DNA from: Promethearchaeota archaeon
GTDB taxonomy: Archaea > Asgardarchaeota > Lokiarchaeia > Sigyniarchaeales > SOKP01
Length of the DNA stretch: 34,320 nt
Direction: 5' to 3'
Assembly (NCBI GenBank): GCA_048939015.1
Contig: JBHLPW010000052.1
Coordinates: 1 to 34,320, forward strand
Of the stretch, positions 1 to 34,320 are shown one piece after another. The number at the start of each line of letters is the position of its first letter. Positions within the stretch are counted from its first letter, which is position 1. Position numbers and translations under genes: made by a program. A model generated the notes under the pieces. The model did not search any database. It saw only the letters and a list, made by a program, of their open reading frames with translations, and had not been told where the DNA came from.

Positions 1-250
1 CCTCATACTGTCCCTGCCCCGATACCAGGTATAACGCCGAACTCAGCCTCAGCCAAGGCAACAAGAACTTTCAATTTAGTGCGGCAGCCCCGCCCTGGCT
101 ATCTGCTGAAGTGACATGTTCGCCTGCCTCCGCTATAATAACCAATGAGACGTTTTTCCTGTAATTTTCAATTCGTCTATCGAGGCCATAGATTCCTATG
201 ACCTGCCAGGCGTGACGCTTTGATTCCAACAGTTATTTATCGGGGAAATC
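1..250 (-). ncRNA. Putative structured non-coding RNA of unknown identity, running off the left edge of the window
   Basis: About 49% GC over 1-240 (hand count) in an otherwise very AT-rich window, with no convincing ORF. Hairpins at 222-250, 184-203, 148-178, 86-100 and 46-59; several contain G-U pairs only when read on the minus strand. TATA-like TTTAAAT at about 263-270 upstream. Confidence 0.5.
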
Positions 251-443
251 AATCAATCAACATTTAAATATCTAAATAGGTTTAGCTTAACATAAGTAAC
301 TTATTTAATGTGTATAACAATAATGATCGATTATTTAAATCGAGATATATTTAACCAAATATTTTGCGTTAGCAAAAATTAATTAAATTTTCAAATTCTA
401 ATTCTATATGAGGTATTAATTATCATAATCCAATCATTTTAAA

Positions 444-1898
444 ATGACAAACGAATTTAAAGGAGAAGAAAAGGAAAGTAAGCCGGAAAAGGAAACGGAC
501 AGAGTTGATAAGGAATTTTTATCGAAAGCTAAAAATTCAAGAGATATGATAGATAAAAAATTAAGAACTTTTGAAAATACTATTGAAGACATATCAGAAA
601 CTATAATAAATGGAGAATCCGTAGAAGAAAAGGAGATTGAAAAGAAAGCTATCGAAGGAGTTAGTGAGGAAGTAAGAGAAGCTCAGGAAAAGCTTAAGTC
701 CATAAATAAAAAAATAGATGATAAAGAGGAATATTTAACAGCATTAGAAGAAACAATAAAAGAACTTGAGGAAAAATATAATCGTAAAACCGATGAGATG
801 AGCAATTTAGAGGAAAGACTAAGTATTACTACGGAAAGCAAAGAGAATTTAGAACAAGAATATATGGAACTATTAAAGAATAATGAACAACTCGTCAAAC
901 AATATGAAACCAGACAAGTAGACTTAATAGTACTTACTGATTCAATAAAAGAAAAGGTTACTACTCAAGATGAACTTCGTACTAAAATTTCTAAAATGAA
1001 CCAAGAAATCCAAAAAAGTGAAGATTTACTTGAGAAACAAAGAGAAGAAGCAGAAGCAATAGAGATGAAATTAAAAAGTCAAAGAGCTGAAAATGAAACT
1101 CTTCGAGTTTCCATTAGTAAGAATAAAATTGAATTAGAACATTCAAATTCAGAAATAGAAGCTAAAGAGGAAGAAAAGAAATTACTAACTGAACAAATTG
1201 AGAAAAAAGAAAGAAGAATTAATGAAATTGAGTCATTACTTGAGGAATATAAAGAAGGATTCCCTGAAATGGAAAAACAAAAAGAAACATATGAGGAACT
1301 TCTTGCCAAATACAAGATACAGTTAGCTGATAAGCAGCAACAAATGATAGAGATTGAATCACGGATACAAGAGCTTAATGACAATGCAAATTCATTAATT
1401 GAACAAATCATTACCAAGGAAAATTTAATAGAAGCAAATGAAAAACGAGTAAATGATTTGAAAATAGATATTGAAACATCAAATACAGAATATATTGAAC
1501 GAGAAAAACGACTAGAAGCCTTAACTGAAAAATTAAAACGTCTAGAAACGGATCACGAGAAATTAAGTAAAGCAAAAGAATCTATTGAAAAAAGTACTAA
1601 TGATTCTAGAGCAATATTGCAGAAATTGAAAGCTGAATTAGAAAATCAAGAGAAAGAAATTAGAGATAAGGAGAGTAGAATTCATAGATTAGAAGTTTTA
1701 TCTGCTATTTACCGTGCTTCTAAATTTTTTGGTGGGATCCTAATTGGTATTGGGATTTTTTTCGTCATATGGGCTATGGGTGTATTTTATAATATCATTG
1801 ATTTTGGTAATTTGAATAAATCGGTGATGGGTTTATTTCTATTAGTTGGTGCGGTATTATCGATTATTTCAGGCATATTTCATTTAGAAAAATCGTAA
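444..1898 (+). CDS. Long coiled-coil protein with a C-terminal two-TM membrane anchor
   Basis: About 420 aa of E/K-rich heptad sequence, then two hydrophobic helices (FFGGILIGIGIFFVIWAMGVF; VMGLFLLVGAVLSIISGIF). No ATPase motifs. Confidence 0.85.
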   Translation: MTNEFKGEEKESKPEKETDRVDKEFLSKAKNSRDMIDKKLRTFENTIEDISETIINGESVEEKEIEKKAIEGVSEEVREAQEKLKSINKKIDDKEEYLTALEETIKELEEKYNRKTDEMSNLEERLSITTESKENLEQEYMELLKNNEQLVKQYETRQVDLIVLTDSIKEKVTTQDELRTKISKMNQEIQKSEDLLEKQREEAEAIEMKLKSQRAENETLRVSISKNKIELEHSNSEIEAKEEEKKLLTEQIEKKERRINEIESLLEEYKEGFPEMEKQKETYEELLAKYKIQLADKQQQMIEIESRIQELNDNANSLIEQIITKENLIEANEKRVNDLKIDIETSNTEYIEREKRLEALTEKLKRLETDHEKLSKAKESIEKSTNDSRAILQKLKAELENQEKEIRDKESRIHRLEVLSAIYRASKFFGGILIGIGIFFVIWAMGVFYNIIDFGNLNKSVMGLFLLVGAVLSIISGIFHLEKS

Positions 1899-1955
1899 TA
1901 CTTTATATTCATCTCAAAATATAATTAATTCTAATTTAGATATTGTAAAGATGCG

Positions 1956-3851
1956 ATGAATTTGACTGAAAATAAGGAAAAACCAATTATTCCAACACGA
2001 ACTGTTGGGTTATGGACAGCTGTTTTGTATGGGATTGGTTGTGGGATTGGAGGTTCAATATTTATCCTTTTAGGTTCAGCAATTTATGTTGTCAGATCGG
2101 GTGTTTTAATTAGTTTATTACTTGGAGGTATTTTAATATTTATTACTGCTTTAAACTATAGTGAATTATCAACCAGTTTACCAATTTCTGGTGGTGCTTA
2201 TAATTTCAGTAAAGAAGCATTAGGAGGATTTCTTGCTTTTATAATTGGTTTTTTTTTATGGATAGCGAATATTGCGTCCTTTTCATTTTCAGCTCAAGCT
2301 TTAGCAATTGTTCTTCAAGAATTTTTTAATTTACCATTTTCCACACCATTCATTCTTTTAGTAGCAATTATATCAATACTTTTTATTGCGATTGTAGTCT
2401 TTAGAACCCAAAGATTAGCATTGAGAGCTTTAATTTCATTAACAGTTATTCAATTGATTATTTTTTGCATTTTCATTGTTGCAGGTATATTTATTGCACC
2501 AAATTATGATCTCTCAAGTTATAATCCCAGTTTTTTAAATGAAAGCTCAAATTTCTTTAATATTATTATTATTTTCGCTTCATCTTTTATTTTTTTTACA
2601 ACGATTACCTCAAATTTAGCATATCTAAATGCAGATCTTAAAAATCCATCTAAAAATGTCCCTAAAGTAAATATTTTTGCTATTTTAATAACTTTAAGTA
2701 TATATTTGTTAACTACTTTTACTGTTCTGATTAATCTTGGAAATCATCAATCCGAATTAAACCAAACCTCTATTTTATTAGCATTAATTCTAGATGATAT
2801 AATGGGTTTGCCAGGGTACATACTTATGGGGCTTGCTGCCACCATATCGACTTTGATTGCTATGAATGCAGCATTAGGTTCCGCAATAGCAGTATTTAGA
2901 GCTCTTGCGAGGGATCATTATGTATCGCAGAAATTTTTGAAAGTAAATAAAAAAACAGATCTACCAGTCTATATTTTAATTCTTACAATTTTAATATCTA
3001 TTACAATAACTATGTTAGCTTTGATGTTTGCGAATATTGGATTCACAGCAAATATTACAACTTTTATATACTTCATAGGATTAGCCTTTATAAATTATGC
3101 TGCTGTTAATCTACGACGTAAGCGGAAAGAACTTGATAGACCATTTAAGGCTCCGTTTTACCCTTATTTACCCTTGGTAGTTATGTCAATTTGTTTTATT
3201 CTTGCCTTGTTCCTAGAGCCGATAGCAATCTTCTGGGGTTTAATTATTTTAAGTATTGGTATAACATATTACATACTTACCCTTGCAGATCGTCATTCAA
3301 TTATTCTTACATTAGCAGGATTGAAATCATTTGCCATTATATTAACAGGGGTCTTCATTTGGATACTTAATAATTTGAGTGTTCTGAATTCACCAATACC
3401 TGGAATCCCTTCTGTTTTTTCATTAATATTATTACGAATTTTAATTATTTTTTGTGTTTTAATAATCATTACGATATTTTTTGATATTATCCCATTAAAG
3501 GAATTAGTATATTTTTTCATAAAAAGGATTAATAAGGATGAGGTTGCTATCGATATTGGAATTGGAAGGATTATTGAACTCAAGAAAGTTAAGGCAAAAT
3601 CTATTTATTATGCAAATGTAATTATAAGTTTAATTCAAATTGGTGCTGCATTTTATATTTTTGTCCTAAGTTCGTTATTTATTTTTGATATAATTTCAAT
3701 AAGTAGTATAACTTTTGGGATAACAGTTATTTCTCAAACAACTGGAGAATTCTTATTTATAGCCTTTTTGATATTTCTTGGTGTAATACTATTGTTTAGT
3801 GGACCATTTAGTTTATATATTAACAAAGAAACCCGATCATTAGGAATATAA
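1956..3851 (+). CDS. APC-family amino acid permease with a C-terminal membrane extension
   Basis: TM1 GCGIGGSIF, YSELSTSLPISGGAY, LKNPSKNVP, ALARD and RPFKAPFYP are all APC-family motifs. Confidence 0.9.
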   Translation: MNLTENKEKPIIPTRTVGLWTAVLYGIGCGIGGSIFILLGSAIYVVRSGVLISLLLGGILIFITALNYSELSTSLPISGGAYNFSKEALGGFLAFIIGFFLWIANIASFSFSAQALAIVLQEFFNLPFSTPFILLVAIISILFIAIVVFRTQRLALRALISLTVIQLIIFCIFIVAGIFIAPNYDLSSYNPSFLNESSNFFNIIIIFASSFIFFTTITSNLAYLNADLKNPSKNVPKVNIFAILITLSIYLLTTFTVLINLGNHQSELNQTSILLALILDDIMGLPGYILMGLAATISTLIAMNAALGSAIAVFRALARDHYVSQKFLKVNKKTDLPVYILILTILISITITMLALMFANIGFTANITTFIYFIGLAFINYAAVNLRRKRKELDRPFKAPFYPYLPLVVMSICFILALFLEPIAIFWGLIILSIGITYYILTLADRHSIILTLAGLKSFAIILTGVFIWILNNLSVLNSPIPGIPSVFSLILLRILIIFCVLIIITIFFDIIPLKELVYFFIKRINKDEVAIDIGIGRIIELKKVKAKSIYYANVIISLIQIGAAFYIFVLSSLFIFDIISISSITFGITVISQTTGEFLFIAFLIFLGVILLFSGPFSLYINKETRSLGI

Positions 3852-3872
3852 TCTATTCCTTATCATTTAAAA

Positions 3873-4607
3873 ATGCCATTTCCAAAAATAAATCTTCATA
3901 TTCATTCATACTATTCTGATGGAAAACAATCAATTAAAAAGATAGTCCAAAGATCGATTAAATTAGAATTGAATTATATTGCGATAACAGATCATTTTAC
4001 TAATTCTTGGAAAGCATGGGTGTCTACTCTGAAAAATTCTGATTCTATTTCCAATTATCTAGATGAAATTTCAAGTTGTCAAAATTATTTATCCAAATCT
4101 AATTCTCAATTAATTCTTTTAAAAGGTTTAGAAGTAGATCTTGATAGCTCTGAGCAATTTATAAAAAAATATATTCAAATAGATAAATTTGATATAATTT
4201 TGTTTGAGTATCTCCAAAATCCTGAGTCAATTGCGTTTGTCGGAAATTTAATTCATTATTGGAGAATACTAGAGTTAGATAATGCTCCTCTTTTAGGATT
4301 AGCTCATTTTGATCCTTCTTATTTTATGATGGGCGATCTTGATCATTTAATGAATTTCCTTAAAAAATATAATATTTATTTTGAATTTAACTCAAGTTAT
4401 CCTTCCTATTATTCTCCTCGATATAAACCATTTTTTGAAAAACTTAAAGAATATAAAATTCCTGTTGCAATTGGATGTGATTCCCATAATCTAGAAAATC
4501 TTAATGATATTGATGAACCATTTGAAATGATAAATTACTATAACCTAATAGGAAACTTTAAACTACTCTTGAATGAATTAGAAAGGATCAGAACTTTAAA
4601 ACATTAA
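3873..4607 (+). CDS. PHP-domain metallophosphoesterase (YcdX/HisJ-like)
   Basis: LHIHSYYSDG, AITDH, GLEVD, LAH, FEFNS and GCDSH motifs. Confidence 0.9.
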   Translation: MPFPKINLHIHSYYSDGKQSIKKIVQRSIKLELNYIAITDHFTNSWKAWVSTLKNSDSISNYLDEISSCQNYLSKSNSQLILLKGLEVDLDSSEQFIKKYIQIDKFDIILFEYLQNPESIAFVGNLIHYWRILELDNAPLLGLAHFDPSYFMMGDLDHLMNFLKKYNIYFEFNSSYPSYYSPRYKPFFEKLKEYKIPVAIGCDSHNLENLNDIDEPFEMINYYNLIGNFKLLLNELERIRTLKH

Positions 4608-4625
4608 TATTTTTATAAATAATGT

Positions 4626-4994
4626 TTAACAAAAGCTCATATGTAAATAGCTTAAATAATACTTGAATGCTTTTTCAAATGCAATATCGATGATAAGCTC
4701 GCTTTTAATTTGTGGGTCTTTTAACATTCTTTTAATTAAATTTCTACTTATTGAAAAAATTTCTTTTAGTGCATTGAATCTCTTCCCAAGCGGCATTTCC
4801 GATATTTTGGCAATAGAATTATTTTTCTTTAACTGCCACTCTCGTAATGCTTTCCAGACAATACCTTTAATTGCAGATTCGGGAATTTTAATAATAGAAT
4901 ATAAAAATTTGGATATTTCTTCAATAAACTTATATTGATTTTTTGTAAATTCAATACTGTTATAATCTTCCTCTGAATGCTTCAATGCATCCAT
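4626..4994 (-). CDS. Hypothetical helical protein
   Basis: ORF fills the intergenic gap. The ATG at 4994 is preferred over the TTG at 5030. No recognisable motif. Confidence 0.55.
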   Translation of the reverse strand: MDALKHSEEDYNSIEFTKNQYKFIEEISKFLYSIIKIPESAIKGIVWKALREWQLKKNNSIAKISEMPLGKRFNALKEIFSISRNLIKRMLKDPQIKSELIIDIAFEKAFKYYLSYLHMSFC

Positions 4995-5202
4995 ATCAAA
5001 ATTAATAGTATATGATAAAATAAAACTCAACCTCTGTTATTCTGATTAGAATATCCATTATTTATAATTTAAACTTAAATTAATCCAAAACCAAAATAAT
5101 AAGTACTATCAAATTAACCTTTCAAAAAATCTATTTAAAATGCCCCTTTTTTTAGGAAAAAAATAAAAAGATTTTAATGTTTCACAGTAGAAATATATAA
5201 AC

Positions 5203-6471
5203 ATGAATATTAATAAAAAAGGACAAAGTAAGTCTTTAATTTACTTTATATACATGATAATTATTCTAATTTTTGTAGAAATACTTGATACTTATACAAC
5301 AAATAATCTCAATGTTGTCGTTTCTGATATTTCTGCTGAATTTTTTCCTTATTTATCAGGAGACGCAGCAATTTCATTATTTCAAGTTTTTGTAGCTGTT
5401 GGAACATTGGGAATGTATTTTGTATTTCTAAATCAGTATTTTGCTGATAGAGTTGGAAGGAAATTTCTTCTAGTTTTTACTGTATTTGGTATGGGAATTT
5501 CCTCCTTATTAATTAATTTTTCAACTAATATAATCACGTATACAATATTTCTATTTTTATTGTATTTTTTCTTTAACTCGGATATCTGGGTAATATATAT
5601 TAATGAGGAAAGCCCATCTGGTAAAAGGGCTTTCTATACCAATCTTGTTCTAATTGGAGGGGTAGTAGGAGCGTTATTGATACCTGTATTTCATGACATT
5701 GCCTCTTTAATTAATAATTGGAGAATAATGACATATTTTTCTATCATATTAGGAATTCCATTGAGCTTTATAATCTTTTTTACTTTTAAAGAGACTTCAA
5801 AATATTTAGAAATTAAAGAGGATGAGTCTTTACTGTTGGATAGAAAGAAGGCTTTTAAAGAAAATTTACAAATAATCTTTAAATCAAGTAGAAGAAAAGA
5901 ATTTCTAATAATATTAATCATAAGTTTGATTGTTGGACTAAATAATATATTTATTTTAGTTGGAGAAGACTTTTTATCTGATAGTTTTACATCAGCTGAT
6001 GTCGATACTATTGTATGGATAATGGGTATTTCTTCAATAATAGGATATTTTATTACTGGAGTTATAGCAGATAAAATAGGAAGAAAACCTTTATGTTATA
6101 TCTTCTCTATTATTTTTCCTATTTCCATAATAATTATTGTTTTTGGAGTTAATCTAGCTGGTGGAGCTTTAACAATGGTAATGATAGGAGCAGGGTTAGC
6201 TAATCTATCATATTGGGGGCTACGGATATTAATTAGCATTATGGCTTTAGAAATTATTCCCACTCAAACCAGAGGAACAGGCGCAGGATTAAAAACATTA
6301 ACAAGCTCCGTTGGTATAACAGTTGGGCTTATTTTAAGCAGCATTATTACATACAATCAAGGATTAGAAGTATCATTTGTAGTCTTTGCCTTAATGTTCA
6401 TTGCTATATTTATTCTAGTTCTATTGTTTTTAAGGGAAACTAAGGGTGTTAATTTAAGTGATATTGAATAA
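5203..6471 (+). CDS. MFS transporter
   Basis: 12 TM helices, MFS motif A twice (ADRVGRK, ADKIGRK), EIIPTQTRGTG, and C-terminal RETKG. Confidence 0.92.
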   Translation: MNINKKGQSKSLIYFIYMIIILIFVEILDTYTTNNLNVVVSDISAEFFPYLSGDAAISLFQVFVAVGTLGMYFVFLNQYFADRVGRKFLLVFTVFGMGISSLLINFSTNIITYTIFLFLLYFFFNSDIWVIYINEESPSGKRAFYTNLVLIGGVVGALLIPVFHDIASLINNWRIMTYFSIILGIPLSFIIFFTFKETSKYLEIKEDESLLLDRKKAFKENLQIIFKSSRRKEFLIILIISLIVGLNNIFILVGEDFLSDSFTSADVDTIVWIMGISSIIGYFITGVIADKIGRKPLCYIFSIIFPISIIIIVFGVNLAGGALTMVMIGAGLANLSYWGLRILISIMALEIIPTQTRGTGAGLKTLTSSVGITVGLILSSIITYNQGLEVSFVVFALMFIAIFILVLLFLRETKGVNLSDIE

Positions 6472-6506
6472 GCATTAGAAAAATCTTTTTAAAGTCTTTA
6501 TTTTTT

Positions 6507-7271
6507 ATGTTTTTTATGGATTTTGAAGAAAAAATTAATCTAGCTGCAAAATGGATAGCTGAATCAGAACGATTAGTAGTTTTTACTGGTGCGGGAATCT
6601 CTACAGGGAGTGGATTACCTGATTACAGAGGTCCAGATGGTGTTTGGACTAGAAGAGATAAGGGTCTTCCTCCTCCAAAAAGTCCCCCTTGGGATCAAGT
6701 GAAACCTAATTATAATCATTTTGCAATAGTGGAGTTATTGGAAATGGGAAAACTAAATTATCTAATTTCCCAAAATGTTGATGGATTACATGCTAAATCT
6801 GGAATACCTTTTGAAATTTTAGCTGAACTTCATGGAAACATGTATTTCATGAAATGCTTAACATGTAATAAAAAGATGTTATTCGAAGAAGCTGGTTGGG
6901 ACAAGAGTATATGGGGTCCAGGATATAGAACTCATCCGATTCGGGAAAGTCAACCCTCCTGTCCTTTTTGTGGAGGAAGAATAATATCAAGTATTGTAAA
7001 TTTCGGTGATCCGTTACCATATGATGAACTTGAAGAATCAGTAAAAAGATCTCAAAATTCAGATGTTTTTTTTGTAATTGGATCTTCATTAGTAGTTACA
7101 CCTGCAGCTAATATGCCTGGTTATGCAAAGCAATATGGTGCCAAATTAATCCTCTTAAATAAAGGTGAAACACCGTATGATGATGTAGCAGATATAAGAT
7201 TTGACAATTTAATTGAAGATGTATTACCTCCAATAATGGAAAAAGTAAGAAAAATGGTAAAAAACTCTTAA
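6507..7271 (+). CDS. Sir2-family NAD+-dependent deacylase, class IV (SIRT6/7)-like
   Basis: TGAGISTGSGLPDYRGPDGVWT, SQNVDGLH, AELHGN, two CxxC zinc motifs, GSSLVV. The start may be the ATG at 6516. Confidence 0.93.
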   Translation: MFFMDFEEKINLAAKWIAESERLVVFTGAGISTGSGLPDYRGPDGVWTRRDKGLPPPKSPPWDQVKPNYNHFAIVELLEMGKLNYLISQNVDGLHAKSGIPFEILAELHGNMYFMKCLTCNKKMLFEEAGWDKSIWGPGYRTHPIRESQPSCPFCGGRIISSIVNFGDPLPYDELEESVKRSQNSDVFFVIGSSLVVTPAANMPGYAKQYGAKLILLNKGETPYDDVADIRFDNLIEDVLPPIMEKVRKMVKNS

Positions 7272-7333
7272 ATATCTCTGTAAATAGTCTTAATTTGTGA
7301 TATTGTTCAAAAGAATTTATATGGTTGTTAATT

Positions 7334-8158
7334 ATGAGAACTTTTAGTAAAAGTCAGGTAAAAAAAATTAAAGATTTTATTTTTAAAAATGGTAGACTCC
7401 TTGAAAGAAAATTATTTTCATACTTCTTTGAAAAGGGGAAGAAAGAGGATGTTATTAAAGCATTAGTTGCATATCAAAATTCCGATGGTGGATTTGGTAA
7501 TGGAATTGAACCAGATCTACTATGTCCAGATAGTACTGCCATAGGTGCTGAAACGGCTCTTTATATTTTGGATATATTAGAAATTTCTAATATTGATATT
7601 ATTACTTCCATAGCTAAATGGGTTGTAAATTCACAAAACAGTGAAGGATATATAAATCATCCCCCAGAAAACCTTGAAAAATATCCCTATCAACCTTGGT
7701 GGAAAAATCCTGATAAAATAAGGATCTTTGCTGTTGCTGCGTTTTTAAAGAGATTTGGGTTTGAAGATAAAAACTTTTTTTCTAAAGTGAAAACCTTTTA
7801 TGCAAAAACTCAAGTTCCTGAGGAAATCCAAATTTATGATTATCCCTATTTTCTATATCTGAAATACTTGGGAGAAAGCAAAGAGGAGAAAAAGATGCTA
7901 CAAAATATTATCAGCCAATTCCCCAGAATTTGTGAAAAAAATAAAGAACATTATCCATTGTTTGGTCGGCATTGGTATCATGCACTCGAAATTGTGGATA
8001 AAAAAGTAGTAGAAAATGAAGCAGACAATTTTTTTAATGGTTTTAAAGACGATGGTGGTCTAGAAATAATCTATGAGAATCTACCGTGGTGGAGACCAAT
8101 ATGGACTTTAGATGGTTTAATTATCGCAAAGATAAATGGAATAATAAATTTTGAATAA
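7334..8158 (+). CDS. Prenyltransferase/squalene-cyclase repeat-like (alpha/alpha barrel) protein of unknown function
   Basis: QNSDGGFGNGIEPD, SQNSEG and DDGG QW-type repeats, plus PWW motifs. ATG at 7334. Confidence 0.7.
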   Translation: MRTFSKSQVKKIKDFIFKNGRLLERKLFSYFFEKGKKEDVIKALVAYQNSDGGFGNGIEPDLLCPDSTAIGAETALYILDILEISNIDIITSIAKWVVNSQNSEGYINHPPENLEKYPYQPWWKNPDKIRIFAVAAFLKRFGFEDKNFFSKVKTFYAKTQVPEEIQIYDYPYFLYLKYLGESKEEKKMLQNIISQFPRICEKNKEHYPLFGRHWYHALEIVDKKVVENEADNFFNGFKDDGGLEIIYENLPWWRPIWTLDGLIIAKINGIINFE

Positions 8159-8165
8159 ATCTTGA

Positions 8166-9797
8166 TTATTTTAATTTAGCATAAAGATTTCTATCACTAT
8201 TTAATTCTTTTAATATTTTTTTTGCGTCTTTATTTGTTAAAGAAAGAGAAATTTCACTACTACGACTCAAAGAACCCGTAAAGATTTGTTGATTATCGCT
8301 ATAAATTACAATATTTTGACTCGCATATTCAGGATGAGCTCTAATAATTATTTTTTGCTTTTTTACATCGATATCTAAATCAATTCTTTTATCTTTTGAC
8401 GCTCTACTTGAAAGCCTGCTTTTTATAGGGTATTTTACGCTGACTGGATTAACTACAACATCATTTCCGAAATTATAAATTTCGAACTCTAAACGGTCAT
8501 TTTTGAAATCCCTTACTTCTACCACTGGTCTTGCCAAATCTTTATCTCTGAAACCATGAGGTACTTTAACTGTCATTTTTAATATCATAACTGTTGAAAT
8601 ATCTCCTCCCTCAATAAATATAATTGTATCTATAATAGATGGAAGCATTCCAAGCTCAATTCGGCCTATAAATCTTTGAATTGCATCTATTGCAGAGGAT
8701 GAATGAACAACTCCAACCATTCCCACTCCTGATAAACGGAAATCTGAGTAAATTTGAAAATCATTTGTAGTTCTAACTTCATCAAATATAGTGAAATCGG
8801 GTCTTACTAACAATAGAATATCTGCTGAATTTTCAAGATTCCCTTCTAATTTTGTATACTGAGTAATTTCTGGTTCCACTTGTAAATCTCTAACACTCTC
8901 AAGTGTTTTAACTACTTTCTCTTGATTTAAATAATAATTTGCTAATGCCGCTGAAAAAGTTGATTTTCCTGCACCTGGAGGCCCTGATACAAGTATTCCT
9001 TCAGCTTTTTCCAATCTTTTATGTAATCTACTATCAATCGAATAATCAGATAGGTTTAAACTTACAAGAGGGCGTACTGCTGTAATTTCTACATCATTTG
9101 AAAAAGGAGGACGAGTAATAACTATTCTAAATTCCCTCATTTGTGCTACAACCGCACCCTCCTTTTCAATCTCGATAAAAGAATGCTGATCTTCTCTTGT
9201 TACTTCAGCAATCTCCATAGCAATATCTTCAATCAATTTATTTGATATTGGTTCATTATTGATTCTTTGTAATCGCCAATTTCCTGGAGAACCTTTTTTA
9301 GCATAAGGAGGTATATTATTTTTAAGATGGACACTCATAGTCTCATCATCGAAATATTCTAATATTTTCAGAGAAATAGGTAATAGTTCTTCCTTCGATT
9401 TTTTTTCCCAAGCAAATAGAACTTCTAAACCCTCAAATTCTCCAACATCACCTTGTATTCTATCTGCGGTTATCAGAATAGCATTATTTTGTTTTGCGTA
9501 TTCTCTAATCAATGCATCTAATTCTCCTCCTGGAGCCATTTTTATCTCTTCTCTTGAAGGTCGTTTACCAACTATATGTAAATTGATCTCGCTTTTATCG
9601 TGTAGATTTCTTAATTCTTTTAGGACTCTTAAGCCAAAATAACCAATTTCTTTATGAACGTTTGTTCTGTATTCTACTTCAGCAACAACAATATTCGGTA
9701 TATAAATTTCAGGCTTTTCTCCTAACTCTCCATCCTCAATTAGAGTCAGAATTTGGCCATTAAATATCACAGACGTATCGCATACAAATTTATCCAT
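8166..9797 (-). CDS. PIN-domain ATPase (PINA/MJ1533 family)
   Basis: N-terminal PIN domain (FVCDTS...EVE...DALI...TAD), Walker A GPPGAGKST, LLLVRPDFTIFDEVR, GVVH, and a KH-like C-terminus. Likely start is 9797 (MDKFVCD). Confidence 0.9.
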   Translation of the reverse strand: MDKFVCDTSVIFNGQILTLIEDGELGEKPEIYIPNIVVAEVEYRTNVHKEIGYFGLRVLKELRNLHDKSEINLHIVGKRPSREEIKMAPGGELDALIREYAKQNNAILITADRIQGDVGEFEGLEVLFAWEKKSKEELLPISLKILEYFDDETMSVHLKNNIPPYAKKGSPGNWRLQRINNEPISNKLIEDIAMEIAEVTREDQHSFIEIEKEGAVVAQMREFRIVITRPPFSNDVEITAVRPLVSLNLSDYSIDSRLHKRLEKAEGILVSGPPGAGKSTFSAALANYYLNQEKVVKTLESVRDLQVEPEITQYTKLEGNLENSADILLLVRPDFTIFDEVRTTNDFQIYSDFRLSGVGMVGVVHSSSAIDAIQRFIGRIELGMLPSIIDTIIFIEGGDISTVMILKMTVKVPHGFRDKDLARPVVEVRDFKNDRLEFEIYNFGNDVVVNPVSVKYPIKSRLSSRASKDKRIDLDIDVKKQKIIIRAHPEYASQNIVIYSDNQQIFTGSLSRSSEISLSLTNKDAKKILKELNSDRNLYAKLK

Positions 9798-10410
9798 CCC
9801 TTCTTTCTTCCCCCCTATTTTCATCGATATTTAATATCTCAAACTTTTTAACACTATAATATATTGGTTTTGATAATCGATCAACTGTTGCAACTATTAA
9901 ATCTTTTCGAGAACTCATAGCAACTCTGGACATCTTATCTAAATCTCTCAGCTCAATTGGATTTCCTTCAAATACTGGAAATATTAGGAACCTTGCTGAA
10001 TCATTTTCAAAGTCAGCGCCACGCTTATAAACTATAAAATCTATTCCATTCCCATAACCTGTTCTTACAATATACCCCCTTTTTCTTAGATCACTATAGA
10101 TTATATATTTATGCCATAATCTATCATCAAATTGAGTAAAATATGTTAAAATATTTTCAAAATCATATATCTTGTTATTTTTATCATTATTTTCCCATAA
10201 TAGTATTCTGCTCCTTTCACATAAAAGTAAAGTCTCAATTGGACCAAGTGATAAATATTCTTGACCATTACTACTTTTTTCAATAGTCCCAATATAAGAT
10301 GTATTATAAAATTCTTCAATACCCTTTTCATCAGTAATAATTACTTTATCTTCTTCAATTACTCCTTCTAATTGAATTTTCTCAGTTTTGCTGGGTAAAT
10401 CTTCTGTCAT
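9790..10410 (-). CDS. endA: tRNA-splicing endonuclease subunit, possibly the non-catalytic one
   Basis: LSLGPIETLLL, YSDLRKRGYIVRTG, DFIVY and RVAMSSRKDL fit the EndA fold. Confidence 0.85.
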   Translation of the reverse strand: MTEDLPSKTEKIQLEGVIEEDKVIITDEKGIEEFYNTSYIGTIEKSSNGQEYLSLGPIETLLLCERSRILLWENNDKNNKIYDFENILTYFTQFDDRLWHKYIIYSDLRKRGYIVRTGYGNGIDFIVYKRGADFENDSARFLIFPVFEGNPIELRDLDKMSRVAMSSRKDLIVATVDRLSKPIYYSVKKFEILNIDENRGEERRDG

Positions 10411-10508
10411 ATTTCATATATTATGAATTATTTATAATTAATGAATTTATCCATCTGCTTCTTCCTAAATGAATCTTTGAATATTTGATATCATAGAAAA
10501 TTTAAAAA

Positions 10509-13121
10509 TTAGTCAATTAAAAGTGGGAGTGAAAAATAAAATCTACTCCCCTTGTTTTTACCTTTGGATTCCATCCAGATTTCCCCCCCATGGGATTCTA
10601 TAATTTTTTTCGAAATATACAAACCCAAACCTGTTCCATCAATCCCCAAATCAAACCCTTGTCCAAATCGTTCGATTTTTCCAAATTGTTTAAAAATTTT
10701 TTCTTTTTCTTCTTCAGTAAAACCGATTCCGTTGTCTTTAATGGAAACAATTACAAAATCTTTAGTAATATCTGTTTTTATATCGATCCATCCACCTGGA
10801 GGAGTATATTTGATTGCATTTGTTAGTAAATTTGAAATTACATCATGAATTTCTTCTTTTTCAAATTTAGTTATTATAGAATCATGAATTTCTGTATTAA
10901 TAGAATGTTCTCTTTTGACGGCTAATGGATGTAATTCCTCTACACAATAATTGATAAGAAAAGATAAATCTTCTTTCTCAAGTTTAGGTTTTAGTTCCGG
11001 AGACTCTAGTTTAGAGGTTTGTAAAAGATTATTTATTATTGCTTGTAATCTTTCACAACCCTTTCCAATTTCTATTAAATTAGATACAATTTTGGGGCTT
11101 AAATCTTCTGAGTACTTAGTTAGTATTAGATCTGCAAAACCTTTGATTGAAACTAATGGAGTTTTTAATTCATGAGAAGCTCTTCTTAAAAACTCAGACT
11201 TCAATTGGTTTATTTCTTTTAACTTTTGTTGCATTCGCTTTGTTTCTGTAATATCCCGTACAATAGCCCATATCCTATATGGATCTCCCTGATCATCATG
11301 CAAAATCCAAAATCTAACATTAACGGGAATAATTGAACCATCTTTTCTTACGAGTTCTTTTTCATAGATTTTGCTTTCTTCTTCTGATAATTGAGTAAAA
11401 GTGATTTCATCTTCTTTCTCATACCACTCTGGTGGTGTTATTTGACGATTATTCTTTTCCAAAAGTTCATTCCTTGAATACACTAGCATTTTTAGAAAAG
11501 CTTCATTAACTTCGATAAATTTACCTTCCATATCTGTTGAATAAATCCCATCAGTGCTAGATTCAAATAGAGTACGATATTTATTTTCAGATTCTTTTAA
11601 TTGTTGTTCAGCAGTCTTTCTAGCAGTAATATCAGTAATATAAGCAAAAGACCCTTTATATTGCAGATTCTCATTCATAATAGGTGCAGCTTTTATTTCA
11701 CAATATATCTTTGTCCCATCTTTTTTCAATAACTCAAGTTCATAAGTGTCTTTAATCCCCTTTTCTCGTCGAATTCTATTTCCTTCTATCTGTTCTTCCA
11801 TTGAATCAGGAATAAAATTATGAAGATTTTTATCGATCATTTCATTTTTCGTATAACCAAGCATTTCACATATTCGTGAATTGACAAAAATTGTGTTTTC
11901 ATTTTCATCTAATGCCCAGACACCCTCTTGTGCATTTTCTACTAAATTTCGGTATTTTTCTTCTGATTCTTTTAATTTCTGCTTAATTATAGTCTGAGTT
12001 GAGATATCTCTAATAGTAACAGTAAATCTTTCAATTCCATTTGTATTAATATATTTACCTATCGCTGATGCAAAAATAACACTTCCATCTTTATGCATTA
12101 GCTTATATTTAGGAATTGAAATGATCTTATTAGTCAAACGAGCTTCTTTCATTACTTCTGCTATTTTTAACACATCTTCAGGATGAATATAATCAAGACT
12201 ATTTTTTCCTATGATTTCATCTGGGAGATAACCCATGATTTCATAACACTGAGGACTAACGTAAGTTACAATACCTTTCAAATCAACTTCGAGAATGATC
12301 TCATAAAGATTATTAATTAAATTTCGATACTTATTTTCAGATTCCTTTAAACGTTGTTCAGCCTCCTTTTTCTCGGTAATATCTCTTGAAATGAATATTG
12401 CTCCTTCTGTTTTACCATTCTCTTTAAAGAATGTACCTTTTGATTCTACCCAAATATAATGTCCATCCTTATGTCTGATTCTATATTCGTCTATCATTTC
12501 TCCTTTAAACATTCCTCTTTTTGTAGCTTTAGAAATTTGTGGAATATCTTCGGGATGGGCAAAATCCCTTGGTCTTCGATTTATAATCTCTTCTTCATTA
12601 TAACCTAGTACATTTAGATAGGCATTTCTATTAATGAATTCATGCACAAATTTGTTGTTCAAAATTGCAATTAAATCATTAGTGTTATCAGTTATTAATT
12701 TGAATTTTCTTCCAACCTCCTTCAAATTTTGATCTAACAAATATTTTTCAGTTATATCTATAGCGGTTCCTTCTACAAGCAACGAATTATCATCTCTTTT
12801 CCTAATTAAATGAGAGTTAATCTGCACATATATAGGTGAACCGTTAGGTTTATTAATTTTCACAGTGAAATCTTTAATAAAACCATTTTTCTCTAATTCA
12901 TCATAATATTTTTGTTGTAATTCAGATTCAGAGAAAAACTGAGATGATGGAGATCCTGTTAAATCTATTGAAGGATCTAAGCCGAGAATTCTATTAAGAG
13001 CTGTATTATGGAAGAGTAGTTTTCCTTTTAATTCTCCTCTAAAATATACAACATCTAGATTATTTAATATGTTTTGAAATTCTTTATTAGAAAAAATACC
13101 GTCCTTTTTGGATTTATTCAA
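10509..13121 (-). CDS. Soluble five-PAS sensor histidine kinase
   Basis: Five PAS/PAC repeats (DITE.K..E..LKESE.KYR linkers), H-box SHELKTPL, N-box NLLTNAIKY, DNGIG and GTGLGL. No TM segments. Confidence 0.95.
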   Translation of the reverse strand: MNKSKKDGIFSNKEFQNILNNLDVVYFRGELKGKLLFHNTALNRILGLDPSIDLTGSPSSQFFSESELQQKYYDELEKNGFIKDFTVKINKPNGSPIYVQINSHLIRKRDDNSLLVEGTAIDITEKYLLDQNLKEVGRKFKLITDNTNDLIAILNNKFVHEFINRNAYLNVLGYNEEEIINRRPRDFAHPEDIPQISKATKRGMFKGEMIDEYRIRHKDGHYIWVESKGTFFKENGKTEGAIFISRDITEKKEAEQRLKESENKYRNLINNLYEIILEVDLKGIVTYVSPQCYEIMGYLPDEIIGKNSLDYIHPEDVLKIAEVMKEARLTNKIISIPKYKLMHKDGSVIFASAIGKYINTNGIERFTVTIRDISTQTIIKQKLKESEEKYRNLVENAQEGVWALDENENTIFVNSRICEMLGYTKNEMIDKNLHNFIPDSMEEQIEGNRIRREKGIKDTYELELLKKDGTKIYCEIKAAPIMNENLQYKGSFAYITDITARKTAEQQLKESENKYRTLFESSTDGIYSTDMEGKFIEVNEAFLKMLVYSRNELLEKNNRQITPPEWYEKEDEITFTQLSEEESKIYEKELVRKDGSIIPVNVRFWILHDDQGDPYRIWAIVRDITETKRMQQKLKEINQLKSEFLRRASHELKTPLVSIKGFADLILTKYSEDLSPKIVSNLIEIGKGCERLQAIINNLLQTSKLESPELKPKLEKEDLSFLINYCVEELHPLAVKREHSINTEIHDSIITKFEKEEIHDVISNLLTNAIKYTPPGGWIDIKTDITKDFVIVSIKDNGIGFTEEEKEKIFKQFGKIERFGQGFDLGIDGTGLGLYISKKIIESHGGEIWMESKGKNKGSRFYFSLPLLID

Positions 13122-13315
13122 ATTTCATCACTTAAAGCTTTGATTTAATTTTATGAAGTCTTAGCACTTATCAAAATAACATAGTAATATGTTGATTTGT
13201 TTTAATATAATTTTAATCTGATATTCTTTAAATATTAAAATATTAATCATAAAGTTAATTAATTTTTCATATAAATCATTAGTTGTTTCAATATCATACA
13301 CATAAATAAATAGAT

Positions 13316-13894
13316 TTGACATCTACGGAAGAATTTGAACCGATTCTCTTAGAAAAACTCAATAATGCCAATAAAGTAGTTTTTGTGGGAATTGGTGAAG
13401 AAAAACTTAGTGATGATGGTGTTGGGCCCTATATTATTAGTGAGTTATTAGATTATTCAAATGAAAAAGCCTTATTCATTAATGCAGGAATTGACCCTAT
13501 GAGTAGAATAGAGGATATTATAGAATATCAACCCTCTCATCTTGTTCTATTAGATACATGTACCCTAAGTAAACCTCCCGGGACAGTTGCATTAATCGAA
13601 AGGGAGAATATGAAAGAATCTATCCCTATTTCGACTCATACTATACCAATTCATATAGTTGTTGATTTAATAATTGAAAAATTACCAAATTTAAACGTTT
13701 TTATGATTGGAATTGTTCCCGAAAGTCTTGAAGGATTTTCAGAGTTGAATCTGTATAAAGAAGGTGAATTCTCTCTAGAGGAACGAAGTGAGCATGAAGA
13801 TCTGCCCTTTTTTGAATTCAATCTCACAAACACAATCAAAAAAGTAGCGCATCAGATTATAGAACTTATCAAGGAAATTATAAAGAAGCTTTAA
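13316..13894 (+). CDS. Hydrogenase maturation protease (HycI/HyaD family)
   Basis: GIGEEKLSDDGVG, LLD and STH motifs. TTG start. Confidence 0.88.
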   Translation: MTSTEEFEPILLEKLNNANKVVFVGIGEEKLSDDGVGPYIISELLDYSNEKALFINAGIDPMSRIEDIIEYQPSHLVLLDTCTLSKPPGTVALIERENMKESIPISTHTIPIHIVVDLIIEKLPNLNVFMIGIVPESLEGFSELNLYKEGEFSLEERSEHEDLPFFEFNLTNTIKKVAHQIIELIKEIIKKL

Positions 13895-13898
13895 ATTC

Positions 13899-14069
13899 TC
13901 AACTCTTTTTTTCTGAGAGTTTTAATGTATAATCCATTATTATTTCGATAGATCTAGAGATATTTTCTTGCTCTTCGGTGTTTAATTTCTTCTTAAAATC
14001 TTCTAAAAATGCAATAATTTTCTCGGTTTCTACAAGTCTCCTTATATGATCCGAACCTTTTTTGTTCAA
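13899..14069 (-). CDS. Small helical hypothetical protein
   Basis: Amphipathic ORF in the gap. Likely TTG start at 14069; the track start is the GTG at 14096. Confidence 0.5.
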   Translation of the reverse strand: MNKKGSDHIRRLVETEKIIAFLEDFKKKLNTEEQENISRSIEIIMDYTLKLSEKKS

Positions 14070-14343
14070 AGAACCGCCCCATGCCAAGAATATCACTTTT
14101 CACTTTTGAATTTTTCTATATTGTATTAAAGATATATTTTGTTTAAAACTAATGTTTTTTTTATTTTCCGACAAAAACTTTACCTATTTTATGGTTAAAC
14201 TAATAATATGCATTTATATACTAGATATGGCTAATTAAATCAAGAGAATATTGTTATTTCGAAATTTATAAATCCTAGTATAAAAGCTTAAAAAAAAGAG
14301 ATTCTATTATTTTAGATGAAAAATCCTTATAAAAAAACCGAAT

Positions 14344-14751
14344 ATGATTCAAGAATTAATGATTATTAATGAAGCAGGCATTGCTTTATTTTATCACAAT
14401 TTTATAAATGGTGATGGTCTTGAGGATGAACAAACCTTAGCAAGTTATTTTGATATTATTTGCAGGTTTATAAAACGAGAATTTAAAGAAAGTTTGAAAT
14501 TCTTAACTTTGGATAGTCTAATTTTTTACTTCTATACTCATAAATCTCAATATCATCTAGTTTTAAAATGTGATAATGAAGACATAGATACATTAAAATT
14601 AGAAGAGGTTTCTGAAACTATTATCAAAACCTTTTTAAAACAGTATGAAGACGATCTAAAGGATTTTAATGGAGAAATATCACATTTTAAATCATTTTCT
14701 AAAGATATCATGAATATTTTGGAAAATAAATATGAAAGTTTATACGCATAA
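14344..14751 (+). CDS. Stand-alone longin-like domain protein
   Basis: MIQELMIINEAGIALF N-terminal beta-hairpin, beta-beta-alpha-beta-beta-beta-alpha-alpha pattern, and C-terminal F...Y......F.G....F..F. Confidence 0.75.
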   Translation: MIQELMIINEAGIALFYHNFINGDGLEDEQTLASYFDIICRFIKREFKESLKFLTLDSLIFYFYTHKSQYHLVLKCDNEDIDTLKLEEVSETIIKTFLKQYEDDLKDFNGEISHFKSFSKDIMNILENKYESLYA

Positions 14752-14811
14752 AAATAAATTAAAGAACGAATTACTTAATTGAAAAGAAATAATTATAATA
14801 TGTGAAATTTA

Positions 14812-16176
14812 ATGGGTATAAAAGAATTTGGTGAAAAAATTCAAAAAATCTTAGATAAGCAATTTCATAAGATCTTTAATAATTCTCATTTCTTATATAC
14901 TATAATTTTCTTAATATGTTCTCTATTAATTAGTCTATTAAGTCTTATTCCAAATGCAGTTGTTGGAAATTTAATATTGTTTTTAGCAACTGTTTTGGCA
15001 ATTACATTTATATTATTAATGTTTGAAGGATTAATTCCTCAGTTAAACAAATATCTTTTTAATGCTGAAAAAAAATTTGATAAATGGAAATTTGTGGTTT
15101 TTATTATCAATTTTTTCATTAGCTTCTTTATAATTCTGCCTTATTTTATGCTTGCCACCTCTACGAAAATACCCATTCAATTTCTTGGATGGGATGTGAT
15201 TCTTCCAGCACTTTTTATAATTATTTATTTTGGATGGAATCTTGTTCAGATTTTTTTCATAAGAAAAGGTTTTGATAGTGTATCAGATAAACTCAACGAA
15301 AAGGTAATTAGTAAATATGGATCCTCGAGCAAGAAAAACTTTATTTGTCTAATCTTTATGATTTTAGCATTAGTTGTACCATTTTTAATTCTTTTAGGCA
15401 CTTTCTTTGGATTTTTTTCTGAGTTTTCTGCCGGATTTAACAGAACATTATTTATCGCATGTAATGTGATCGTTCTTATACTTTTTATTATTGCGTCATG
15501 GCGTTTTATTACTTTATATCAAAGAAGTAAAAAAATTAATGCGACGAACTCATTTTCTTCAATGTTTTATCTTCTGATTTGGATTTTACTGTGGTTTAGA
15601 GTTCTTAGCTTTTTTAATGCTTTAAAAAATGCTACTCAAGCTACTCAACAGCTAGATATTATTTCAGGGTTGCTTGGTATTTTACTCCTCGTATTTACTT
15701 CAATAATGGTTCTCAGGGGTTTAGGTGAAAAAGTATACGATTCCTTTTTGTTCAATTCTAACAATATGCCCTTTTTCTTATTTGCATTTACAATCTTATA
15801 CATTGAGGGGCAAATTATTATGATTACAGGTGCAGGAACTCTTGCAGGGATTTTCGCTGATAAAAATCAAATTAATCTCATTAATAATTTCTTGATCATA
15901 TTAATAACTATCATCTTCTATTGGTGGTATTCTGAACATTCCTTAGAACGGAAAGGGTACCTTATGAGAAAAAGCTTCTATCCCGTAGAAGTAGCCTCTC
16001 TTTTAACTGATTTTCGGGAATTTTTAGTCAATGATAATATTATAGTTGCTGAGAAAATTGAAGATGAGAAAATTGATGAATTCCTTCGTTCAAAACATAT
16101 AGAGATTCAGAAACCAGAAGAAATCGAAGATGAATCTGAAATTCAAGAGGAAACTGGTTCTGGAAATAATACTTAA
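14812..16176 (+). CDS. Multi-pass membrane protein (about 10 TM) with an acidic C-terminal tail
   Basis: Hydrophobic helices throughout; no recognised family. Confidence 0.85.
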   Translation: MGIKEFGEKIQKILDKQFHKIFNNSHFLYTIIFLICSLLISLLSLIPNAVVGNLILFLATVLAITFILLMFEGLIPQLNKYLFNAEKKFDKWKFVVFIINFFISFFIILPYFMLATSTKIPIQFLGWDVILPALFIIIYFGWNLVQIFFIRKGFDSVSDKLNEKVISKYGSSSKKNFICLIFMILALVVPFLILLGTFFGFFSEFSAGFNRTLFIACNVIVLILFIIASWRFITLYQRSKKINATNSFSSMFYLLIWILLWFRVLSFFNALKNATQATQQLDIISGLLGILLLVFTSIMVLRGLGEKVYDSFLFNSNNMPFFLFAFTILYIEGQIIMITGAGTLAGIFADKNQINLINNFLIILITIIFYWWYSEHSLERKGYLMRKSFYPVEVASLLTDFREFLVNDNIIVAEKIEDEKIDEFLRSKHIEIQKPEEIEDESEIQEETGSGNNT

Positions 16177-16184
16177 ACATTTCT

Positions 16185-16213
16185 AAAAAAAAAAAAGAAA
16201 AAAAGAGAAAAAA
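16185..16213 (-). terminator. Oligo-T terminator downstream of the Ubl gene
   Basis: Long A-tract on the + strand (T-tract on the - strand) between convergent genes. Confidence 0.45.
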
Positions 16214-16272
16214 ACCCGCTTTTTTCTCTTTATAACCCCGTGATAAATACACCAACCATATAAGACTTTTTT

Positions 16273-16524
16273 TTAGCCGCCAGCTTGAGTAGCCATAACC
16301 GTTATTACATCTTTTTTAGGATGAATGCCAATCTTTTGGAATTTTAATTGATCTGGTAGCACTTTCCCTTTAAAAATAAATTGTATGGCTAAAATTGGAT
16401 TTAATTTATATTCCCGCTGTACAGTTTTTTTAATTTCTGCTATTGAATTATTAGGATCTAGTTCTATTAACTTAATAGCTTGATCTGGTGGAACTCCCGT
16501 AAGTCTAAAACGATATTGAGTAAT
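16273..16524 (-). CDS. Ubiquitin-like protein with a C-terminal diglycine (83 aa; not in the ORF track)
   Basis: Hand translation: ITQYRFRLTGVPPDQAIKLIELDPNNSIAEIKKTVQREYKLNPILAIQFIFKGKVLPDQLKFQKIGIHPKKDVITVMATQAGG*. FIFKGKVLPD aligns with ubiquitin LIFAGKQLED. An SD-like GGGTGTGA lies 6 nt before the ATT at 16524. Confidence 0.88.
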   Translation of the reverse strand: MTQYRFRLTGVPPDQAIKLIELDPNNSIAEIKKTVQREYKLNPILAIQFIFKGKVLPDQLKFQKIGIHPKKDVITVMATQAGG

Positions 16525-16682
16525 TGTTAATCACACCCTTTTACAATTTTTTGATTTGATTTAATTACTTATTAATTATCTGACTGATAAATTAAGGATT
16601 ATTGTTTAATATCCCGAACTTCAGTTTATATATTTGTGAAAAATGATACTAATTTAGTTTTAAACTAATTTTAAAAGAACTA

Positions 16683-16880
16683 TTAAAACCGAAAAGGTTC
16701 TGGAGGAGGTCCAGGTCGATCAGGAGGTCCAGGAGGATGAAAAGGACCTGGTTTTGGCATTGGTGGAGAAGGAAATCGTCCTATTCTATGTTCTAAATTC
16801 GAAATTCGCGATTCAATTTTATCTAACCTTTCTTCAATAATTTTAATCTTCTTTAAAATATTTGGCTCTTCTATTGTCAT
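16683..16880 (-). CDS. Small coiled-coil protein with a proline-rich tail (65 aa)
   Basis: ATG at 16880. Heptads IKIIEERLDKIESRISNLEHRI, followed by PSPPMPKPGPFHPPGPPDRPGPPPEPFRF. Confidence 0.7.
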   Translation of the reverse strand: MTIEEPNILKKIKIIEERLDKIESRISNLEHRIGRFPSPPMPKPGPFHPPGPPDRPGPPPEPFRF

Positions 16881-17068
16881 TTGCTTCAGATATTTGAAAT
16901 AATTTTTATTAATTACCAATTTCTAACATTATTTTCTACTTTTTATAATTTTACAAATAGTAACGTTATATATAAACCAAATTTAGTAATATTTGTTTTT
17001 TCAACTTTTTTCAGTCCAAGTCCAGAAAAAAGGTATAATTTTTATAGTTATTATAATATATTTATATT

Positions 17069-18169
17069 ATGGAAACTTGGAATATATCTAAAAAATTAAA
17101 AGTAGAGCTCTTAAAAAAATCCAGTAATATCGAAGATAATAGCAGAAGAATATTATTTATTCTTAGAAATTTAGGTCCACAAAGATTCACAAATTTAGTG
17201 AAATATTCAAATTTAAGTAGGTCTACAGTATCTAAATATTTAAATCTTCATAGAAAGAATAAAAATATTGAACAACGCTTAATTACTGATAAAATTACAA
17301 ATAAACAATATAGAAGTTATATAATTACAGAAAAGGGGATTGAAAAACTAGGAGAATCACCCTTAAAATTAAAGGATGAAGTATTTATTGTTAATGAATT
17401 AAAAGAAAACGTCAGAAAACTTGAAAAATTAATCCAATTCTTTAAAGAAATAAGTTTAGAGGATCCTTTTATAATTCATATTGTAAGAATTATATCTAAA
17501 ATAGGAGATAATTTTTTTGAATTACAGCAAGATCGCGATCTTTATTTATCTCTATTCTATATCTTCTATAACTCCATTCTTGGCCAAGGAGCTTTAGCTA
17601 GAAAATATTGGCATTTAGATGAGAAAAATAATCAAAAATTTGCAGGATACAAAATTGATTTGGAACAATTCTGTATACACCATAAAGTATCAGAAGAAGC
17701 AATCAATTATTTAGCACGGGTCAAACTAATAAAAAACGATTTTGGTTTTTATTTGATTAAACGAGAGAAAAGTGATTTTTATTTCCATGAAGAAGATTTA
17801 TTAGGCACCACAACCCTCAGACTTATCAAAGATAAATTAATAGATGAAATAATTAACCTCCAAGAAGGTATTTACGATATGATTTACGATTTAGACATTA
17901 TGGCTGAAGAAATAACCCTTCAATTAAAAGAGATGGGGTTAATTTGGGATGCCATTCAAGAACAATTTCAGTTATTAGTATTAAATCTCATAATTAAGAA
18001 CGCAATAGAAATGGGATTTTTAGATATTGAACGAGAAAAGTTAATGGAAGGTGTTTCAAAATCACTAAAATTGCAATTATCAAAAGAAGGAAAAACACTT
18101 CAAGAAGCCATTTTAAACAGTTCAAAATTAGATTTAAATTTTAATGTTCTTACTTTTTCGACAAATTAA
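17069..18169 (+). CDS. Winged-HTH (ArsR/MarR-like) putative transcription regulator
   Basis: ILFILRNLGPQRFTNLVKYSNLSRSTVSKYL...YIITEKG, followed by a large unknown C-terminal domain. Confidence 0.8.
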   Translation: METWNISKKLKVELLKKSSNIEDNSRRILFILRNLGPQRFTNLVKYSNLSRSTVSKYLNLHRKNKNIEQRLITDKITNKQYRSYIITEKGIEKLGESPLKLKDEVFIVNELKENVRKLEKLIQFFKEISLEDPFIIHIVRIISKIGDNFFELQQDRDLYLSLFYIFYNSILGQGALARKYWHLDEKNNQKFAGYKIDLEQFCIHHKVSEEAINYLARVKLIKNDFGFYLIKREKSDFYFHEEDLLGTTTLRLIKDKLIDEIINLQEGIYDMIYDLDIMAEEITLQLKEMGLIWDAIQEQFQLLVLNLIIKNAIEMGFLDIEREKLMEGVSKSLKLQLSKEGKTLQEAILNSSKLDLNFNVLTFSTN

Positions 18170-18323
18170 AATAACATATTAAAAAGCATTATACGTTCCT
18201 TAAGTATCAATTATTCCAAATTTATTCTTTCTTTCTGACTGAAAAAGTTGGGGTTTTAATATAGTGAAAAAAGAATTATTATTGTATTAATTCTTTAGGA
18301 AAAAATCCCGTTTTATTTGTAAT

Positions 18324-19934
18324 ATGCTTGATTTTAATTTAGTTTTATCTTTATTAGTCTTATCTATAATATTTTATCTTACTTTTAGATCTCTTTCTCC
18401 TGCTAAAGTATTTGAGATAAATAAATATCTTAAATTAAAATTGGAGGGTGGAAGAACAAATATTTATGTAAAAGGTCGTAGATTTCAGCAATGTATGTAT
18501 TTATTGCTAAATATACCTATAGATCGTATTGAAGATTACGATGAGCTTGAATCCATTGATGAAGCTGCAGAAAAATTGGATAGAAGTCTAGAAGGTAATC
18601 ACAATAGACCAATTCTAAGGATATCTCCTGAAGAAGAATTCCAAGGACATTGTTCAAACATTCAAGCATGGGCAGAAAATGGTTATGATACAAGAATTCT
18701 TCATCGAAATCTTGCATTTCCGCTATTAAAAAGGTTAAGTGAAGTAGGTGATCCCTTAGCCAAAAAAGTATTTTCAGAAGAAATTGCCATTAGACTGGCA
18801 AGTAAACATCCAACGGTTATTCAATATTTAACCCATAATGGATATTTAAGATATCTAAATCCTGATGAGCTTGAAAGCATTTTTGAGGATATAGATCCCA
18901 CTTTCTTACAGGATTTAACTAGAGACTTAAAATTTTTAATTGCAAATCATCCAGATGCTGATCTAACATCATCAATCAATTTCTTAATTCATAGAATAAA
19001 TAGGGATTTTGGCATTGATCATATATCTTTAATCACTTCAAAAATTTTACCTGAGATTCCTGAAAATTATAGAAATGTTTTAGTAAAAGAAATATATAAA
19101 ACAATGAAAAATAATAAAAGATTTCCCTTGATTCAATACATTAATAAACATATTGAATATTTGAAAGACTTCGATTTTGAATATAATTTTATTAAATATG
19201 AAGGTAGAATTGTCGCATCATTTAGGAATGATAAAATCTATTTGAATGATCAAAACATTCGTCAAATATCTAGTTTAGAAATTATTAATGACAAAATAGA
19301 TCAAGTAAAGGACTTAGATTTAAGTAATAATAAAATATCTGAACTAAATGGGATTGAGAAATTTTCAAACTTACGCGTCTTGAAATTGAATAACAATAAA
19401 ATTACAAGAGTAGAAGGATTAGATTGTCTTGAAAATTTAGAAAAATTATTTTTAAGACGAAATAAAATTACTGAAATTAAGGATCTCAAAAACTCAAAAA
19501 CTCTAAAATATATTGATTTATCTAATAATCCAAGCTTAACCGAAATACCTGAAACCCTGAATGATTTACCTAATCTTGAAATGGTTAAACTTTGGGATTG
19601 TAATATAAATAAAATCACAGAATCAACAGAAAAGTATTTTTGGATGAATCAAAACTATAGGTTTTTCAAAGGTTATAATGAAAATGATAAAGCATATTAT
19701 GAAACTGCATATAGAAGAGAAGCTTCATCTGATAATAAACTATATAAACATTATGTGGAATGGGTATTAAAAATGAGGAATTTGATGAAGATACATCATT
19801 TTACTTATCAGGATATATATAGATTTAATGAAGAAACCTCGAAAAATGCAATATGGTCGGGAAGAGTAACCAATGATTTTAAAAAATGGATATATGATAA
19901 AAAATACCAAAAGAAAATCACATTCTTTCTGTAG
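18324..19934 (+). CDS. Lokiarchaeal-type LRR protein with an N-terminal conserved domain and a possible membrane anchor
   Basis: N-terminal hydrophobic helix, FQQCMYLL...EEEFQGHCSNIQAWAENGYDTRILH domain, and SDS22-like LRRs (LDLSNNKI, LKLNNNKI, LFLRRNKI). Confidence 0.85.
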   Translation: MLDFNLVLSLLVLSIIFYLTFRSLSPAKVFEINKYLKLKLEGGRTNIYVKGRRFQQCMYLLLNIPIDRIEDYDELESIDEAAEKLDRSLEGNHNRPILRISPEEEFQGHCSNIQAWAENGYDTRILHRNLAFPLLKRLSEVGDPLAKKVFSEEIAIRLASKHPTVIQYLTHNGYLRYLNPDELESIFEDIDPTFLQDLTRDLKFLIANHPDADLTSSINFLIHRINRDFGIDHISLITSKILPEIPENYRNVLVKEIYKTMKNNKRFPLIQYINKHIEYLKDFDFEYNFIKYEGRIVASFRNDKIYLNDQNIRQISSLEIINDKIDQVKDLDLSNNKISELNGIEKFSNLRVLKLNNNKITRVEGLDCLENLEKLFLRRNKITEIKDLKNSKTLKYIDLSNNPSLTEIPETLNDLPNLEMVKLWDCNINKITESTEKYFWMNQNYRFFKGYNENDKAYYETAYRREASSDNKLYKHYVEWVLKMRNLMKIHHFTYQDIYRFNEETSKNAIWSGRVTNDFKKWIYDKKYQKKITFFL

Positions 19935-20030
19935 CAAAATAATTATTATATACCACTGTTAACTTTTTTGTCAATATACAATGTATATTAAATCATTAAA
20001 TTTTTAAAAAATCTTATTATTAGGTATCTT

Positions 20031-21137
20031 ATGACGGAAGTAAATAATTACGAAATTGTAAGACAAAAACTGCAAATTGGAAGAATTTTTGCTCCCAAAC
20101 ACAAGAAAATATTTAAATTGATGAAGATCTTCTGGAATGAAGAAGAGATTAAAATACTTACCCATTTTAAAAATGTTGGTGGAAAAATCTCATTAAAAGA
20201 ATTAGAAAGCAAGACTGGTATTCCTAAACAAGAAATAGAAAAGATTTTGGATAGATCGGTAAGAAATGGAACTATTCTTAAATCTAATTCTGATTATAGA
20301 TTACTTCCTCTAGCACCAGGTGTATTTGAACTATATTTCATCAAACGGAAAGATTCCGAAGAAAATCAAAAGAAAGCTGCTGAGATTTACAGGTATATTT
20401 TTAAGAACCGAGCACCAGATTTAGAGAATGTTAATAATATACGAAAGGGATTCCGTCCTTTACTTCCATATGACTCTGAAGAGAAGCTAATTAAAGTAGA
20501 TAAATCTTTTGATGTTGAGAATCAAGTTCTGCCTTTTGAGGTAGTTAAAGATATGATCGATAAAAATGACACTTTTGGAGTTATACCTTGCCAGTGTCGG
20601 TTGATTGGTGAATATACAGGCGACCCTTGTGAGTTGGCGCCTGCTGAAATGGGTTGTTTTGTTGTCGGAGAATCAGCAAAAAGGTGGATCTCTGAAGGTG
20701 CGGCAAGAAGCCTAACTCGAGAAGAAGCTATTGACTTTATTAGAGAAACTGAGAAAAGAGGACTTATCCATAATACAATTTCTGATACTAGTAAAGATAC
20801 ATCAAGATTTATTTGTAATTGTTGTAGTTGTCATTGTGGAGTACTTCATCCAGCAAAATTATACAGCTATAAGGGTGTTGTTGAAACTAATTTTGTTCCT
20901 GAATTTGATATGGAACTCTGTACAAAATGTGAAACTTGTATGAAAAAATGTCAAAGTAATGCAATTTATCATCTCTGGCCAAAAAAATCTGATTCATCAG
21001 ATGAAAGTATGAAAGTTCGAGAAGATTTATGCGTAGGTTGTGGAATTTGTGCTGTGAATTGTCCTAATAATGCAATTAAAATGGTCAAAGTAAAAAATGA
21101 ACATCCTGCACGGTTACCTTTAAGCTTCTTATTTTGA
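20031..21137 (+). CDS. 4Fe-4S dicluster protein with an N-terminal wHTH-like region
   Basis: PCQCR, ICNCCSCHC, CTKCETCMKKC and CVGCGICAVNCP. Confidence 0.9.
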   Translation: MTEVNNYEIVRQKLQIGRIFAPKHKKIFKLMKIFWNEEEIKILTHFKNVGGKISLKELESKTGIPKQEIEKILDRSVRNGTILKSNSDYRLLPLAPGVFELYFIKRKDSEENQKKAAEIYRYIFKNRAPDLENVNNIRKGFRPLLPYDSEEKLIKVDKSFDVENQVLPFEVVKDMIDKNDTFGVIPCQCRLIGEYTGDPCELAPAEMGCFVVGESAKRWISEGAARSLTREEAIDFIRETEKRGLIHNTISDTSKDTSRFICNCCSCHCGVLHPAKLYSYKGVVETNFVPEFDMELCTKCETCMKKCQSNAIYHLWPKKSDSSDESMKVREDLCVGCGICAVNCPNNAIKMVKVKNEHPARLPLSFLF

Positions 21138-21197
21138 ATTAAAACAAACTTAATAATTGAGATTCAAATTTTTTTAAATTTATTTATACAGTTGACA

Positions 21198-22139
21198 TTA
21201 AGAATAATTTAACATCTTCTCAATAGGTTGTATTGCACGTTTTGCAATCTCAGGAGGGACTTTAATTTCAAAAGCACGGTCATCTAAATTCTCTAAGAGA
21301 TATTTAATCAATTCTAGATTATGTTTCTTCATATTATAGCAGATTAATTTGTCCATCACGGAGTAAAAGTTTTTATCTGGAAAATCTTGGGTTATTCTCT
21401 CTAAGAACCCAAGTTCAGTACCAACAATAAAGTCTTCTTCCCCAGGACTGCTATTCTTAACTCTATTATACATTTGTGCTGTTGATCCTACAAAATCAGA
21501 TAATTCTCTAACTTCCCTTTTACATTCAGGATGAACTATGAGAGTTGCACCTGGGTGAGCTTGGCGTGCATCTTTAACATGGCCCACTTTAATTTGGGAA
21601 TGTACATAACAGTGACCATTATCAGGCATCTGAATACAGCTTATACCAGAATACTTTTCAGCATAATCTGCTAAATTTGCATCTGGCCCGAAGAGAACCT
21701 TTTTTACATCAAATTCTGTACTAATCCTTTTTACTATACTAACTGCATTTGAAGAAGTACAGCATATATCAGATTCAGCTTTAACAGCTGCAGTTGAATT
21801 AACATAAACGACAACGGGAATAGATGGATATTCTTTTTTAAATTCCTTAACCATTTCAGGAGTTAGAAAAGCTGCCATTGGACAGCATGATTCATAATTC
21901 GGAATTAATACATGTTTATCTTGATTAATTATTGAAGCAGTTTCAGCCATGAAATCCACACCTGCAAATATTATGTATTCTGAATTAGTTTTACTAGCCT
22001 TACGAGATAATCCAAGTGAATCCCCTACATAATCAGCGATTTCTTGTATTTCTATTGGTTGATAATAATGAGCTAAAATAGTTACACCATCAATTTTTTT
22101 TAATGATAAAATTTCTTCCTGCAATTGCTTTTTTGTCAT
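21198..22139 (-). CDS. nadA: Quinolinate synthase A
   Basis: ILAHYYQ, VGDSLGL, GVDFMAETA, CPMA, YVNS, CCTSSNA, CYVH, HPEC, GST and ICYNMK. Confidence 0.97.
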   Translation of the reverse strand: MTKKQLQEEILSLKKIDGVTILAHYYQPIEIQEIADYVGDSLGLSRKASKTNSEYIIFAGVDFMAETASIINQDKHVLIPNYESCCPMAAFLTPEMVKEFKKEYPSIPVVVYVNSTAAVKAESDICCTSSNAVSIVKRISTEFDVKKVLFGPDANLADYAEKYSGISCIQMPDNGHCYVHSQIKVGHVKDARQAHPGATLIVHPECKREVRELSDFVGSTAQMYNRVKNSSPGEEDFIVGTELGFLERITQDFPDKNFYSVMDKLICYNMKKHNLELIKYLLENLDDRAFEIKVPPEIAKRAIQPIEKMLNYS

Positions 22140-22260
22140 ATTAAAATTAAATAATTTTGACGTGTTTTAATATTTATAAATAAAGTAACCTAAAATAAGT
22201 TCTTTTATAATGAATAATAAAAAAAAAAAGAGTAATCAAGAAGAATAAAAATTTAATTTA

Positions 22261-23127
22261 TTATATACTAAAGATTTCTCTAAATTTATTTTGATCTACG
22301 ACGTTTGCTGCTAAAATGCTAGCCATCGAACTAATGCCTGTATTGTGTCCTTGTTTATTGAATCCTGCACAAAATTCGCCACAAACATAAACATTCCTAA
22401 ATTTATGAATAATCATTAGTTCAAATGCTAAAAGAAAAACTTTAACATTAGTGATTACACCAAATACTCCGATTTTTACATCTTTATGGGAGCTTCCTGC
22501 ATTCTTAATAACTGTCTCTAGTACAGATTCGAGATCTGTCTCATCAAATGAACTAAGACTATTAGAATTTATTATTACGTTGAAATCATGATGTTCTTGT
22601 ATTAGCTCATCCAATGGTGATACAAATTTAGCTCCATAAGTGCCCTTTATACAATGGGGTCCAAAAAGATCCATTTCTCCTTTTTGAGATTCATCTGTAA
22701 TATCATGCCAATCTCTTAGATGAATGCATTGATATTCTAATCCGCTGTTATCATCTGAATTTGATTCAGAAGCTTTATTCATTAAATCTCGTATAAATTG
22801 TCTCAATTTATCTCCTTCCCATAATCTTCTTGATTCATCATAATCAACATGAACTCTTTGTCTGTAATATTCTAAAATATGATGGTAAGATATGGGGGTT
22901 TCTATGACCTCATTGCTAACATTTTGCTTTAGCCATTGTATAAACTTGTCGATATTTGCTTCACTAGTGTCTCTATTCTGATTTAAGAAATATTCCATCC
23001 ATTTCTGTGAGACTTGTTCGTAACCTACTTTCAAATCATCAATTGCAATTATATTATTATCTAATGGTTCAATAAAATCGTTCTGAACAGAACACGTAAT
23101 GATAACATTTAATTTTTTATTTTCCAA
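22261..23127 (-). CDS. Isochorismatase/nicotinamidase-fold protein with a divergent active site
   Basis: VQNDFI, RDWH and FGPHCIKGTYGA are PncA-like. GVITNVKV replaces the canonical GxATDxCV. Confidence 0.82.
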   Translation of the reverse strand: MENKKLNVIITCSVQNDFIEPLDNNIIAIDDLKVGYEQVSQKWMEYFLNQNRDTSEANIDKFIQWLKQNVSNEVIETPISYHHILEYYRQRVHVDYDESRRLWEGDKLRQFIRDLMNKASESNSDDNSGLEYQCIHLRDWHDITDESQKGEMDLFGPHCIKGTYGAKFVSPLDELIQEHHDFNVIINSNSLSSFDETDLESVLETVIKNAGSSHKDVKIGVFGVITNVKVFLLAFELMIIHKFRNVYVCGEFCAGFNKQGHNTGISSMASILAANVVDQNKFREIFSI

Positions 23128-25567
23128 ATTTCTTTCTCCTCCTTTTTCTCATTTTTTCATCCAATTCATCTATATCAATATCTCTTTTCTTTCCACTGCG
23201 TGATTGCACTATCATCATTATAAAAATGATAACAATAATACCAATAGACGCAACATTAACAATTGTCGAAATCATGTTAAGCATTGTCTCATCAATTTCC
23301 AAAGAGGTTAATCCCTCTTCAATGAAACCCCAAAAACTCAATATAAATTCAATAATGATAATTTTCGCAAAATATTCATCAATCATTTTCCCTAGTTTTG
23401 ATTTCAAACCTTTACCAATTTGAACTTTAGTTTTCGGAGTTAAAGGATAGATAAAATTATTTTTAAAAGCTTCAATGATTTTGAAATCATCTTGGTTACT
23501 TGTAGTTGATTCTGAAGGCTCCAATGTTTCTGTATATTCTACAGTTATTTTTCTTATAAAAATATTAGCAAAATCCTCTACAGAATACCCTTCATCAATT
23601 TGAAAAGTGCAATCTGCGTAATAAATACTTTCAGGTTTTTTAATCTCCTTAACTTTATCTAAGGATCGTGTTGGATTTGTTAAAATTCGTAGGAAATTTT
23701 TGGAATAAGTGAAATCAGAGAACATTAAAGTATCCTTATCTCCTCGATCATCTTCAATATCTATAGTAATATTGTTTAATAAGGGAATGAAGCTTGTTTG
23801 AACTCTATTTAATACCATTAAAAACCTAATTTGAGTCTGAGTTCGATCTTTTAAAATTATATAAGGCAGTTCTCGAGATTGGGTCGTTATTTCTACGAAA
23901 TTGGAATCTTCAATTTTTTCACCCATTTCTGAAGTTGTCAAATATAAATTAAAGCTCCATGGAATATCCGGTAATTTAAAAATTGAATTTCTTATACTAT
24001 TCCAATATGCAGTATAGTTTTGTTTTACGCCAAGCATGAATTCTTTTTGAGATTTTAACTTCGATTCAAAATTCATAAATGATGGTATAAAGAAAGAACC
24101 AAGTTCTCGCATATCGTATTCTATTTTTTGTTCTGTTTTACTTGCTAATTCGATTTTCCTTACTTTAATTAATCGTTTTTTAATAATGTTATATAATTCA
24201 TTCAGAGTGTCTACATTTTCAGGACTGTATTTAGCGAATTGTTTCAGATTATCTCCATAGATCTTTCTATACAACTCTGGATCATTTTTCTTTATGAATT
24301 TAAGTTGTTGGATAAAGTGCCAGACACCACCAAAATTACGTAGTACTAAAATCTTATTATACTTAGAGACAATGATGTAACGATTATCGGGAGTTACCTT
24401 AATATTTTTTACAAAGTTTAATCCTTTCACTTGGATTTCTTTTATTATATTTTTTTCTTCATAAAGGTCGATGTAGTGTCCTAGATCTATGCTTCTTATC
24501 CAATTGAATTCACTCAAGTCCCAGATTTTTATCGTATTATCTTTTGAAGCTGATATCAAATAATTTTCATCAGTCTGTAAATCAATAGCTAAAACAGCTT
24601 CAGTATGTCCAATGAGTTCTTTCTTTTTATTAAACAAATTTTCAATATTTCTTTCCCAGATATTAATTACGGCATCAGTAGAAGAAGTTGCTATCCATTT
24701 ACCATTCCTGCTTATACTTATATCTGTGATTGCACCATCATGTTCACCGATTAATACAGAATCTGTTCCTGCTGTAATATTCCATAATTTTACTTTGCCA
24801 TCTTTAGAACCAGAAATTATAATATCTTCTTTAACCCACCTATTGATCATTATTTTGGTAATCCAAACATCATTCGTTCCAATTGCATGAATTTCACCAT
24901 TTTTAGAAACCAAACCAGAATCACCTATAGTAACTTCAATTTCATTTAAAGTATTATCATGAGTTTTTTCTTTCCATATTGTTGTATGTATGTTATTTAG
25001 CGTATAATAAATATGAAGTAAATCATTCTGATTTGGATCTTCTTGAATTTTAATATCAAATATAGATTTTGGATACTGTTTTGGATCTTCACTTCCTCCA
25101 GAAAGAATATTTGACTTATAGTTTTCAAAATCCCATTTCCTTGAACCCTGTGGCAATTTAAAACTCCAGATATATATATCGCCAATTATACTTCCAGCAC
25201 ATATTATCCACCATTTAACATTTCCTTTCTCAACAACAGTTGAATCAATGCAGAGTAACCAATTTGTAACCCTTACGAGTTCATGCTTTTTCTTCTCTGC
25301 TTGAAGGATTATTTCTGGTTTAGTTTCACCTTCTAAAAGTTCATCAATGTTCCATACAATTAAATGCGGATCTTCATTTTCTTCACATTCTGAGCAAGAT
25401 ATTAGGAATTTTCCATCCGGACTAATTTCAATGTCTCTTACTTCAAGTTTATGTTGTGATAATACAGTTTGAATTGCTTTTTTAGAGACTTTTGCTTCAC
25501 TAGAGATTTTTTCGTTTTTATCTTTCTTAGAAATTCTACTTTCGAAGGACCTAGTTTCCATTTTCAT
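23117..25567 (-). CDS. WD40 beta-propeller protein with a C-terminal two-TM anchor
   Basis: WD repeats SGSKDGKVKLWN, TSSTDAVINIWE and GHTEAV...SASKDNTIKIWD; two hydrophobic helices near the C-terminus, then a basic tail. Overlaps the downstream gene by 11 nt. Confidence 0.88.
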   Translation of the reverse strand: MKMETRSFESRISKKDKNEKISSEAKVSKKAIQTVLSQHKLEVRDIEISPDGKFLISCSECEENEDPHLIVWNIDELLEGETKPEIILQAEKKKHELVRVTNWLLCIDSTVVEKGNVKWWIICAGSIIGDIYIWSFKLPQGSRKWDFENYKSNILSGGSEDPKQYPKSIFDIKIQEDPNQNDLLHIYYTLNNIHTTIWKEKTHDNTLNEIEVTIGDSGLVSKNGEIHAIGTNDVWITKIMINRWVKEDIIISGSKDGKVKLWNITAGTDSVLIGEHDGAITDISISRNGKWIATSSTDAVINIWERNIENLFNKKKELIGHTEAVLAIDLQTDENYLISASKDNTIKIWDLSEFNWIRSIDLGHYIDLYEEKNIIKEIQVKGLNFVKNIKVTPDNRYIIVSKYNKILVLRNFGGVWHFIQQLKFIKKNDPELYRKIYGDNLKQFAKYSPENVDTLNELYNIIKKRLIKVRKIELASKTEQKIEYDMRELGSFFIPSFMNFESKLKSQKEFMLGVKQNYTAYWNSIRNSIFKLPDIPWSFNLYLTTSEMGEKIEDSNFVEITTQSRELPYIILKDRTQTQIRFLMVLNRVQTSFIPLLNNITIDIEDDRGDKDTLMFSDFTYSKNFLRILTNPTRSLDKVKEIKKPESIYYADCTFQIDEGYSVEDFANIFIRKITVEYTETLEPSESTTSNQDDFKIIEAFKNNFIYPLTPKTKVQIGKGLKSKLGKMIDEYFAKIIIIEFILSFWGFIEEGLTSLEIDETMLNMISTIVNVASIGIIVIIFIMMIVQSRSGKKRDIDIDELDEKMRKRRRKKFGK

Positions 25568-25704
25568 TACTTTTGATAAGATATATTTTGAATTTTTTTA
25601 ATTAGATTTATAATTATATGAAAGCAAACATATAAAAATTCTTAAGCGTCAATAATTGTACTAATCAATATGTACAACAAAATTTCAATCATAATTTCTA
25701 TTAG

Positions 25705-28089
25705 GTGATAATTATTGAACAATTAAAAGAATATAATGGGGTTTTTTTAATAGCATCAGAAGTAGAATTCCTTGAGGAAATTGAGAAATTAATAGGTGAA
25801 ATGATTCCTTGTCGTGAAAATAGGGATGAATCTAAAGAGCAACATGCACAACAGACGATGGCATACCAACCTCCTCCAACTCAAATGTCTGCCGAGACGA
25901 TTTTATATCAGCAAGCTCAAGCACTAAAAGCTCAAGCAGCACAACAAGAACAATTGGCACAGTTACCGTTAGAACAGTTAGAAAATACTTATATAAATCA
26001 GTATATGGCGCAAGTAAACCCAGCAATGCAGGCAAATATTCAAGCACAGCTTAATTCTCTCATACCAATGTTAGGAGAAGACCATCCTTCTGTACTGCAA
26101 ATGAAAGAAATATTAGAAATGGATGAAGACAAAGCACAACAAAAAGGAAGGGCAATGGCATTGTTTATGCAGGAAAACTTTAAACTTCAAAAGATAAACA
26201 AACAGGAAACTCAAAGAATTCAGGATGTAATGTTTTCTCAAATATCCTTTGAAGAATTGGAAAAGGAGAGTATCATATATTATAATTCAATTATAAATCC
26301 AGAATATCAAGAACAATTGAAAATAACTGTTGATGTTGGGATTCAACAATTGGGTACTGACGACCCCACTTTAGCTGGTTTGAAACCTTTATTGGGCTTG
26401 AATAAAGAATCAGCTATCCAAGCTGCTAAACAACATGCTCAAACAGTATATCAAAATATTCAAAATATCCTAGCTCAGTACGGGGTTCAAACACAAGCTC
26501 CACAAGAGTCGCAAGAAGACAAAATCGAACAATATAAGCGAGAAATCTCTGAGAAACCTGTCGATGTAAGCCATTTTGGTTATGCCTGCGATAATAAGCG
26601 CATAATTGGTCTCAATTTAGTAATGAAAGATTTGGATATCTTACCAGATAGAATTGGAAATTTATCCAAATTACGATTCTTAGATCTCCAATGGAATAAA
26701 ATTGATTCATTACCCGAAAGTTTTGGTAATCTAGTAGAGTTAGAAGAGTTAAATTTGAATGGATCTTGGTCATCAAATGATGATAAAGCAATATATAATG
26801 CAGTCACAGAACTTCCTCAATCATTTTGTAATTTGAAAAATCTCAAAAAGTTCACATGTGAATCTAATGGATTAAGGAATCTTCCCGTTAATTTTGGAGA
26901 GTTATCTTCCCTTAAGAAAATTAATTTAGGTACAAATAGGATAACTGAAATCCCAGAATCAATAGGCAATTTAATTAATTTAACTAGTTTAGATCTTGGA
27001 AGTAACAGAATTTCAAATATTCCTTCCTCACTTTATAAATTAGAAAGACTAGATGATCTGGTTCTTTCTTACAATAATATAGAATTAATTCCTGAATGCA
27101 TTGATCAATTAAAATCATTATCCAGGCTTTTTTTACGTGGTAATAAAATAACATCGTTGCCGGATTCTATCTCAAATTTAGAGAAATTGGATACTTTATG
27201 GCTTGCTGAAAATGGGTTAACCGAAATTCCTGAGAATATTACTAAGCTGAATTTAAGAGACTTAAGTATAGGCGAGAATCAACTTAAAAATCTTCCATAT
27301 TTTATATATACAATGGAATCTTTGAAAGATCTAGACATTGCTGGTAATCCTTTCTCGGAGGAAGAACAAAGTATTGCCCAAAGAGATACTAATGCTATTC
27401 TAGAATATTGTCGTCAGCGAGCAAGCATAGCAGTTATGTTAATTCACACTGAAGTTGATTCCGAGGCTCATCGTATAGCAGAATTATCTGAATTTTTAGA
27501 AACCAAAAGTGAAATATATGCTATCCTTCCTCCTATAGAATCTAACCTTAATGCTACTGATTTAGTTTTATTTCTTGCCACAGCTGGCTCTATCAATTCT
27601 CCAGAAATGGTTCAAATCTTAAAAAATGCTAAGAGTCAGGGTATTGAGGTAGTGCCTTTAAAAGGCTTAGATGTTAGTTGGGGCGACCTTGCCAGTGTAG
27701 ATCTTAGCCGTGAGTTAGGACATGAATTTACTCCTAATGATTTCAATGGTTTTTGTGAGAATGTATATAGTTATATCCAGCAATTAAAACGGTCACATAA
27801 TATCTTTAAGGATAAATCTACAATCCTACTAAAAGAAGCAGCAGCAGAAGTTGGGGATCCTACAGGTTTTGGAACATTTAAAGCCGAACTTGATCGCATA
27901 TTTCATTTACCTGAAATGAAGGAATTTTTTGAAAAGAACCAGACATCATTAACTGGAATATGTAATAACCTTCAATCTGCAAAAGTCGGGGGAGAAGGAT
28001 TATTTCTAACTCAACTTTCTGCCTTTTTCATGGGATTTATACAACAAAAGAAGGCTATGCAACAATATTTTGGAGGTGGGCAACAATGA
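25705..28089 (+). CDS. LRR protein with a Q-rich repeat insertion and a degenerate C-terminal TIR-like domain
   Basis: About 10 LPESxGNLxxL-type LRRs. The C-terminal region aligns to the TIR of the next gene. The GTG at 25705 lies inside the GGTGA SD, so the true start may be ATT at 25711 or 25714. Confidence 0.85.
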   Translation: MIIIEQLKEYNGVFLIASEVEFLEEIEKLIGEMIPCRENRDESKEQHAQQTMAYQPPPTQMSAETILYQQAQALKAQAAQQEQLAQLPLEQLENTYINQYMAQVNPAMQANIQAQLNSLIPMLGEDHPSVLQMKEILEMDEDKAQQKGRAMALFMQENFKLQKINKQETQRIQDVMFSQISFEELEKESIIYYNSIINPEYQEQLKITVDVGIQQLGTDDPTLAGLKPLLGLNKESAIQAAKQHAQTVYQNIQNILAQYGVQTQAPQESQEDKIEQYKREISEKPVDVSHFGYACDNKRIIGLNLVMKDLDILPDRIGNLSKLRFLDLQWNKIDSLPESFGNLVELEELNLNGSWSSNDDKAIYNAVTELPQSFCNLKNLKKFTCESNGLRNLPVNFGELSSLKKINLGTNRITEIPESIGNLINLTSLDLGSNRISNIPSSLYKLERLDDLVLSYNNIELIPECIDQLKSLSRLFLRGNKITSLPDSISNLEKLDTLWLAENGLTEIPENITKLNLRDLSIGENQLKNLPYFIYTMESLKDLDIAGNPFSEEEQSIAQRDTNAILEYCRQRASIAVMLIHTEVDSEAHRIAELSEFLETKSEIYAILPPIESNLNATDLVLFLATAGSINSPEMVQILKNAKSQGIEVVPLKGLDVSWGDLASVDLSRELGHEFTPNDFNGFCENVYSYIQQLKRSHNIFKDKSTILLKEAAAEVGDPTGFGTFKAELDRIFHLPEMKEFFEKNQTSLTGICNNLQSAKVGGEGLFLTQLSAFFMGFIQQKKAMQQYFGGGQQ

Positions 28090-30488
28090 GCGATCTATAT
28101 ATGGGTTTTACACTTCCTACTGAAGAGATAGATGTTCTTAAAGATTTAGAACAAAAAATGGGATCAGGTTGGAGTACTGATAATTTTCGAGTCGAAAATA
28201 ATCACGTTACTAGGATTCAAGTAACTAGAGGAACATTGACAGGGCTACCTGAAAATATTGGTAATTGTAAATATCTCAATGCGCTTCTTTTCTACGGTAA
28301 TAAAATTGAGTCTCTCCCAAATTCTGTTGGAAAATTAACAAATTTAGAGTGGCTTTCGGCGCAACAAAATAGACTTTACGAACTCCCTTCTACTTTAGCT
28401 AACTGTACCGCTTTGAAAGAACTTAATTTGGGAGTTAATGAATTAAGAGAATTACCAAGCTGGATTTCCAATCTTAAAAATCTAGAGAAACTGGATCTTC
28501 GCTCTAATAAATTAAGAGAAATACCCGTAGAAATCGAAGCTTGTATAGCATTAACTGACCTTGATTTAAGTGATAATAGACTTACTCAAATTCCAGAAGG
28601 TATCTATAATCTTATTGCTCTCCAAAAATTATCACTCAGACATAATAACGTTGAAAAGATACCACCTGCTATTGGTCAACTTAAATCTCTTACTTCGCTT
28701 GATCTAGGAGTAACTCGAATCTCTCAATTACCAGACTCAATAGGAGAATTAATTTCACTTGAGAGCTTAGAGATTAGTTCAATGGGATTGCAAATTTTAC
28801 CTGACTCAATAGGTAATTTATCAAATCTGCAGACTCTTCTTGTAAAGGAAAATAAACTTGGAACCTTACCAGAAAGCATTGGCAATTTAACATCATTGAA
28901 AGTCTTTCGTTTTGAGAGAAATCAAATCAAACAAATTCCAGAATCGATTGGTAATTTAAGAAATTTGAGTACGATAGATATGGGAAATAATCAAATAGAA
29001 ACTTTGCCTGAATCAATTAGTAATTTAGACAATGTATTTGGATTAGATTTAAGTGGAAATAATATAACAACTTTACCCCAGTCATTTGCACACATGAAAG
29101 GATTAGAGCGTCTCAGTATTCAAGATTGTAAGATCACTAATTTGCCAGAAAACTTTGGTGATCTTGAGAAATTATCTTATCTAGATATTAGAAACACACC
29201 CTTATCAGTCCTTCCTGAATCAATTGGATCATTGAGAAATATGTGGTATTTAGTTGTTTCAAATGGAAAACTAAAAACATTACCTGCAAGTATTGGCGAG
29301 TTAGAGAAATTAAAGGAATTACATTTAGAAGGTAATGAAATTGAAAGGTTACCAACCGAGATAGGTGATTTGAAAAGTTTGGAGAAGTTGATTTTAAGTA
29401 AGAATCAATTAATTAATCTTCCTCCTACTATTTGTAATTTAGACTCTTTAAAGGAACTAAGAGTTGATGAAAATGTATTAGTTTCATTACCTGATTGCCT
29501 TGATAATATGAGATCTCTTGAGAATTTTTATGCGTATAGAAATAGATTAACCTCCCTACCAGAATCTATCGGGCGATGCGAAAGATTAGAATCGTTAAAT
29601 TTAAATGAAAATGATCTGGGTAGTTTACCGAAAAGTTTGGGAAATTCCAAGATTAAATATCTATATTTAAATAAGAATAAATTTGAGAAATTGCCTTATA
29701 TTCTCTGGCCACTTGAAACTCTTGAAACATTTGAGTTTGAAGAAAATCCATTATCAGATGAAGAAAAACAAATAGTCAAGCGTGATCTTGATACACTTCG
29801 TGACTATCTCAAGCAAAGAGCTAGTATGGCAATTTTTATTTCTCATGCTGTAGTTGATTATGAACCTTATCAATTGGCAGCTTTAGGTGAATACTTAGAA
29901 GCTAAACCTGAAGTTTATGATGTGCTTCTCTGCGAGCAAGATCTATCCGGAAATATTGATGAATTTATGGATAACAATGTTCCTATAAGTGATGTCATAT
30001 TCTTCTTAGGTACTAATAAATCTGTATTCAATTCAGTTGATTGTGCTCATGAATTAGAACTTTCTCGTAAGCATGATGTACCTGTCTTATCTATGAAAGG
30101 AACAGATGTTTCTTGGTCAGATATAGTATCTATAGGTCTTAAACAAGATCCTGGGATTGACTACAATCCGCAAGAATTTGAACTGGTTTGTGAGCGGATT
30201 TATAAATATGTTAAACAATTCCATAAGGATCATCCCTTATATAAAATTAAAAAAGTTGAGGAAGAAGAGGAACCCGTTACTATTCCTACAACTATAGATT
30301 GGGACACATTTATAGGGATGCTAGAAGAAATAGTAGAATCTGATAGATTAAGACAATTTCATGAAAGTAAAAAAAATGAACTTGGTGCTCTTATATCACA
30401 ATTAAAAAGTGGTTCCATGAATGATGCAAATTTCATGATGCAATTTTCTCAAATATATTCGCAATGGTTAATGATGCAACAAATTTGA
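28086..30488 (+). CDS. LRR-TIR protein
   Basis: About 22 LRRs of 23 aa, then a TIR domain: IFISHA...SDVIFFLGTNKSVFNSVDCAHELELSRKHDVPVL. ATGA overlap with the upstream gene. Confidence 0.9.
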   Translation: MSDLYMGFTLPTEEIDVLKDLEQKMGSGWSTDNFRVENNHVTRIQVTRGTLTGLPENIGNCKYLNALLFYGNKIESLPNSVGKLTNLEWLSAQQNRLYELPSTLANCTALKELNLGVNELRELPSWISNLKNLEKLDLRSNKLREIPVEIEACIALTDLDLSDNRLTQIPEGIYNLIALQKLSLRHNNVEKIPPAIGQLKSLTSLDLGVTRISQLPDSIGELISLESLEISSMGLQILPDSIGNLSNLQTLLVKENKLGTLPESIGNLTSLKVFRFERNQIKQIPESIGNLRNLSTIDMGNNQIETLPESISNLDNVFGLDLSGNNITTLPQSFAHMKGLERLSIQDCKITNLPENFGDLEKLSYLDIRNTPLSVLPESIGSLRNMWYLVVSNGKLKTLPASIGELEKLKELHLEGNEIERLPTEIGDLKSLEKLILSKNQLINLPPTICNLDSLKELRVDENVLVSLPDCLDNMRSLENFYAYRNRLTSLPESIGRCERLESLNLNENDLGSLPKSLGNSKIKYLYLNKNKFEKLPYILWPLETLETFEFEENPLSDEEKQIVKRDLDTLRDYLKQRASMAIFISHAVVDYEPYQLAALGEYLEAKPEVYDVLLCEQDLSGNIDEFMDNNVPISDVIFFLGTNKSVFNSVDCAHELELSRKHDVPVLSMKGTDVSWSDIVSIGLKQDPGIDYNPQEFELVCERIYKYVKQFHKDHPLYKIKKVEEEEEPVTIPTTIDWDTFIGMLEEIVESDRLRQFHESKKNELGALISQLKSGSMNDANFMMQFSQIYSQWLMMQQI

Positions 30489-30500
30489 AAACGATATAAA

Positions 30501-30523
30501 TTTCTTTTTTTTCCTTTTTTTTG
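30501..30523 (+). terminator. Oligo-T terminator of the LRR-TIR pair
   Basis: TTTCTTTTTTTTCCTTTTTTTTG 13 nt after the stop, and a small hairpin TGAGA-ggtt-TCTCA at 30531-30544. Confidence 0.5.
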
Positions 30524-30627
30524 TATATTCTGAGAGGTTTCTCACAGTTATTAAAGAAATACTTATCAAAATGTTATTATTTCTACTTTAATTCTTCAAT
30601 TTTAAACATAAAATAAAATGAATAAAA

Positions 30628-31176
30628 ATGCCAATTATAATGCCATGTCCAAGAACTGGAAAAAAACCACAAATACATGAGTCTGCGTATATTGCACCAA
30701 GTGCTGTTATCATTGGGGACGTAACAATAGGAGAATTGAGCAATATATGGTTTGGGGCGGTTTTAAGAGGAGATTCAGGACCAATAAAGATAGGAAAAAA
30801 TACAAGCATACAGGAAAATGTTACTATTCATATGGAAATGGGAACCTCAGTTACTATTGGCTCAGATTGCATAATTGGACATCATGCGATGATTCATGGA
30901 CCAATAGAAATAGGTAATGGATGTTTGATTGGTATTGGTAGCAATGTACTTCATAACACCAAAATGAATGATGGTTCTATGATTGCTGCTGGTGCAGTCA
31001 CTACTAATAAAGAAATACCTAGAAGACAGTTATGGGCAGGCATACCAGCTAAATTTTTAAAAGAATTTCCGGAAGAAGAAGAATACATTGGTAAGAAAAC
31101 TTCGGGAGACTATGCGGACAGGGGAAAAAGGTATAAAACTTTTTTTGAAAAAAACCCTAAATATAGTCATTTATAA
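30628..31176 (+). CDS. Gamma-class carbonic anhydrase family protein (YrdA/PaaY-like)
   Basis: Hexapeptide repeats, VLRGD, IQENVTIH, and GHHAMIHG metal ligands. Confidence 0.92.
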   Translation: MPIIMPCPRTGKKPQIHESAYIAPSAVIIGDVTIGELSNIWFGAVLRGDSGPIKIGKNTSIQENVTIHMEMGTSVTIGSDCIIGHHAMIHGPIEIGNGCLIGIGSNVLHNTKMNDGSMIAAGAVTTNKEIPRRQLWAGIPAKFLKEFPEEEEYIGKKTSGDYADRGKRYKTFFEKNPKYSHL

Positions 31177-31200
31177 AAATTGCGTTAATAGTGTAATTTT

Positions 31201-31941
31201 TCATCTTGAACAGAAACATTCTTCACTTTTAACTACTTCTATAACATTGAATCTTAAATCTATAAGGTTAACCATTAATAATTTATTTTCTAAGTTTGGT
31301 AATCCTAACGCAGTTTTTATTACTTCTAAAGCTTCTAATGTTCCCAGAATTCCAGGAGTAACGCCAATTACTGGTAAAGGACCCTCATTTGGAGGTGTAT
31401 CTACTTGTGGGAAGATGCAATGATAGCAAGCAGATATTTTTGGATTGATAGTTATTATTTGACCATAAAAATCCTTAATTCCTGCAATTACACATCGTAA
31501 ATTATTCTCAATAGCTATTCTGTTAACCAAAAATTTAGTTTTAAAATTGTCACTACAATCTACAATGAAATCATATTTTTTTTCCTTAAGATATTGCTTG
31601 ATGGAGTTTTCATCTACATACGCTTTATAAGTAATAATTTTAACTTCTGAATTAAGTTTCATTAATACGTCTTTTGCTGCTTTTACTTTATCTTCTCCTA
31701 TTTGCGTTTCATTATAAAGAATTTGCCTTTGTAAATTTGAAATATCCAAAATATCGTTATCAATTATAGTTAATTCGTTTATTCCCACAGCCGTGAGATA
31801 TAAAGCAAATGGAGAACCTAATCCACCTGCACCAATTTGAAGAACTTTAATTTTTGATAGTATTTCTTGACCTTTTTCTCCAATTTCAGGAGAAATAATT
31901 TGTCTCGAATATCTTTTTCTTTGATTTTCTGTTAGAATAAT
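31201..31941 (-). CDS. MoeB/ThiF/HesA-family E1-like adenylyltransferase
   Basis: The frame is open well upstream of the track start: ILTENQRKRYSRQIISPEIGEKGQEILSKIKVLQIGAGGLGS. Also SNLQRQ, DCSDN, CYHC and C-terminal CFC. Start inferred at the ATT at 31941. Confidence 0.88.
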   Translation of the reverse strand: MILTENQRKRYSRQIISPEIGEKGQEILSKIKVLQIGAGGLGSPFALYLTAVGINELTIIDNDILDISNLQRQILYNETQIGEDKVKAAKDVLMKLNSEVKIITYKAYVDENSIKQYLKEKKYDFIVDCSDNFKTKFLVNRIAIENNLRCVIAGIKDFYGQIITINPKISACYHCIFPQVDTPPNEGPLPVIGVTPGILGTLEALEVIKTALGLPNLENKLLMVNLIDLRFNVIEVVKSEECFCSR

Positions 31942-31944
31942 AAC

Positions 31945-32319
31945 TCACTCTTCCCTAATTTTTTTGAAATTTTTTACAAATTCTTCAATTTCGATGAAGA
32001 CTAAACCTAAATCTACTTGCAAATCAAATAAAGATACTAAGATTGTGTTTTCATCTACTTCTACAACAATAAGTTGATAGTTTTCATATTCTATAGTTAA
32101 ATTTTTAACTTGCGAAGATCCTAAACTTGATGTAGTGGTTTCAATCGCTTCAAAGATAGTTGCTGCCAATGCCCCAAATCGTCTTTCGTCAATATCTCTT
32201 GGTAATCTTGATGAGATCAATAATCCATTTCGGTTTACTAATGCTAATCCAATAATATCACTAAAATTAATTAATCTTTCAAGTTCATTATTAAGACTAT
32301 CATTAGCTAAATCTTTCAT
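31945..32319 (-). CDS. Roadblock/LC7 domain protein
   Basis: IIGLALVNRNGLLISS, FGALAATIF, and DLGLVFIEI. Confidence 0.9.
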   Translation of the reverse strand: MKDLANDSLNNELERLINFSDIIGLALVNRNGLLISSRLPRDIDERRFGALAATIFEAIETTTSSLGSSQVKNLTIEYENYQLIVVEVDENTILVSLFDLQVDLGLVFIEIEEFVKNFKKIREE

Positions 32320-32443
32320 TAGTCTTCTAAAACGATTTAAAGTTTAATCATTTATTGATAGATGATATAAATAGATTTTAATATAAGAAACTTACACTTA
32401 CAAAATAAGCTAAAGTCCTTTGAATTTCATAAAAAAGATTTTA

Positions 32444-32665
32444 CTATGCCTTTACTTTTCTAGCTCCTCTATAAAAAGATTTTGTTCCGTTAAATGGAGC
32501 TGTTCTATTTCGCCAACCCGGTTGTCTTAATTTTGCAGTCTTTCCAAATCCACAATATGCACAAAATCTCTTTCTGCGATGATAAGAGTGTCTTCCACAT
32601 CGTCGGCAGGTTTTATGAGATGCTGCTTTATTCTTTTTCCCCTTGCTTGGTGTTCCTTTTCCCAT
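32444..32665 (-). CDS. rpl37e: 50S ribosomal protein L37e
   Basis: MGKGTPSKGK, H..CRRCGRHSYH, and CAYCGFG. Confidence 0.97.
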   Translation of the reverse strand: MGKGTPSKGKKNKAASHKTCRRCGRHSYHRRKRFCAYCGFGKTAKLRQPGWRNRTAPFNGTKSFYRGARKVKA

Positions 32666-32685
32666 TAATCACACTCTCCTTTGAT

Positions 32686-32994
32686 TCATACCTCATCCAC
32701 TTCTTCTCTATACATCAATTTAACCTCATCATCTTGAGCGAAAATTAATTTCTCACGATCCTGTCCTATAAAAATTATTGAAGCCCCCCGTATAAGAACA
32801 GTACCTAAATCTTTGCTACGCTTTCCACCACGACCAAAATATATTTCTTTGGCATCTTTGACAATTAAATTCATATAATTGTCGAATTTAGATAGTTTCC
32901 CAGTTAAATATGTATTCCAAATCTTTAGTTTAATCCTGACTTCATCTTTCAGAATCGCTTTTGATAAAGTTCTGTGAATTGTAGGTTGAGACAT
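32686..32994 (-). CDS. Sm-like (LSm/SmAP) RNA-binding protein
   Basis: Sm1 GKLSKFDNYMNL and Sm2 LGTVLIRG; classic archaeal position upstream of rpl37e. Confidence 0.92.
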   Translation of the reverse strand: MSQPTIHRTLSKAILKDEVRIKLKIWNTYLTGKLSKFDNYMNLIVKDAKEIYFGRGGKRSKDLGTVLIRGASIIFIGQDREKLIFAQDDEVKLMYREEVDEV

Positions 32995-33124
32995 TGAAAT
33001 TTAAACTTCAAAAAATTATTCTTTGATAATTATTGAATACAAGGGTTAAATAAATATTTTTTTAAATATTTAAGGATTTAGAACAATAATTTTAATATAA
33101 TAATTTAATTTCACAGGGATAAAT

Positions 33125-34162
33125 ATGGCAAAACTAGCCTATTTCGACGTTGATGTTGTTACGCCTGAGGAAATTTTTATGGCTGCAGGCTTCACTCCTT
33201 ATAGACTTTTAGGAAATCCATCAATTGAACATGATAGAGTAAATGAGCATGTACCCCCTACGCATTGTGTTTGGGCTAAAAATGTTCTTGAACAGTCATT
33301 AAGAGGTTTAGACCCAGATGTTAAAGGAGTCGTAACGAGTCATGGTTGCGATTGTACAAACCGAGAATTTGATATTTGGGTGGAATCTGTTGATTCTGAT
33401 TTCTTATTCTATTTAAATGTACCGCTAAAAAGAGATAAGATCGCCCAGAATTTTTTTATTAATGATCTTAAAGAATTGATATCTCAAATCGAAAATAAAT
33501 TTCAAACTAAAATTCAGTCTGAAAGAATAAAGGAAGCGATCAAAACAACCAATCATATTCGTAAATTATTAAAAGATATCTCCGAATTTAGAAGTAAAAT
33601 GATTTTAAAAGGTTCAGAATTTCATGAATTAGTTAAATTATCCCAAACGGATGATAAAAAGAAAGTTTTGGAGCTTTTAAAAGAAAAATTAATTGAATTA
33701 AAAAACAAAACTCGTTTTACTGAAAGGAAGATGAAACGAATATTACTAACAGGGTCAGTTATCGACGATACAGATTTTTTAAAATTTTTAGAAGATAAAG
33801 GGTTTCAAGTAGTAGCAGATGACATTTGTATTGGATCTAGATACTTTTGGGATACTATTAAGGAGGATAAAGATCCTCTGGAGGCGATTGCTGAATATCA
33901 TTTAAGTAAACCAACATATTCTACAAAAATGCCATCGTATAATAGGTTTGAATTCTTGAAATTTTTAACCGAAAAATATGAAATAGATGGAATTATTAAC
34001 ATTGCAATGAAATTCTGTGAACCTATGCTTTATGATCATCCATATATGAATAAAAAATTTAAGGAACTGGAAATTCCGTATCTTTTTATAGAAATGTTAT
34101 ATAATAGGGAACAATATAAACAACTATCAACAAGATTTGAAGCTTTTGCTGAAATGATTTGA
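33125..34162 (+). CDS. 2-hydroxyacyl-CoA dehydratase subunit (HgdB/FldC/BcrC family)
   Basis: PEEIFMAAG, CDC, DDICIGSR, KFCEP, and TRFEAFAEM. Confidence 0.92.
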   Translation: MAKLAYFDVDVVTPEEIFMAAGFTPYRLLGNPSIEHDRVNEHVPPTHCVWAKNVLEQSLRGLDPDVKGVVTSHGCDCTNREFDIWVESVDSDFLFYLNVPLKRDKIAQNFFINDLKELISQIENKFQTKIQSERIKEAIKTTNHIRKLLKDISEFRSKMILKGSEFHELVKLSQTDDKKKVLELLKEKLIELKNKTRFTERKMKRILLTGSVIDDTDFLKFLEDKGFQVVADDICIGSRYFWDTIKEDKDPLEAIAEYHLSKPTYSTKMPSYNRFEFLKFLTEKYEIDGIINIAMKFCEPMLYDHPYMNKKFKELEIPYLFIEMLYNREQYKQLSTRFEAFAEMI

Positions 34163-34173
34163 AGGTGATATGA

Positions 34174-34320
34174 ATGCCAGAAAAGAAGAGTAAAATGTTA
34201 AATGCTACACAAGGATTGAAAAACATTATGGGTAGGCATTATTTAGCAATTGAACAAGCCTATCGAGATGGAAAACCAACAGCATGGGCTACATCTGGAT
34301 GTCCTGTAGAACTTCTCTAT
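34174..34320 (+). CDS. Second 2-hydroxyacyl-CoA dehydratase subunit, N-terminal part only
   Basis: GGTGA SD, then MPEKKSKMLNATQGLKNIMGRHYLAIEQAYRDGKPTAWATSGCPVELLY, open to the window edge. Confidence 0.8.
   Translation, partial: MPEKKSKMLNATQGLKNIMGRHYLAIEQAYRDGKPTAWATSGCPVELLY

Follow-up and report, generated by a model that had tools for sequence, protein, structure and literature searches.

A conserved ubiquitin-family gene with a free C-terminal Gly-Gly and a probable ATT start codon in a Lokiarchaeia genome

Main finding

The stretch of DNA analyzed here (the window, 34,320 nucleotides of a Promethearchaeota archaeon contig) carries a gene for a ubiquitin-family protein, hereafter Ubl, which ends in Gly-Gly directly before its stop codon and which is very likely intact and translated from an ATT codon. 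The explanation that best accounts for all of the observations, and which we consider reasonably probable as a whole, is a translated, Loki-specific Ubl gene whose product would serve as a covalent modifier with its enzymes encoded elsewhere in the genome.

The gene and its reading frame

From stop to stop, the Ubl frame covers positions 16273-16530 of the minus strand (85 codons plus the stop, by translation). It is bounded by an in-frame TGA at 16531-16533 with a GTG (16534-16536) immediately 5′ of it, and the codons following the TGA are TTA, ACA, ATT (16522-16524), ACT, CAA, and TAT. The 3′ end reads GTT ATG GCT ACT CAA GCT GGC GGC TAA, i.e., VMATQAGG-stop, with the last Gly codon at 16276-16278; because the TAA occupies 16273-16275, the range 16273-16524 comprises the 83-codon coding sequence together with its stop. 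The open reading frame listing of the window has no ORF of at least 40 aa beginning with ATG, GTG, or TTG at this locus, and the translation, read by eye, seems to offer no in-frame canonical start before the GTG of Val57, from which about 29 aa would be made. The original prediction had described an 83-aa ORF without ATG, GTG, or TTG near its 5′ end, bounded by the upstream TGA and ending in AGG-stop, and each of these points was borne out by the sequence; the two motifs it had quoted, SIAEIKKTV and FIFKGKVLPD, are both present in the translation. A second copy of the gene, 82% identical, with an ATG start and a C-terminus of GGF, lies elsewhere in the same genome (contig 116:51759-52007). 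The features of the window discussed below are collected in Table 1.

Table 1. Features of the Ubl locus and of the E1-like gene in the window, with positions counted along the 34,320-nucleotide stretch.
Feature	Position	Strand	Evidence or remark
T-rich stretch and short hairpin 3′ of the stop, common to the convergent gene 14812-16176; probable terminator	16200..16272	-	read by eye
Stop codon TAA of the Ubl coding sequence	16273-16275	-	
83-codon Ubl coding sequence, running from ATT through the final Gly of ...ATQAGG	16276..16524	-	translation, PF00240, AF2, Foldseek, pN/pS
Start codon ATT (probable)	16522..16524	-	orthologous to the ATG of other genera
Shine-Dalgarno-like GGGTGTGAT, including the in-frame TGA 16531-16533	16530..16538	-	kept in the genus
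TATA-like GATAATTAATA, 45-56 nt before the start; putative Ubl promoter	16570..16580	-	kept in the upstream alignment of g1
Conserved non-coding 38-nt block, TAAAC(T/C)nAAGT(T)C-N13-AC(G/A)AAAATCCTTAAT	16591..16628	-	25 loci of g1, g21, and g22
Small gene, 65 aa, coiled-coil helix and Pro-rich tail ending PPEPFRF	16683..16880	-	ATG 16878-16880, stop 16683-16685
Divergent winged-helix (wHTH) gene, 366 aa	17069..18169	+	beside Ubl across f1
MoeB/ThiF-type E1-like gene, no canonical start (ATT ATT after GAGTGAG)	31201..31944	-	PF00899, 212 bits

Family and fold

Searched against Pfam, Ubl matched PF00240 with 37.1 bits (gathering cut-off 25.4, E 2.6e-9, profile positions 11-71 of 72), and this match also stood above the cut-off in the whole-genome scan. 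Below the cut-off, only Rad60-SLD (15 bits) and PRS2_N were retrieved at E ≤ 10, and no Pfam match to ThiS/MoaD (PF02597), Urm1 (PF09138), or Ufm1 (PF03671) appeared at that threshold. The AF2 model, built with 28 homologues, has a mean pLDDT of 92.6 and places strands at residues 4-10, 19-24, 47-53, and 75-82 and a helix at 30-40, in the beta-beta-alpha-beta-beta order of a beta-grasp; the original prediction had named any other fold as grounds for abandoning it, and the model came out as a confident beta-grasp. When this model was compared to the PDB with Foldseek, at least 470 matches were found at E ≤ 1e-3, led by SUMO-3, ubiquitin, Caldiarchaeum ubiquitin, SUMO-1, ISG15, and NEDD8 with TM values of 0.65-0.77 and 15-29% identity. 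The Foldseek probability was 1.00 against ubiquitin, SUMO, and ISG15, and identity to ubiquitin chains in particular was 15-22%. By sequence, the nearest solved chains are the UBL domain of Get5/Mdy2, polyubiquitin, and the UBL domain of Rad23 (for Get5/Rad23, E 1e-4 with the single sequence and 5e-7 with a profile).

Ubl is, as such, a PF00240-type beta-grasp protein, and the sequence and fold matches together make it a clear member of the ubiquitin family that is not close to any single eukaryotic modifier. The original prediction had assigned it to the eukaryotic ubiquitin/NEDD8 clan rather than to ThiS/MoaD/SAMP. The PF00240 match and the lack of ThiS/MoaD, Urm1, and Ufm1 matches agree with this placement; however, at 15-29% identity the protein is not specifically near any eukaryotic modifier, and its tail, M-A-T-Q-A-G-G, is without the arginines that ubiquitin and NEDD8 have there and contains neither L-R-L-R-G-G nor L-A-L-R-G-G. 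By both identity and tail, then, Ubl falls outside eukaryotic ubiquitin/NEDD8 proper. Its C-terminal Q-x-G-G is more like the Q-T-G-G of SUMO, a resemblance at the level of the motif. Lys56 of Ubl, in F-K-G-K, aligns with Lys48 of ubiquitin in F-A-G-K and is invariant.

Distribution and selection

Homologues of Ubl number 193 database proteins at E ≤ 1e-3, the best 120 of the 193 being 70-98% identical to it, and their sources are Lokiarchaeum ossiferum and metagenome bins of Promethearchaeota/Lokiarchaeota. NCBI names several of them "ubiquitin-like protein", and in the ESM Atlas the family forms a 216-member cluster labeled "putative Ubiquitin-like domain-containing protein"; no NCBIfam model covers it, and no paper describing it was found in the literature. 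The family is already catalogued, uncharacterised, in other Loki-type Asgard archaea, and the description of the gene as hidden does not hold in general for a family that is public, has hundreds of members, and includes several that are named for their likeness to ubiquitin.

When 400 genomes of the phylum were scanned with a profile, Ubl was found in 136, all within the window's class (Lokiarchaeia), and in none of the 239 genomes of other classes. Within the class it was present in 111/134 genomes of family f1, 14/14 of f2, 1/1 of f3, 3/4 of f4, 3/3 of f5, 1/2 of f6, and 2/2 of f7. Of the two features whose conservation across Asgard genomes had been proposed as a check, the GG is near-invariant in the family, and the position of the start is shared while its codon varies.

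Pairwise comparison of 20 congeneric species gave a mean pS of 0.69 (near saturation), a mean pN of 0.015, and a pN/pS of 0.02, the protein differing at only 1-3 positions among these congeners. Ubl is under very strong purifying selection, and its PF00240 score, its 193 homologues, and its pN/pS put its being a real gene far beyond chance. It was not found, at E ≤ 1e-10, in 7 of 53 sampled congeners (~13%). In two well-assembled congeners without it (97% and 95% complete), gene order is preserved as far as the gene preceding the block and is lost beyond it. The wHTH gene and the other parts of the block are likewise missing from both, which makes the block dispensable, or at least unassembled, in some species.

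Translation start

Translation of Ubl most likely begins at the ATT of 16522-16524, as judged from its sequence context and from orthologous loci. The codon lies 9 nt downstream of GGGTGTGAT; the 5-mers that are enriched ahead of ATG starts in this genome include GGTGT, TGTGA, and GTGAT. At the start position, the window's genus (g1) has ATT at 16 of 20 loci, ATG at 3, and ATA at 1, genus g21 has ATT at both of its loci, and g22 has ACG in one locus. In other genera, the N-terminus reads M-(T/V/A)-(Q/E)-(Y/F)-R-F-R and its ATG follows GGTG(A) by 8-13 nt. The species with ATT have an in-frame TGA (often TGA TAA) 2-3 codons 5′ of the start, from which the ATT is separated by 1-2 sense codons (AAA, ACA, TTA), and a canonical start is therefore impossible and read-through is excluded. 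Two uses of the GTG preceding the TGA were considered and rejected. Read-through of the TGA from this GTG was ruled out by the TAA that follows the TGA in many congeners, and a GTG-TGA start-stop mini-ORF was ruled out by the GTG being out of frame in one locus (L078) and by GGTGT and TGTGA being general Shine-Dalgarno variants of the genome.

The codon itself may also be constrained. At 10 internal invariant Ile positions, whose codons vary freely among ATT, ATA, and ATC, ATT was used in 94 of 170 cases, compared with 16 of 17 at position 1; this skew suggests constraint at the codon level, with the reservations that related species are not independent and that one internal position is equally skewed. 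Because the start is ATT, gene finders miss Ubl in this genus. The expectation that annotation pipelines would overlook the gene is accordingly correct here for callers restricted to ATG, GTG, and TTG, but elsewhere in the family only an ATT start leads to the gene being missed or truncated.

ATT, ATA, and ATC starts across the genome

We assessed near-cognate starts genome-wide in 3779 long ORFs, taking codons that have no canonical start for at least 15 codons ahead and scoring them for a preceding Shine-Dalgarno 5-mer, learned from ATG starts, with a gap of 4-10 nt. A version with 4-mers had too high a background and gave no signal, whereas 5-mers did. At the 15-codon threshold, such a 5-mer preceded 52/608 ATT, 35/428 ATA, and 10/139 ATC codons against a background of 303/8128, corresponding to odds ratios of 2.7 (p 1e-8), 2.5 (p 1e-5), and 2.0 (p 0.04), respectively. 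For ATT, the odds ratios obtained were 2.7-3.2, with p about 1e-8. Only the rare codon CGA ranked above the three at 15 codons (4/43, not significant), and with at least 25 codons ahead ATT, ATA, and ATC were the top three codons, AAA, TAT, and AAC showing no enrichment at that threshold. The gap profile for ATT, ATA, and ATC peaks at 6-7 nt, like that for ATG.

Conserved N-termini extending upstream of any canonical start were found in the proteasome alpha subunit, uL15, several small GTPases, Usp proteins, and the window's MoeB. Starts at ATT, ATA, and ATC thus appear to be a genome-wide habit that would affect dozens of genes, and Ubl, with no canonical start and an ATT behind a Shine-Dalgarno-like site, has the features of these near-cognate (ATH) genes of Lokiarchaeia. 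Similar to the AUU starts of bacterial infC and pcnB (ATT, ATC, and ATA of NCBI table 11), a weak near-cognate codon stands behind a strong Shine-Dalgarno sequence. In contrast to the bacterial cases, the habit here would be lineage-wide and belongs to an archaeon with eukaryote-type initiation factors, and an autoregulatory role is not evident for Ubl.

The Gly-Gly end

Among 120 cluster representatives, GG is present in nearly all free forms, and the few exceptions look truncated or point-substituted. Nothing follows the GG in at least 20 of them, a single residue in at least 45 (F, N, I, K, Q, Y, and others), and 2-4 residues in about 10; longer tails reach up to 44 residues and include a recurring propeptide of ~22 residues. 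Three clusters (P0241, P0242, and P0244) encode Ubl fused in frame, with the GG running straight into the start of a roadblock/LC7 protein, whose counterpart in the window's genome is a separate single-copy gene (contig 43:97284-97673); in genome G201, the Ubl-roadblock fusion occupies the orthologous roadblock locus. Embedded Ubl domains within larger proteins (P0246, P0250, P0256, P0259, P0263, and L056) have no GG. Apart from P0243, a single protein with two domains, no tandem array of Ubl was seen.

With tails or a roadblock protein following an invariant GG in most relatives, the family therefore looks like a processed precursor, and we favour reading the combined pattern of GG, tails, fusions, and embedded domains as that of a precursor that would be cut to expose the GG. 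The original prediction had stated that the protein needs no processing. This is correct for the species of the window, in which the stop follows the GG directly, but not for most orthologues, which have residues, a propeptide, or a roadblock protein after it. An exposed or exposable C-terminal Gly-Gly, as expected of a conjugatable modifier, is present in either case (AGG-stop here, and near-invariant GG in the family). Because the last Lys or Arg lies 12 residues before the predicted C-terminus, trypsin would leave DVITVMATQAGG and not diGly on a target, and tryptic diGly proteomics or anti-diGly enrichment cannot detect a modifier of this sequence.

Neighbourhood and upstream DNA

Downstream of Ubl lies a convergent gene for a 454-aa membrane protein, and upstream lie the small ORF, the divergent wHTH gene, and then LRR, Fer4, and NadA genes. 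No E1, E2, RING, or JAB gene adjoins Ubl in the window or at 40 other loci, and the nearest E1-like gene is of the MoeB/ThiF type, 15 kb off at 31201-31944. The clustering with E1, E2, RING, and JAB genes that defines an Asgard ubiquitin operon is absent, and the claim that no E2, RING, or JAB gene is adjacent proved accurate, the E1/E2/JAB loci of the genome being on contigs 5, 17, and 32. In other genera there are no conserved enzyme neighbours; the genes encountered were limited to MutL, restriction-modification methylases, RIO, AsnC, TFIIB-like, ECH, and GNAT, and nothing is kept across families.

What is kept is a regulator-like gene. A wHTH gene (encoding 366-513 aa) adjoins Ubl in all sampled f1 loci, which represent 9 genera, and in f3; five congeners that lack Ubl were tested for this gene, and it was found in none. 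Its product has weak Pfam matches to HTH_45/ArsR/MarR, and the N-terminal domain of its AF2 model (the first ~120 residues) gave weak Foldseek matches to MarR/PadR/TFE-alpha, while the C-terminal domain gave no PDB match. Between the two genes, on the Ubl strand, orthologues of the small Pro-rich gene (52-70 aa) occur in g1, g15, g20, g21, and g22. These ORFs end about 145-170 nt 5′ of the Ubl start, and their products, which match no Pfam or NCBIfam family, consist of a helix (PN-L-RIK-IE-RL) and a Pro-rich tail with PPEPF(R/K)(F/I) at its end. Ubl can consequently be called stand-alone with respect to E1, E2, and JAB genes, as had been claimed, but not with respect to the wHTH gene kept across f1 or the Pro-rich gene kept in several genera. 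Two suspected relationships were discarded: a 285-aa neighbour of Ubl in f7 is unrelated to the wHTH protein, and the window's LRR protein is unrelated to the N-terminal domain of a Ubl fusion in genome G037.

The 38-nt block and the TATA-like element have been kept although synonymous sites are saturated. RNAalifold found no consensus pairs in the block, and Rfam gave no match beyond a chance snoRNA at E 0.31. The block is probably an operator or a promoter-proximal site.

Candidate enzymes in the genome

The genome contains five ThiF-type (E1-like) and three UBC-type genes, and three E1/E2 sets can be distinguished: two, on contigs 5 and 32, come with a Ubl of their own, and the third, on contig 17, does not. 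The contig 5 operon encodes an E1 (417 aa), an E2, and a JAB protein along with its own Ubls, which are 110 aa long with an acidic N-extension and an end of ...PASTAG; this bears out the claim that the gene in the window is distinct from the known Asgard ubiquitin operons. Contig 32 carries E2-like, E1-like (310 aa), and JAB genes with a 90-aa Ubl ending in IGGF. The orphan pair on contig 17 consists of a 527-aa E1 with an insertion of ~180 residues in its ThiF domain and a UBC E2 with HPN...NICL, and no Ubl lies near it. Two further orphan genes are of the MoeB/ThiF type, one on contig 83 and one in the window, the latter having NCBIfam matches to MoeB and to the SAMP-activating UbaA below the cut-offs.

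The E1 of the contig 17 type is restricted to the window's class and occurs mostly in its order (f1-f3). In addition, a protein from one metagenomic contig (P0267) has a Ubl of this family inserted in an E2 domain of the contig 17 type; the identity of this domain to the contig 17 E2 is 55% and 43%, compared with 26-32% to the contig 5 E2, and both the catalytic Cys and the GG have been lost. On the distribution of this E1 and the architecture of P0267, the contig 17 pair is the best, if weak, candidate. Ubl and the contig 17-type E1 are never adjacent, their presence and absence within the genus do not co-vary (the absences look independent), and in families f4-f7, in which Ubl is present, a clear orthologue of this E1 went mostly undetected at E ≤ 1e-70. 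That the contig 17 pair serves Ubl is, as such, a tentative proposal that we would not expect to be correct.

Possible processing enzymes are encoded by JAB/MPN genes at seven loci in the genome. No C48, C97, OTU, or C12 peptidase was found in the genome, the OTU and C12 negatives being weak since control genomes were also silent.

Proposed function and alternatives

Taken together, these observations suggest a working mechanism. Ubl would be transcribed from its own promoter and translated from the ATT behind its strong ribosome-binding site, GGGTGTGAT, with the divergent wHTH protein probably controlling it through the 38-nt upstream block. The GG would be exposed directly in this species and, in most relatives, by cleavage of a tail, propeptide, or roadblock protein, for which a JAMM/MPN protease is the probable agent. 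Activation of Ubl would then fall to an E1-type adenylating enzyme encoded at another locus, with the contig 17 pair as the best candidate, and the product would most likely act as a covalent modifier. For conjugation itself, viewed separately from the rest of this mechanism, the sequence evidence tips our judgment just slightly in favour. A broader proposal is that Lokiarchaeia run a second, eukaryote-style, dispersed and precursor-processing Ubl system made up of a free and extremely conserved modifier, the orphan E1 and UBC E2, the wHTH regulator, and a Pro-rich partner; we regard this as conceivable but doubtful.

The alternative that fares best, although we think it improbable, is that Ubl is a non-covalent adaptor, never conjugated, which would bind, e.g., the Pro-rich protein, roadblock/longin regulators, the proteasome, or a chaperone as a free protein. 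The UBL domains of Get5/Mdy2 and Rad23 are its best PDB matches by sequence, many relatives are permanent Ubl domains within larger proteins, and its kept neighbours are a regulator and a small protein with no linked enzyme gene. Nevertheless, not only the GG but the whole MATQAGG tail is near-invariant in the free forms and lost in the embedded domains, the C-terminus of adaptor UBLs has no such conservation, and the short, variable, and unconserved tails after the GG are the signature of cut precursors.

Less probable still is that Ubl is a sulfur carrier, or a dual-function protein like SAMP or Urm1, whose GG a MoeB/UbaA-type E1 would thiocarboxylate for tRNA thiolation or cofactor synthesis, with E2-independent conjugation also possible. 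The two orphan MoeB/ThiF-type genes, of which the window's resembles MoeB/UbaA, would fit such a role, as would a GG-stop without need of processing, and archaeal SAMPs, as in Haloferax, act without E2 or E3. However, the family match is to PF00240, with no ThiS/MoaD, Urm1, or Ufm1 at E ≤ 10, and the MoeB gene lies 15 kb away from Ubl. Sulfur-carrier functions are also universal, whereas the Ubl family is confined to one class, and sulfur carriers are not known to be fused to a roadblock protein or to propeptides. Barely credible is a decaying or silent gene, untranslated in this genus after loss of its ATG and with a stop in frame upstream: the lack of ATG, GTG, and TTG, the GTG followed at once by TGA, and the absence of the gene from some congeners could be read in this way, but the protein is near-invariant in 20 species at saturated synonymous sites (pN/pS 0.02), the ATT, the Shine-Dalgarno sequence, and the upstream block are conserved, and core genes of the same genome use ATH starts.

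Comparison with known systems

Discussion of Asgard ubiquitin biology has so far centred on systems encoded in operons and on their link to ESCRT. An operon of ubiquitin, E1, E2, RING, and Rpn11-like genes is known from Caldiarchaeum subterraneum (PMC5654768), and ubiquitin gene clusters are known from Asgard archaea (PMC9192718). Ubl shares with these operon-encoded proteins the PF00240-type beta-grasp, the Caldiarchaeum structures 6fj7, 6fnn, and 6fno being among its top fold matches, and likely also processing by a JAMM protease, with E1 and UBC E2 homologues present in its genome. In contrast, it does not belong to an E1/E2/RING/JAB operon, is far more conserved, and occurs in one Asgard class. 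Loki-type archaea keep, beside their operon systems, a separate and much more conserved free-standing ubiquitin-family protein. Because its ATT start makes the gene invisible to standard callers in a whole genus, inventories of eukaryotic signature proteins that rest on their annotations will under-count it.

The Gly-Gly end, variable tails, and fusion genes of Ubl resemble eukaryotic Ubl precursors. In eukaryotes, these include polyubiquitin with an extra C-terminal residue, the Ub-L40 and Ub-S27a fusions, and the tails of SUMO and NEDD8. As in those systems, Ubl is encoded by a dispersed and highly conserved gene in which the GG is followed by nothing, one residue, a tail, or a fused protein, and the Ubl-roadblock fusions mirror the eukaryotic ubiquitin-fusion genes. 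Relative to ubiquitin itself, identity is ~20%, the ATQAGG tail has neither Arg72 nor Arg74, and cleavage of Ubl is something we infer. If the second Ubl system proposed above is real, it would represent a dispersed, precursor-processing Ubl pathway in a prokaryote, for which a concrete set of candidate partners can be named: the orphan E1/E2 pair, the JAMM proteases, the wHTH regulator, the Pro-rich protein, and the roadblock protein.

The remaining comparisons each capture part of the picture. SUMO-3 and SUMO-1 are top or near-top fold matches of Ubl, but Rad60-SLD scored below its cut-off at 15 bits, the genome has no Ulp/SENP (C48) protease, and Ubl has no SUMO-type N-terminal extension. 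The SAMPs of Haloferax, with UbaA, take part in E2-independent sampylation and in sulfur transfer. Similar to Ubl, they are small archaeal beta-grasp proteins with a free GG that are encoded apart from their E1, and MoeB/UbaA-like genes are present here too; unlike Ubl, they are of the MoaD/ThiS type rather than the PF00240 type, and the precursor tails and fusions are features of the Ubl family. Lastly, the UBL domains of Get5/Mdy2 and Rad23 are internal and non-conjugated and have no conserved GG, whereas Ubl is free-standing and its GG is invariant.

Probable near-cognate start codons

Throughout the genome to which the window belongs (G000), among codons with no ATG, GTG or TTG in the 15-25 codons that follow, ATT, ATA and ATC show the strongest enrichment for a Shine-Dalgarno motif at the proper spacing. 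Several core proteins of this genome have conserved N-termini that begin 5' of the first canonical start, and examples are listed in the table below, one of them within the window. From sequence evidence of this kind, ATT, ATA and ATC appear to be used as start codons genome-wide.

Features of the window and of related loci
Feature	Location	Strand	Remarks
Non-coding conserved block	window 16591-16628	-	38 nt; kept in 25 loci, three genera
Small conserved protein gene	window 16683-16880	-	coiled-coil helix and poly-proline tail ending PPEPFRF
Probable near-cognate start example	window 31201-31944		
Probable near-cognate start, proteasome alpha	G000 contig 43		
Probable near-cognate start, uL15	G000 contig 77		
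Probable near-cognate start, small GTPases	G000 contigs 26, 32 and 12		
Third Ubl system	G000 contig 32:69608-72000		
Orphan E1	G000 contig 17:29378-30958		527 aa; ~180-residue insertion in ThiF domain
UBC E2	G000 contig 17:33836-34354		3 kb from orphan E1
Roadblock counterpart	G000 contig 43:97284-97673	-	single-copy, free-standing gene
Ubl-GG-roadblock fusion	L088:1083-1745	-	
379-aa protein with C-terminal Ubl domain	L056:807-1946	+	G037
LRR-protein comparison locus	L055:9666-11330	+	G026

Surroundings of the Ubl gene

The small proline-rich protein gene is flanked by the winged-helix (wHTH) gene and the ubiquitin-like protein (Ubl) gene in five genera. A family search with its product returned no match; the protein may serve the Ubl as a partner or substrate, or else be a profilin- or SH3-like ligand. 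The 38-nt block is followed downstream by a TATA-like box, and we found no RNA structure within it. The block is a candidate operator for the divergently encoded wHTH protein.

The retained neighbours are different in families f5 and f7 (loci L081, L082 and L083), namely an unannotated protein of 280-313 aa, whose gene is divergent from that of the Ubl in L081, and a protein of 964-1054 aa with a TrmB-type HTH at its N-terminus. In two near-complete congeners (G003 contig 24 and G205 contig 2; L065 and L066), synteny is kept up to the gene preceding the Ubl block, and beyond the break the Ubl, wHTH and NadA genes are all missing.

Other Ubl, E1 and E2 genes

The third Ubl system of the genome, on contig 32, includes a 90-aa ORF that ends IGGF and had no match in a Pfam search. 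After this ORF, the opposite strand bears E2-like, E1-like (310 aa) and JAB genes, which longin/roadblock-like genes adjoin. No Ubl gene was found near the E1/E2 pair of contig 17, the E1 of which is kept at 51-94% identity across the order. Several of its orthologues (in G224, G024, G018, G231, G017 and G186-G189) have one or two in-frame TAA/TAG codons and about 10 extra codons inside an otherwise intact match. Possible explanations are a small insertion, an intron-like element and a recoding site.

Ubl fusion proteins

Other Lokiarchaeia carry natural fusion genes in which Ubl-GG is followed by a roadblock (LC7) domain (P0241, P0242 and P0244). The 1080-aa metagenomic protein P0267 has a UBC domain of the contig 17 type, with a Ubl-family domain inserted and the catalytic Cys lost, and this portion is fused to an Eco57I-like methylase. 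Genes for MutL and for an Eco57I-type or type ISP-like methylase adjoin the Ubl gene in three f2 genomes. Directly 3' of a free Ubl gene lies the gene for the 379-aa protein, in which the C-terminal Ubl domain has lost its GG and the N-domain shares 30% identity with the C-domain of an LRR protein from another genome.

Follow-up and report, generated by a model that had tools for sequence, protein, structure and literature searches.

A tandem pair of enzyme-type and degenerate LRR-TIR paralogs as a candidate two-part receptor in an Asgard archaeon

Two overlapping genes of a Promethearchaeota archaeon (Asgardarchaeota; Lokiarchaeia; Sigyniarchaeales; SOKP01) encode LRR-TIR proteins that are, by sequence, paralogs. 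One of them retains the motifs of an enzyme-type TIR and the other has lost them, and the two proteins probably work as a two-part receptor. The genes (here denoted gene 1 and gene 2) are located within a window, meaning the whole stretch of DNA that was analysed, of 34,320 nt (GCA_048939015.1, contig JBHLPW010000052.1). TIR is a signalling and enzyme module shared by bacterial, plant and animal immunity, and how TIR assembly is licensed is an active question. A preliminary description of this DNA had proposed a sensor/executor pair of immune receptors, an interpretation that as a whole is partly supported by the data below.

Organisation of the locus and domains of the two proteins

The ORFs confirmed that both genes are on the + strand and are joined by an ATGA overlap (Table 1). 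At all nine loci with a clear gene 2 start, GGAGG or GGGGT is found at -14 to -10, within the last codons of gene 1. The oligo-T tract behind gene 2 is likely an archaeal terminator ending a two-gene operon. We also considered a ubiquitin-like role for the C-terminal Gly-Gly of gene 1, next to a ThiF gene, and rejected it: those two Gly codons form the GGAGG ribosome-binding site of gene 2, and the locus has ThiF with or without the pair.

Table 1. Coordinates of the features of the LRR-TIR locus within the window.
Feature	Position	Strand	Basis or remark
Upstream intergenic region	25568..25704	.	AT-rich, divergent, with the WD40 gene (minus strand) on one side and gene 1 on the other; presumed promoter, read from the sequence
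Gene 1, LRR + pseudo-TIR, 794 aa, GTG start	25705..28089	+	ORF and translation
Gene 1 Q-rich helical insertion, residues about 43-290 (roughly 250)	25831..26574	+	Inside the N-terminal LRR cap; ortholog alignment
Gene 1 LRR solenoid, about 11 repeats, residues about 296-555	26590..27369	+	Pfam LRR_14, LRR_8, LRR_4
Gene 1 pseudo-TIR, residues about 572-705	27418..27819	+	AlphaFold model, structure search and alignment
Gene 1 I638 codon, at the TIR catalytic Glu position	27616..27618	+	NSPEMVQIL at residue 631
Gene 1 C-terminal helical tail, residues about 715-794	27847..28086	+	Homologous to the gene 2 tail
GGAGGTG, Shine-Dalgarno-like motif of gene 2	28072..28078	+	Inside gene 1; codes the conserved C-terminal Gly-Gly
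ATGA start/stop overlap, gene 1/gene 2	28086..28089	+	Sequence
Gene 2, LRR-TIR, 800 aa	28086..30488	+	ORF and translation
Gene 2 LRR solenoid, about 22 repeats, residues about 46-560	28221..29765	+	Pfam; SHOC2/LRRD1-like
Gene 2 TIR, residues about 578-715	29817..30230	+	Model, structure search and TIR_2 matches of the family
Gene 2 BB-loop motif CEQDLSGNID, residues 616-625	29931..29960	+	Invariant in gene 2 orthologs; deleted in gene 1
Gene 2 E656 codon, candidate catalytic Glu in S-x-x-C-x-x-E-L	30051..30053	+	NSVDCAHEL at residue 649
Gene 2 C-terminal helical tail, residues about 735-800	30288..30485	+	Model and alignment
Oligo-T tract	30501..30522	+	Immediately 3' of the gene 2 stop; read from the sequence

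The LRRs of gene 2 matched LRRD1 (E 4e-94) and SHOC-2 (E 2e-71) when the PDB was searched by sequence. Its C-terminus scored 17.7 bits against Pfam TIR_2 (PF13676), under the gathering cutoff of 28, and neither this region nor the family profile found a TIR in the PDB by sequence. Despite the sub-cutoff score, membership of the TIR superfamily follows from transitive homology through relatives, since TIR_2 matches 23 of 41 family members (best E 2.6e-8), together with the fold. The predicted model of the domain (pLDDT 82.9) aligned with the RPS4 TIR (4c6t_D) at VIA Z 15.0 and rmsd 2.5 A over 132 residues, and with the SPARTA TIR (Z 15.0), RRS1 4c6s (Z 13.5) and AbTir (Z 13.2); all but a few of the 35 top matches of the structure search are TIRs, and the ESM Atlas neighbours of the model are TIR_2 clusters throughout. 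Box 1 is intact, with FISHA at residue 584. E656 is invariant across gene 2 orthologs, and its motif has the same spacing as SSWCLDEL of AtTIR and SDWCWDEL of Cat1. Judged by its motifs, the gene 2 TIR appears to be a complete enzyme-type domain, keeping Box 1, the BB loop and the alphaC Glu.

The C-terminus of gene 1 does not match Pfam TIR_2, and the preliminary description had let its reading stand or fall with a TIR fold in this region. That fold is present in the predicted model (AlphaFold, pLDDT 83.8), which aligned with the SPARTA TIR 8ifl_F at VIA Z 13.7 and rmsd 2.1 A over 116 residues, with RPS4 4c6t_D at Z 13.4 and with RRS1 4c6s at Z 12.1. Box 1 reads MLIHT (residue 578) where FISHA is expected, and profile-profile alignment places a deletion of 11 residues in the BB loop, earlier put at about 10 aa. 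In gene 1 orthologs the position of the catalytic Glu is without exception I, L, V or M. The motifs and codons quoted earlier for gene 2 (FISHA, NSVDCAHEL, E656) and gene 1 (MLIHT, NSPEMVQIL, I638) proved exact. In addition, the pseudo-TIR retains an invariant SRELGxE / DFxGFC region.

About 30 full-length gene 1 orthologs of 775-794 aa share the start position. The N-terminal insertion comprises two LGxxHP-type hairpins with weak similarity to TPR_10/TPR_12 and has no Pfam match, and an ESM Atlas feature search with the N-terminal 295 residues of gene 1 matched nothing usable. When 1.84 billion representatives were searched with a profile of the insertion, gene 1 orthologs and weak matches to KLC-type TPR repeat proteins came up, and nothing else; an integrated decoy was rejected, there being no stand-alone homolog among those representatives.

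Hydropathy maxima (KD19) of 1.31 for gene 1 and 0.90 for gene 2 agree with the earlier statement that neither protein has a TM segment. Both are also without a Walker A motif and Pfam finds no NTPase in them, which upholds the further claims that they have no P-loop and are neither NLR/STAND nor Roco proteins.

Origin of the pair and its co-inheritance

The shared order of LRR, cap, TIR and helical tail had been taken as a sign of paralogy, and comparison of the two proteins bore this out. BLASTP aligned 500 residues reaching through the C-terminus at E 1e-75, hhalign aligned 227 columns of the C-terminal halves at E 4.5e-39, and the cap NPxSxEE...RD...Y..QRAS is common to both, a similarity far beyond chance. 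The number of LRRs differs, about 11 in gene 1 vs about 22 in gene 2. Within the window's genome the helical tail is restricted to the pair apart from one match at E 0.004, and on this ground we rejected it as a shared adaptor domain.

The trees placed gene 1 and gene 2 in two clades (100% each) that are sisters at 99/96, with a long gene 1 stem (0.97), and thus show that a single tandem duplication of a gene for a soluble LRR-TIR protein gave rise to the pair. Single-gene Asgard LRR-TIR proteins, in groups of 450, 558 and 629 aa, have the same cap and TIR subfamily as the pair and, in part, its helical tail; by sequence they form the outgroup from which it arose. Within the genus, omega ranges from 0.08 to 0.10 in the TIR of gene 1 and from 0.09 to 0.16 in that of gene 2, and values of about 0.1 indicate that both TIRs, the pseudo-TIR included, are under purifying selection.

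The two-gene module was found in at least seven genomic contexts, at loci of the same genus (L001, L002, L003, L034) and elsewhere (L015, L017/L018, L019, L027, L029, L038). The preliminary description had asked whether a Glu-bearing and a Glu-less paralog recur together in other Asgard genomes, and they do so at every ortholog locus examined. Gene 2 lies about 2.4 kb downstream of every gene 1 match with downstream DNA in hand (10/10 in the genus sample), and the two genes remain neighbours, overlapping or at most 14 bp apart, even where identity falls to about 40%. No solo ortholog of either gene was seen among the loci examined, and no fused form among proteins of 1391-3970 aa, the latter being weak evidence. 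The pair is patchy, present in 10 of the 41 genomes of the genus and in 9 of 301 Asgard genomes sampled, these from one order only. Together, these data show that a competent and a degenerate paralog are obligately co-inherited.

Division of motifs and a model for the pair

We compared motif conservation in a matched sample of nine genomes. Gene 2 is invariant across betaB, the BB loop, alphaB, betaC and alphaC, and in gene 1 SRELGHE and DFxGFC do not vary. The single-gene relatives hold both sets, the catalytic motifs and SRELG, in one protein, whereas in the pair they are divided between two genes. In the BE interface the BB loop of one TIR joins the betaD/betaE/alphaE surface of the next, and NADase activity requires this interface (PMC8635717). 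Mapped by secondary-structure position onto predicted models of the single domains, the motifs of gene 1 fall on this acceptor side, and the complementary retention would fit an asymmetric head-to-tail TIR heterodimer.

We therefore propose, giving it an even chance of being correct, that the two genes form a co-transcribed and translationally coupled operon whose products make an asymmetric hetero-oligomer with LRR-controlled NAD+ cleavage or signal production. Gene 1, having lost Box 1, the BB loop and the alphaC Glu, keeps under strong purifying selection the betaD-alphaD-betaE-alphaE region, the 'EE surface' of known TIR assemblies. The two proteins would associate through their TIR and tail domains into a head-to-tail (BE-type) assembly. 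In it gene 2 would contribute the BB loop together with the sole active site, and gene 1 the surface that accepts the loop; since gene 1 itself lacks a BB loop, it might either license the assembly or cap it. Ligands on the two different LRR solenoids would control assembly and hence whether gene 2 cleaves NAD+ or produces a signal. The conserved ribosome-binding site that gene 2 has within gene 1 and the complementary motif retention both fit an obligate two-subunit unit. The pair may well act in conflict or stress.

In such a naturally split system, the catalytic pocket and BB loop are on one and the putative acceptor surface on the other of two co-inherited proteins, making the head-to-tail model of activation testable with two small soluble domains. 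More tentatively, and with less confidence than in the model as a whole, the pair may be a minimal NTPase-free two-subunit TIR receptor, in which the heterodimer is the licensed catalytic unit under two LRR sensors, and of a kind that evolved repeatedly in Asgard archaea. Tandems of a canonical and a degenerate LRR-TIR gene also occur outside the pair clade (L030, L031, L033), where their placement involves long branches.

The same proteins could instead be a scaffold-type TIR signalling unit without NAD+ chemistry, cytosolic adaptors or receptors that perhaps act with transmembrane TIR receptors of the genome, as MAL and MyD88 do with TLRs through TIR-TIR assembly. We regard this reading, the analogy included, as unlikely. 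The genome does encode at least five single-pass TM proteins that combine an ectodomain with a TIR, as well as one 4-TM TIR protein, and in a related genome (L032) the same TIR subfamily (FISHAV...CEEDLTGNID) directly follows a TM helix. Scaffold TIRs likewise assemble head-to-tail in BE fashion (PMC8635717), and the alphaC Glu, critical for NADase activity and found in >70% of all TIRs, is alone no predictor of enzyme activity and by itself no proof of catalysis (PMC7075850). However, the Glu and Box 1 are kept in all canonical members, as is an invariant BB loop, and exactly these are lost in the partner, a pattern of retention and loss more typical of an enzyme with a pseudoenzyme; nor is a kinase or other downstream client of a scaffold linked to the module.

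Independence of the two paralogs, with gene 1 a neofunctionalised LRR protein in an unrelated TIR-like role and the linkage a relic of tandem duplication alone, seems to us improbable. The different LRR numbers and the insertion unique to gene 1 would suit it, but it leaves unexplained why adjacency and the embedded ribosome-binding site persist in those at least seven contexts to about 40% identity, why neither gene is seen solo, and why motif retention is complementary relative to the single-gene relatives.

The genes next to the pair are metabolic or regulatory; the loci examined are not recognisable defence islands and have no conserved effector gene beside the pair. In all ten pair-bearing genomes of the genus it is adjoined by an isochorismatase-like gene and by a WD40 gene, the latter divergently transcribed and with a tail-anchored product, and L001 has a second isochorismatase gene after gene 2. 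TIR NADases release nicotinamide, and one could see in the pair one arm of a larger NAD-centred system with the WD40 protein, the isochorismatase/nicotinamidase-fold protein and nadA. This is very improbable, and as a general model it has already lost ground: the pairs of other genera (L015, L017, L019, L027, L029, L038) have no nadA, isochorismatase-like or WD40 neighbours; G330 keeps all three of these genes, with ThiF directly next, and lacks the pair; G249 has distant WD40 and isochorismatase homologs and no pair; genomes without the block carry other NAD-related genes, such as NUDIX, in the nadA-ThiF interval, showing that NAD genes cluster there whether or not the pair is present; and the pair-bearing members of the genus may be one subclade, in which case their co-occurrence is not independent evidence. 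We rejected NadA, the isochorismatase and the WD40 protein as members of the module, as they do not accompany the pair outside the genus and are separable from it within the genus.

Relation to known TIR systems

The two-part receptor that we favour resembles plant RPS4/RRS1, likewise two genetically linked paralogous receptors with LRR and TIR, whose TIRs are among the best structural matches of both predicted Asgard domains. In RPS4/RRS1 one partner has a signalling-competent TIR, the other is a non-catalytic sensor/regulator, and their TIRs form a heterodimer. Unlike the plant receptors, the Asgard pair is without NB-ARC or P-loop, has the order LRR then TIR rather than TIR-NB-LRR, is encoded by co-directional and overlapping rather than head-to-head genes, carries no recognisable integrated decoy and is of independent, archaeal origin. 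If the two-subunit reading is true, archaea would have in this pair their own equivalent of the paired TIR receptors of plants, and a TIR enzyme with a pseudoenzyme partner would be described in archaea for the first time; our literature search found no description of Asgard LRR-TIR pairs. The pairing would be convergent with that of the RPS4/RRS1 type, and the closest archaeal relatives of eukaryotes would have built LRR-TIR receptors, paired without an NTPase switch.

Among prokaryotic TIR_2 proteins (AbTir, SPARTA TIR-APAZ, Cat1, Thoeris ThsB), the SPARTA TIR and AbTir are among the best structural neighbours, the family matches TIR_2, and gene 2 shares with the enzyme-type members its Box 1, BB loop and alphaC Glu. 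The Asgard pair differs from them in its long N-terminal LRR solenoid as sensor and its dedicated pseudo-TIR paralog as partner, and it has no linked Argonaute, CARF, SLOG/SIR2 or other known partner. With PADLOC, no component of Thoeris or another catalogued TIR defence system matched either protein or their C-terminal halves, one noise match (E 0.054) aside, and no linked effector such as ThsA SIR2/SLOG was found.

The preliminary description had pointed to the Toll-like-receptor combination of domains. This holds for the domain names and for the order of LRR and TIR along one polypeptide; it does not extend further, as the Asgard proteins have no signal peptide or TM helix, their LRRs are nearest to the cytosolic SHOC2/LRRD1 type, and the module occurs in one Asgard order. 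With 9 of 301 sampled genomes, all from that order, nothing indicates that the module is ancestral to TLRs; the narrow and patchy distribution points to a lineage-specific invention and tempers claims about the origin of immunity. The single-gene groups, from which the pair arose, include one protein of Promethearchaeum syntrophicum.

Domain architecture and TIR fold of the pair

The ORFs and the sequence bear out two tandem genes that overlap at an ATGA, and the motifs and codons quoted in the preliminary description are exact. The two gene 2 motifs are FISHA (residue 584) and NSVDCAHEL (649), placing E656 at codon 30051-30053; their gene 1 counterparts are MLIHT (578) and NSPEMVQIL (631), with I638 at codon 27616-27618. 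The proteins are 30% identical over 500 residues into the C-terminus (E 1e-75), and profiles of their C-terminal halves align with an hhalign probability of 99.96% (E 4.5e-39), confirming that the genes are paralogs. The sole gap in this alignment, 11 residues on the gene 1 side, lies at the BB loop, where a deletion of about 10 residues had been claimed.

Pfam detected only LRRs in the full-length proteins. The gene 2 C-terminus scored 17.7 bits with TIR_2, under the Pfam cutoff of 28, that of gene 1 gave no score, and PDB sequence searches with the gene 2 C-terminus and the family profile matched no TIR; by individual sequence the TIR assignment is weak. At the family level it is clear: TIR_2 matches 23 of the 41 aligned members, at best with E 2.6e-8, and related families of the STIR clan likewise appear among the matches. 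AlphaFold models built from family alignments (pLDDT 82.9 and 83.8) both have TIR domains as best structural matches. The gene 2 model matched the RPS4 TIR with Z 15.0 (rmsd 2.5 Å, 132 residues) and a SPARTA TIR also with Z 15.0; nearly all of its top 35 structural matches are TIRs, and its ESM Atlas neighbours are TIR_2 clusters throughout. The gene 1 model matched a SPARTA TIR (Z 13.7, rmsd 2.1 Å, 116 residues), followed by RPS4, SNC1 and RUN1, so that the TIR fold proposed for its C-terminus is upheld by prediction. On these models the closest structural relatives are the prokaryotic TIR_2 enzymes SPARTA TIR-APAZ, AbTir and Cat1.

The alphaC helix carries E656 in the motif S-x-x-C-x-x-E-L, spaced as in SSWCLDEL of AtTIR and SDWCWDEL of Cat1. 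According to a published survey, this glutamate is critical to TIR NADase activity, yet over 70% of all TIRs have it and by itself it does not predict activity (PMC7075850). Candidate NADase activity of gene 2 is well motivated.

LRR repeats number ~22 in gene 2 and ~11 in gene 1, whose N-terminal cap is interrupted by a ~250-residue Q-rich helical insertion; this insertion has relatives only among gene 1 orthologs, except for a weak similarity to KLC-type TPR repeats. As had been stated, both proteins lack any TM-grade hydrophobic segment and any P-loop (no Walker A motif), and the pair fails the defining tests of TLRs (no TM helix) and of NLR and Roco proteins (no NTPase). Of the comparison with Toll-like receptors, the joint presence of LRR and TIR stands, but the TM helix is missing and the LRRs are nearest to cytosolic SHOC2 and LRRD1, not TLR ectodomains; the analogy is weak. 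The closest functional analogue is the plant RPS4/RRS1 pair. A literature search found no paper on Asgard LRR-TIR pairs.

Features and loci of the LRR-TIR pair and related genes (L, locus; G, genome; C, contig; G000, the window's own genome)
Feature	Position	Strand	Remark
Gene 1	25705-28089	+	ORF, 794 aa, GTG start
Gene 2	28086-30488	+	ORF, 800 aa
ATGA common to both genes	28086-28089	+	sequence
GGAGG(T) ribosome-binding site of gene 2	28072-28078		within gene 1; seen in orthologous loci
nadA, isochorismatase-fold (288 aa), WD40 (816 aa)	21198-25567	-	overlapping unit, divergent from gene 1
Same-genus pair loci	L001, L002, L003, L034
Other-genus pair loci	L015, L017/L018, L019, L027, L029, L038		unrelated neighbours
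Further tandem	L030 (G026:C375)		degenerate LRR-TIR gene upstream
Further tandem	L031 (G026:C368)		degenerate LRR-TIR gene downstream; BB-loop deletion, Glu to Val
Further tandem	L033 (G055:C35)		convergent LRR-TIR genes; one with BB-loop deletion
G000 TLR-topology/TIR protein	L020:599-4294	-
G000 TLR-topology/TIR protein	L020:5524-12087	-
G000 TLR-topology/TIR protein	L021:801-6218	+
G000 TLR-topology/TIR protein	L021:8620-12711	+
G000 TLR-topology/TIR protein	L022:1199-4165	+
G000 TLR-topology/TIR protein	L023:341-2401	-

Conservation and origin of the two genes

The gene 1 C-terminus has ~30 orthologs of 775-794 aa, plus remoter ones down to 45% identity, from sources named Promethearchaeota or Lokiarchaeota. 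At every locus inspected, other genera included, a gene 2 ortholog directly follows, and the pairing of Glu-bearing and Glu-lacking partners, whose recurrence in other Asgard genomes had been suggested as a check, does recur. Searches of whole genomes placed a second match ~2.4 kb downstream of each strong gene 1 match, in the same orientation (10/10 pair-bearing genomes of the genus sample, plus G006, G016 and G045). FISHA, the BB loop and the Glu are absent from all gene 1 orthologs; FISHAV, CEQDLSGNID and NSxDCxHE are kept in all gene 2 orthologs. The two genes form a real and conserved LRR-TIR module, one with a competent TIR and one with a disabled TIR.

Maximum-likelihood trees for the TIR-plus-tail region, with single-gene Asgard LRR-TIR proteins as outgroup, recover a gene 1 clade (support 100/100) as sister to a gene 2 clade (100/99) with support 99/96; the gene 1 stem is the longer (0.97 against 0.56). 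The trees indicate a single tandem duplication, after which gene 1 changed rapidly and was then conserved. The TIR domains of both genes are ~81-86% identical within the genus with omega 0.08-0.16, and the LRRs 62-72% identical with omega 0.15-0.23, values that are rough since dS is near saturation. The low omega of its TIR rules out that gene 1 is a decaying pseudogene.

A matched comparison of nine genomes demonstrated complementary conservation: gene 2 is almost invariant over betaB, the BB loop, alphaB, betaC and alphaC, and gene 1 invariant over SRELGHE, DFxGFC and flanking residues, which map between alphaD and alphaE in the predicted models. The single-gene relatives hold both motif sets in one protein, indicating that ancestral features were divided between the duplicates. 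One such canonical protein, of 558 aa, is encoded elsewhere in the window's genome (L005, G000:C14:34051-34662). Three more tandems of a canonical and a degenerate TIR occur in related genomes outside the clade of the pair; because their branches are long, we regard them only provisionally as independent origins.

Probable translational coupling and a putative TIR heterodimer

GGAGG or GGGGT precedes the gene 2 start by 10-14 nt in 9/9 loci with a clear start, inside the last codons of gene 1. The C-terminal Gly-Gly of gene 1 is conserved because its codons form this GGAGG(T) site, which puts one DNA stretch under two constraints, as coding sequence and as translation signal. Together with an oligo-T tract just downstream of the gene 2 stop, these signals point to a single, translationally coupled operon.

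Scaffold- and enzyme-type TIR assemblies alike use a head-to-tail BE interface, in which the BB loop of one TIR docks onto the betaD/betaE/alphaE (EE) surface of its neighbour, and in enzyme TIRs this contact is required for opening of the NAD+ site (PMC8635717). The split of features between the genes fits a putative asymmetric TIR heterodimer with gene 2 as donor of BB loop and active site and gene 1 as acceptor surface. Lacking a BB loop, gene 1 would be unable to extend a TIR chain, so its role could be that of a licensing partner or of a cap. The two unlike LRR arrays and the unique insertion of gene 1 are likely the input sides. This proposed heteromer model is well motivated.

Distribution, genomic setting and other TIR proteins

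Of 301 sampled genomes of the Asgard phylum, 9 encode gene 1-type proteins, and these belong to two families within a single order; in the window's genus the figure is 10 of 41 genomes. This patchiness marks the pair as an accessory module. The pair fails as a catalogued TIR defence system (no PADLOC match, no linked effector), and no recognisable defence island was found at any pair locus examined. The TIR and LRR domains and the scattered occurrence of the pair keep a candidate immune role plausible.

Within the genus, a tail-anchored WD40 gene (in the window, an 816-aa product with a single TM helix near the C-terminus, KD 2.97 at residue 769) with an overlapping isochorismatase-fold gene and nadA flanks one side, and a hexapeptide-transferase and a ThiF gene the other. 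WD40 and isochorismatase-like genes occur together in 12/41 genomes of the genus. We rejected the NAD genes as part of the pair's system because none of these neighbours is found at the other-genus pairs, G330 retains the nadA, isochorismatase-like and WD40 genes but has ThiF straight after WD40 and lacks the pair, and genomes without the block hold NUDIX and other genes in the nadA-ThiF interval. In G249 the WD40/isochorismatase-like genes are likewise separable from the pair. The NAD-locus link is weak; the interval is a variable spot beside nadA. Two genus members that lack the block carry different cargo there (L035, G322:C5; L036, G011:C19), of two types: a 557-aa protein with C-terminal NUDIX, or a NUDIX protein with an aminotransferase and an MFS transporter. 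The window also encodes a 536-aa LRR protein without TIR (18324-19934, +), 6 kb upstream of the pair; genus relatives have a syntenic counterpart at ~42% identity.

The window's genome also encodes at least five single-pass proteins of Toll-like-receptor topology (contigs C21, C6 and C90) and one 4-TM TIR protein. In the single-pass proteins a signal/anchor and a large ectodomain (SBP_bac_5, Peripla_BP_6, NosD beta-helix, or fn3/PKD) are joined through one strong TM helix and a cytoplasmic linker to a C-terminal TIR_2 that is over the Pfam cutoff and has FISYS and the conserved Glu (S..AV.DEW). At L032 (G014:C4:17000-26000), two adjoining membrane proteins carry a TIR of the pair's own subfamily (FISHAV...CEEDLxGNID) right after a TM helix, indicating that FISHAV-type TIRs are combined with both cytosolic LRR and extracellular inputs.
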